A stretch of DNA of 60,042 nucleotides, the filler included, from Dirinaria sp. TL-2023a (lineage: Eukaryota): assembly GCA_051941275.1 (NCBI GenBank). It is 3 parts of 3 records of this genome, joined end to end, with 100 filler letters (N's around TTAATTAATTAA, not from the genome) between each part and the next. Parts side by side here need not be neighbours in the genome. Positions count along the whole stretch, not along the records: positions 1 to 19,977 come from JAVEBF010000306.1; 2 more parts are not named here. One strand, given 5' to 3'. Position numbers and translations under genes: made by a program. This document shows positions 1 to 60,042 of this stretch, piece by piece. Within the stretch, counting starts at the first letter, position 1, and each line of letters starts with the position of its first letter. The notes beneath the pieces are model-generated. The model saw only the letters and a list, made by a program, of their open reading frames with translations. It was not told where the DNA came from and did not search any database.

Positions 1-438
1 GCGCGGGCATTGCGGTGGGGTAGTGATTGCTCTTTCGAAGGAGGTGCAGGAGGTTGTTCGAGTTCAGGAGCAGAGGCTTGATCGCCTAGAGGACCAAGAG
101 GGCCGAGAGAGTCATCGACAGCTTCCAGTCGGGTTGCTTGGGCCCCTACACGTCGTGGTGTACGTGGGCCCCTTCCAGCTGGTGACCTAGGTACCGGCGT
201 TTCTGAGAGCGAAGGCTTTTGGGAGGTCTTGGGCTTGTTTTCTGGATATTCTAGACCTCAGCATGGTTTTTGGCGGTGTTGACAGAGAACCGACCTTTCT
301 GATCTGCTTCAGCAGCTTTGTCAAGGTTTGCGGTTGAGCTTGACCTCGAGGGTACATCTTTTGGCATGGGTTAGTGTAGCTTCATGGATATCTGTAGGCC
401 AGCAACGCACCACCCCATGGAGAGTCCTCTGCGTCCAT
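1..438 (-). CDS. VPS5: Sorting nexin Vps5-like protein, 5' part (runs off window start)
   Basis: Not in the ORF track. Manual splicing from ATG at 438 over two short GT-AG introns gives MDAEDSPWG(D)VPSRSSS...PRTPRRVGAQATRLEAVDDSLGPLGPLGD...PPAPPSKE, resembling the N-terminus of filamentous-fungal Vps5. PX/BAR domains lie outside the window. Confidence 0.65.
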
Positions 439-951
439 AGCAGCGGCGATTCAGATATGTTGCAGCTAGTATCGAGGCTTCGAAGTGTAAGTAGCAATTG
501 ACCACTGGAGAAAATGAACGTCTCGACGATGCTCGGCGATTGGGCGCGATGCGGAGCGAACTCGACGCTAACCCTCGGTCTTCTCTTTTCTCTATCAATC
601 CGTCCACTTTATTCTCTAATAACATAACCATCCTATCAATAATCCATGAATCACGGATCTACTCCTAGCGTATCTAAGCGTTATTTCTGAAGAGGTGTGA
701 TCTCACAGATTGTCCAAACGGTCTCCTTGTCGCCCTTGAAGCACAATTGGAAGAAGCCACTTCATACCACGATGGGCAAAACATACCTAGGCTGAGTATT
801 AATTCTTACTTAGCACTGAGGTAATGTATTTTCTAATTGATTGCACCATGGGTTTTGTCGCTATTCTATTCCATTCCTAGGCTGCTATTATGGATGGCTA
901 CATATATCCCGTACATCTGAACCAGTCAATTAGATCATTTATGATTCTTCA

Positions 952-2733
952 CTACATTGGATTCTGACCCTTCCGGTCTCGCTGATCCTCCCATTTGCAT
1001 CGCTTACAGACACATTGACCTCCCAATGCTCCCATCGCCCATTCTCTCCTATCCTCGACGGGCAAATGCACGTCACAGTAATGGCTGAGGATTTCCTCGC
1101 CTTCTCGGATACCTTCGTGGCACTTCTCCTGAGCAGGACCCCACCGCACCACATCTTGCCCACCTCTTGCCTCAAATTTAATATTACCAGCCCATTCCCA
1201 CTTGACATTAGGAGCACAGCTATGGTTCGCCAAGCACCACAGCGGGTGGACAGCAGCTACTTCCGGCCCTCGAAACCTCGAGGCCGAGGTACTGAAGCGT
1301 GCACTGGCAGTACCTCGAAATTTGGCGTACAAGGTGTTGATAACCCATGTCTCACTGAGCTGTGAGGTGAAGATGTTGACATCCATGCGCTCCAGCATGT
1401 GTAGTGGACCTGAGATATTATTGTGGAAAGTAAAAGGCAGCTGGCGGACTGGTTCACACTCGATTGCATCAGAAGGCGGAGGACTGAAGTCACCCCACAG
1501 GTAACTCGTCTCTGAAAGGTCCAGAGGATGCACATTCTGTGTTTCAGCCATAGCAAAAGTCCGGCCTAGCAAAGCAAGGTAGAGTGCTGAAGATGAAGTA
1601 GCGGGTGACGGATCTTTAGTGAGAAGATCAAAATCAGATTTGCCGCATATTGCCGGGTGGTACATTTTCTGCGCAAGACCGGCACACATTTCAGAGCAGA
1701 ATATTGTATCTTCACAGTCAGGACAGTGTGGCAGCGCAGAAGAACACGGTGCCTCTGGTAGCAGCGCTGAGCAAGCGTCACAGAGCGTGTCATGGAGACG
1801 ATTGTTGGTCGTCAAAAGAGAGCGTTCTTCAAGAATGGTCTCGTAAGGTGCAATATCTGCAGTTGCAAAAAGACCAAGTTGCTTGACGAACCTGCGCTCA
1901 GACACGGAAAACTCGTTGTGATTCGTCATCTCGTCAATGCCAGGCAGCTTGCTTTCGAGTGATGGAAGCAAGACTGCACGAACTTCACATTTTGGAGCTG
2001 CTATAGCGAGTCGCTCATTAAGCTGACGTAGATTAGTCATTGAGAACCGGTCAGGCTCATGTTCATTCCAGGGGTAGAGTTCTCGGCGCACTGAACCTTC
2101 CTCGGGCAGATCAGTTAAAGGATTGAAGGACAGTTCCTGATCTTTTACTGAAGTTTGGCCTGCTTCTATTCCATGGAAGCTGGAGCCTTGCTTTGATATC
2201 CGCTTGCAATATTGCTCAACAATGTGCGCTCGATGGATACGAAACATCTCTATATGCGGGAAGGCCTCTGATCCTCGAGCTGCAAAATCGTAGGCTGTTT
2301 TAAGGCACCCACACTTCGAAAGCGACAAAGCTAATAGCTCGTAGGAACGAGAAGCTATCTCATCCGCCATGAGTGTACTATCCATGCCGGATACTGCCAC
2401 TTGGTCATTATGATAAATTTGCTTGTCAACCCTATCCGCAGAGATACAATTAGTTGATCCATCGATTACGCTCCCTTCACGTTGTATTTGTGACGGATTG
2501 GTCGCAAGCTCGACAGATTTGAGAACCTCTTCGTGATATTCGCCCGACTCGTCGCGAAGCTCATCACTCAACAGAAGAGCTTTGTATACATCTCCAGCTG
2601 CAAGATCCGGGAAGCCATTGATTTCGTACCATTCCGCTCTGAGCAGATGATTATTGGGCAAGTAAGGATTTCCTTCAATATCTTTGTTGATTGCGAGCAG
2701 GTCTGACAGTTGAAAGCCGTCAATTGAGGCCAT
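952..2733 (-). CDS. SET/MYND (SMYD-like) domain protein, putative lysine methyltransferase
   Basis: 593-aa ORF with split SET domain (GLFATADI...NHSCAPN...EEILSHY), inserted Cys-rich MYND-like finger (CDAC..CPDC..FCSEMC..H..C) and post-SET CVCKRC. Confidence 0.85.
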   Translation of the reverse strand: MASIDGFQLSDLLAINKDIEGNPYLPNNHLLRAEWYEINGFPDLAAGDVYKALLLSDELRDESGEYHEEVLKSVELATNPSQIQREGSVIDGSTNCISADRVDKQIYHNDQVAVSGMDSTLMADEIASRSYELLALSLSKCGCLKTAYDFAARGSEAFPHIEMFRIHRAHIVEQYCKRISKQGSSFHGIEAGQTSVKDQELSFNPLTDLPEEGSVRRELYPWNEHEPDRFSMTNLRQLNERLAIAAPKCEVRAVLLPSLESKLPGIDEMTNHNEFSVSERRFVKQLGLFATADIAPYETILEERSLLTTNNRLHDTLCDACSALLPEAPCSSALPHCPDCEDTIFCSEMCAGLAQKMYHPAICGKSDFDLLTKDPSPATSSSALYLALLGRTFAMAETQNVHPLDLSETSYLWGDFSPPPSDAIECEPVRQLPFTFHNNISGPLHMLERMDVNIFTSQLSETWVINTLYAKFRGTASARFSTSASRFRGPEVAAVHPLWCLANHSCAPNVKWEWAGNIKFEARGGQDVVRWGPAQEKCHEGIREGEEILSHYCDVHLPVEDRREWAMGALGGQCVCKRCKWEDQRDRKGQNPM

Positions 2734-2913
2734 TTTGAGAAAATAGTGAACAAGTGAAGTCGGGTTTTCAGTGGTGTTATCTTGGCTGCTCCGCTAGCCC
2801 CCAGGAAGAATCGCCTAGACTTTCCATTGGCCATCCAACGACCATTGAGAAGCAGCAGCCATAAATATTTGCACATGAATATGCGGTTTTATCAGCATTG
2901 TGGGGCGACAAAT

Positions 2914-4101
2914 TTATTCGGCAAACAAATTTGTTTTGCTCGAAAATTGAGTTGACCCTCTGCTGGAGCTGCCGCTGATATTCGAATTAGATTCTGGATA
3001 GAATGAAGCGTTTTGTTCACGATACTGATTTCGAGCTGAGGCCTCTCCTGCGCGGCGAATGGCTTCAATCTCATCATTAGAAGCCCTGGTTTGTACTGCG
3101 ATGGCTTCCATCTGCAACCGCTCCGCTACCACCAGCTCAGCGCTGGAAAAAGAAAATTTTGCGTTAAATCAGAGACTCACCTTCTGTGATGGGGGCTGCT
3201 TTCAGCACCAAGGCTGCCTGATTGAACATGAAAATGTTTTCTGAGAAGATGAAGTGCTTGCCAAGTAGAAGGTCAAATGGCCCATGCTCCGCCACGAGAA
3301 AGCCTGTTTGTCGAGTCTTTGAAGCATTATTAGCATACCAAGTAATGTCTATCGAACCCTTGGCCTCAATGGTCTGTCCTCCAAAACCGGTGTATCTTTT
3401 CTTCTGAGTGGCCTGGACTATGCCATTGGTTATGTTTGCTCGATTGACAATGTCTAGTGAGATCCAATTATCGTCACACCCACTATCAAGGATTCCACGA
3501 CCAGCGATCCACTGAGGACCATCACCAATCCCACAAAATATCGTGGCATCGAACGCGGTAGGGTCTAAGGGAGATTTGCGACCTTGACTTGGAGTGATGG
3601 TTCCTGGCCTGTCCGAGTACAGCTGTGCAAGCTCGTGTTGCTGGTTTCGCAGCAATTGATGAGTCATACCGCTTGATATATAGTTAAAACAAAGATGAAT
3701 CGGTTTTCATAAGGCCGCGATACGTACTCCATGATGATATCGCGTAGGAGCGAAACCGATTGCTTGAACTGTTGCAGAGCGTGCTCGAGAGGGGCAAGCG
3801 CTATCTTGTCCTTAGGCCCTGTTGCAGGCGTCTGCTCGCCCTTGCTCATTAGGTTAGCGATTCTAAGAGCTCTACCATAGCAGAGTCCGAGGCAACTTTG
3901 CGCGGCTGGTGGCATAGTGCCTCGGAATGCCACCATCGTTGAATACATTTCATTTAAAATGTCAATATAGACCGGTATATCGGCCATTGCATCTTGGACA
4001 ATAGCCCCCCACTTGTCATTCCTTGATGCAAAAGTTTTCTGGATCCTCAATAGCTGCTGCGTTACGGCGACAAGGCCAGCGGTCATTGAGACTGGATCCA
4101 T
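2914..4101 (-). CDS. Protein with HeLo-like/STAND-type N-terminal helical domain fused to a retropepsin-like aspartic protease domain (~358 aa, 3 exons)
   Basis: Exons 4101-3728, 3671-3181 and 3125-2914, joined by GT-AG introns 3727-3672 and 3180-3126, give 1077 nt in frame. Start MDPVSMTAGLVAV; catalytic-type motif GILDSGCDDNWIS; second retropepsin motif FDLLLGKHF. Confidence 0.75.
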
Positions 4102-4702
4102 GGTCGGTCTAGGAACACCTCTTCCTCAATTCACGGATCTGCCCCAGTTTCGAGTCCTTGATATAGCGACATCCAAAATGTTTATGTGCAGAGGGTGCGA
4201 GTCCCGCAATCGCCTCAATATCGCAGCATCCGAAGGGTAGATAAATACGAGTTACAACAGTTCTACACACAAGCGAAAGAGAGGAAAACTGGAAGGTATT
4301 ATTGTATCATGAATGTCTTTTATAGCATTCTTGGAAGTTAAAAGAAAATATTTACAGCTCTAAGATTAAAGTACTGTAAGTACTCGTACGCACTAGACTG
4401 CCGATTACTCTAAACTTGAGGTGCCCGGGACGCCGAACAACTGAGCGGGCTTATCTGGATACCTCACCTAAAAGACCTCCCGAATGCGGCAAAAGTCTTA
4501 GTGGTAGCCACCAAAGGCGCAACTAAAGCCATTAGAGCCTTCCGAGGTTAGAGCTGGAAGCCCGGAACTGACCCTGGTCTTCCTGATCTATCTACAGCAC
4601 CTTCCAGCAACATGTAAATTCTGCATTCTTCTTCTTCTCCTTCTTCTTCTTTTTCTTTTTCTTCGTGGGCCAGATCCCAATCACCCCTCTCACAGATGGA
4701 TC

Positions 4703-5688
4703 ATGGCAGCCAACACGTATTCAGCATCTCCGCCAAAGCCACGCGGCTACCCGAAGCTTGCTTCTCTCATGGGCCACCATCCCGAAACTGCCATCTTCCG
4801 CCGTTTCGATCACCTGAATATGCTCAACCTTCTCAGCTTGCAGGCTGAGCTTACCCACCTGGAAGTTCGCTTACAAGACATACGAAGCGAGGATGAGGTT
4901 TCAGGTGACCCTCTACGGATGCTCCACGCCGTCGATTTTTACGAGATGCGGCAGCCAAAGCGGGAAGGCGATGAATTGCAATGGAGGTTAATGTTGGAAA
5001 TACGAGCGAAGCTGCAAGAGTATAGTACTTTCTTCGTTCTACGTAACTCAATTCCGACGGCAAGTTACTAAGAAGATGCCAGACGCAGCGCTTCTCCAAG
5101 TTTCTCAGCTAGCTAAGCTCCACTCGCCACGGGAGGATGAACTACGTTTCTTAAAGGACTGGCTTAAGCGACCCATGATGGGCGATTCATTCTTAAAAGG
5201 CCGCGAAGCCACTATCTGGCAAGACCGTGAACCCAAAGAGATGGCGTCCCTTATGCCACAAGAATTCGAAGCAGACCCGTTCTCAACCCTCGTAACGACC
5301 AAACTTGTGGATTACTGGGATCGGTTATGGGGCAACAGACGGAAGAAGCCCATCCCAGTTGATCCTGAGAGTGGAATCGTTGAATACGACAACAGGCTCT
5401 TGAACAAGATCAGTATGGGCGCTGGTGTGACGTTGGCTTCAGTGGTACCTAGTGTTAGTGTGCTTATCCTGTACTTCGTTAAAAATCAGATCAAGAGGCT
5501 CGGGCTCTTGATAGTCTTCACCTTCATCTTTTCGGCCTCACTGGCAGCTTTTACAAGCGCCAGAAGGATCGAGGTATTTTCCGCTGTTGCTGGGTAAGCA
5601 ACTTCTTTTGACCTTCTGTGCGTTGAAGGTGCTGACTGTTCTTAGATTCTCGGCTGTCATGGTGGTATTCATTGGCACAAATGATTAA
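4703..5688 (+). CDS. DUF6594-type fungal membrane protein (~291 aa, 3 exons)
   Basis: Family-typical start GYPKLASLM...AIFRRFDHLNMLNLLSLQAELTHLE. Introns 5025-5082 and 5594-5645 give 876 nt in frame. Three C-terminal hydrophobic segments end EVFSAVAGFSAVMVVFIGTND. Confidence 0.85.
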
Positions 5689-6648
5689 GGTGCACGGCTC
5701 TGTTTGTTGTACGAAGTTGATGGCAGAAGCAATAGGAAAGGCGAGAAAGTACTGCTTCGTTTCCATAAGGCATCACCTTAGTGCAATAGCTGCGCTACTA
5801 CCTCAAACGACCAGTTCTATGTCAGCGGCCAAGATCATATCGGTTTAGCAGGCTCTATTAATCACCATAGCGACTACGAGTTGCTTTTTTTGAGGTGCTG
5901 GCGCGGGTGCTCAGAGCACATACTATGTACTCTTACAGAACTCTGCTGCTCATACACCTGGCCAGTTTTGGGATTCTTGTGTGAGTTAGTGCACTCACAC
6001 CCCTTTTTCCGAACTTATGTGTCGATTCCCACGCCTAGTCAATTGACAGACAGTCTCATACTCGATGATGCAGGACCTGTGCATTCGCAGATTGGACAAT
6101 GATAACATGGCATAATCTGAATATCCTTGTCATTGATAGACACTGCATTAGCATTGTTCTCGCACAAAGATCTAAGCTGCGATCGAGTACACTGATTTAA
6201 AGGGATTGAGTCAAGGATATTGATCTTGATAATTTCACTAATGCTAATTTAGCTCGATTTACTTTTTATCGGATGGACATTTTAGAATACAAGTTTCTAT
6301 GAGCAATGGTGTAAAATATTTGGAAATGGAGTGGTGAAATAGTATAAGGGGGTGTGAGTGCAACATCTTCCTTTTTGATGGTAGTCATTTCTTTATCAGT
6401 ACAATCTTTGACAAGGGCTTATGGCTACTTCATATTCAGTGGAACAATGTGTTGACTGTTTCCTATCCCACATAGCACAAGCATGTTTCTCATTAAAGAG
6501 GATTTGAGCCGAAAGTCCGACTTCAGCAGATCCTGTACTCTTCTCTTGAGACTCATAGACAGTGTAAAAATTCTATTACAGTACAACTCTTGCAGTGCAT
6601 GTACGAATGATAGCTGCAGTCACGCACCAAGGTTTCTTCTGTGACTTG

Positions 6649-7948
6649 CTACCACCATTTTTCGAATAAAACGTTCTCTTTCTTCATACCTTCAGCTTTC
6701 CTAAGGACATCAACTACCTCATCAGTCATTGCCGGTGGCCCGCAAACATATGCTACCGTGCTTCCTCTCTCATACTCCGGACCTAGGGAGCTGACCAGAT
6801 CACTGTGTTCAAATCGCCGTTCATACGTCCTCAAAATGCTATCTTGGGCGAATCTATTACCTGCCATACATGGACTAACCTTGTCGATTGACTTAGTGCC
6901 GGTAATATATAGGCTCAGCTCCCTTTCCGTAGATGCCACTCGGTGACTTGCCGGATGGGGAAGAGCAAAAAGGTTTTCAAGTCGATCCAAGAAAAGGATA
7001 GATCCGTTGTTGAATTCAGGTAATCTTCGAACAGAATAGAAGAAAGAGATTCGCCTTGGAGCACTTGGACTCAACATAAGATGTGATAATATAGATATCA
7101 AAGGACTATCAAGAGCAGTCAACATCTGGATTGAAGACATTTCCGAACAGTCCGAATCTCTCCACTACTGAAATAAGACGGAACACCTACTTTATGCCTA
7201 CTCCTCCGGCAACGAACACTACACGACCGATTTGATCTACAGGCATTTGAGGAGGCGGCCAGACAAATTTCCCACCTATACGGACTTTCAGAGGTGCGCC
7301 TACAATTTCTCCTGCAGCCCGCCACAGCCATGCCGCAGGCGGGCTGTGGGGTGATTTTTGGATGGCTAGCTCTAGGTATCCGTCCGGTTCTGAGAGTTGT
7401 GGCTTAAGATTGGCAGGAGTCGATGTGATTGTGAAACCTCCTGCTTGGGCCAAGCCTGGTATATGTAGATCTAGCCATTGGCCAGGATGAAACTGAAGCG
7501 TTCGAACGAGGCATTAGGGACCAATGCACTGGGAAACCCTACAATAGAAAAGGTTGAGACGACTTGCATGTATATCTCCAGAGCTGTGTCCCTCAACCGT
7601 TTCATTATTTAATTGCGAGCGAATCGGCCTCAAACGCAAAAGACGAACGTTCTGGTATATCGTTTCGACCTTAGATAAAATCACATTGTGGACTGCGTTC
7701 TGGCGTGGATCTGCCGCTGTCCGTTGCTCATGGGACGTTCGAAGTTCTTCGTCCCCATTTTGTAACCCTTTCGCTGCCTCCATTTGCAGATTTGAGCCAT
7801 CGTTTCCGCGTTCGGCTTTCGACCTGAGCATCCTGGATTGAAAATGGGTACAAATGCTTGCTCTTCGAAGCTTGGGCAAGTAGAAGGCGCAGCCAGAGCC
7901 AAGTTGCGATACCTTAGAGATTGGAAATGGGGGCCGTTGAAACACCAT
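6649..7948 (-). CDS. Ferredoxin-NADP reductase-like FAD/NAD-binding oxidoreductase (OXNAD1-like), 3 exons
   Basis: Spliced product has FHPGQWLDLHIPG, GGFTITSTP, VFVAGGVGINPLISIL, YVCGPPAM and terminal FEKWW. Start codon uncertain. Confidence 0.85.
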
Positions 7949-8163
7949 TGATTGTTACAAGGCTGTGAAATTCATTTTAGAAATATCGGAAATCCTACAC
8001 TTCGAAAGCAATCGAATAATGCAATCATTCAGAGACCTTAACCTCGGATTCATGCTTTTTTCATAACTCCGGTAAATCCGATCTAGCCTACTGAAAAGGT
8101 ACGTTAAAGTAATTCCCAATTCCATTGTGTCGTGCTTCTAGTGCCCACGCTCCACGGAGTGCT

Positions 8164-9316
8164 ATGCCTCCACTATCGTCTCATCTTACATGTCTCCAGC
8201 ATGCAGCTCGGCGACGTTTGGACTTGCATATTCCATATCAAGCTCATCTAGCGTGTAGAAAAACGCTGCGCCGCCTAGAGTCGAGCTCAACGTCTTCAAA
8301 CCTCGCCACCACCGCAGTCATTGCTCCGCGTTGGCTGTCGGAGCTCAAAAATCGGATTGGAAAATGCATTATCTTCGGCCTCAAACCTGTTCAAGTGGAC
8401 GAGGCAGGTCATATTCTAAAGATCCTCGCCAGGGATTGGAGAACTCTACTCGCAGGTAGCGAAGGCTTCTTAGTCGGCCAGAATAGGGCGGGCCTGGAGA
8501 GACATAAAGTTGTTTGGGGAGAGATGGTAGGTCAAGAAGCTCCTGAAGCACCGCTTCCTGTCCTTTTCCCTGATCATATTGGTCACAATAAATACTGAGT
8601 GAAGTAATTCAGGATGTCATGGTATGCTACCAATATTCCTGGACTGGCGCCGGCTTGCTGCAATACTGAATTACTCAAGGGTATTGTTTAGTTCTCTTGA
8701 GACGCCCAGAACCATATCTGATATTGCCGTAAGGTCATGTGAACAACGTGGTTTACGTACGATATGCGGAGTCAGCCCGTGTAAACTGGATACGAAATAT
8801 CGCGACGCAAGACCCTGTCAATAAGCAAAAGTGGTCTGAGTTGGTAACGTCCAAAGGAGACGGTCTCATCCTGAGGAGTATCAAGACAGATTTCAAATTT
8901 GTGCGCCATTTTCAATACTACCGCCCTCTTGGGCGTGTCCTCTGGTCCTCCGCTGACAACCGGGTCAGCCAATGTTTTGGCCGGACCATATATCGGTCTA
9001 TCACAAGCTTCGGTCGTCGCCGACTCATTCTGCAGAGTCTTTCAACCTTGACGTGCTAATCCTTTCGGATCGTCACCAGCGCGCTGCTGCGCGCTGCATA
9101 GAAGATATACTTGTTTATGATTACAGACGTGGATCGAAGATTCAACTCCCGCCGTTTATGGTCCAAAAATTCACAGAGATGTGGAGAGCGCAGGAAGAGG
9201 CAAGAAGCTGTAATGAGAATAGAATAAAGGTACTACACGAAATGGTCAGGCAGCTGGAGAAAGAGAGCTGGGACAAGAAGGGCGCAGTAGAAGATATGGG
9301 CGATGGGGGATTTTAG
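8164..9316 (+). CDS. Thioesterase-like (hotdog fold, 4HBT-type) protein, probably mitochondrial
   Basis: Spliced motif VVWGEMDVMGHVNNVVYVRYAESAR, then GLILRSIKTDFKFPMFWPD. Introns 8527-8612, 8622-8679, 8681-8733, 8901-8968. Arg/Ser-rich N-terminus. Confidence 0.85.
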
Positions 9317-10521
9317 ATCATACGATCGGCTAAGGAAACGCACCAACGAAGGATTAACTATTCACGAAAAGTCATGAGTTTGGGTGTATGCGGTTGAGCG
9401 AATAGGCCAAAGTCTTGGTACGGAAGGAGTGCGTTGCAATGTAGGTATTTGATACCTAAGGTACCTCCTAGTATGGAAGTACCTTATACAGAGAGTCAAC
9501 TTGGGCCTAGCCTTCATTATTGGACGCTTGCGTGGATTACTAAGTTAGGTAGGTAAGCTCGCCTTGTGCATCGGAAGGTCTGGCAGCTTTTCCGTCATAA
9601 TCATATTGGACGGGATAGAACAATACCTTCAAGTAGAGGTAAAGTTTAGGCGTGCTCGGCGAGCTGTGCCGCATGTACCGCCAGCCGATATGCTGGTCGT
9701 AGTACATTCCAAAACATTGACGCCTCACTTAAAGCCTCATCATAACCACTTCGTGAGGCAGTATTATCAAAGTTTGGTCCTCTACAATGTCATGGTGAAG
9801 GCCATACACAGTACGGAGGAGGGAGACACGGACCCTAGCGAGCCAGAAGTAGTAATGAGGGGTTGGAAGCTGCAGCGCTCCGGGAAAGCTTCTGCTGAGA
9901 CTAAAGCATGAAATAAACCTACCAAACGTGTGACGAATTTCGATCGGCGAATGAAGCTGCAGCAAATTGCGTGCCCCGTACGCTTCGTACTTTGAGAACA
10001 ACTAAGCTTATCCCTCGCCATCCGGAGGCTGATGCTTGGTTATTCGCCTCAAGCCTACGTAAATAGCGCCTTGAAACAGCGCACAGCGATCATGTGTGCT
10101 ATATGTGTCGCGCACCAAAGCACCTGTACTTGATAAATGATTCTCTTGCTCGTTCGAAATCTAGACTACGAGACTTTAACTTCAAAAAATAGCTGGGTAC
10201 CTTAAAGTAAAGTAAGGTAGGTACGCTCGGTACGTTAGGACGTCAAACTTACCTAGGGTTCGGCTATGACTAACCCTAGGACAGCCTGGCACTCTGATTT
10301 CGGTAAGAGACATCTTTACAGGCGCAAACTCGACTTCAACCTCAAGCAACACCAAACGCTCTGACTTCGCGCGCGTACTCTTCAAACCACCATTCAGGAT
10401 CTCTGCGCCGGTCGCTGCCGCCAGCAATTTGTGCCTCCTTTGATACACAGATCTTAATGACCGCCCGAGGGTTCCGAGGGAGCGATCTGGCTGGGACCAG
10501 GCCGTAAGAATTTGCTGCTTC

Positions 10522-13416
10522 ATGCCCCGAGGAGCAAAGAAGACCGCACACCAGCACAACAGTCGCCATGAAAATGGAGTCGTCGCTCCTGGCAAGAGAA
10601 TAACGAAGCAGAAATCGAATGGCAACATCGACGCGAGTGCAGAGGGAAGTCCACGCACTGGAGCTACACCCTCAAGCTCCTCAGTCACTCAACCGTCTGT
10701 GCAGGTGCTTGATAGAACCGCAAACAGTCTACCGGCAAGCATCAAGAATGGTACCCGGACCGCCGATCAGTCTGGGAGCAGGGATTCAGGGGACGTGTCC
10801 GAGGACGCGGAGCCTCTTGCTACTGGGCCCACTAACGGTGTGCCGGAGCACGGTCACCGCAGAATCGACGTCAATGCTGCGAAAAGCCCGAATCTTCACG
10901 AGAAGGGCGTAATGAGCCTAGCGCTTACCATATTATGGTCTTGCCCGATCGCGGACACTATCGCTATTCTCATCTTCCTGCTCGCCCTGCCTCCAACGTT
11001 CCTCGCTCTCACAAACACACTGTTCGCTATTCTTACCTTCATGCCATCAGCAAGTTCCCTATCATCCTTTCCCACGACACTCAACGACGTCTTCCAGGGT
11101 TCTGGTGGCGCTCCCTCGCTGGCGACTATCATCTTGACAGACCTCATAGGCTTGGTTCTCTGGCTTGTTGTGTGGACGCCAGTGCAAGTATTGTCTCTGG
11201 AGCTTGCGCAAGCAGTAGTGGCCACAACTCTCGGTGGCGGCAATTCAGTCAAGAACAAAGGCTCAGACAATACTTTCATCTGCATGGGTCTCGTGGTCGT
11301 CAGTCATGTTGCTCGACACAAATGGATACCGAATCGATTCTTTGGATATGACTGGTCTGTTCGCTTGGCTTCGTTATCGAATATGTCTTTGGGACAAGCA
11401 TCATTTTCAAGCAGCGATGTAGTTACAAGCCGCACCTACGCGAGCTGGTTTCGACTTCTGATTACTTTGCATATTTTGATACAGGGCCTGGTGCATGTCG
11501 TCAGGCGGTGGTACGCTCGAAAAGAGCACAAGCGACCTACATCCAGCAACAAAAGATCAGATCCAGAGGCTACCATTGAATCCCCAATCCGTCCGGAAAC
11601 TATACCCCCAGGTAGCCCTGGCCTTGCAACAAGTGCACCTCAAGACCTTGCAGCCCGGTCATCGTTACCCAATATGAGAGAACCACGGGATAAGACCGCG
11701 AGCAACAAAAAGAAGAAGAGGCAAGGGACTTATGTCAGGAGCCAGCAACCACTCTGGGCCGCTTTCGCTGCTACAAAAGTCACAATCTGCCGAGAATTCG
11801 ATCAATCTAAGGTGCTCCAAGAGGCCAGTGGTTCGAATGCTACAGACACCAAGAATCTTGGCAGTGCCCCGTTTCTGGACCAGGAATGTCAAGTGTGGAT
11901 AACTAATGTACGATCAAGAAGCTTCTCTTTTGACACAAGCCATTTTGCTAGCCATGTCTCCGAGAATGACTCCACAGCTGGCGCTGCGAAGGCAGCGATA
12001 GACCGTTCAAAACCGTTCTATATCCGCGTGAACGGAGCTCATTGGACGTCAGCCACAGTCGAGCGGCTACCGAAACACCAAACAAAGGACGACAGTGCGG
12101 AAGAGCATTGGACAGGCGAGGTTTTCGGACTCTCGCCATCGTCTAGCTATATATGCAGCTTCGTCCGAAGCGAGGATGATGTGGAGATATTCACTACGAG
12201 CCTCTCCACTCAATCCTCGCCTATGGTCGATAATGGTATGCAAATTGAAGCCATTACGACTGCACAGCCACTAAAATTGCCAGCAGAAATGTCCGCTCTT
12301 GCAAACTCGCCTCTCCAACCACATCGTCCAGCCTCACCAACTAGTCCTACGACTACCCTCAAAAATTCGATCGCGGCGTGCGAGACGAGTCTCACAGAGT
12401 CACAAGCACGGCATAAGCGTGGAAAGAAGGACAGCAAAGCATTGACTTTGTCAATGAAAAAGGAGATCGAAAGCTTTACTACCAAAATCGCAAAACTTGG
12501 GGGCGATGACAAAGCTCAAACCTCACGCCAACTGCAGTGGAACCAACACATGCGTCAGGCAGACGAGGCGGTCGCCGCAATCTCTAGCGAATTGGATTCC
12601 ATGGGTTCTGTGCCGGAAGACGATGCAAAGCAGTGGCAGCAGGCGAAGAGCCAATGGGAATTGGAAAAGGATAACCAGAACAACGCAAGAGACGAGCTTT
12701 TCCGCTGCAAGGATTCCGCCCATCAGGAGAAAGCTGCCGCCCAAGCCGAGGGCACTTCAACGCAACAGAAGCGTGACCGGCTGACCACACGTGTACAGAA
12801 GCTCAACGAACACCGTGAACGACTTGTATCAGCTACTACAGAAGGTCTCAGCGAGAAGGAGCGTAGGGAAGCTGAAATGGCAGCCAAATCTGCAGACCGT
12901 CGCCAATTTGAAGAAAAGAGCCAGGAACAGGCCAACAATATCCAAAGATCCATTCAGGAAGCCCAGTTCAACGCCCAGCAAGCGTGGCAACAAGCTCAGG
13001 TTCTCCAAAACGCGTACCAGCAGCAGCAAATGGTTAACTCTACCAATGACGAGCCGACCACACCTGAAGGTAATATCCCTGGTACAGTACCATCGACTGC
13101 CTCCGCCTTCCGATTTCCCGGGTTCACGTCAGCAGACCCAAGCACCCTACGAGGCGGCGCCCCGGGATCTCAACGGTTCGATGCACGCCCTCGATCGACA
13201 TCTGCTTTCTCTGGTAACAGCTTGTATACTGAGTTCGATGATCAAGATCCTGCACCGCCCATGCCGTCTCTCCGACCGATTGGTAAGCTGAGAGCTCGAA
13301 AGACAAGCGGTAGCAGTGGTAGTGGAAGCGGTGGTAGCCAGCGTGATCCCATGAGCCCCGTCGGTGCTTTTCGGCCTAGCCCTGTGGATAAGCGATCGAG
13401 TCCTGTATGGAATTGA
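10522..13416 (+). CDS. acrB: Ubiquitination network signalling protein AcrB-like (TM segments plus coiled coil)
   Basis: Start MPRGAKK...ENGVVAPGKRITKQKSNG, hydrophobic block CPIADTIAILIFLLALPP, QQPLWAAFAATKVT, long C-terminal coiled coil. Probable in-frame intron 12236-12283/12286. Confidence 0.8.
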   Translation: MPRGAKKTAHQHNSRHENGVVAPGKRITKQKSNGNIDASAEGSPRTGATPSSSSVTQPSVQVLDRTANSLPASIKNGTRTADQSGSRDSGDVSEDAEPLATGPTNGVPEHGHRRIDVNAAKSPNLHEKGVMSLALTILWSCPIADTIAILIFLLALPPTFLALTNTLFAILTFMPSASSLSSFPTTLNDVFQGSGGAPSLATIILTDLIGLVLWLVVWTPVQVLSLELAQAVVATTLGGGNSVKNKGSDNTFICMGLVVVSHVARHKWIPNRFFGYDWSVRLASLSNMSLGQASFSSSDVVTSRTYASWFRLLITLHILIQGLVHVVRRWYARKEHKRPTSSNKRSDPEATIESPIRPETIPPGSPGLATSAPQDLAARSSLPNMREPRDKTASNKKKKRQGTYVRSQQPLWAAFAATKVTICREFDQSKVLQEASGSNATDTKNLGSAPFLDQECQVWITNVRSRSFSFDTSHFASHVSENDSTAGAAKAAIDRSKPFYIRVNGAHWTSATVERLPKHQTKDDSAEEHWTGEVFGLSPSSSYICSFVRSEDDVEIFTTSLSTQSSPMVDNGMQIEAITTAQPLKLPAEMSALANSPLQPHRPASPTSPTTTLKNSIAACETSLTESQARHKRGKKDSKALTLSMKKEIESFTTKIAKLGGDDKAQTSRQLQWNQHMRQADEAVAAISSELDSMGSVPEDDAKQWQQAKSQWELEKDNQNNARDELFRCKDSAHQEKAAAQAEGTSTQQKRDRLTTRVQKLNEHRERLVSATTEGLSEKERREAEMAAKSADRRQFEEKSQEQANNIQRSIQEAQFNAQQAWQQAQVLQNAYQQQQMVNSTNDEPTTPEGNIPGTVPSTASAFRFPGFTSADPSTLRGGAPGSQRFDARPRSTSAFSGNSLYTEFDDQDPAPPMPSLRPIGKLRARKTSGSSGSGSGGSQRDPMSPVGAFRPSPVDKRSSPVWN

Positions 13417-14354
13417 TTCTGGTCTCTGAGGCGCGCTCTGCCAAGCATTCATTCCAAGCAGTGCATTTAGGTAAAGCAATACATCTTAGATCTTCTTTGC
13501 TAGTCTTCGCCAACATCGTTACTTGCCCAGTGCTCGACTATTCGCATGAGTATACGAGCTCGTCTAAGAAATGCTTTTGATTTTGTTGTCCATAATCTGT
13601 TCATCTGACATGTTCGAGATGCATTGATCCCTTATGTTGGTTGCGTTCATGTATGCTTCCATTCATCACCGTAAGCGAGGCTGGTTGTTCGCTTGCCCTA
13701 ATGTATCGATCCGCAACATTTTACGAGTCCATGCCTTAATCCAATGTCCTGCCAAATTCCAGATCCCCCTTTTACAAAACGCCCAATCCTGCGCCCTTAG
13801 ACAATCCGAGGACCTTGCATCTCATGAGACCATTACGGTCTACTTGAATCTAGAATGAGCAAGAGCAATGCCGTCCGCGCCTTCCCAGGTCCGGCCCTGC
13901 AAATCACACAACGTCTTAGTCAAACCAGCTCGGAAGAAGTCATCTGGTGAACATGATCAGCGGAGGCCTATCCAAGATACATCTCTGCTTACGTTTCCCG
14001 GAAATTTCCATTCTCACCGCCCCCCTATCTCATCGTCGTTGAAGAAACAACAGCTTCCTACACAGCTTGACTTATTCTCAGTGCGGCAAGGTACGAAACA
14101 TATACCAGGTAAATCCAACCCCTGGCATCAGAAACTTCTAGTTTAACCGGATAGTAGGAGCTGCGGCTTGGGGACAGCAAAGCAAGCATCACACAAGGGA
14201 CCTTAATTTGCTGTCAGCTAAGCAAGATTCACTTGAATCATTGCCAACAATTCACCCAGCCAACAGATCCAGTTGCAGGAATTTACCTTCACTCGAGAGT
14301 TCATTATCGCCCGCGAAACCGTACTCGGAAAAATCGATTATAGGAGCCGAGAGC

Positions 14355-15290
14355 ATGGGGAACAACGTCTCTTCGATAATGAAAAAAGATAGGAAACGGC
14401 AAGCAGACTCTCCAGAAACCGACATCACCGACGACGGCTGTTCAGCGCCCAGCCTGCTGCCTACACCTCACAACATTTCTCCCCTTCGAGTACTGCTTCG
14501 AAGGGCGAGTGCTTCGACACTGCACCTACCTAGCAGCAGGCGGATGGACAAAAGAGAAAATTCTCCAGCAAGGCTGCCGAAGGTCCAAGAAGATCTTCTA
14601 GCGGACCCCGACAGTACGCCTATCGTCTCTCCTATTCCTCAGCCCGCCAAACCTTCAATTGCCCTCCCGAACCTTTCGCTATCAGCGCCCAGCCCAGAGC
14701 AAGGCGCTGCCACCGAAGATAAAGTTCCCAACCAATCCCTACCCGCAACAGCCCCGACATTGTCTCCGCCGTTATCCTCGTCTGCTTTGTCTCCACCACT
14801 GTCGGTGAACATACTGTCCCGGCCATCATCTGTCAACTCACAATCACGGTCGAGCATCTACAGTCCTTTCACAAAGCCGCGCACGCCTGTTACAATCAAA
14901 GCCCCACCCATAACGTCGATTCACTACAGCTGCTATCAGTCTCACTCCCGCGTGTTCAAGTTGCCAAATAAGCACTATCCCGTCCCTTGCATGGTTTGCA
15001 AAGTGGACAATCGAGAACAGAGATGGAAATGCACATGGTGCTGCCTTAGGATATGTACGGATTGCATGGAATCTTTGAAGAAGATCGAGGGAAGGACTCT
15101 GCGCGATCTCGTGCGAAGAATGGAGCAAAAGAGAGAGAACCACTGGACGGCGATGGGAGGACAAAATTCTCGAGTGGAAAGCCACGGTGTTGCGCATCTT
15201 GAAACAAGAAAAGCCGGGAGCAGCAGCGCAACTATCACCAGCAGTGATGAAGCGAAACAGCTGCGTAAAATGGGTCTGACAAGAGTATAA
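14355..15290 (+). CDS. Hypothetical protein: Pro/Ser-rich linker plus C-terminal Cys-rich zinc-finger-like domain
   Basis: First ATG of the ORF gives MGNNVSS. C-terminal CYQSH...CMVC...CTWC...CTDC pattern. Confidence 0.7.
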   Translation: MGNNVSSIMKKDRKRQADSPETDITDDGCSAPSLLPTPHNISPLRVLLRRASASTLHLPSSRRMDKRENSPARLPKVQEDLLADPDSTPIVSPIPQPAKPSIALPNLSLSAPSPEQGAATEDKVPNQSLPATAPTLSPPLSSSALSPPLSVNILSRPSSVNSQSRSSIYSPFTKPRTPVTIKAPPITSIHYSCYQSHSRVFKLPNKHYPVPCMVCKVDNREQRWKCTWCCLRICTDCMESLKKIEGRTLRDLVRRMEQKRENHWTAMGGQNSRVESHGVAHLETRKAGSSSATITSSDEAKQLRKMGLTRV

Positions 15291-15441
15291 GTATGCTTCT
15301 CGTGATGGTGCAATAATGGCTTGAAGGATGAGCATCGCTGTTGCACTAGTTTTTGTTTGGTGGACATGGCTGAGGATTAATGGCTGCCGAGCTCGCAAAA
15401 AGTAACCTTACCGTTGTATCATTTTTGGACAAGCTTCGAAG

Positions 15442-16340
15442 CTACCTGTCCTGCTCTTGTTTTTGACTCTCACCGGTACCCATTACGTTGGTGATGAAGT
15501 CTTGATACCTGAATACCTCCCCTCTAGGTGCTCCGCATATGCCCTTGGCAAACTCTCTCCGGCCTTTGAAGCCATCAATGACTTGGTCGATATCTCTCTC
15601 ATCCAGCGGCCGTTCTCCACCCGCTGGACTCGTGTGCAACAGTGCACCTCGGAGCTCTTTCACATCTATTTGGCCGCTATCGTCTTCGTCAAAAGCCGCA
15701 AATGCGTTGGCTAGCTCCTGCTGAGAAGACAAGGGCGCAAGCAGCGAGGAAAGCGTATGTAAAAAGGATGGCATATTGAGCGTCTGGGGGGCGCCCGGGG
15801 GGAAGAATTGCGCAACTGTGGAAGGATTCGCCTCTTGACCTGCGGCCTTCTGTCAGTATAAGAGTGCATGAGTAGCTATCTATCGGATGAATTACCAAGG
15901 TTTGTGAGCATGTCCACAACGTCTTCCCTCCCAACCTGCCCATCTCCATTCCGATCCAGAACCTGAAAAGCCTCCCGCAATTCTCTAGCCCGTGCAGTTG
16001 GGAGCTTCGAAAGCGCATCGGCATTGACGGGCGCTGGCTTTGCTGTGAGATTCGACTGCATCGATACTGTTCGCGCTCCCCGCGTCGGTGATGCCGGTGG
16101 TTCTCGAGGTGCTATGGATGGGCTCATACTCCGAGGCATCCAGCCCCCCTCACTTGAAATGGGCGTCGATGTATTCTGGAGTTTTGACGGTGATTGGGCG
16201 GGCGTTTGAAGTTTTGTAGGGGAAAGTGGGGAGGATGGCCTTAAAGAGGGGGAGGGCGATTCGGGCCGACGAAAGGGGGAGGTGCGAGGTGAACCAAAGG
16301 ATAGAGGAGAAGGCGACGAGGGCTTGTAAGTCGCCGACAT
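15442..16340 (-). CDS. EF-hand protein, myosin regulatory light chain-like, 2 exons
   Basis: ELREAFQVLDRNGDGQVGREDV and AFAAFDEDDSGQIDVKEL EF-hands after a Ser/Pro-rich extension. One intron at about 15840-15893. Confidence 0.8.
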
Positions 16341-17073
16341 AGCCTGAAAAATAACAGTGTCAACATAACGAGGTAGGCCCTCGTATGGGAAGCCCCCAAG
16401 ATGCGTAAGAGAGCAGGGTCACGAACCATTGCTGGAGAGAGAGAGAATTCAGAAGCGCTTGATTGGGCTGTGGTTACTGAGAGGACTGACAATTGCTGAA
16501 GAGTTCGTAGTCTTTGTCCTGGCCAGCTCAGGTCTGAAATGGATCCGTTTCGACCATAAGTTGTTACCTTACTTTAGTTATCACAGAAGACCCTCAACCT
16601 GAGCGAGGAGTGGATGTAAACAATGCCAAGCTTTGGATTGCTAGCCGGTACGGAGTTTTGCGGAGTTGGCTACCCACTGTAGGTTAGTCCCCCAGAGTGT
16701 CCCCCGACTCCCCCCAGGAATCAGAAACGCGGCCCGCAATTGCTCCCCTGTCGATCTGGACCTTCTCAGGCCTCGGCTTCCGACGACCCCTCGCCATTGC
16801 GGCGGTCAAGCAAATGTGAGAAACAACGGGCCAGGCGATCAGGAGTATGTAGACCTTGCGCCTTCGGCCTTTCGCCTTTTACTTTCTCCTTTCTCCTCAT
16901 AAGTCTTTGACGAAGCATACATACTGTGACGAGTGGTATAATGAATTTCTTTTTATCAAGGCAGGAGCTGGCCCATGTACCCTGATACCGTGCAGCAGCT
17001 AATGCAACGCAGGTTTCCTTTGAATGCCAGCACACCAGTTTAGCAGGACTCTTGTCATACCGAATTGCGAAGC

Positions 17074-19641
17074 ATGACTTCTGTTCTATCATATCGACCA
17101 TCGACAAGCGGAACTTCAGGCACGCACAATCATAGTTTGAACGGCCAGGGTTCATCGTCCTCATTTCCTTCCTCGCGCGCACCATCAAACCCTTCGGTAC
17201 GCAATGCCGTACCCACGGAGAACCCACCGCCTTTGCCATATCGAGGCTCCGCCAGCCGCTCGCGTACTCCTTCTACACCATCCTCCATGATGCCTGCAGC
17301 TCAGCGAACGAACGTCACTGCGCGCGGAGGCAGATTAAGATCGCGGTACCCCGCTGATTCCCCCGAACGGCATGTGGAATATATACTTGTCGCCGCTTTC
17401 CATGTCGACCGAGGACCAATTATGGAGCATCAATATCCAGGAGCAATAAGCGGAGATGAGAATATGCTTGCAGAATTGATGTTGCCCGATCAAGCACATA
17501 TGAGGAAAGAAGATTGGACCATATTCTTTCTACACAAGGACACTAGTGAAACATCGAGTCACCACAGTACTACTAAGCCCCAAAGCAAAAGGCGCAAGCC
17601 AAGTAGGGATGACCAGATACAGACGAACGAGATTGATGAGGACACTGGTGAAGGCAATGAAACGCAAACTCACCCTGGAACGAATACTGACCTCGAGGAA
17701 GAGCTGGAGGGAGGAGAAGGACCGCCGCTGATTTATGTACTCAATCTAGTTAACACAAAAACAGACACTACAGCCAAACGGTCCGCACACTTCGAAGCTC
17801 TCAAAATGTATCTAGCTAATCTTGGTTTCTCCATAGGGGCGCCGTTGTAAAAGCCATGGCCATTTGCACACGCCACTCATTTCTCCACATATATAAGGTA
17901 AGACCGGTACCTTCTTCTCTCGCAGTTGGACCAGGCGCTAATGCCAGAGCAGCCACTTCTACTATTAGCCTTAGAGGAGTACTTCAAATCGCCTTTCCCT
18001 GAGACGCTAGCTGCATTGTATGACGCTGTTAATTCTATGGACTTATCTTTGATGCCTCGATTGTCAAGCCTAGAGCGACATATCCTTTCAGCGAGTGATA
18101 CTAAGGATCTTTTCGTTGAAAAATTTGAGCAGATGATCCAGCAGCGCATGGCTGAAGACTCTAGATCAAATTCCATCGCCTCCCCTGACTCGGTATCGAA
18201 ATCAAACGCAGAGCTCCTTCGTCCTGGACCTCGCTATGTACCTCCCAGGGATACCCATGAGTTCGAATCAAGAGTGATCTACAACCACATACCGGTCCCA
18301 ATCAAAGTTCCTACTTCGCTAGCCCCCGAAACAGTCGGCGATTTCTCCCTGATCAAGCTCATCCAGATCTTTTCGGAACCGCACGCCAAGTCACCCCAGC
18401 CTTTCGCTCTCCATGCGCACCTCACCACGTCCGGACCTCACACGCACCCGATCATAGTACTCATTAATGCTCTTCTCACTCAAAAACGGATCATCTTCCT
18501 GGGTCATAATCGCCCGAGCGGTGAAGTCGCCGAAGCTGTTCTTGCGGCTTGCGCTCTGGCATCCGGCACTATTCTCCGTGGCTTTACGAGGCACGCCTTC
18601 CCTTACACCGACCTCACCAAGATCGAGGATCTGCTAAACGTGCCCGGATTCATCGCCGGAGTAACGAATCCAGCCTTTGCCTCCCATCCTGAATGGTGGG
18701 ACATCCTCTGCGACGTGCCCACGGGGCGCATGAAGATATCTCATCGTATCGACCCAGCACCCGTAACCGACGGTTTTCTCAATTTCCAACAGCAACACCC
18801 AAACTTCGCACCAACCCTCAACGGCTCCGGCCTTTCCTCATCCGGGCCTTCCACTGCGAGCGCCAGCAATGACCCCACCAACGACGCTCTGTTTATCACC
18901 GACATCCTCACCTCCATCACCTCCCGCCACGGCGAATCCGTCATCCGCCAGAAATTCCGCCAATACATCGCCAGGTTCACGCGCATCGCCGCCGCATTCG
19001 AAGAATCCGTCTACGGCGCCTCGGCGCTCTACGTCGGAGCCTCCGACGCCGACGCCGGCGCCCACGGCGTCAAAGGGCACGGGTACGTCTGGGTGGACGA
19101 GAACGCGCGCGGGCGGGAACTCGGGGCCAACGTGTGGCGCATCGAAGGCTGGCGCAACACGCGCAGCTACTACGCCTTCATCCAAGACCTCGCCGCGGCC
19201 TGGGAGCGCTGGCCGATCCGCAGCATCGACCTCGCGCACCAGCACGACCGGCTCCGCTCGCTCAAGCTCTCCCACGACGATTCCGCCGCCATCTACCTCG
19301 CGCTCGCCGCCAGCGTGCACGGCTACGACGACATCTGCCAGCTGCTCACCGTCACGCCCGAGAGCAACGCCGGGCTGTTCTACCTCAGCCTCGGCCTGTT
19401 CCACCCGGAGCGGAGGGTCCGCCAGGCGACTGTCGAGCTGTTGGAGCGCATCAGTCTGCACGAGGCTGGGCGCCATTTCTGGGTGCAGCTGGGCCGGTTC
19501 GCCAAGTTGGCGTTTTGGAGGGTGAAGAAGGAAATGGTGGCTGCGTTGGGGAATGGGAATAGTCCCGTTGACGCCGCGGGCGCAGGAGGAGACGGTGGTA
19601 GTGGTGGTGGGCTGGATGCTAGAGTTCGAGCGGGGAAGTAA
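17074..19641 (+). CDS. mesA: MesA/Afi1-like polarity protein (DENN-related Afi1 + SPA domains), 3 exons
   Basis: [62 protein letters not shown] (after introns at about 17781-17836 and 17898-17950), [23 protein letters not shown]. Confidence 0.85.
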
Positions 19642-19945
19642 AGGCAGAGAGTAGGAACGAGGGAGAAAGAAGGGAAGTTGTAGTAAAGGAAGGGGAAAAG
19701 GAAAAAAAAAGGTGGCGATTGTACTTGCTGGGAATTTTGGTTGGTTGATTGATTGATTGAGTGAGTGAAACGCCTGATGATGATGATAAAAAAAATATTT
19801 TCTTGGTTCGCATGATATGCTATGGCTATGATACCCACGACTTAATCTATACCTACCTTACCTTATCCCTGGGTTTCTGATATATAGCGCTGCAATGTGC
19901 TCTCTCTCTCTCTGTTTTCTGAAGCCCGGGGAATACACCATGTTT

Positions 19946-19977
19946 GGAGGAGGAGGAGGAGGAGGTGGTGGTGGTGG
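19946..19977. repeat. (GGA)n(GGT)n microsatellite at contig end
   Basis: ggaggaggaggaggaggaggtggtggtggtgg directly before the N-linker. Confidence 0.9.
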
Positions 19978-20077
19978 NNNNNNNNNNNNNNNNNNNNNNN
20001 NNNNNNNNNNNNNNNNNNNNNTTAATTAATTAANNNNNNNNNNNNNNNNNNNNNNNNNNNNNNNNNNNNNNNNNNNN
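19978..20077. other. Artificial contig linker N44-TTAATTAATTAA-N44
   Basis: Exactly 100 nt. The core has stops in all six frames and is identical to the linker at 40038. Confidence 0.98.
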
Positions 20078-20087
20078 GGATTCGGGT

Positions 20088-23000
20088 TCAGTTATAGATT
20101 TCGAGCGGCGCCAACCCGTCGATGCTGTACAGCCAATTCCCACCTTGCTCCTCGCGGACCAGCCTGCGAAAATGCGAATGGCGTGTCAGTATGCTAACTT
20201 CAGGGAGGTAGTTGTAGTAGTAGTAGTAGTAGTAGTGGTAAGAGTATGACCCGTTCGGCCCCGCGGGTAGGGTTGGGGGAAAAGAAAGATGAACACATAC
20301 CAATCATAAGGCCAAACCACCAGATGGCCCTGAACCAAGCCCATCAACTCCTCGGCATCAGACCGACTCATGATATCATCGCTGGCATGGAACTCCTTTC
20401 TCGAGCTTCGGGTGGTCGCCCGGCGCCGTCGCTGCTGTCGCTGCTGCTGGGTATTATTGGACAGGGCGGACGAAGAAGCGTTGTGGCTCAACGCATCCGA
20501 GTACGTTGTTCCGCCTGGGGATACCGAGTCCTTCTGCTGCTGCTGTTGATGCTGCAGATAATGATGGCTAGCGGCGTCCGTGTCGAGTGTCGGTAAAGGT
20601 TTGAGAGGCGCAAAGTCCCGAAGGGCAGGGTCGCTGCTTGTGATTTGCGTGCTGTGGTGGGAAGAAGACGGGTCTCCTGAAGCTTTCTCGTTCAGCACTG
20701 CACTACTACCGTTTTTATGGTTGCTTGGCGAGTCACGTCCGTGAGTATCGGCGCGGGTTCGTGCGTCCTGGCGTGCAGCTTGCGCGCGATTGGCTTCCTC
20801 GGCCCAGTCCTCGATTTTGCCCAACGGCTTGTTGCCGTTGTGGTGATTCTGCGGGAGATGATGAAGGATTTTCTCGCCCAGCGTCTCCGCCTTCTCTTCC
20901 GTATCGCCGACTATTTCTCCGATCGGGCCGAGCAGTCGCAGCTTGTCCGCCATGACCCCTTGCCCAGGCGGACCGGAACTCCCCGGCGCATCCTGCTGGA
21001 CTCGGTCTTTGCTTTTGCCGCCGCCTTGAGATTGCGAGAAGCGCTCGGCGTAGGCTGAATATTCTTTGTATTCCTTCCACGTCTTGACTTCGTTATCGGG
21101 CATGCAACGAAACACGCTACGGAAGAGCTTGGTGTTGTTTTCGGCGATGGCGTGCCAGGTGTCCAGGAAGAAGCTGTCGTTGAGAGGATCGCGCATGCAA
21201 TTCTTGTCGACAAACGGCCGCTGCATGTCTGCGACCAAAGGATTCGGTGCGCCAGCCCTGTGATGGATAGGAGGGCCGCCGATGTCGGTGTCGTCAGTTG
21301 TGGGTAGGGGCGGCAACTGCGAGAGTTGAGGAAGGTTCAGCTCGGCCGTCGCGCCGCGAAGTAAAGGCGGTGGTGGAGGGAGCGATTCATTGCCACCAGC
21401 ATTGTCGGACGCAGCCGGTGAAGGGCTTTTCCTAGGCGTGGATGATTTCCGCCTGGAGGCATCCCTCGTGCGACTTGGCAGAAGGACTTCTCGGTCACCC
21501 AATTGAATGGTGTCTCTGCCACCTGCTCTACCTGCTTCCTCTTCGCGAAGCATTTCATCTGCGCCTCCACCTTTGACGTCTTTTCTGTGTTCAGCGTTCT
21601 CACTGACCCGGGGATCTGTGGTCAGGCGTTTGTTAGTGTAAAGATTGGGGTTATTCTTTTGTTCCCAATCGACATCATGGTTGAAACTATGTAATGACTC
21701 TTTGTGAAGAAAAGATTCAAGTATATCGTCCTGCCCCCAAGGTGGTATTTCTGCTTCAGCATTCCGGTTCGATGTTGACGAGCGTGGAAATGCATCGTCA
21801 CCATGGATTCCGTCCATGTCACTCTTAAATTGGTCGGCCTTCTCTTGCTCCGTCTCCAGTCGCTCCTCCTCCATAACTTCGTCGACGTCGACGCCAATAT
21901 GCTCGCGCATCAGCCGCATACGGAGAGTGTGTGGAAAACGCCCGACCAGATACGGCTCCCCGTTCATGGTGGACCACAACATGTCTGTGTCTCTGACCAC
22001 CGCGGCGCATTCGGAATCGCGAGAGCCGAGCATCGAGCGCTCGTTAATGTTGGCAGAACCGATGATGGCTATTTTGTCATCCACCACCATACATTTGGCA
22101 TGGATATAGAGCTGCTCGGTCACCAGCTGCTTAGCGGGCCCGATCATACCCCAGGAGCGCAGTCCGTAAAACTGTATGTAATCTTCCGGCTCAATGCCTT
22201 GAGCTTTGAGCTTCCCAAATATGGACGAGTCACCTCGGCAGATGCTCCTAAACTGGCATTGCATGATAAGTCTGACGCTAGTACCATCTTGACTGTCTAC
22301 TGTATTTTGGAAGCCTGGCATGAGAGGAATCACGATAACGGCCCTCCAAGATTCGCCCTTCTGAGAAGCTCTGATGATTCGCTCGACGAGTGCATTACCG
22401 ATGTGATTCTCGATCCTTGTGCCTTCAACCTCGCAGCTGCTGACGAAGAATTGATTTTCAATGTAAACAAAATGTTCCGACTGCTCGATCATCTTGATAT
22501 AGGCATTCATTATACTGTGTTCGGTCTTGTCCGGAGTCCCGATGGACCACCATGCACATGAGCGCAGGATCTGCACCTCGCAGGTACCTTGAAGTCCTAG
22601 GGCTTCAAGATCCGCGGGGTTGTAATCTGGTGGGGGAAGCAGGAAAGGTGTAGGACGAGTAGGCTTCCGTTGGCGTAGGATAAAATTCCATCTTTGCACG
22701 AAGTGTCTTGATAGATCTCTTGCAGGTTGCCCTACAACTTGCATTGAAATATCATGCCACGGCATCCGAGGGACTTTCGATCTGTCGTACATCTCCTCAT
22801 AAGGCTTATCCAATGCGTAGAAGTCTTGTACACGCGGGTTGGAGTAATCTTTGCCGGGCCACAGTTGGCAATGGTCGGCATCTTTAGGTTTGTCGGACAG
22901 CTCAAAGCCAGTCAGCTTGTCATCTACAACAGTATGTTGGGGTGTGTCCCATCGACCGAAGCATAAGTCGATACCTCCCACAAAGGCTACTGAGTAGTCG

Positions 23001-25462
23001 ACAATGCATAGCTTCTCGTGATGCGCCCAGAAGAATGTATTCTGTCGGATCTGGTTTGGTGATCTTTGCACAAATACGTTTGGATGCAAATCGAGTAAGG
23101 AAAACTTTGTGTATGTAGAATCGATTGGGATGGCAGAGTTGATGTTGCGATACACTATTACAAATACCTTTACCCCTTCACGGGCCTTACGCTGTAGCAA
23201 TCGGTCCAGGCGCCACTTCTGACTTATGGCCGCAGGCCGCCGCATGTACAGCTCCGGAGTGAGCCACCAATCGTGAATGTGAATCACATCTTTAGCCATG
23301 TCGATTGCCCGTGAAACATTCCACATGTAGTCTCGACCGTCCACGAGCCATTGAGCAAAGACGTTAGAACGTACAGGCGCGAAGCTATCAAATCGGTTTG
23401 GCTTCGCCCAAGGGGAATTTAGAGACATGTAACGTATTGACTCTTCGAATTGATGTAATTGCCTTTCGTTCTTAGCAAGAAGCTTCAGTTTTCTTTCTGA
23501 ATTCGATATTCTCAGACTGTGGTGCTGCGGATGAGAGGCCGACTCTCTTGCAGTCTTAGCCATATCCCTCGGTTTCTTCTGATCCCTGATCCGCTTTTTC
23601 TTTGTCTGCAAATCAAAACTCGAGTCTACCAGGAATACATCGTAGATGTTCATCTCTTCCGGAGAATCTACACACACAATGTAGCTGTGACGTACTGCAA
23701 ACCATTTTGGGCCATGACGCGATTTGATCAGAGACGGTGTCCAGGCTTTCCGGAAGTCCACACCTTTGCCTGACTGAATGATTAGAAGGCCTTCTTTGCC
23801 ATGATAGCTTCCTTCGGCTGCGAGCCGAACGCCTAAAGCCGAAAGTTCTAGGAACTTGCAGAGCCTGTTGCTCTCAGGCCGGAATATTAGATAACGGATC
23901 ATCTGTTGGAGATATGTCTCAAGTTTCTTTCGTTGCCTTTCTTGATACGTCTCCCTCTTCCCTGGCAATGTAGTTCCAGCGTCGCCAGCAGCGTCACCAC
24001 CTGGTACACCAACACTGCTCAGCTTTCGCCTCACATTGCTCAATGTCGGCCGCGATTTCTTCTTCTTTGCTGGTCTTTCCGTTCCACTTGCTTCGCCACC
24101 GCTAGCCCCCGTGAGCTCACCTTCATTCTCATCATCTTCATCGCTGTCACTCGGGATACCGCGAATGCCTCGCAGGTACGGGAATGTACTTCTCGGAAAA
24201 TGCGGAAGCCGAGTACGAGCATCGTCATTTCTCAGTTGTATGTATTTCTGCGCACTAATTTGCAACTTGTATCGTGCATGGAGATTCGCGAAGTCCTTGA
24301 GCGCACGGTGAATAACCCATTTCATCCGAGTGAGTCCACTACCATATTCCAGTTCGATGCGAAAGATCAGATGACGATCGCCGGATTTCGATTCCGCATC
24401 CGCATGCTGGCTATCTGTAACCCGTACTTTGAGCTGCTCTAACAAAATCGGTACTCTTCTGTTTCCGTGCTCATCTCTTTGAAACATGCTAGCAAGGAGT
24501 AACGCAGCAGGTACGCCAGCCGTGAGCTCTGCAAGTAGTTCCGCAGATTTCGCATGGTCGACAGTGTTCTCTGCTTTCCGTCTTTGACCAATCATACGCA
24601 GCCCAGCTTTCAGTTGTCGCCATTTAGCCGCGCTGACAGACGGTGCTCCTTCACTACGGTTGAATTTCCAGGAAGAGAACGGGGAGCTCTCGGGAGCGTC
24701 TCCGGAGCTTCCCAGGCCTGTGAATGCCCGCCTAAAATTACTCGGGCGACGTTCGTCGACAGATTGCTGGCTTGGTTTATGACCCTTATAGCTCAGTCCC
24801 CGAGAAGCCTGTGCCCAAGCATTGCCTTTCCTCCACGGACTTCCACTTTTCATTCGGTCTCTACCCTCGTCCTCGGATACTCCCTGGCGAGCTTCGCCCG
24901 GTATATCTGTCATCGTAGCTCTTCTTTGGAGGAAGGAGGGACGAAATCTCTCGGTGGGCACGCTTGAGTTGGATGTGAAGAAGTTGGGCCTACCATTACG
25001 GGAGGAAGGAGTTTTCGGAGTTGTTGGAGCGGTCTGATTCCCATCATCAAAAGGTCGCCGAAATTTCCTTTTCCGTTTTCGGTTGGGATACTCCCTCGAG
25101 CTGTCTTCGCCACTGCTTTGCTCAGCGTCTGCATCAACTTCACTGCCTGCGTCGTCTGGCGCCCGATTGATTGTTTGATGTGGCTCTGTTCCCGTTGCTG
25201 ATTGAGCTCCTGAAGATCGCTCATTCACCGAGTCGCCACCAAACGAGACGCCACTAGTAGTCCTTGAATGGCTTTGTGTACCTGAAGCATTTGCTAGAGC
25301 GCGTATCTTAGAAAGAAAGTTCGCCCCATAATGGTTACGATTCACAAAATCACCATCCTCCAAAGAGCCTGGCCCAGTTGCGGCTGCCGGTGAAGTACTG
25401 GCAGCAGGACCGGCGAAATGAATACTGCGGCGATCTGCTGCGGGTGTCGAGGGTTCTGGCAT
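20088..25462 (-). CDS. SPO14: Phospholipase D1 (Spo14/PLD1 family; PX, PH and two HKD motifs)
   Basis: HHEKLCIVD...GGIDL and YIHAKCMVVDD...GSANIN HKD motifs, PRMPWHD. Intron 20300-20164 leads to the true C-terminus WPYDWLVREEQGGNWLYSIDGLAPLEIYN. An additional upstream exon cannot be excluded. Confidence 0.95.
20214..20236. repeat. (TAG)n microsatellite inside the last PLD intron
   Basis: gtagtagtagtagtagtagtagt. Confidence 0.9.
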
Positions 25463-26600
25463 GCTGACCCCTTTCTGATGGCCATTCGGCCTGGAATTTA
25501 AAGAAGCTATGCTGACGAGTGTTTAAGATAGCTCATTGGAACAAATACAATGCTGGAAAGACATGCGTTATTGTGCAAATAGTGAGAGGGCCATTCTCAG
25601 AGCCTTGCGGTATTCAATCGCTCAGAACGACGATTTTGGATACAAGGAGCTTTCTGGAAGCCCATCTTTGCCCTCCAAGCCAGTGTATGCAATATTAATG
25701 ATCGACATATGAATTCGCTTGGCAACGCAGCCCGCCGGAGTATCTCCGGGTAAGAATTCCAAACTTCTAACCCTAAGGTCGAGAGGGTTAGACTTTTCCT
25801 TTGTCTCATAAACAACTCCCTTTTTGATAACATTAACCAGTCAGAAAGGATGATCACTGCAGAGGTATCTTGTGCATCGAACGTATATGCTCATAAATCT
25901 ACATACATTTATTTTGCTCATATTTTCAGGTCCACTCAATGCAATTCGGAGGAGATTGTGTGAGGATCTCCAGCCTTGGAGCCAGGAAGCTTATCAGACA
26001 GGTCTGACATGGCCGGAACTTTCTGTTGACACTGATGAAATAGAGAATCAAATCGATTTCCACATATAAGTCTAGGGGTGAGGGGTAAGGGCTAACGCTC
26101 TAATGGATCATTTCAATCTTGACAGTGTAAGTAATTGGATATGCTCTTGAAGCACCGGAGAGGCTTCGGTAACCATGTTTCGCACTGTGCTTGGTGTCGC
26201 AGTACTCTCCAACTCGAGTGTGCAAGTCCAATCTGGAATCGATCAGGATGAACGAGTGGCGCTGGAGGTTAGGTAATAGTGTTGAAGCAACTATAGCAAA
26301 GCCATTTGTACTGATGTTCATAGATACGTTAAGGTAGGTACCTTAGGATAAAGTATCAAGTACATAAATGTAATGAAATCTTGCGTTACCTGAATTTCTA
26401 TTTGCTTTAGGTTGGGACGCCTCGGCATGAGTGTTCGGCGGATCTCCGGATCTGCTGGCCCGGACTTTACGGAATTGGAGTAGATAATGTACCTAAGGTA
26501 TCTTAGATGGGCTCGATGGGGTAATTTGAGACAGACCGAGATGTGGTAAGCCCCTTCACATCATCATTATTATTGTTGACTCCTGCTCCATTCGTTCCTT

Positions 26601-27723
26601 ATGGCCACTCCTAATCCGATGAAAACCACCTATCCCAATCCTATACCGGCAATATCAAAGAAGCGTTGCACGGTTTCCGGGATAATTACAACTGTTTATG
26701 GCCTCGAGGAGCTACCAGAAGACGTCACAGAAGTCGTCTGTCTATGGCTTCTCCATCCAAGGTTACAGACCCACAGCTGTATGGAGCCCGTAGCTGCCTC
26801 AGCAATCCAGGATTGGAATATCGAGCTTGAACGCATGAAAGAAACAGGACGTCGGTTTGGCCTCATAGCCGTCTCTTTCGACCAAAGAAACCACGGATCA
26901 AGAGAGGTTGATGCACTGGCGAACGAAGCATGGCGATCAGGAAACAAGTCTCACGCGCCGGATATGCTTGCAATATATCGTTCGAACAAGATTCTTGTCG
27001 GTTTCGTGATGCTCAGTGCGCTGACAGAGTCTAGATGGTACTGCAACGGATGTTTCCCTGCTGATGACCTATATCTCGTCGTACATTTTCCCCACTGCGA
27101 ATCCGACTATTGTCGACCATATGGTGTTGGGAGTTTCGCTGGGTGGGCATGCGGCGTGGCACTGTGTTCTCCATGAACCACGTATATCTTCAGCCATCAT
27201 TGTAATTGGCTGCCCCGATTACTTCGCGCTCATGTCCGACCGTGCCAGGCTCTCAAAGCTTCACTCATGGACCCATTCCGACCCGCCAGGGTCTCAATTT
27301 ATAGGTTCCGAAGATTTTCCAGCCAGCCTCGTCGAGGCAGTTGAGGCTTACGATCCTGCGGGCATCTTCATGGGACCTCTTCGTTCGCGTACGGTAGAGA
27401 CCTACAACAGGCTACCTTCAGACGAGGAGCAAAGACGTCTTCGACCGCTTATGAAAAGGATGTTCCAGGGTAAGCGGATTCTGAATATGGCTGGAGCAAT
27501 CGATAAATTGGTTCCGTACAAATGTGGGGAGCCGTTTCTTCGATGGCTCAAAGTAGCACTGGCCAGTGATGGCTGGCTTGGCGACGGCGTATTCACTCTA
27601 CAAGATATCATTTTTGATAACGTGGGCCATCAGATGAGCTCGCAGATGGCCGATAAAGCAAACGAATTCATCCTGGAAACCATGACCCTTAGAAGCCGAC
27701 CTGTCACTTTTGCTAAGATATGA
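26601..27723 (+). CDS. Alpha/beta hydrolase fold protein, 2 exons
   Basis: LWLLHPRLQ, FDQRNHGSR, nucleophile elbow GVSLGGH, D-K-L-V-P and VGH. Intron 26980-27034 joins IY|HGTATDV. Confidence 0.85.
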
Positions 27724-29112
27724 ATGAAAGCCTGTACCTCACACATTCTGACACTGACCACCCAACATGAGGAGATTGCTTTGACATCGGTTGTTGGCAG
27801 TGAAAGGCCATCGATTCTATCGCCCAACGATTTCCTTGCCAAACCAAGTTCTCTCGATTACAGCAAATGATTGGGGCACAAGGTTCTAGTGCACTACCGA
27901 AACCGTCTTGGAGCGATCCTGAGCACGTATGTATGTATGCGAATTTGGCAGCCCGCATGCTGTCCAGTGCTTCTGTCGGCGGCATCTTTAGGTCAGCACA
28001 CGTAATGAGCCGTCCATCGAAGATCGACTTCAAGAACCGATGCTGAGCAGGTTTCAGAAGCCGCAGCAATCATTCGGACGTTTGCGGCTCCTAAATCAAT
28101 AGCAGATCCTTATTATCGTTGGCTCGAGGATACGGAGATCCCGGCTTTGCTACCAAATGTCCGTCCTCTGAACCTTATCGACCGTGTTCATTGTTGATGG
28201 CACCCAAATTCGCAGTCGTGAGTCCTTGTGTGACATACAATACAAAAGTTAATGCCTCTTTTCAAATGTCAAAAGGCCGAACTCGGATTTCGAATACCGT
28301 GTCTCTTTTATTCCACTATGGATTAGCATGGCTGGGTTCTGATCCGAATAATTAGCTTCTTCAAGCGCCGCAACTTTACTCAGTCCCACTTTGCACAAGG
28401 CGCTTCCTTTGCTAGTGTCAAAAGCGTTCGATGCCTAAAGAATTCTTCGATAAACGGTTAACACTGCGGATATCTTCTCACCCATGGGACGTGTTGAGAG
28501 GCTAAATAGGTGCTATTTGCTACATATTTGGCGTCTTCACGTTCATAGGTCATCTCCTAGGGGGCAAAGGTGGGTCAAGGCTCTTTGACAAATGATTTCA
28601 TGGTAGAACCCGCCTCAAAGGCAAGGTTGAGTGTTCGTGGTCCACTTTTGCATTGATGTCCAAATCCCGTAACCCCCGATACCTGGGACCGGGTGGGTCA
28701 CCTTTCCTAATACTGACGACGCGAATGACGAGGATGACGCATCGCCTGGATCGGTGCAGAGCCCTTCAAGGAATCCGAGGGCCATCGGTGGAGAAGAACC
28801 CCAAGAGGTGCCAAGACCCGTTCCTTCCTTGAAGTTCTTGATAAATCAGGTAAAGTACATAAAGTAAGGTACGTTAGGGTATGGAAGCACGTGATGTACC
28901 GTATGTATGTACTGCTAGCTACTAGCTATCTTACAGTAGAGCTCCTTGACTTCGACGCGCTTCTGATCTTCGCTTTTCTATCCTCCACCCACTAGCTCTT
29001 TACGAACTAGCTGTATTAGAAACATCAAACCATTGCCTCTCCATCGCTCGTTGCATCTTTTCAAAGACACAGCCAGTTAGAAGTAGTAATCTGCCAGAAT
29101 CGCATCTGCAAC

Positions 29113-30455
29113 ATGTCCTTCGTACTATTCCACTTCTACTTCTTCGCAGCTCTGCTATGCCTGCGTGAGGTTTCGTGTGCCGCTTTCTCCAATGGCCAAG
29201 TACAGCCAGGTGTCTATCCTGCCCCTGCGTTGCCCAGCAACTTCACCAAGAAGCCGCAGTACTGGCGGTCACCAAATGCTACAAATCCAGCTCTTTTCGC
29301 TTCTCGTGGTCATCTTGGCCCAAGCATCCGCCAGTCGAGAAAGCCTCGATCATCCAGCGTCTCCCAACGGCAGTCAGGTACATCGTGGGCGGGATGGCCG
29401 AACGTTCGTTATATTTTCTCGTTGTGAGTGCTCCGGCCATCAGCACACTTATGGTGCTCCTGCTCAGGTTAAAGCAGTGGCGACTCTTATACCAGCACCG
29501 GCTTCAACGTTCATGGTACCCAGCCATATGCTGGCAACCCGCTAGGGAATCCCGCTTACCCCGGCGCTACCTCTGCAAACGGCCCCAATTACGTGGATTT
29601 CCTGTCCACAACATACAACGAAAGCTACATTCAGACATACAATTTCGGCTATGGCGGAGCAACGGTTGACCCTGCATTGGTCGCCTCCCCTTACGGCCTG
29701 ATAGTGCAGTCGTTCGAGCAGCAAGTGACCCAGGGATTCTTGCCAACATATACCGATGGTACTGTTCCCTGGTCTGCAACAGACACTCTCTTCACAATAT
29801 TCTTCGGCATCAATGATGTCATCCTGTCATATGCTCGACGGAATGACTCGCTGAACCTGGCCCTGATTAAGGATTATGAGGGTCTCGTCAACCAGGTATG
29901 CATTTTCCAAGCTTGACATTGCTCGCACATATTGTACTGATCGGAAACCTGAAGCTCTACGCTGCGGGTGCCAGGAACTTCCTCTTCATGAACGTAATCC
30001 CAGTCGACCTTACTCCCGGTAGCCTCGACTTGAGCGATGCCGACAGAGGGTCACTTGCTTCCTATATCGGCGCATACAACTGGCGGCTCGGGCATCTCAC
30101 CTACTACCTTCATCAGCGGCATCCTGACACTTCTGTGTTTTACCTCGACACCAATTGGCTCTTCACAAGGGTGATCGACTACCCCTCACAATTTGCGCAA
30201 ACGGCTGGCTATAGGAATACGACTCAGGACTGCCCTGCATATGCACAGTGAGTTATCACGACCCCGTTTTTCCACGCCAGACTACGGGCAACTCGGCTAA
30301 CGAGATCAAAAAAAAGTGGCACACCGACCCTGAGCTATTTCAATTCTTCGTGCGGGATACCGGTCGATCAGTACCTCTGGCTGAACGACCTTCATCCAAC
30401 CTATCCTGTGCATAACCTAATGGCCGCCCAAGCTGTCCAGCTGATGGGGACATAA
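29113..30455 (+). CDS. Secreted GDSL/SGNH esterase (carbohydrate esterase family 16-like), 4 exons
   Basis: Signal peptide, spliced FSFGDSYTSTGF, YNFGYGGATVD, FFGINDV, LYAAGARNFLF, YLWLNDLHPT. Confidence 0.85.
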
Positions 30456-31456
30456 GGGTATGTTACCGAGTGAGCATGATAACTTATATTTGAAAGTGGG
30501 ACCAACGCTAATTATTTTAATCATAGGCCATGGGTTACACTTTGTCCACAGAACACGGAACTTTTTATCCCTCCTGGGGAAGGAAACCCCCTCCCCCCCT
30601 TTCCCCAACAAGAAAAAGAGAGACGAACAGAACTTTGCCTCGGTTTTCGCTGCTATTTTTCGGACATGAGAGCACAAGCTTTGGGCATACATGGGCTCCC
30701 CAGCAGATATGTCACTACTAGAGAGAGAATGAATAATAATAATACAAACTTTTAATAGAAAATTGAAAGCGGAATCATGTCATGTAAATGTAAATGCAAG
30801 GACTTCCGCCTTGTTTTTTCTTCTTCTTGTTGTTGCTCTGCTCTGATTTATATATAATATACTCATAAGAAACCCCATATTCACCTTTCGAACAGCGCGC
30901 GCCAGCCAGCCAGCCAGCCAGTAGCAAGTAGCAGAAGTAGATTGTTAATTAGTTGGTTTATTACTTGTATATATGTCATGAGTTGAAACAATTTCATTCA
31001 ATTTCACAAAAAAACATGCCTCATCAACCGCGTGTGTAAAGTCATTACACAAGTCCTGAATTGCTAAGGTCTAGACGGTATGGGGTTTTTGAAAGGAAGG
31101 TCTCATATGGGGAGAACTCAAGCGCCGATTTTCCCCCTTTTCCCCCGAAAACAAAAATTGATAAGTGATCCCTCCAGAAAAGGAAAATCGCCTACTTTGG
31201 TAGGTACATACATGCATGTAGCCCTCCCAACGCAATGCCAACGCCCAGTATGCATGTACTTATGTAAAGAAATAGAATCTCGTTCTCTGTGACCCGATCC
31301 GATCCGGAATGGTATAAAAACACCTTTTGAATGCGACTTGCTTCATAAGGTAAGGCCGAGGGGAAAAAAAAGAACCACCTCAAAAGATGCTTTTTTCCTC
31401 CTTGGCTCACAGTACACCCACCCACCCAACTCTTTTTACTTGACTTTGAGGATAAA

Positions 31457-32774
31457 CTACGCTGGTGCGGCGATCCCAGACATACCCCTCGCCATGCGGT
31501 TCGCCATGCCTCTCCATTTCACGTCCCGCGCTGGGACGAGCCCGCTTATCCGCGGTGGTGGAGGTGGTTGTGATGAGGGATGTTGTTGCTGCTGCTGTTC
31601 TGCCTCGAGTTTCGGGGATTTATTGACTGGGAATCGGATTTTGCCTGTTTGGTTGGGGAAGGGTTTGGGTTAGCTTTTTGGTACGCTTAGGTCTTTTCTC
31701 GCTTCTCAGCCCCAAACCTCCCGAAAAAGTGGGGAAACCGGAATCAAAGAATCGAGATCAAAGAACAGAAAGGGGGGGGGTGGAAAGGGTAAAAAACATA
31801 CCCATGCCAAAAGGATGCATGTTCTCATAGATGGTTTCCCAGTTTCCCCTCGGCGCGAAGTAGGTCTCGTGGTAGATGCCGACGTCGTGGTGCGATTGCC
31901 GGTAATGGTCCCACCAGGCCCACCCTTCGCGGTGGGAGGCCCCGTGCGCGAAGGCGTGCAGGTGCTCAATCGATGCCCAGTAGCTGACTGTCAATGTTGT
32001 GAAGGTGCCGGAGGGGTTCAGCTCGATTAAGGGGTTGGATCTTCCGAGGTCTATAGTTCGATTTTAGCGAAAAGTTCGCGGTTTGTTTTTTTGTTGATTA
32101 GCTCCCTTCTTCCCCCTTTTTTCTTTACTTTTTCTATTTTCTTGGGTTTTTTTGGGAGGGGAGGTGGTGTGAAAGAAGAGTAAGGTAAGGTAATGGGATA
32201 AGAAGATGAAGAAACTCACAGCCCCATTTCGCAGCATCGGCTTCTATTTCCACGAACATGTCCCTAAAGTAATCTCCTGTCGTTTTGAACCCCGGCGCGA
32301 ATGGCCCGGCAGGACTGTAGTCACCGTCGTTGTTAGAACCAGCCAAAAACTTTGGATATACAGTCTTCCCGTTCAGAGTATTCCCACCAAACTCCACTAT
32401 AACAGGCAACACTGAAGCAGGCCCCCCAAAAAAAGGAAAGAAAAGAAAAAAAGAAAAACTCACTGATTACTGGCAGCGCCAATCAGGAAGACGACGACGC
32501 CCTTGTCGCTCGCCTTCTGCGGCACGCCGTCATGCTCCGGCACCTGCGCCGTCCATTTGTCGCGCTTGATGGGGTCCTCGTAGGAGTTGTGTTTGAAGCC
32601 GTAGCTAATGAGAGCAGTGTCGCTGATGCGGAGGAGGAGCAGGAAGGCAGCGGGGAGCATGGCATAGCGCAGGGGGAGGAAGATGTGCAGGAGGGATTGC
32701 AGGAGGGCGCCGACTAGGAGGATGGTGCTGAGGGAGAAGGCGTTGAGGAGGAATCCGAGGGTGGAGCGTGCCAT
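31457..32774 (-). CDS. DUF4188/Af470-like monooxygenase family membrane protein, 4 exons
   Basis: N-terminal TM helices, VVVFLIGA, GPFAPGFK, SYWASIEHLHAFAHGASHREGWAWW, GIYHETYFAPRGNWETIYENMHPFGMG. Introns contain homopolymer runs. Confidence 0.8.
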
Positions 32775-33979
32775 TGGGTTTGTTGGTGGGTGCAGCACGA
32801 AGAGATCTGGGTTAGGTGGTGGATGGGTAGAGATAGTGAGTGGGGAGAATGTAAGAAGAAATGAGTAAGGTAGTAGAAGGAGAAGGGGATTCTCAAGTTA
32901 GGAAAGAGAAGGACTGGGAAACAATAATCATGAAGTAGTCCCACGTTACTTTAAGCGCGGTGGAGTGTTGGAAGAGGAAGTTGGTCACCTCGGTACTTAT
33001 TATTATGCACAAATAGACTGATGGCAAGTGAACGGGAAAGTGGACAGATAGCGTGCGGCTACATATCTTTTTATTCTTGATGAATCCTGAATAAATAGAA
33101 TAATCAGTACGGAGGCGAGTCGCCGTACGACCGTATACTAAGTCGCGGCGCTAAGTGCATCTGGGGTTCATCCGAGTCTGACCTGAGTCGTGGATGGCAT
33201 TGGCATGTGAATGGTGGTGTGTGGAGAGAGAGTCAGGTAAGGTAAGGTAGGTAGGGTTAAGACTTAACTGGCTCGAGTGGTTAGTAAGGCACCTTAGTGA
33301 GCGACTCCCGTCGGTTCCGTTTGTTCAATAATCCTCTGGCTGACCTCGGCACATCGGCTCCGATTGCTCCGGTTTCTTCACGTACGAGCGAGACGATCAC
33401 CTAACCCTCACCCCATGCCCACGTGACCCCGTCAAGGGGTTACAGGTTGAACTGTTTCACGCGACCTCAATGCAGTACATGATTTCACGGACAGCCCTTC
33501 TGTATCCGTTGAGTGCTAAGGTACGTATCTGTCAGGAACCCACGACGCGAGATTCTAGAGCAAATCTGTCACGTCCGATTGGGGAACCTTAGTCGAGGAC
33601 TACTACACGCAAATCAAGCCATCGCGGACCGTCCCTGGATTTACGCCCGTACTGGCAAGCTAGCCATGCCGTGAAGATCCTTCCGTTACGGCCTAAATAA
33701 TCTGCACAAATCCGTGGATACGGGCGATGACACTTCAGCATGACAGGATGACAATATCAGGTAAGGTAGGGTCCACATGTCCTTTACCGGATGCTTCGCT
33801 TAGCATGCCCGGTCAAATTGTTCAAGCTTTCAAATAGTATGTACAAGAAGAGTAACAATCCCGTGCCTTCGATGCTGTTTGCTCTCCCTAGATCTCGTCT
33901 TTCCCAAGACTGCGCTCTCATGCTCTGCTGCATGACTGTCGTGGCACCAGTCCACATGGGCCAGCACTGACTTTTTCTT

Positions 33980-35593
33980 CTAGAAGTTGGCGTAGTATTC
34001 GCCAAGTGAAGACATGCTTCCGTCTGCGTTGAGGAAACCTGTCCCTGTCGATCGGCTAGGCGAGACGTACGCATACCGCTCGACGGCATCGTTCTCTTCC
34101 AGCCACGGCAGCACCTGGCTCAGCCATTGCTGCTGTTCCTCGTTCGTACCCGAGGCCTGGAAGTTGTCGACCCAAACCTTCTTGCCGTTGGCCATCGCCG
34201 TCGCATTGTTGATGGTGGTTTTGAAATCTTGTACACGCTGCGCCGGGGTAGCGGACCAGACCCAGTGGATTGCAATGAAATCGTATATGCATCCCGCTTT
34301 GTCACAGAGGCTGAGGAATTGCTTGAGCCAAGCGAGATCTGGATCTGGCTGCAGGACGGCCGGGGCCCCCACTTTAATGCCTTGCTTGGCATATGGCTGC
34401 AGATCTTTCATATAGAGGTCGACCGCATCTTGGGGGTCCATGTTCGTGTGCATCGTGGCAGTATCGGGTGCTTCTGGCTCACCGAAGCCGAGGAAGTATT
34501 TGGCACCCTTTGCAATCGCTTGCTTCGCGTTGGTCGTCCATTCATACTTAGGCGCGGTATTGGACTCCTTGCCGTAGTCCTGGGGGACAAATTCGATGTG
34601 CGAGCTAAGATTCGGTGGGGGCGCTGAATACCAATTGCAGAGCCAAGTTATCTTGGACGAATTGTCAAATGCAGAAACAAGCGCATTTTGATCAGAACCG
34701 CTTGCAAGGATACCGCGCTTCTTGCCGGCCGCTGGCTTGGTGGATAAGATTGGGGAGGATGGAGCGGTGGACGGCGCTGCCGTGGTAGGTTTGGCTACTG
34801 CAGAGTCCTTCACTTGTGATGTTGGCGGTACCACGGCTGGTTCACTCTTCGAAATTGGCGTCTTGGGCTGGGGCAAGGGAGTCGGTGTTGTATGCACCTG
34901 CGCTGACTTAGCCTTAGAAGATGCAGCCACAGTGTTCGGAAGTACCGGCACAGGCGAAGAAGCCACTTGCTTCGTTGATTCTTGCAACGCTGTTGATGAA
35001 GCGGATTGAGAGGTGGCTAACGTCGAGGAAGTCGCGCCTTCTGGAGAATTGGCGCCGGTAGATGCGCCCTCCGGAGTCGGATATTCAGATGGCGAGGTTG
35101 GCAAGATTGAGATACTACCGCTGCTGCCACGCGGAGATGTCATAGTGACAGTGACAGTTGGGTTGTACGTTTCCGTGACTGTTCCTGAACCGCAGGCTGC
35201 TCCAGTCGCATCTTTCGCCGCACCCGACTGAGCAGCTTCTCCAGGACCACTGGGAGTGCTGGAAGAGCCGATACCAGAGGATGGAGTCCCCGGCAGTACG
35301 GTCTGGACGGTCTGGACGGTTTGACGGACAGTTGTTGTCAACACTTGAAAGCCGCTGGCCAGACCGGTGCTTCCTGGGACCGTTGTGTTGCCAAGGCCAT
35401 ACGGAGCTGACTGAGCAGCAGATGAGGGTAGGCCAGTTGGCAAAACGCCAGCCGTCAGGACCGGCTCGCCGGAAGAATAGTGATATGGCTTGTGGTGGTG
35501 ATGTTCAGGGTGTCGAAAACCATAGCCGTAACCTTGAGGAGAGGCAAGAGCCGCCGGCGCCATGGAGGCAATGAAGACGAAGGCTGTGATCAT
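33980..35593 (-). CDS. Secreted GH128 (Asl1-like glycosyl hydrolase domain) protein with long Ser/Thr/Pro-rich N-terminal region
   Basis: Signal peptide, S/T/P stalk, then KRGI, WLCNW, EFVP, LGFGEPE, VGAPAV, WLKQF..C..C..DFIAIHW, VERYAY. Confidence 0.85.
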   Translation of the reverse strand: MITAFVFIASMAPAALASPQGYGYGFRHPEHHHHKPYHYSSGEPVLTAGVLPTGLPSSAAQSAPYGLGNTTVPGSTGLASGFQVLTTTVRQTVQTVQTVLPGTPSSGIGSSSTPSGPGEAAQSGAAKDATGAACGSGTVTETYNPTVTVTMTSPRGSSGSISILPTSPSEYPTPEGASTGANSPEGATSSTLATSQSASSTALQESTKQVASSPVPVLPNTVAASSKAKSAQVHTTPTPLPQPKTPISKSEPAVVPPTSQVKDSAVAKPTTAAPSTAPSSPILSTKPAAGKKRGILASGSDQNALVSAFDNSSKITWLCNWYSAPPPNLSSHIEFVPQDYGKESNTAPKYEWTTNAKQAIAKGAKYFLGFGEPEAPDTATMHTNMDPQDAVDLYMKDLQPYAKQGIKVGAPAVLQPDPDLAWLKQFLSLCDKAGCIYDFIAIHWVWSATPAQRVQDFKTTINNATAMANGKKVWVDNFQASGTNEEQQQWLSQVLPWLEENDAVERYAYVSPSRSTGTGFLNADGSMSSLGEYYANF

Positions 35594-37200
35594 GTTGATG
35601 ATGTTTAATGTAAAAATCGCGAGCTATGGGATCTGGTTTGGTAAATTGAGAAAACGAGACCAAGTCAAGTTGACCTCTGAGCGATCGAAGTTGTCGAAGG
35701 CACTGCCTGGTACTAAAATGAATGTAAATGGTCGACTGGGACCAAAGGAAAGTGGGATAAAGAGCGAATATTTTGTCAAAGAAAGGGAAACAAGTTGGAT
35801 GTGCTGAGACAAAGATTGGGATGTCAGAGAAACAATAATAATGATGAATGATGGAGTTATCGATAGGGGGGAAGTGCCAAGACTTCGTAGCGCCGGCAAA
35901 AAGTTGTGGGAACGCTAATGTAGTAAAGGAAGCGGGGACAAGCGGGGAGGCGGGTTGAAACACGCAGAGACACGGACACGCAGGCAAGCATCAGGGGCAA
36001 ATCACTTCACATTGTTTCAAGGAGCATTGCAACCACGCACAGCTGGAAGTCTAGATCCACTCCGTCGAGCGTCAGCACTTCAATCCCAGTTCATCACTCG
36101 GAAACCAACGTCGACTGCAGACCTCCCCCAGTAAGAAGTGAAGGAGTAGGTTGCATTGTCTCTCATTCGGTGCACCTCGCGCCTTCAGCTTTCCAGGTTC
36201 TTTTTTAGCGCTCCGTAAAGACATATCCAACTTGTCGGAATATTAACTCAAGTCTCTCCGTTCTTTTCAATCAATTTCCCTTGCATGTTTCCAGTTGTCT
36301 TCATTAGAAGCGTCATCTCAATCACGAACCTCGAGCATTTGAGGACAATGGCTAGCTCAAAGGGTGGCAAGGTATAACGCCCACTTGAGTATCGTGCGAT
36401 TATTGCAGTCTGCCAAGTCAACATCGTGATGGGGAGAGCGGCGAGCTTGCACTCAGTCCTGGATCACTTGGCCAGCATGATTCAGTCAAACAAGCGTGAT
36501 AGTAATATCTGAGTGCCCATGGTGTGAAGCCTGTCTATTCCAAGCTTGAATCTGCTGACATAAATTTCCCAGAGCAATGGATTTATCATCCTGGTGAAGC
36601 GGATCTCCTGATCAGATCTACCCTCAAATCAAGTTACTCGTGAAGTTGGCATTCTTGGCAGCTGGCTATAAGAACTGGATACCGCAGAAAAGCCTACTTC
36701 AAGATTCGGACGTCCGGGCTCCTTCGAATGTATCGACGTGGGCGCCCCAAGATCACGTAGCTTACCTTACATAATGTGGAAACTCTAGGATTCTCACAAT
36801 TGAGCGGTGACCGAAAAAGGCGACCCTCCCATGCCCCTTCACTGAATATGTAGGTCACCATACTCCATCACTTTCGAGTCATCACCAAATCTACGCCATG
36901 CTGAAGACACCAATAGAGCGGCGACTCATGCATGAATTGCAGATACACGATGGAATTCTTTGTCACACTCAACCACAGTGACCACACCTCCGGGCTAGAA
37001 CTTTCATTTTACAGTACATATAAGCCATCATCGCCCATCTTTGTAAACGAGGATTGATATGCAGCATCATCTTTGCAACAAACCTTCTCCGCTCACGCTT
37101 TCATTGAGCACTTCCAACACCGACGATTTCTCCTAGCCCCTAAGGTTGAGGAAGCCATACAAGTACTCGAACTTGGGACACTGGTTGCAAGTAGCAGCAC

Positions 37201-37949
37201 ATGGGTCTCGAGCAATCCAAGGAGGCGACATGTCCCAGCGACAGAGGTCATAGGGATATAGATCGAGCCGTCAGAAAGTACGATGATAGATCTTTGTCTT
37301 CTCACCACCGGCATATCGAGTACATAGCCCATAGCAGTCCTAGGAGGAACCCATATACCAAATGGAATCACAGCTATGAACACGACACAGAATTTTTTGT
37401 TCACGTACATTTCTTCAGTTTCGGCGCCTTAAAAGGACGTCTTACCACCGAGCTACCGGTACTTTCAGCGATAGATCTATCTGATACGGTCGCGCCTTCA
37501 GCGTTACTTTGTCGATGGTTCACAGGCCGAGACCCAGAGATTGTCGAGGATTTCTGGTCCTACCCTGAACACCATAAGCTTTATCACGAAACGGTTCTGG
37601 ATGTCGGCTACAAGCTCATACATCTTCTCAGGAGTGGACGCAAAACTCACGTCGCAGTTCTTGTAAATTGTGCGTCTGGGGTATGTATTCCTGTTTCGCG
37701 TTTGCCAATTGAGTTCTGTTTGAGGGTTTGCGACGAGCCTACACCAGCTCGGCAATGTACTATTGTGCAAAAACTCTTTTTTAGTATTATTGGAGACCTC
37801 ACTCTGACAATTTGTAGGTTCATCGTTCTGTTGTGTTCATGTCAAGACTCTATGACGAGTTCAAGGGATGGCCGGCCATTAAAGTCAGCAAAACTCATTG
37901 TGACCTGGGGGCAGCTGTTGAAAGGCGAAGAGCACGAAGAAAAGGCTGA
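37201..37949 (+). CDS. Stand-alone RapZ C-terminal-domain-like protein (~203 aa, 2 exons)
   Basis: Intron 37681-37817 (GTATGT..CTGAC..TAG) joins VAVLVNCASG|VHRSVVF. Also FFSFG, TGRDPEI, KTHCDL and basic tail RRRARRKG. Confidence 0.7.
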
Positions 37950-38274
37950 TTGGTATGATACTGGCATTGACGGTTAATTTTCGTTGCTGCTGCCAAGGAG
38001 GAAACTCTTGGCACACCTTGAACAATATTTGCAGAGGTCCTCGATGGAAACTGCGAGCATTGTAAAGATAGCATTGGATCATCAAAATTCTATACTTTCC
38101 AAGGGGAATAGAGGGTCATTTCCAATAGATTAGCCAACCCTAATCAGATTAGATGTGATTGCACTCCGTCCCCGTCAATCATATCGCTTGGCAAAATCTT
38201 TCGAGTCGCCTAAAGTGCTTTATGCAAATCATCAGTCCTTACATCAGTCTGTTCGCCGATAGCTGTTGCAGACT

Positions 38275-39623
38275 ATGCCGAGCTTCGAGCCAAACGCGAT
38301 CATACGCGGTGCACAACTGACTGTGGTCGGAGGTTTGATATCCTCAACCTCCGAGCCTCTGTCCTGAAGCTGAAGGTCGTGCCAGCAAACCGAGCCCTTC
38401 AAAACCCGGGGCTCTTCAAATATGAGCATTACCGCCAGGCTGCTCTCGCAGTCTGCGCTGGCATTCTCATCAGATTCCTCATAGCTGTACCGGTATATAA
38501 CGAATCTCTTCTCGTATTTACATAAGCTGACCACCCTGAAATCCTAGATCATTGCCATCAAGGCTACACTATGGTTTCTCGCGATCTTCGTGAACTTCGA
38601 CTCGGTGACTTGGGACGACAAGCTTGTCGGAGGGATGGACTTCCTGGCCAATTCCGTCCTTCAGGTCCCCTTTTTCTTGATGAGCTTGATGCGCTACATC
38701 ACACCGACCTTGGATCATATGTAATCGTTCCCTGCCATAGTTGCCTACTCCAAGCGCTCACGATGCCAGGTTCATGGACTCCTTGCAATGGGTCGACCAG
38801 ACGTACATTCAAAAGCACAAGTCCGAAGATCCTAACACCCTACGAGCAATGTACTATCCGAATCTACGAATGTATTCGACGCATGGCGAAACGAGCCAGC
38901 ACCGAGCGCCCATGGATGCCGCTTTAGCATTCTTGATCCGATTCGGCCGCAGGGCCGGCATATCCTTGGGGATCTATATGCTTTCATACCTCCCCGTTGT
39001 AGGGAGATTTGTGCTTCCGGCAGCCAGTTTCTACACCTTCAACAAAGCGGTCGGGCCCGTGCCCGCGACCGTTATCTTTGGCAGCGGCATCTTCCTGCCA
39101 CGGCGCTACCTCGTCGTTTTCCTCCAAAGCTATTTCTCCTCCAGAAGCCTGATGCGAGAATTGGTCAGTAGTAAACCCAACCCTTCCCCTTCCTCCGTCC
39201 AAAAAATCCCCACCCCCCTATATCCCTTCAAACTAACTCGACGACGAAATCCAACAGCTCGAACCATACTTCTCCCGCGTGCGCTTCACCCCCGCCCAAA
39301 AACGGCTCTGGTTCCGCGACCGCGAGGGCCTGCTCTTCGGCTTCGGCGTCGGCTTCTACATCTTCCTCAAGATCCCGCTGCTCGGGGTGCTGATCTACGG
39401 CATCGCGGAGGCCTCCACGGCCTATCTGATCACGAAAATCACCGACCCCCCGCCGAGCCCCGCGCACAGTGAGGGGTTCGCGGAGAGCCAGGTCCGGTGG
39501 ACGAACAAACACCAGTTCCTGAGCCTGCCGCTCGCGAATCTGGATGCGCATAATGCCGATACGGGGGGAGAACAGCAATCTTCTGTGGGAAGCGGAGGTC
39601 TGCAGGGGAAGAAGTTTTCATAG
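38275..39623 (+). CDS. Conserved fungal multi-pass membrane protein (UsgS/EI24-like), multi-exon
   Basis: MPSFEPNAIIRGAQLTVVG..RALQNP.LF, FMDSLQWVDQTYIQKHKSEDP, YFSSRSLMRELLEPYFSR, WFRDREGLLFGF. Confidence 0.8.
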
Positions 39624-40037
39624 CTATATATATAAGGTACCTACCTGCCCTTCAAACATCGAAAATACCAACGTCTTCTTTACAAGTACTATCAAGACCC
39701 TGAAAACAATGTCGTGATGTGTAGACGAGGGGGAAAGGTCGTAGCGGATAAGGTACTTTAGTATAGCATGCGCAGATGCCCTATTTGGAAACGATTGTTC
39801 TCTGTTCTTGTTCTGTTTCTGTTCTGTGAAAAAAGCAAGCTTACCTTACCTTACTTTTTTGCATATAAGGTAGGAAAGGGGAGCTCGGAAACCTAAACCC
39901 GTCACCTTCTACTAAAACTACTGACTTTCGCGACCTAACCTCGCCAATTCGAGCTGCACGAAATCCTCCGCATTCACCAGCTCCGTGCTGCCGTACACTA
40001 CCCTTCGTTTCGTGCCCGCCGCTGCACCACCACCGCC

Positions 40038-40137
40038 NNNNNNNNNNNNNNNNNNNNNNNNNNNNNNNNNNNNNNNNNNNNTTAATTAATTAANNNNNNN
40101 NNNNNNNNNNNNNNNNNNNNNNNNNNNNNNNNNNNNN
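40038..40137. other. Artificial contig linker N44-TTAATTAATTAA-N44
   Basis: Identical to 19978-20077. Confidence 0.98.
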
Positions 40138-41122
40138 AGGTAGGGTGCATAGTATGTATTGTGTAGAGACTATGGAGCAGGTAAGGAGCAGGAAAATACT
40201 ATGTACACGGTGTGCGGGTGCCAAGGCGCTAGTGGATACACTAGACCCCTTTGGTCAAACCATATAGGTAGGTGGTTATTGCTGTTTCCAACATATTTGA
40301 CGAGGATTGTACTGGGCATTTGAAGTAGTATTGAGCACTCTCGTCGTACACTGTGGATTGCTTCAACATCGTATTTCTTAGACATCTTTTCACACACACG
40401 TCATTCGGTTCCCTCATCTCCAGATATCAATCGCCCGTATGAATATGACGACTTTGGTTCGCGTCGTGCGTATTATTGTTGAGGTTGTAATCTAAGAACG
40501 GCGGCGACAACGAGGGCAAGAAAGCATGAGCAAGAGCCATGGGGGCTGTGGCGCCAAAATTGCTGGTCGGATCTTAGGAAATCGCTATGCGCTGGTGCCA
40601 GATTTGGAAGGTGTTTATGTGGTGAATTGAATCTATGTATGTGTATTGGTGCTCAATTGCCTCAAACTACATGTAATGGAAGAGCTTTTGTGGGCAGTAA
40701 ATAAGGTACTCGGGGTCTGCTGACTAATATACATTCTAACCGCTTTCGTCAAACCATCTTGGCATGTTGTGATGAGGTTCTCTCAGTCTTACAGCTAGTA
40801 TCTGATGCGGTGCTCAGTCGACGCCTGTCGCTCACACACTATCATCGCTTTATTAGAGACCCTCACAAAGAGCAAACTGGGATCAGCTTTTGGTTCGCTC
40901 ATAGCATGTAAGGAGGCAAAGCAAAATGAAGGCGTTGCTTTAGATGACAGACGTGAGTAGTTCCGAAGGAACGGACTAAAGTCAAAAAGAGTCATTCTCC
41001 TACAAAACACAGATTCAAGATGTAACGTAGGTAGTATCTCAATAATCCCTCAAAACTTTTCAATGTATAACGGTGGATGATCAATACGCCTTTCCCACCA
41101 GTACATAAGTCGTTTACCAAAT

Positions 41123-42169
41123 TCAGCAATTGGCGATATTTAGCAGCATAACCAGTAGCGCCAAAGCAAGAATGCCACTAGTAGCGACTTGTCGCCCTCT
41201 GCTTGCTAGACTTCGCTGATCTGCTTTGTCGTTTAATGCTAGCGCCGATTCTGTAGCTTCCAGAGCTGGTGGGGCTCTGCTTCCGACCCGGACATCCTTC
41301 GCACGCATACATATCAAATTAGATTTTGGTAAGGTAGACGATCCTTCGCCAACCCCGCTTCGATTCGAGAATATTGTAGTCAGGACTGGGACCACTCGAT
41401 AGATGGCCTCATCGTACGTTGTTTCGTTGAATTCGGACACAGTGGTCAAAGTGTCATCTCCAATGCCAATCAGCGGCTGGACCGTGTTATTGTTGTCAGT
41501 ATTACAGCCTATGGCAGCGGCAGCATTGTCGTTGCTTGAGGGTTCGAAAATGGCTAAAGGAAGCGAAAATATTAGTCAAGCCTCCTTGGAGAAGAGATCC
41601 TTACTAGAACCCCATGACTTCCCCCAATTTCCGAACGGCTGACATTCTGGTGGCGTGTGATACCTGATCTGGCTCATGATATTGATGCAATGGTCCAAAT
41701 TTTTACCTGAAGACTGGGACGCCAACTTGGTTAGAGCTGTCACACACTCCTGATCCAAAGTTGACGAGCAGTCGCCTGGATCATCTTGTCCGTTGCTATA
41801 GGTTTTTCGAGGTAAACCATCAAATCCGATTGCGCAGACTTGAAAAGGGATGTCTCTATCTTTCACACCCTCAAGTGCCGGCGTTTCGACCCACCATTCC
41901 TGCCAAACTTGGTTATCGCCTTTGACAATGATGGCGGTATTCCACGTCCAGTCACCAGCCGGTATGGAGGTATTGTCGGATGAAAAGGGACTAGGGCGAC
42001 TATATGAGCCGGTAGCGTTTGGGCGTAGGAGGGCTTGGTTGATATCATCGTAAGCAGAACTGTGACAACCCGTGCCGAGGGGGCCAGTGCTATTGCCTTG
42101 AGAAAGCACCAATTTAGCCAGCCACATAAGAAGCGTGGTCGCTAAAGAAATGTCGTGCAATAGGGCCAT
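41123..42169 (-). CDS. Hypothetical secreted Cys-containing protein, possibly GPI-anchored, 2 exons
   Basis: Signal-like MALLHDISLATTLLMWLAKLVLS, PNATGS, DPGDCSSTLDQECV. A GTAAGG..CTAAT..TAG intron near 41554-41604 joins the two ORFs. Hydrophobic C-terminus. Confidence 0.7.
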
Positions 42170-43393
42170 AATGAAGGTAAATACTGCGAAAATCAGAGGG
42201 AAAGCAAATTGTGAATACCTTTTCATATGAGTCTCATTCGCCGAATATGTACTCAGAACATCGTAATGCTAAGCCTCTGACCGCCTTGTTCGGCGCAGTA
42301 AGGCGATCGTATGTGGTGCTTACGATTGCAATTGTCTCAGCTGCCAAGTGCGGCCAAGCTTCCCCAGCATCTGTCAACCAGGAAGTATACAACTCTGTTG
42401 ACTCTTATACCGAGGTTATGAGGTCTTTTTGCGGATAATGCAGTGATAGTCAAGGTGCTGTCGCTGTGCAGAAGCAGATGATTCGACTAGAAATGCTTTC
42501 GAACAAGCGCTTTCAAAAATAGCCATATATAGATTTGAGCCTCATCAGCGCCCACGGCAGCTACATGCAACCGAGGTTCGCATCAAACTGCTGCCTCCAG
42601 CGCCAGTCACTCCCTCGACCCATGCGCCGGGTTCCTGGAGCGAGTGGATGAACGAAGAAAACGCTCTCTTGAAATGCGACATTGCAGTACTTGAGTAAGG
42701 CGCGAGTACGATGAAGGTGCCCTATATTTTCTTCAATTGCTGCTCAAAATCACCATTCAATGCGGTAGCAAGGCTCATGCAATCCAAGTGCAATCTCAGT
42801 ACATTGCAGAATGCCAAGAAGGCATGGACTCTTGGTCAGCCGACTGCATACAAGCGATCTGACATACCTCTATGCGCACTAGCATTGTGTGGCTCCGTGT
42901 AGGCCTCGGTATCTGGACAGCTTCCGTTGGTCAAGCTTGGCCTTGAAGTAATCAGCATGTCGAGACCCTGGACTAGATAAACCAAAACTCAAAGACTTCT
43001 GAAAGGCTTCTGGAATGGTTTACAAAAAGATGGAACATTTCTGAGCCGTATGGTTTCGTTGTTAGCTTTCTGCTTTCTTGCCAGTGGTCTGTAATCAAAG
43101 ACAGACTAGTCCTACTTTTGATTCCGCGGCCTCTGTTTCGAAAATCCAAAATCCAAAATTGTCTTCCTAACCAGACGCATACTTACCCGAAAACCGAATC
43201 GGAGTAGAACTTTCGACTGTTGGTTAGCCGTCAGCAAGGCTGTATGAGCTACATGGCCCATGCAATTGAGGGGTACTCTTGGCTAGTATGCACAAGATTG
43301 ACTAAGCCAAAGTTCACAAAAGCCCACTCGCGAAAATATAAGGACTTCCGTTGAGACAGACGTGAGAAGCAAGCATCGAGACATGCGGAAATA

Positions 43394-44290
43394 ATGCTCG
43401 CTCTACAACTCCAGTCTGCAGCGACGCTGACCATCGACTCCTCGGTCGAAACACCTCAACTTTCGCCCACGCAATACCTCATCCGCGTCCATGCCTGTGC
43501 CATCACAGCGAATGAGCTTACATGGCCAGAGACCGTTGCTCGCTCGCTCCCAATACCCGGTCATGATGTATGTGGAACCGTGATCTCTCCTCCTTCCGAC
43601 GGTTCCTTGAAGTTCAACTTGGGCGACGAAGTCTACGGACTAACGTCCTTCTCTCGCGATGGAGGCGCTGCTCAATATGCTGTCGCCGAGCCAGAAGAAC
43701 TCGCTCCCAAACCAAGGAACTTGACAAGCATTGAATGCGCAACAATTCCTCTTTCTTTGTTGACAGCTTGGCAAGCGCTTATCGTACATGCCAAAATCAA
43801 AGATGGAGGTAGTGTGCTCATCCTTGGTGGTTCAGGCGGGGTGGGCGTCATGGCTGTACAGCTTGCAAGAGCAAAGGGAATGCAGGTAACGACGACGTGT
43901 GGAGAAAGGAGTATTGCGTTCGTGAAAGAATTGGGCGCGCACAGTGTTATTGACTACGTAATTGATGGAGGAGATGTGAAAGGCGAGTTTGATGTAGTGC
44001 TCGACTGTGTTGGAGTAAGAGCCAGAAGCAAAGCTTGGCGGAATGTTAAAAGTGGAGGAACTCTAGTTAGTGTCGCCATGCCTATAGAAGAAGGTGAAGG
44101 TGGGGAGGCAAACGGACTATTCTTTATTGTTGAGCCGAATGGAGGGCAGCTAGAAGGACTAAGAGATTTGATCGAAGGAGGCAAATTGCGACCGGTAGTC
44201 GATAGCGTTTATCCATTGCAGGACGGTGAGAAGGCCTTTGAGGAGTTAGCGAAGGGGCATGCGAGAGGTAAGATTGTGCTTGAGATCTAA
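43394..44290 (+). CDS. MDR-family NADPH:quinone oxidoreductase-like protein
   Basis: IPGHDVCGTV, LTAWQAL, VLILGGSGGVG, GHARGKIVL. Single exon. Confidence 0.92.
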   Translation: MLALQLQSAATLTIDSSVETPQLSPTQYLIRVHACAITANELTWPETVARSLPIPGHDVCGTVISPPSDGSLKFNLGDEVYGLTSFSRDGGAAQYAVAEPEELAPKPRNLTSIECATIPLSLLTAWQALIVHAKIKDGGSVLILGGSGGVGVMAVQLARAKGMQVTTTCGERSIAFVKELGAHSVIDYVIDGGDVKGEFDVVLDCVGVRARSKAWRNVKSGGTLVSVAMPIEEGEGGEANGLFFIVEPNGGQLEGLRDLIEGGKLRPVVDSVYPLQDGEKAFEELAKGHARGKIVLEI

Positions 44291-46931
44291 GCGACTTTGT
44301 TTGGCGAGCTACCCAGATTTTCGATAATCTCACTCTGGATATCCATCTTCGGCTGCGCTGAGATCGGCCAGTACGTTCGTTAAGTCACCTCCCTCAGTAG
44401 TGCCTACTAACGTCGAGGCCACCTGATATCTTTGCCTTCCATCGTAGGACTTAGGCTATCAGCATCATCCACGAGTTTACTCCACGGTTTTGTATGAGCG
44501 CCTTGTCTTCGTCATATGTCGCATTTCCGGTATCCCAAAATGGCAGCAAGGGATCCCACTAAAATTCGAAACCTTCGCGAGTGATATATGTAAAAGCTCT
44601 TGATGAGCAAGTACGCGGTCCACTTTTCCTCGACTCCCTAGAACTTTGAAGTCGAGATTTAGGGAGTAGATGGCGAAGGAAGATAATGCTGTTATATCAT
44701 TCCATTCTAAGAGATGCCGACAATAGTCCGCACATGTCTTTGATAAGGGCCAGCCCACATCGCTTGTATGAGTCCTCTTCCCTTGAAGCACAATTGTGCA
44801 AAGCAGGTCCTAGTAAGGACTACCTTTGCTCTCCCAGTCATTTTACTCGCTTGAGCCGCTTAAGCTAGGCCAAACTGTTTCGGCAAATGGGAGGTATAAG
44901 TCTCTTGACAAAGAAGCGGATATCTGAACCCATTCAAGCTTATGTACTAGGCTTCTAGCGTCGAGTAACCCATGGCTGCTTTCAGCTAGTTATCTTGGTC
45001 AAAGCCTTTTCTGAACTCATTATCTTCTTCAAAATACTCCTTGAGCCATCTCTTAGTCAGTGGCGAATGATCGAGCAGGCTGGTATATTTTTTGGCGATT
45101 TCGCTTCCTCTTCTCTTCTTCGGCCTTCTCCTATGTCTTTATTCCCTTAGCTCTACCCCAGTTATACAACTCCGAGACGAGGCCTAGAGTCATTTCGAAG
45201 GAGAGAATGTTTCAGGCTCCAATGTTCCTCACCCTCGCGTCCATTTCCGATATGAGACTGGATATAGTAAGGGCTACGAGCACTGTAGTACCTAGACAAA
45301 ATCAGGCCTATGGAATGGCAAGAGGAGCACTGAAAAGTGAGGTTCGGTTTCTGAGCGCTTACCATGGTCCTTCGCTGCGACCAAAACCGGCTTACGCCTC
45401 CTGACTTCCAATTGCGGGCAGCTGTAGGCCATTTCAATCGAGGTAGGATATAGAAGCTGCTATCTAACACGAATACCAATGATGTGGGGTTGAGGGTGTG
45501 GACTTTGGATGATCTCGGATGGAGGAGCAAAACTTGTTAGTGTGTTTGGCGATGTTCAAAAAGGCAACAAACTCTTGGCATTCCCCATCCAATGCCTCGG
45601 CAGGGCTGGAAGGCGACTCTCAGCCGCCAAAACATTTTTTCAATGAGCTGAATGAGCTGACAGTGGGCAAGTTGACCAATCACGGCCCAATCTCGATGTG
45701 ATCAGCCCCGCAGCTCTATATAAACACAGCAAGAGCAGAGGAAGACCAATCACGAATCCGATCCAGTACGCCTTCAGATAAGTCAAGGAGTACTAGCACT
45801 CATTCCCCCGTGCTTGCCAAAGCATGGATACTGTTGCGTTTGATCGGCGCTGAGGCTGAACGTGTGAAAGTCTTTATCAAGGACTCGGCGATCGACTTCG
45901 GACGGGTGGGAAGGTGCTTTACTTTGACGTCGCCCATACTCTAAAGGTATACTCAGTCAAGCAGCTATCTTGCGAGCACACCGTACTCAAAGTCAGTCGC
46001 TGCTCGCCTGTTTTCATCAATTGTGTAAACCCTGTAACATCATGATCTCGCGGTGTTCAATTCTCGAAGGCAAAGCGTGCAACGCCGTGCACACGGATTA
46101 GACTAGTTTTGAGCTACGTTCTAGTCTGCTTTACAGATTGATCGATTATCTCACCTCAGTGGTCTTACAACCCGAAATAGATTTACAAGCACAGTCTCGA
46201 TATTCGACTAATAAGTCAGAGGTCGCAGGACTCCCAGTCAACAGAAGGTATGAATGCCACGTCAAGTCAGGATGCAGAATCTTCGAAAGAGACACAAGCT
46301 CCAATCACGTCGCATGCCCGCTCTCGTTAGAACGCCCTGTTAAGAGGCGCAACGACTATCTAAAGATTCAGTGTTCTTCTTTCGGGGCTGCCGATATATA
46401 TCCGGGATGAGCGCCACTTCGATTACTGATCGTGCTGCGACTGGGCCAGAATTTAGCATATCGGCTTTTGAACAACCCCAGTCTCTCAAAATGGAAGCAA
46501 GATCTTGATTCAATTGAGGCGTTGGCGAAGCACTGCGAGTGATGGTCAAGCTCGCCAGCGGCACGATCCATCCTCTTCCGTACTTAGCGCAAGGATCTGC
46601 AGGACTAGGTACGCGAGAGTTTAGGAGAAGGCCGATACCAATTAAATTTTGATTTAAATCTCTCCGCTAGAACGGACATACCCGGCTGGAGAAGGCTTGG
46701 TTGTTTGAAGAGACTAGGCAGAGACCGCGAAGCAAAGCTAGACGTTAGTGAAGTTTAAATTGCCTGAAAGATCCCATGGTGGCATCATTCGATCTGGCAG
46801 ACAGATGCTACTAACGATCCATGACACTGGCTCTGTCTGCTCTTGAAGAATCCTGATAATACAATACTTATAAAGACGTGCTCCTTATCCTAATCTCAAC
46901 GACAGAGCAGAGACCCTATAATCAGAAGTCA

Positions 46932-47963
46932 ATGGCACCCAACGGCGCGCTCTCTCGCCAGCCCGACCCCAAGAACTCAATCCCAGCTTCAACCAGGCTT
47001 CGGCATCAGCTAGCAGAATCGAATCGTCTGATAGTATGTCCAGGCGTGTACGATGGCTTCTCCGCACGGATTGCAATAGATGTAGGTTTCGATGCACTAT
47101 ACATGGTGAGTGATCTAAAACCCTCTATTTATACGATCTGTTTCTTATCTATGTTTGCGAGGCAACTGGGTTAATCACTCATATCAAGATAGACAGGAGC
47201 AGGGACAACAGCGTCTAGACTTGGCCATGCCGATCTAGGCATCGCACAACTGGCTGATATGCGTGCAAATGCCGAGATGATTGCCAATCTAGACAATTCT
47301 GTTCCACTGATAGCAGACATGGACACTGGTTTTGGCTCACCAATCATGGTAGCCCGATCCGTCTCAGAGTACATCAGGGCAGGTGTGGCAGGTTTTCACA
47401 TCGAGGATCAAATCCTAGCGAAGAGGTGTGGTCATCTTCAGGGGAAAGAAGTCGTCGACATTGAGACGTTTGTTTCGCGGATCAAGGCTGCACGAATGGC
47501 GATTGACCAGCTCCATAGCGACATAGTGCTCATTGGCCGCACTGACTCGCTGCAGCAGCACGGTTATGAAGAGGCCGTGACACGAATCAAGGCGGCGCGG
47601 GATGCAGGTGCCGATGTTGGGCTCCTGGAAGGTGTTACGAGTCGAGAGATGGCTGCGCAGGCGGTGAAAGACCTTGCGCCCTTTCCTCTACTGCTCAATA
47701 TGGTCGAAAATGGTTCGACGCCGATCATGCGTGCCTCTGAGGTTGAAGCCATGGGTTATCGTATCATGATATTCTCTTTCGCATCCCTATCACCCGCCTA
47801 CAAAGGCATACGAGCGACATTGGAGAGATTAAAGATGGAGGGAGTCACCGGCACCGACAAGGAACTGACACCTAAGAAGCTCTTCGATATCTGCGGACTG
47901 CAAGAAAGCGTAGAAGTTGATGTGACGGCGGGAGGTGATGCCTTTACGAAATCAAAATTGTGA
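46932..47963 (+). CDS. oahA: Oxaloacetate acetylhydrolase (isocitrate lyase/PEP mutase superfamily), 2 exons
   Basis: VCPGVYDG, YM|TGAGTTASRLG (intron 47106-47192), IADMDTGFG, HIEDQ..KRCGHL, IMIFSFASL. Confidence 0.8.
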
Positions 47964-48874
47964 CCAGTGCTTCAGATCTCAGAGCTGTCGATGCTGGCAT
48001 ATCAGCTCCATAATTTGTTACAGCTTCGATCATATACTTCTCTTCTGTTAGCTCGTGTGTCATGCAGGCTTCATGACTTAACATAGCAGTTCATCCAGTT
48101 CAAATTCTTCAACGCACAAATCACTTAATGAGGTTCTTCAGAACTGCTCCTAAATCTTCCGGCCCTGGAGGCTGTAACGGTCCTAGATGACCGGAATTCT
48201 TTTCTGTCTGCCATGCAATCATTATGCCCTTCCTCTGCCGACCCGAGTCAATTTCAAGTGCCTCCTCAGTTGTATTTAAACCTAGGGAGATCGTCGCGTC
48301 AAGCATCTACTCTTCAGAAGTAGGAATAGATATGTTAAGAACAAGCGTCAGACGAAGACGAGAATGGCAGCTCGATAGCATTCGCAGTTGAACCAGAGTC
48401 AAATTGTGGATGGTCATTGATCATTGAATATATGAGAGTTTAGTGACCGTGATTCCCTCAATCTCTAGGCAAGAAATAGATTCAATTCGAAATGAGTGAC
48501 TAGCCCTTTCTCCAGAGTGAGCACCCTTTCTTTAGTCAAGTGCAGACTTGAGACATCCTCGATAAGAGTACATTCTCACCAATAACTTCGAGCAAAGGTG
48601 GAAAACGACTCAGATAAAACCTTTCAGGGCGACTCGTAGCCCATCTCTATGTCAAATAGATGAACAGTGGGCGATTGAGCCTGACAGGTGGGGGGAACAA
48701 CCAATTTATTCACTATTATAGCCATCGATGGGGGAACCTCATGCGGTCTGCAATCTCAAATGAACGCTAGGAACAGATTGAGTCAACACAACAGCGAGCA
48801 AAATGGCAGGCAAAAATCAGTTATCGACGAAAGACTGAAGAAGTTTAATCGTTAACGTCGATCATTTCTTGGAT

Positions 48875-48903
48875 GCCAAGACAAGTGCCAAGATACCGCC
48901 AAG
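48875..48903 (+). promoter_or_regulatory. Three PacC/Rim101-type GCCAAG sites
   Basis: GCCAAG at 48875, 48887 and 48898, about 200 bp upstream of the DUF3253 gene. Confidence 0.45.
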
Positions 48904-49106
48904 CGTCTTCGCCGATTCGTCCGTGCTGGATAATATGACTCGATGAATACCTTACTCATTTTATCTCTTGTACATAGTCAATCAGTGACGGTCATTAGTC
49001 TTTAGTCAACATTAGAGATGACGGAAGCTAAGAATATAAATATCTCCACATTCGATTCCCTCGTCTCTGCTCAATCACAACCCGCGCCACATATCAAAAT
49101 CCACAG

Positions 49107-49400
49107 ATGTCCTCGCCACAAGTTCAAGCTATTCTTCAGCCGCACCTTGACCGCCTCCTCTCGAAGCGCACTCACCCCAAGACTCTGTGTCCCTCTGAAG
49201 TCGCGCGCGCTCTATCACCAGAGGAACTCAAAGCAGCAGAAGCCTCTGAGTGGCGGAGTTTGATGCCGACGATACGCGAGATGCTATGGGAGCTGCGCTC
49301 GAGGGAAGAGGTTGAGATCCTACAGCGGGGAGAGCTGATCTCGGAGGGCACTCGACTAGAGGACCTCAAGGGCCCGATCCGGGCAAGGAGATGCGTGTGA
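49107..49400 (+). CDS. DUF3253-like small winged-helix protein
   Basis: KTLCPSEVARAL...WRSLMPTIRE...VEILQRGE...KGPIRAR. Confidence 0.8.
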   Translation: MSSPQVQAILQPHLDRLLSKRTHPKTLCPSEVARALSPEELKAAEASEWRSLMPTIREMLWELRSREEVEILQRGELISEGTRLEDLKGPIRARRCV

Positions 49401-49794
49401 TGTGTGGAGAATCATTATTTGATGAGGTGTTGGTACTGCTTTTATTACGGCTTCGGGATGATGCCGTCGCTAACCGCTCCCGCGATGAGATGCGTAAGGC
49501 TCAGGTCTTGTAATTACCGACAGATCAGCGTCCGCTCAATAGCTGAGGTACATCATTCTGGAGTACAAATAATGAGCAACTGTTCGAATTACTCGCTCTG
49601 TGGCTCCTATAAAGCGAGGAGAGCTCACGATGACACATGCCGTGACTCATCCATGCAGGTCAAGTTCAGGCACTAACAGCCTCACATTATAAGGATGTTT
49701 CGGATCCTACACAAGCTTTTCGTCAGAATTTCGCATTTTCATCTTCTCTACCGTTCATGTCTCATAGAGTCTTCTATTCACTAGATGAGCAACA

Positions 49795-50547
49795 ATGGCT
49801 TCTAAGACATACTCTCTCCCATCCGACTTCCTATCCTCCCCAGCCTCAAAGCCAACCAAGACCATTGTCGACGTCTCCAAGATCATGGGTCGCGAATATG
49901 CCAATTCATACGTGGCAGTCATCGACAATGCTTTTACACTTGCGGAGTGCACCCAACTGCTCCACGCCGCCGAAGCGCACGCCGATGGAATCTGGGAGCA
50001 AGCGATGATCAATGTCGGTAACGATCAGCAAGAACTCGCCACCGACGTCCGTGACTGCGGGCGTCTCATTTGGGACGATCACGCGCTCGTCGAAAAGATA
50101 TGGTCTCGCGTCAAGTACCTGGTCCCCGAGATCCATGTCATCCAGGATCAACCCGGCGTCACGGGCTGGTGGCCGGTGAGGAAGAAGGAGACGATGGTCG
50201 TCACACGCTTGAACGAGCGAATGCGCTTTTTGAAGTATGGCAAGGGACAGTACTTCCGGCCTCATTACGATGGCATTTTTAGGGTGCCGGGCGGTGACGA
50301 GCAGAGTTTGTATACGCTGCACTTGTATTTGAATGGGGTGGGGGATGACTCTGCGGAAGGGAAGCTGGAGGGTGGAGCGACCACTTTCCATTCAGACGAT
50401 GGGGGCAATGATTTTGGTGTTGATCCAAAGGTGGGGAGGGTGTTGATCTTTCAACATAGGGGCCTGCTGCACTCAGGAGCTGATGTTTTGGGGGGCTTGA
50501 AGTATACGTTGAGGACGGATCTGATGTATAGGGTAGAGGAAGAGTGA
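49795..50547 (+). CDS. 2OG-Fe(II) dioxygenase (prolyl 4-hydroxylase-like)
   Basis: LNERMRFLKY, FRPHYDG (HxD), TLHLYLN, GGATTF, LLHSG, KYTLRTDLMY. Confidence 0.92.
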   Translation: MASKTYSLPSDFLSSPASKPTKTIVDVSKIMGREYANSYVAVIDNAFTLAECTQLLHAAEAHADGIWEQAMINVGNDQQELATDVRDCGRLIWDDHALVEKIWSRVKYLVPEIHVIQDQPGVTGWWPVRKKETMVVTRLNERMRFLKYGKGQYFRPHYDGIFRVPGGDEQSLYTLHLYLNGVGDDSAEGKLEGGATTFHSDDGGNDFGVDPKVGRVLIFQHRGLLHSGADVLGGLKYTLRTDLMYRVEEE

Positions 50548-50983
50548 TGCCCCCGAATCTTTTTCGGGGCAAACTCCTCCACAATTCGCATAGCACTGTG
50601 TGCCAATGCTTTGCCTTCTTCTCCTAAGATCCTGCATTATCTCATATCCGCAGAGTACCAAACATGATCCTGTGCCCAAGCATTGCACCTCGTGTTTTTC
50701 CATTCCCTACATTCATATCAGATTATAGCTTCGCGAAGGCAGAGGCTGGTTGTGGGGCAGAGACGGCATGCAACGTTGCTCAATTTTGCTGGCCGAAGGA
50801 ATCTGACAGCGAAGGGGCAGTACTAGCATGCCTCGCCTTTTGCTGTCACCACTCAAGGAGTGGCATTCTTGAGTAAAAGGAGCAGATTTGTACAACCAGA
50901 ACAGCTCTGAATCCCAGAACGCTAAATCCCAGAAGCTTAGCGTACGAATTCACCATATAACAAACGCATAAGGCCCGAGTTCT

Positions 50984-52417
50984 CTACTCTTTCTCGGACG
51001 GCCGCAATCCAGATTTATATATCTGCGCCTCGCGCATCTTTTCCCAGTCATGGAGCATCAAGGAGTTATGGTAATTATCCATGACGGCCTGATGTCCCCT
51101 CTCCACGACCTCCTTTTCGTACTTTCCAAGAGCCTCCTCCATTGGCACACCCTCCTTTACATGTTCACTGATGGCGTTGCAGAGTTTCGCTGCATCCGTT
51201 GCAGCATTATTAAGTCCCTGGCCCCGGTGGTAGGTCATCGGATGCGCTGCGTCGCCTGCTAAGGTCGCCTTTCCCTCACGGTTATCCCAAGCCACAGTGG
51301 GCCACTGGGCTAGCCTATCGCACGGGTATTTGCTATCGCCTTGAATGCTGAGATACATGGAACGTAACGGCTCGGCTAGGCTTAAAGACATTTTTCGCCA
51401 TTCGCGCTTCATGTCTTCGCCTTGCGGAAGAGTCTCGGATGTTTCAGAGCGCCAGCCTAGATGGAGCATCCACAGCCATGTCTCTGGACGGTCGTGGTCC
51501 TCAATTGCGTGGACTGTCGCTTCATCAATATCTTTCGTCAATCCCTTCGATGTCGAGATTACTTACGGGATACGAAAGCTATGATCCCGAGCGGGTGGTG
51601 GCTGAGCGAGCAGAGGGGGTTGACTGTCTCGCGAAACTTGAGAGCCAGAGCTGCTGGCAAGGTTGTTATAATATTGCAGCCTGCGAGGGGGAGTAATTGG
51701 AGAGCCGCCTTCTTGGGGCCCAGGAGATTATCCCGGACCGTTGAATGTGCGCCATCGGCTCCAACGATCAGGTCACCCGCCGCTTCGGAGCCATCTTCAA
51801 ACGTCACAAGAGCTTTCCCACTACTGGAATTGGATATAGCACTCAGTCGCTTGCCATACTGCCAGGAAGATAAGCGTCAACATGTAAGACTTTCAGTACG
51901 ATGGAAAATAAATCCAAACCTCAATCTTAATGCCCGCGGAAATCAGAGAACGGAATTTGGCTCTACCCAGCCTATACACCAGAGGCGCTGGAACTCGTCC
52001 TAGGACTTCGCCAGTCTCCGCGTTGAGAAGAGGAATGAAATCGTCTTTGCTCGATTTGAACGACGGGTCGACCTGTGCTGTTGCTAACTTGTCTCTGAGC
52101 TCTTTAGGAAGGCATTCTTCGAAAGATTCGTGCGCCCAATAGATCCCAAAAGACCAATCGCGTCGTCGTTCATTCAGGTATGCTTCTCGCTCAAAGACTG
52201 TGCATCTAATTCCTAACTACTTCCGTTCATTCTCTGAGTTAGCGTATGCGCCAAAGGCGATATGCTGTCACTGGTAGCACCATTTTCAGCCTTTGAGCTA
52301 TCAAGAGCCCCGTTGAACCTAGGAGAAGCCTCAGCGAGAGCGCGCCTCGATTGAAGAGCCGTATCCAAAGGGCTTACCCGCCCCAATGACCATGACGTGA
52401 AAGTCATCTCTCGCCAT
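50984..52417 (-). CDS. FAD-dependent monooxygenase (aromatic hydroxylase-like), 5 exons
   Basis: Spliced VMVIGAGSTG, VFERE, LIVGADGAHSTVR (DG motif), LAGDAAHPMTYHRGQGLN (GD motif). Confidence 0.9.
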
Positions 52418-53612
52418 CGTTTTCTTTTTGGCCTTGAGAATCCTTAAGCAGAGCTATGGGTTGATCACGACTAAAGATCTTCTGTGTGGGCACTGCAGGA
52501 AGGCCGGGTGATATCAGGAGTCCTATAAATCCTTTTCGTGCGACTCCAAGGACTTGGATCTTCCGTGTCTTGGGTCTGGTCTGGGCTTAGGGCTAATGCA
52601 AGAAGAGTATTTGCGCCAGTTCATTGGACGCGCACACTTGGGTCCGATTTGCACGGGTTTTTTTTCTCCAGCTTGCTCTCCTAGTAGCTCTTCCAAGTCA
52701 AAAATAAATGCTTTCAAATTCGCGAGGAGAGTTGTTATAGACCAGATGGTGGGCCACATATAATGACAATACCTTACCTATAAGGTAGATGTTCGAAATA
52801 AGCTAATAATAATGGTGATGCCCCTGGGAAATCTGGGTGCAATCGCCTGCTAAATACATCATACCTACTCGATGGCATTCGGCCATGAACCTAAACATGT
52901 GAAAACGGCATTTTTGCGGAATAATGCGCCAAGTGCATGGTGCAGAGCCATGGAAGGTAAAAACACTAGGCCGGTGCAAAAATGCCATAGAGCCTGCCTA
53001 GTGCCAAAGGTATAGGGAAAATCATAACAAGAATCACCCCATTAGGTCTGGATCGTTCAAAAGGAACTACTTTTCCTGGTTCTCAGATGCCTCAATTGAA
53101 AGGAAGGAGGGAAAATGGCCAAAGGTTCACTCTTAAACTTCCCTTACCAATGCGAAACAGGCTCCGATCTGAGGAACCGTAGGGTAACCCGCACATGGTG
53201 TTGCAGATATCAATGTTGCATCCGCGGTTGCTTCAGAAGGAAAAGGCGAGAGCTTAGCTGTCTTGGCATCTTATGGAGCTCTGTATCGTCCTTAGCGGTT
53301 CTCGACGAGTGCCATTCTGTGCTTTGATATGTTGTGAGCCTGCGAATCCGTCGCAATCCCTCACAAGTGCCATCATAAACTGGTAAAGGTGGGTTTTCAG
53401 AATCCTTGCTGCACTTTGTGGGATGTGTTAATCGTGTGGAAGAACACGCTGTTTATTAACCATTATAGTACAGACAAGTACCGAATAGCAAGTATCGAGT
53501 CCTGCTTTCCTCGCATTACGCCATTTTGTCGATCTCTAACTAAACTGCACAAGCATCCCAGCATTCATCAGTCATAATCCTCCAGTCCTGTGACTCGCTA
53601 GCGGGCGCACAC

Positions 53613-54158
53613 CTATGTTAACTGAGGTAGCGGTGTAATGGCACTTGCCCATCGTGAAGTGGCCGCCGAACGAGTCTCCCAAGAGGCCGTTTCCACTCTA
53701 TCCCAGTCTCTACGAGCTCGCTGGCGGGTTGCTTTCGGAGGAGGGCGAGATCGCACTCTCTGCTTCGGCGGAGGTGCTTCTGATTCACTCTCGTACTGAT
53801 GGTGTTCCGCTGCTCTTCGCCGAGGCGGCCTAGCCCGTTTATGGTGGTCGTGATGTTCTTCGATGATGGTACTGTGGTCACGCTCGACGATAATAACTGG
53901 TGGCTCCTCGCACTGAGATGGCTGATGGCAGCGCTGAGGGCTTTCCGAGCCCCCTTTTCCAGGCGAATGCTCCGCCGTGACGGCCTGAAGCTGATTGTAT
54001 GCGAATCGCTGGAGCGTTGGGTCTCGGATTGGCTTGTAATCGATCTTTGGGTTGGGGCGCGAAGGTTGCTGACCGCTGAAATATTGTAGGAGGCGTTTAC
54101 GTGACTCCATGCGGTCGACTACATTGGGTTTGGGGTTTCTGGGACGGACCCAGGCCAT
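53613..54158 (-). CDS. Hypothetical basic, low-complexity protein
   Basis: 181-aa ATG-initiated ORF rich in R/P/H/E. No recognisable domain; 3' end uncertain. Confidence 0.35.
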   Translation of the reverse strand: MAWVRPRNPKPNVVDRMESRKRLLQYFSGQQPSRPNPKIDYKPIRDPTLQRFAYNQLQAVTAEHSPGKGGSESPQRCHQPSQCEEPPVIIVERDHSTIIEEHHDHHKRARPPRRRAAEHHQYESESEAPPPKQRVRSRPPPKATRQRARRDWDRVETASWETRSAATSRWASAITPLPQLT

Positions 54159-54589
54159 GTCCTGAAGTATATAAAATGATCAGGACGAGGGGATGGAATT
54201 CAGCGGTCAAAGCTGAGATCCGTTGCAATGGCTCGCCAATGTGGAGAAATAAAAAGATCGAAGGACTTATTTCGGAGAACAAAGAGGAACGAGGGATGGG
54301 CAGAACTCAATCTGTGATTCTTTCTATCTGTCTTGGATGGCTGGGGATTTTCCCCCAGCCATCGGTTTCACAGCGGTGGCTGGCGAAGTCGCGCCAAGAT
54401 CTCGATTGACGCATCTTTATTGAGTATTATCCTTCCAAAAGTTAGGGTAAATATTGGTAAGGCACAGAATCCCAGCCGGTTGAAAGATTCACAACAAGTC
54501 CAAGTAGCGAGTGCGTTCCCGGATCACTGTACAGATCTATCACAAATGTAGGAAACTTGAATGGCGAGGCGGAACCCCTGGGCCTTGGT

Positions 54590-54673
54590 CTTGGCGTTAT
54601 CTTGGCATGGTTTATCCGCTGTCTTGGCATTATCTTGGCATCATCTTGGCAAATGAATATTGCATTCCCTGGC
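54590..54673 (-). promoter_or_regulatory. Phased array of PacC/Rim101-type GCCARG sites
   Basis: CTTGGC at 54590, 54601, 54623, 54634 and 54645, plus CCTGGC at 54668. Confidence 0.55.
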
Positions 54674-55206
54674 GCTTTCGAACTCTTCGAAATTCCCAAA
54701 GCAGCTTTCAAGTCCGCACGAAAAGCAAAAACGGAGTCGAACACTCCCAGGCATATGGTATAATCAATTTCAACGAGAGTCGAGACAGAAGTCATCCACG
54801 GAAGGAACTTGTTGGCTATATTCGGGCGCAAGGTCAGCAATGTAAAACGTTAGGCGTCCAAACTTCAAGATAGTAGAGGTCTAGATCAGCCCGCCTTTCT
54901 GCGCTGCGCCATGCCCAAACCCAAAAGACTGCTTGGACTTCGTTTCCTGCTATAAAATTATTTATAGAGTAGTCACCTGCTATCGCTAGACACTTGCCCT
55001 CAATGTACCTCCGTTGATTGAAGCCGGAAATTTCAAGTCAAAATTCAGCAACAACTTACCCCCCATGGTAGCATTAATTGCCAACGGAAAAGGCGTCAGG
55101 ACGAAGGCTTCAGGAACATCATCGCAATCCACGATGCCCCATGCCTCCAAAATCATTTTACGACTACGGCCCCGTGAGCTCAGGATCAAGCTATTGATCG
55201 CCAAAC

Positions 55207-56174
55207 ATGGCTTCCAGCATGGAGGCTCAGAAGAAGCGTCCAAGACCTGAGGTCTACGCTGATCCCCTTGTGGTTCCAGCGCTTGGCGAGCACAGGCAAA
55301 CATTCATTCTACTTCACGGGCGAGGCTCCCACGCAACCAAGTTTGGACCACCACTTCTCGCTTCCGCCATCCCCGGATTTGGGTCCCTGCCGGCAGCATT
55401 CCCTCACGCGAAGTTTGTTTTCCCTAACGCATCACGTCGCCGCGCAGCTTGCTTCAACAGGAGTCTGATCCATCAGTGGTTCGATCACGCGTCGCTGCAA
55501 ACACCGAGTGTGAGGGAAGAACTGCAGATTCCAGGTTTGCGCGAGACCAGCCTGTTCCTGCATGGACTGCTGCGGAGGGAAATCGCTCTCGTGGGCGCCG
55601 AGAACGTGGTCCTTGGCGGGTTGAGCCAAGGGTGCGCGGCGGCTTTGATCGCGATGCTACTCTGGCATGGAGATCCAATTGCTGCGGTGTTTGGTATGTG
55701 TGGCTATCTACCATTCGGGAAGCATCTGGAGGCTATTACCCGAAGAAGCTGCGAGGAAGGCTCCAACAATGGTGCTGACTTAGATGATCCGTTTGCGCAC
55801 GAAGGTTCGGATTTCTTCTGTCTACCCAGATACAAGCTCTATACCTTGATGGTCAAACTAACGACAGGGCAGACAAGGCACAGCCCTCTCCTGCGGAAGA
55901 TGCGATTCGTTATTTGTGCGACGAATTAGATCTACCAAAGCCAATGAGATCAATGGCTTTCCAGAAGATACCCGTCTTCCTCGGTCATGGGGCAGAAGAC
56001 GAAAAAGTCCCCATGGGCCTGAGTCGAGAGGCCTCGAGCTGCCTTGAGGCGTTGGGTGTCAATGCAAGACGGAAAGAATACAATAACCTTGGACATTGGT
56101 ATTCGGAGGCGATGCTCGCAGATGTAGTCCGATTCCTTCGAGAACTACGAGACTGGCACGAGTTTGGTCCGTGA
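55207..56174 (+). CDS. Phospholipase/carboxylesterase (acyl-protein thioesterase-like), 2 exons
   Basis: ILLHGRGS, QWFD, LGGLSQG nucleophile, VFLGHGAEDEKV, LGHWY. Intron at about 55804-55868. Confidence 0.9.
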
Positions 56175-58095
56175 TCGCCGAAAAATTACATTTAATAGAA
56201 CGCGCAGATTTTCAAGCATGAGAAAATCTGTACGTATCATGATACAAATCTGGAGACCATCTTGGACATGTAAAACAAGGGGACGGAATATTTTCTTCCG
56301 TAGGTATGAAGCCAATGATGAGTTGACTTGTAACGGGAGAACTCTAATATAATCTTACTCTTTCCTCGTTCGGCAGCAGACTGTCAATGCTGTTCGGCAA
56401 TCAAAATGCTCACGGAGCCGTTGATCTTCACACTCGGAAAGTGGAGCAGAACGTTGTCTTTGCAGCGTGATTTGAGTTGTGGGACTTTTTCTAGGTGTCC
56501 ATTGGAGAAGGAGATTAGCAGCTAATAATAAGAGATTTCCTCTATCCTCACTCCACACTAGAGGATCGATATCCTAGGGTGATGCATGAGAAATGAAGTC
56601 TTAAACCGTTATGGAGGTTGACGAAACAGACAGCTAGAGGTAATACGACGATCATGTAAGGTACCATTTGTCAGACGCAACCCTAATTCCAAATCACCAC
56701 CTCCAAGGACCTTTAGACCTAAGGTACCTTAATGGAAGGAGGTACAGTGTATCAAGTACCCTCGAGGTACCCTAGGGTATCCAGAGTGCCAGACTCCCCG
56801 ACCAGAGCAGAGTCGGCTGTCCTCTCATTAAGAAAGCGTGAACGAAGGACTATCATCAAACGCCGATCAGGAACGCAGTAGTGAGTCCAACCAGCTATTT
56901 GAAGAAAAGGAAACTCAAGAATCATTTGCTGTGCTTATCCTTCAATCTTCTCAACGATGCATGAAGGTACATCGCGGGTACATGATTTCGTCCTTACAAA
57001 ATCATTGCTCTACAGTAGAACAATGGAAGGGGGGACCTGGGTACCGGTACGGGGCAGGTAGTGAGAGGAAGAGTTCGAGTTTCCAGTTTCCATGCGCGTA
57101 TCCGATTTTTCCGACAATGTCATGACATCACGTACATGAAGCTTCCCCGACCTCTTGGACGTGGGAGGTGCACCAACTAACACCAACTGTGCATCCCCAT
57201 GAAATGACGAGGGTGATGAACGAAGCCCAAGAAGGCAATCAGCCCAGGATTCTAGCGCTCCAGGTTGCCCAAGGCTTCCCTAAGCAGTTTAGCAGGTGGG
57301 AAGCTTGGGGGCAGCTTGGGGTGTTAAGGTTTGGGCGCTTCCCTGCTTTCGCTGCTTCCTTGACGTTTCGAAATAATGATAATGATAGGAAAATCATGCT
57401 AAAGGTACTGTACAGACAGGCTGCCTTAGACAGCACTACAGTACAGCTACTAGTACTACAGCGACTACTGCCAACCCCTCTTCCCTCCTCTCTTCACACT
57501 AACTCCTTCCATCGACTTTCATCTATCCGCCCTTTCATCTTCCAATCGAAAACCCCCAATACCACTCGCTCTTCTCGGGTTTCCTTCACGCTGCCGCCCT
57601 ATCAGATGGAAACCCCCCAGCCTCGACCCAGCTTCGACCCAGATTCTACCCAGCCTCTACCCAGCCTAGTCTACGGTACTCCGTAGTCCGCGCATCTTGC
57701 CGGCGGGGACTCCTTCAGGAACCACACGACTAGTCCCCTACTAGTTTCTTCAGAAGGGAAAAGCACTATCGAGCTTCTGCATGGTCCTACATGGGAGAAA
57801 TCTCTGGTGTAGCTCCCATATCGACCATACAGAACCCCATTCGTCTCCATGACGTGATCCCGACCCTCCTGACACAGAAGGACAGAGAGAGGGAGGCGAA
57901 GGACAGGGGAGGGTCCGGGCGCTGGCTGCTGCTCGATAATAGTAAATAACGGCTTTTAATCGTCGTCATGGCTGCTGCTGCTACTCGTGCTGCTGCTGCT
58001 GTCCTCCATGCGTCACAGTCTCTCGTGGCTTTTCTTTCTTTTCTCCTCCTTCACGATAGGCCCACTATCGCTCTTGCTTTGATCATTGTCGCAAA

Positions 58096-59542
58096 ATGTA
58101 CGCGCTTTCCTTTGCTTCGGTGGCGCTGTTGGCCAGCAGCGCCGCAGCGAAAATATGCACCAACATCACGGTGCCCGTCGACATCTCGGCGCGAACGGGC
58201 GTCTTCGACATCACAGTTCCCAAGACCAACCTGGAGGCCACGACGTTCATCCAGAACTTCACGCAGCAGGGGCGCAACTTCACCAACCTCGCGCTGACCG
58301 GCTACAAGACGACGGCGGGGACCTACAACATCAGCACGCAGTTCTGCGTCCCCAGCGAAAACGGCGTCAAGAATCCCACGGTGCAGGTGCTCACGCACGG
58401 AATTGGCTTTGACAGGACGTAAGAAAACCTCCACATCCCCCCTCGAAAAAGTTCCTTATACATCCTAACCAACATACCCTCCCTATCCTTTAGATACTGG
58501 GACATCCCCTACAATGGTTTCAACTACTCCTACATCGACGTCGCGGTCGACACGTACAAATACAACACCATCTCCTACGACCGGCTCGGCATCGGCCAAT
58601 CCTCGCACGGGGAGCCGTTGAACGAGATCCAAGCCTTCCTCGAAATCGCCGCGCTAGCCTCCCTCACCACCAAATTGCGCCAGGGCACGTTTCCCGGTAT
58701 CAACCACGCCTTCCAGAAAGTGACGCACGTGGGGCACTCGTTCGGCAGCGCGCAAACCTACGCGCTCGTGAACATGTACCCGGCGATCAGCGACGGGATC
58801 GTGCTGACGGGGTTCTCGATGAACGCGTCCTTCGTGGCCTACTTCGCGGCGGGGGCGGATTTCGTGCTCGCGAGCCGCAACCAGCCGTTCCGCTTCGGGA
58901 CGGTTCCTTACGCGACGGGCGACGCGATCCTGGCCTCGCTGGCGTCGATCTTCAAGGTCTCGACCCCTGCCGAGGAGCAACTCAGCGAGGCGTACGGGCT
59001 GACGGATTATTTCGCGGGGCTGGAGACGCGGCAGCGGGTCGAATACTGCGACGGGTATCTGGCGAACAAAGACGTCGACACCACGCAGTACCTGTTCCTG
59101 CTGCCGGGCCATTTCGACCCGGGGATCCTGTACGCGGGGGAACGGACGAAGCAGCCCGTGACGGTGGGGGAGCTGTTGACGCTGGGCAGCGCACCGATGG
59201 TGAACGCGTTCAAGGGTCCCGTGTTGGTGCTTACGGGCTGTAAGTCCCTTCATCCTCCCCTGGTTTTAAAAAAACCCTCCATTAAAAAAAAAAGATAACT
59301 AATTCCTTATTCCAAAAAAAAAAGCAAACGACCTCCCCTACTGCGGCGGCGACTGCCTGGCGACGGGCGACCCGACGCTCCCATCCATCCCCGCCGCCGT
59401 GCGGAAAAACTTCCCCAACGTCCCTGCGGCCGACTTCGAAGCCTACATCCAGCCCCAGACGGGCCACGGCCTCAATTTCCACTACAACGCCACGGGCGCG
59501 TACAGGGTTGCGCAGGAGTTTCTGCGCGGGAAGGGGTTGTGA
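58096..59542 (+). CDS. Secreted alpha/beta hydrolase (Abhydrolase_6-like), 3 exons
   Basis: Signal peptide, VQVLTHGIGFDRTYWD, YDRLGIGQSSHGEP, VGHSFGS, DLPYCGGDC, TGHGLNFHYNA. Confidence 0.88.
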
Positions 59543-60042
59543 GTGAGATTGAGTGTGCATGAAACTTTAAAAAAAGAAAGGGATATAAAAATAATCCACA
59601 CACCCTCGACAGCTTCCCCAACCCCCCTGGCAAAACGGTAAGGAGAGAGGATAATCCAATTTTGTTTTCTTTTCTTTTCTCCTTGGGGGTTTCCTTGTGT
59701 AAAAAAAAAAAAAAACTTAATTCAAAGTTCTACCTTAGGTAATCTCAGGAATAATATCGCGCGATGTATGAAAAAAACAATCTGTTGTATATAATGTCCG
59801 TCTCAAGAAAAGAATTGGAAAGGAAATCTATCAATCCACACACCCTCTCTCCCTTGTTTTTCCTTCTCTATCCTCCCATCCTTTTCAAATGAATAGGTAC
59901 AATCCCCACCTAATAAATCTCAGCTATAATTGTTCCCCCCTTCTACCCCTTTCTATATCCTGCGCTTTTCAATTCTTCATGTTTTCTAAAAAGGCAACAA
60001 TCCCCCAACCCGTACTTTTCATCTTCCCTTGCTATATATTAT

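Follow-up and report, generated by a model that had tools for sequence, protein, structure and literature searches.

Two genes of Dirinaria sp. TL-2023a, located at positions 2914–5688 of the analysed DNA (the whole stretch of 60,042 nucleotides including filler, here called the window) and transcribed divergently from a head-to-head arrangement, probably work together in a hitherto undescribed pathway, because the pair is found again in fungi that are only distantly related. Gene A encodes a protein with a retropepsin-fold domain and gene B encodes a DUF6594 membrane protein. The pair is co-inherited in distant lineages with different flanks. Our main reading, to which we assign a probability of about 0.5, is that the genes form a conserved divergent two-gene module of the Pezizomycotina, the products of which act in one membrane pathway, with the DUF6594 protein as substrate or docking partner of the protease.

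Organisation and transcription of the locus

The features of the locus are the following, with residue numbers referring to the encoded proteins.

2914–4101, minus strand: gene A, encoding 358 amino acids
4101–3728, 3671–3181 and 3125–2914, minus strand: coding exons of gene A, splice sites read in the sequence
3727–3672 (56 nt) and 3180–3126 (55 nt), minus strand: introns of gene A
3700–4101, minus strand: N-terminal four-helix bundle, residues 1 to about 133 (AF2 model)
3221–3568, minus strand: retropepsin-fold (RVP-like) domain, residues about 160–275 (Foldseek, VIA, conserved residues)
2917–3125, minus strand: carboxy-terminal tail, with helices at residues 288–300 and 305–328, then a disordered Ser/Asn-rich end (AF2 model)
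4102–4702, no strand: intergenic region of 601 bp, common to both divergent genes
4703–5688, plus strand: gene B, predicted DUF6594 protein of 291 amino acids (our model, from sequence and homology)
4703–5024, 5083–5593 and 5646–5688, plus strand: predicted coding exons of gene B (our model)
5409–5679, plus strand: three carboxy-terminal hydrophobic (transmembrane-type) helices, residues about 217–241, 246–268 and 271–289 (Kyte-Doolittle)

The spliced translation of gene A (P0001) is an exact match to the NCBI entry "hypothetical protein Q9191_002853 [Dirinaria sp. TL-2023a]". The gene B product of the window was absent from the returns of both database searches; in relatives, the consensus KLxEY/NxALxQ bridges the junction (slash) between its first and second exons. 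The length of the intergenic region agrees with the shared region of about 600 bp described in an earlier note on this DNA. It contains a purine-rich GAA/GAG-type repeat at around 4620–4671, and no conserved promoter element was found in it, since it aligns poorly with its counterparts in four orthologous loci. Positions 1–9000 show no mobile-element signature: inverted repeats are absent, and the direct repeats are short and of a chance-like kind. Of the neighbours described as housekeeping genes in that note (Vps5, SET/MYND, FNR-like and thioesterase), three are recovered by profile matches: SET (Pfam, E-value 6.6e-5), the thioesterase (4HBT_2, 1.7e-7) and the FNR-like gene, the last with an E-value of 6.3e-4 to NAD_binding_6 that is under the cut-off. 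At the start of the window, the single ORF scanned (2–190) has no profile match.

Both genes are transcribed and spliced, as seen in RNA contigs from three sequencing runs of one lichen sample, containing a strain about 96–97% identical to the window. These were the only RNA runs that matched in the sequencing-run search, with 15–19% of words. Both introns of gene A are confirmed, the contigs joining position 3671 to 3728 and 3125 to 3181, and so is the second intron of gene B. For the first intron of gene B, the only spliced form seen in the contigs joins 5019 to 5083 and is out of frame; its donor sits 5 nt upstream of the in-frame donor (5024 to 5083), and this splicing would end translation 10 codons further on.

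Structure of the gene A product

The AF2 model of the gene A product has a mean pLDDT of 83.6 and contains a retropepsin-fold domain with low-confidence linkers on either side (residues 149–159 and 274–282). The catalytic-type motif L-D-S-G-C includes Asp187 (codon at 3487–3485), and Gly262, part of the motif LLLGKHF, is the conserved glycine of the psi-psi-G motif. In an alignment of 150 relatives, Asp187, Trp236, Phe249 and Gly262 are each retained by 90% or more of the sequences, with D[ST] present at the aspartate column in 136 of them. A Foldseek search with the model gives 91 PDB matches at E ≤ 0.001, with Ddi1 RVP domains and retroviral proteases on top; the human DDI1 RVP domain (PDB entry 3s8i_A) matches residues about 160–279 with an E-value of 4.5e-6 and a target-normalised TM-score of 0.61. 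Using VIA, the Ddi1 RVP domain 7d66_B is matched with a Z-score of 11.7 and an r.m.s.d. of 2.8 over 101 aligned residues, 2fmb_A with a Z-score of 11.2, and a further match has a Z-score of 10.6.

At the sequence level the match is weak. The protein matches Asp_protease_2 with an E-value of 0.042 and 15.0 bits, below the cut-off of 24.3, and reaches the Pfam threshold of no protease family; a PDB sequence search gave only a chance-level match (E-value 0.55). Among the 150 relatives, 72 match Asp_protease_2 at E ≤ 0.1 (the best at 3.1e-14), and P0073, P0148, P0150 and P0151 reach the cut-off. The retropepsin-like protease proposed from the sequence in the earlier note is therefore borne out by structure and family. 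The domain, which is of the Ddi1/retroviral type with a conserved D-S/T-G, is likely to have the catalytic competence of an aspartic protease. The family to which it belongs comprises 396 cluster representatives at E ≤ 0.001, and no description of it was found in the literature searched.

The protease domain is preceded by a helical head, with helices at residues 3–25, 30–38, 42–58, 65–88 and 102–144 and pLDDT values mostly above 87. Small and hydrophobic residues abound in the first helix, and the last is a long connecting helix which extends into exon 2. In VIA comparisons, the head matches the SD of Sw-5b (Z-score 12.1), the CC of Rx (11.1), the CC-R of NRG1.1 (9.4), MLKL's four-helix bundle (4HB; 10.1–10.3) and also pore-forming helical proteins, but Z-scores under about 13 are common for helical bundles and unrelated bundles score alike. 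An Atlas features search placed 17 of 30 named matches in clusters where 16% of the members carry PF17111 (score 0.94), and PF17111 or SesA are present in 13–26% of the members of the feature neighbours. The head has no Pfam match of its own; neither residues 1–124 nor the whole protein matches PF17111 or PF17107 at E ≤ 1 and E ≤ 10, and four of the 150 relatives match PF17111 weakly, the best with an E-value of 0.0012, under the cut-off of 27.2. Among the 45 relatives whose N-terminal region is long, 25 begin with a motif resembling M-D/E-P-L/V-S. For the HeLo-like head of the earlier note the support is thus indirect, coming from structural and feature neighbours.

The domains ahead of the protease core vary: a four-helix bundle is found in most relatives, a kinase joined to the retropepsin part in P0053, and other domains or none elsewhere. 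In one clade of gene pairs (loci L007–L013, see below) the DNA upstream of the protease domain showed no sign of conserved coding sequence, so the protease of this clade is probably without the four-helix head, which would make the head an accessory rather than part of the conserved core. Behind the protease domain, the tail helices have a conserved charged pattern, and the tail aligns in full-length relatives; a comparable charged carboxy-terminal exon is present in the loci of the clade just mentioned. A Pfam scan revealed no sensor repeats (WD40, TPR, ANK) or NLR core in the gene A product or in its 45 longest relatives.

The DUF6594 membrane protein

The two large exons of gene B match Pfam DUF6594 (PF20237) with E-values of 4.2e-20 (73.1 bits) and 1.6e-25 (90.9 bits), well above the cut-off of 30, as expected from the DUF6594 assignment in the earlier note. 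The three carboxy-terminal transmembrane helices proposed there are likewise recovered, by the hydrophobicity scan and by the AF2 model of the relative P0170 (44% identical to gene B; pLDDT 71.7), in which helices comprise residues 214–242, 246–267 and 272–297. The second intron of gene B interrupts the last hydrophobic helix. When the P0170 model, which is of moderate quality, was compared with the PDB using Foldseek, no match was obtained at E ≤ 0.001, gasdermin included. A fold search of the Atlas with DUF6594 returned its own family only, plus short helical matches with TM-scores below 0.5 by query. DUF6594 is a widespread, multi-copy ascomycete family, and neither the term DUF6594 nor PF20237 was found in the literature searched.

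A complex prediction with the two large exons of gene B and the gene A product scored 0.01 against a mark of 0.34; the supplied alignments went unused in it, and it speaks neither way on binding. A D-P-F-S motif, which occurs in DUF6594 and also where the protease domain begins, was given no weight, because in the model of DUF6594 it coincides with the beginning of a helix.

Recurrence of the gene pair in other fungi

Metagenome contigs were scanned with a 21-sequence alignment of the protease family, resulting in 13 loci (L001–L013). In 12 of these a DUF6594 homolog is located directly upstream of the protease gene, on the opposite strand; the thirteenth (L009) measures 1,291 bp and is too short to tell. 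L001–L005, from related lichen fungi, are collinear with the window across all neighbours, and L006 is a short contig with nothing but the pair; these six are therefore counted as one lineage. The seven loci L007–L013 represent a second lineage, in three variants at the species level; they have nothing but the pair in common with the window, their flanks being unrelated. In L011 the DUF6594 partner is cut to about 135 recognisable N-terminal residues, with the membrane part missing, and the protease gene looks intact.

The pair also recurs in named fungi, known from consecutive locus numbers or same-size contigs rather than from the DNA itself. In Thermoascus crustaceus, VTN00DRAFT_4379 is the protease relative (P0017) and VTN00DRAFT_4378 the DUF6594 relative (P0163), both listing a longest contig of 4,781,009 bp. 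In Trypethelium eluteriae they are Q9157_002967 (P0228) and Q9157_002966 (P0171), both with a contig of 48,582 bp, and for P0028 and P0170 of Viridothelium virens a longest contig of 57,257 bp is listed for each. The clusters P0027/P0226 and P0166/P0227, with one member from Alectoria sarmentosa, have longest contigs of 20,922 and 22,054 bp in both. Four of the five full-length DUF6594 relatives nearest to gene B by BLASTP (P0170, P0171, P0163 and P0166) thus share their location with a gene of the protease family; P0012, the fifth, is uncounted. Neither the 60-kb window nor the DNA fetched around the loci (up to 10 kb per side) has a second DUF6594 match.

The lineages with the pair are the window's group and four others, a small count. 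Across at least three fungal classes the pair is kept, at protein identities of about 30% and amid wholly different flanks, and every locus read has the head-to-head orientation and a short intergenic region. The adjacency of the two genes is beyond chance. The neighbourhood of retropepsin-like and DUF6594 genes, which the earlier note had described for this one locus, thus recurs both in the metagenome loci and in named fungi. Such retention is usual where gene products depend on each other, and the head-to-head pairing kept in several distant lineages with unrelated flanks suggests that genes A and B are functionally coupled.

Trees and selection

Trees of the protease and DUF6594 proteins from eight pairs contain the same three groups. 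In both trees, Alectoria groups with the Thermoascus and Trypethelium pairs, outside the lichen group of the window. Identities computed pair by pair correlate between the two genes with r of 0.94, reached by none of 10,000 permutations, although kinship alone can yield such a value. The dN values of genes A and B (0.17–0.28) are no faster than those of the neighbours (0.23–0.36). Compared with L001 and L005, dN/dS lies between 0.04 and 0.19 for both exons of gene A and the first exon of gene B, with dS saturated throughout; for the second exon of gene B, dS is not computable. As far as dS can be computed, and with the saturation in mind, these sequence comparisons indicate that both genes are under purifying selection.

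The earlier note had proposed a cell-death or non-self-recognition locus and had pointed to the presence or absence of the pair in relatives. Between species, the pair is present and collinear in L001–L005. This collinearity, the neighbour-like dN, the low dN/dS, the lack of sensor repeats and the probable absence of the head from the L007–L013 clade tend to argue against a locus of the allorecognition type; functional coupling, the other part of that proposal, is favoured by the pairing kept in distant lineages.

Proposed mechanism and alternative explanations

In the module that we favour, gene A would provide a soluble protein centred on the retropepsin-fold domain, with the charged helical tail behind it. 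In the Dirinaria protein and in most full-length relatives, the protease domain would be preceded by the long helix and a four-helix bundle of the HeLo-like, SesA or MLKL-like kind. The gene B product would begin with about 215 residues that are helical and presumably lie in the cytosol, and be held in the membrane by its three carboxy-terminal helices. Both proteins would act in one pathway at the membrane. Retropepsins are active as dimers, and in its most likely form the mechanism would have the dimeric protease use the DUF6594 protein as membrane-bound substrate or docking partner, either cutting it or becoming activated by it, in its soluble, membrane-adjacent part. Such processing may be akin to that of membrane-bound NRF1 by DDI2. 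In the protease protein, the variable domain at the N-terminus would then be an accessory that serves for output or targeting.

Other readings of the same data have to be weighed. That the adjacency is due to chance, or to inherited synteny with no functional link, is highly improbable. The collinearity of L001–L005 fits it, adding nothing beyond descent, and DUF6594 is a widespread, multi-copy family, but the pair is kept in four more lineages with flanks unrelated or unread, and no further DUF6594 copy occurs in the DNA examined. Alternatively, the genes might be neighbours for co-regulation only, sharing a bidirectional promoter or chromatin domain while their products serve separate processes. 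The constant head-to-head arrangement with its short intergenic region and the transcription of both genes in one sample agree with this, yet the window and the orthologous loci show little conservation of intergenic sequence, the pair outlasts the drop to about 30% identity, the change of flanks and the separation into at least three classes, and the two genes group in the same way in the trees; we regard co-regulation alone as unlikely. It is also conceivable, if distinctly improbable, that the retropepsin cuts its own protein upon dimerisation and frees the N-terminal output domain, with the DUF6594 protein governing dimerisation as a membrane sensor or anchor instead of being the substrate. 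Retroviral proteases cut their own protein in this way, and the varied domains ahead of a conserved protease core, as well as the low-confidence linkers around it, would suit such a mechanism, but the proteins of the L007–L013 clade seem to have nothing to free.

The remaining alternative is a protease-activated cell-death or non-self module, in which either the DUF6594 protein is cleaved to become a membrane-damaging executor or the four-helix head is the executor, of the MLKL/HeLo type, with the DUF6594 protein as guard or receptor. It is suggested by the resemblance of the head to MLKL, to the plant CC and CC-R domains and to pore-forming helical proteins, by its feature neighbours with PF17111 or SesA, by the four relatives with weak PF17111 matches and by the M-D/E-P-L/V-S-like starts. 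HELL-kinase and HELL-pseudokinase fusions and gasdermin-protease clusters are known, according to a review (PMC12881547), and P0053 is a kinase-retropepsin fusion. Against it, L001–L005 are collinear, both genes evolve under purifying selection at neighbour-like rates, sensor repeats and NLR domains are absent from the scanned proteins, one clade of pairs apparently lacks the head, the helical-bundle matches at Z-scores of 10–12 may be generic, and the joint transcription in the lichen sample came with no sign of an incompatibility context; the failure of DUF6594 to match any solved fold at E ≤ 0.001, gasdermin included, is a weak negative. We consider this module unlikely. A more specific version would be a core for membrane signalling or cell death based on an aspartic protease: as the pseudokinase of MLKL keeps a four-helix executor in check, so the retropepsin would restrain an MLKL/HeLo-like executor until a DUF6594 receptor triggers dimerisation and cleavage, and other N-terminal domains, such as the kinase, would be alternative outputs. 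This version is slightly more doubtful again. The module in which the DUF6594 protein is substrate or docking partner remains our preferred reading.

Comparison with known systems and significance

The closest structural matches to the protease domain of gene A are the RVP domains of Ddi1/DDI2, and D-S/T-G is present in both, with an identity between the domains of only 13–19%. By analogy with the DDI2-NRF1 (NFE2L1) axis, a soluble retropepsin-fold protease would act here too on a membrane-anchored partner. However, in Ddi1/DDI2 the RVP domain is preceded by UBL and HDD domains (and UBA in some), none of which is detected in the gene A product at E ≤ 10, its head being a four-helix bundle. The partners are also different: DDI2 acts on a bZIP transcription factor, while here it would be the DUF6594 protein encoded next door.

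The HeLo/HELL (PF17111, now PigL_N), SesA and MLKL 4HB domains are likewise N-terminal four-helix bundles with a first helix rich in small and hydrophobic residues, and the feature and fold neighbours of the head lead in this direction, but the gene A product lacks a PF17111 HMM match and an NLR neighbour, no amyloid-motif-like repeat was noticed at its carboxy terminus, and its head is fused to a protease. A 2025 review of fungal cell death (PMC12881547) links HeLo/HELL to the MLKL 4HB, describes HELL domains with a kinase or pseudokinase as fusion partner, and places over 80% of the gasdermin genes of fungi in clusters with protease genes; it makes no mention of a fusion to a protease like the one seen here, and the words aspartic, aspartyl and retropepsin do not occur in it. 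Gasdermin/protease clusters of the HET-Q1/HET-Q2 type also consist of two genes, for a protease and a membrane-related protein. Their proteases, however, are serine (S8) or CHAT cysteine proteases, usually with repeat or NLR sensors, whereas ours is of the aspartic, retropepsin-fold kind without such parts. Their executor is a gasdermin, while DUF6594 is a predicted integral membrane protein without a fold match.

For the DUF6594 family, its conserved genetic partner, a retropepsin-fold protease gene, provides the first testable lead. If the head of the protease protein is a membrane-targeting domain of the HeLo/MLKL type, it would be the first such domain known to be fused to a protease, and aspartic proteases would be the third protease class, after serine and cysteine proteases, in fungal gene clusters of the death type. 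On a more sober reading, the pair would be a fungal parallel to the DDI2-type processing of a membrane-bound protein.

Gene structure and transcription

The two divergently transcribed genes and the region between them are organised as follows, with the exons of gene A read from the sequence and those of gene B taken from our own model:

4101–3728, 3671–3181 and 3125–2914, minus strand: exons of gene A
4703–5024, 5083–5593 and 5646–5688, plus strand: exons of gene B, encoding 291 amino acids
4102–4702: shared intergenic region, 601 bp (about 600 bp in the earlier note)

Both are genuine fungal genes, as judged from the sequence, splice-site reading and RNA contigs. The spliced translation of gene A is the database protein P0001, a "hypothetical protein Q9191_002853" of 358 amino acids from the lichen fungus Dirinaria sp. 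TL-2023a. Unlike the gene A product, the gene B product is absent from the results of two database searches that did find its relatives, and gene B apparently lacks a public annotation. Both large exons of gene B match DUF6594 of Pfam (73.1 and 90.9 bits, cut-off 30), and its carboxy-terminal end is made up of three hydrophobic helices, in agreement with the domain assignment and the transmembrane-type helices of the earlier note; the SET-domain, FNR-like and thioesterase genes it described as neighbours are also present. A purine-rich simple repeat of the GAA/GAG type (4620–4671) is located in the intergenic region, just 5' of gene B. An open frame of 990 codons at 10444–13416, with 62% identity across the metagenome-contig loci L001–L005, has no Pfam match at E ≤ 0.01.

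Contigs from three RNA-seq runs on one lichen sample, about 96–97% identical to the window, join 3671 to 3728 and 3125 to 3181, the two introns of gene A, and 5592 (plus one letter) to 5646, the second intron of gene B, demonstrating transcription and splicing of the two genes. For intron 1 of gene B, the contigs contain the joint 5019|5083, with donor GTATAG. The DUF6594 frame is preserved by another donor, at 5025, which follows 5 nucleotides downstream and forms with the first a tandem of GT donors (GA|GTATA|GTACTT, 5015–5030, acceptor side 5083). The consensus of the family, ...EY|N.AL.Q..., is obtained with the in-frame junction only, while the 5019|5083 form shifts the frame and its translation would end 10 codons on. 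Four orthologous loci of about 60% protein identity share the 12-nucleotide tandem-donor sequence without change, in these regions:

L001, 9195–9330
L004, 697–832
L005, 9215–9350
L006, 1–110

It is absent from the second clade: L007 and L013 each contain just one donor. Contigs lose rare variants, and the in-frame form could go unseen in them. Good conservation of exon 2 between species (dN of about 0.26 to L001 and L005, like the neighbour genes) speaks for production of the in-frame form; the tandem donor may serve regulated unproductive splicing. Two further minor joints, both with only 30 letters on the shorter side, are present in run X2 only: one skips 86 nucleotides of the gene A protease exon (3370–3457), with GT..AG on the plus strand, antisense to gene A, and the other, running from 5453 to the acceptor of exon 3 (5646), skips 192 nucleotides of gene B.

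Structure of the gene A protein

The match of P0001 to Asp_protease_2 (E 0.042, 15 bits) is under the cut-off, making the protease call weak at the level of the sequence profile. In an exhaustive HMMER search, its family comprises 396 cluster representatives at E ≤ 0.001, of which 136 reach E ≤ 1e-10; its members share a block of approximately D-P-F-S-F-x-A-T-I ... R-G-x-L-D-S/T-G-C ... N-W-I-S ... G-F-G-G ... I-T-W-Y-A ... F-L-V ... P-F-D-x-x-L-G. In an alignment of 150 sequences, D187, W236, F249 and G262 are kept in at least 90%, and the Asp column reads D[ST] in 136; 72 of the 150 relatives match Asp_protease_2 at E ≤ 0.1, and gag-asp_proteas is matched by 50. The AlphaFold model calculated from the family alignment has a mean pLDDT of 83.6, and its beta domain resembles the retroviral-protease-like domains of Ddi1 from several organisms as well as retroviral proteases (Z 11.7 to 7d66_B). 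The retropepsin-like domain proposed earlier is thus borne out by predicted fold and family conservation.

The amino-terminal head (residues 1 to about 133) is modelled as a four-helix bundle, behind which comes a long helix (residues 102–144). In structure comparisons the head comes closest to the Sw-5b SD (Z 12.1), the Rx CC (11.1), MLKL (10.1–10.3) and the NRG1.1 CC-R (9.4), values at which unrelated bundles score alike and which are in the range flagged by the comparison tool as possibly generic. The head of P0001 has no Pfam match; PF17111 is touched weakly by only 4 of 150 relatives, and the language-model neighbours of the head are fungal clusters with PF17111 or SesA in 13–26% of members. 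A start like M-D/E-P-L/V-S, which we take to be typical of HeLo-like domains, is present in 25 of the 45 relatives in which 150 or more residues precede the Asp. The head is a candidate HeLo-like or MLKL-like bundle. In a relative of 409 amino acids, P0053, a protein kinase (Pkinase, E 2.3e-35) takes the place of the bundle found in most members and is fused to the retropepsin domain, an arrangement that points to an exchangeable amino-terminal domain. Coding conservation is not seen upstream of the protease domain in L007–L013, so these proteins seem to be without the head; they retain a short charged carboxy-terminal exon.

Recurrence and evolution of the pair

When metagenome contigs were scanned with the conserved motifs of the protease family, 13 loci were obtained. 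In 12 of them, tblastn places a DUF6594 homologue immediately 5' of the protease gene and on the other strand; the remaining locus, L009, is only 1,291 bp and too short to show this neighbour. L001–L005 are collinear with the window over every neighbour, and L006 is a short contig that carries the pair alone; these six loci and the window were counted as one lineage. L007–L013 have nothing in common with the window but the two genes, with identities of about 28–32% to P0001 and, over long matches, about 28–30% to gene B. They represent three variants: L007, L008, L009 and L010 (about 96% mutual identity), L012 and L013 (99.9%), and L011 (about 70%). In L011 (1445–1943), DUF6594 is recognisable for about 135 amino-terminal residues only and the membrane part is missing; this partner may have decayed. 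A low-complexity Gly/Pro-rich stretch is located at about 950–1340 of L011, where the protease gene looks intact. Neither the 60-kb window nor the sequence flanking the loci contains a second DUF6594 match.

Pairing was also assessed by names for 25 protease-family proteins, judged only if the genome was also among the DUF6594 matches; among the judgeable cases, none shows a protease-family gene apart from a DUF6594 gene. Consecutive locus numbers are carried by VTN00DRAFT_4379 (protease family) and VTN00DRAFT_4378 (DUF6594) of Thermoascus crustaceus, and by Q9157_002967 and Q9157_002966 of Trypethelium eluteriae. In Viridothelium virens both proteins list a longest contig of 57,257 bp, and in Alectoria sarmentosa longest contigs of 20,922 and 22,054 bp are recorded for the clusters of either gene; Cenococcum geophilum has both families, and its non-sequential identifiers count neither for nor against the pairing. 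The Viridothelium and Trypethelium proteins (P0170/P0171 and P0028/P0228) are identical over the aligned domain segments of both genes and are therefore treated as one lineage; the two records, of which the Trypethelium eluteriae one is a MAG, seem to derive from one organism or from two very close ones.

Protease-domain and DUF6594 trees of eight pairs, both small and unrooted, contain the same three groups. In both, the pair of the lichen fungus Alectoria groups with those of Thermoascus and Trypethelium, not with that of the window, which would fit duplication or movement of pairs as units. The identity matrices correlate with an r of 0.94 (reached by 0 of 10,000 permutations), a value that kinship alone can yield. 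For both gene A exons and gene B exon 1, dN/dS is 0.04–0.19 with saturated dS, while dS of gene B exon 2 is not computable. The dN values of the pair (0.17–0.28) resemble those of the neighbours (0.23–0.36) or fall below them.

Interpretation of the pair

The pairing, whose recurrence the earlier note proposed to survey, recurs head to head in the contig loci, and names indicate it in further genomes; adjacency by chance is very improbable. The earlier note regarded the pair as a protease-activated cell-death or non-self-recognition module, combining a HeLo-like/aspartic-protease fusion with a DUF6594 membrane protein. Neither the truncated L011 partner, the headless clade, the low dN/dS nor the collinear L001–L005 looks like a fast-evolving recognition locus, and we consider such a module unlikely. 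Co-regulation of two genes whose products make no contact is a slightly better, still doubtful, explanation, while a self-processing module with DUF6594 as the sensor is improbable.

In the searched literature, DUF6594 (PF20237) is not mentioned, and nothing relevant was found on HeLo-like domains with retropepsin-like or aspartic proteases (Asp_protease_2) in fungi. A 2025 review (PMC12881547) covers fusions of HELL domains to kinases and clusters that combine gasdermins with proteases of the serine and cysteine classes; in the text searched the words aspartic, aspartyl and retropepsin are absent. The layout matches the known kind of pair, a protease gene with a membrane-protein gene, but here protease family and partner are both unstudied.

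Given the established gene models, folds, transcription and conserved linkage, we favour, with a probability of about 0.5, a soluble protease working as a dimer, which would act on or dock to the membrane-anchored DUF6594 protein in the soluble part adjoining the membrane. DDI2 acts on membrane-bound NRF1, and the proposed action would be similar. We infer that the conserved core is the retropepsin domain together with DUF6594, to which an exchangeable amino-terminal domain is added.
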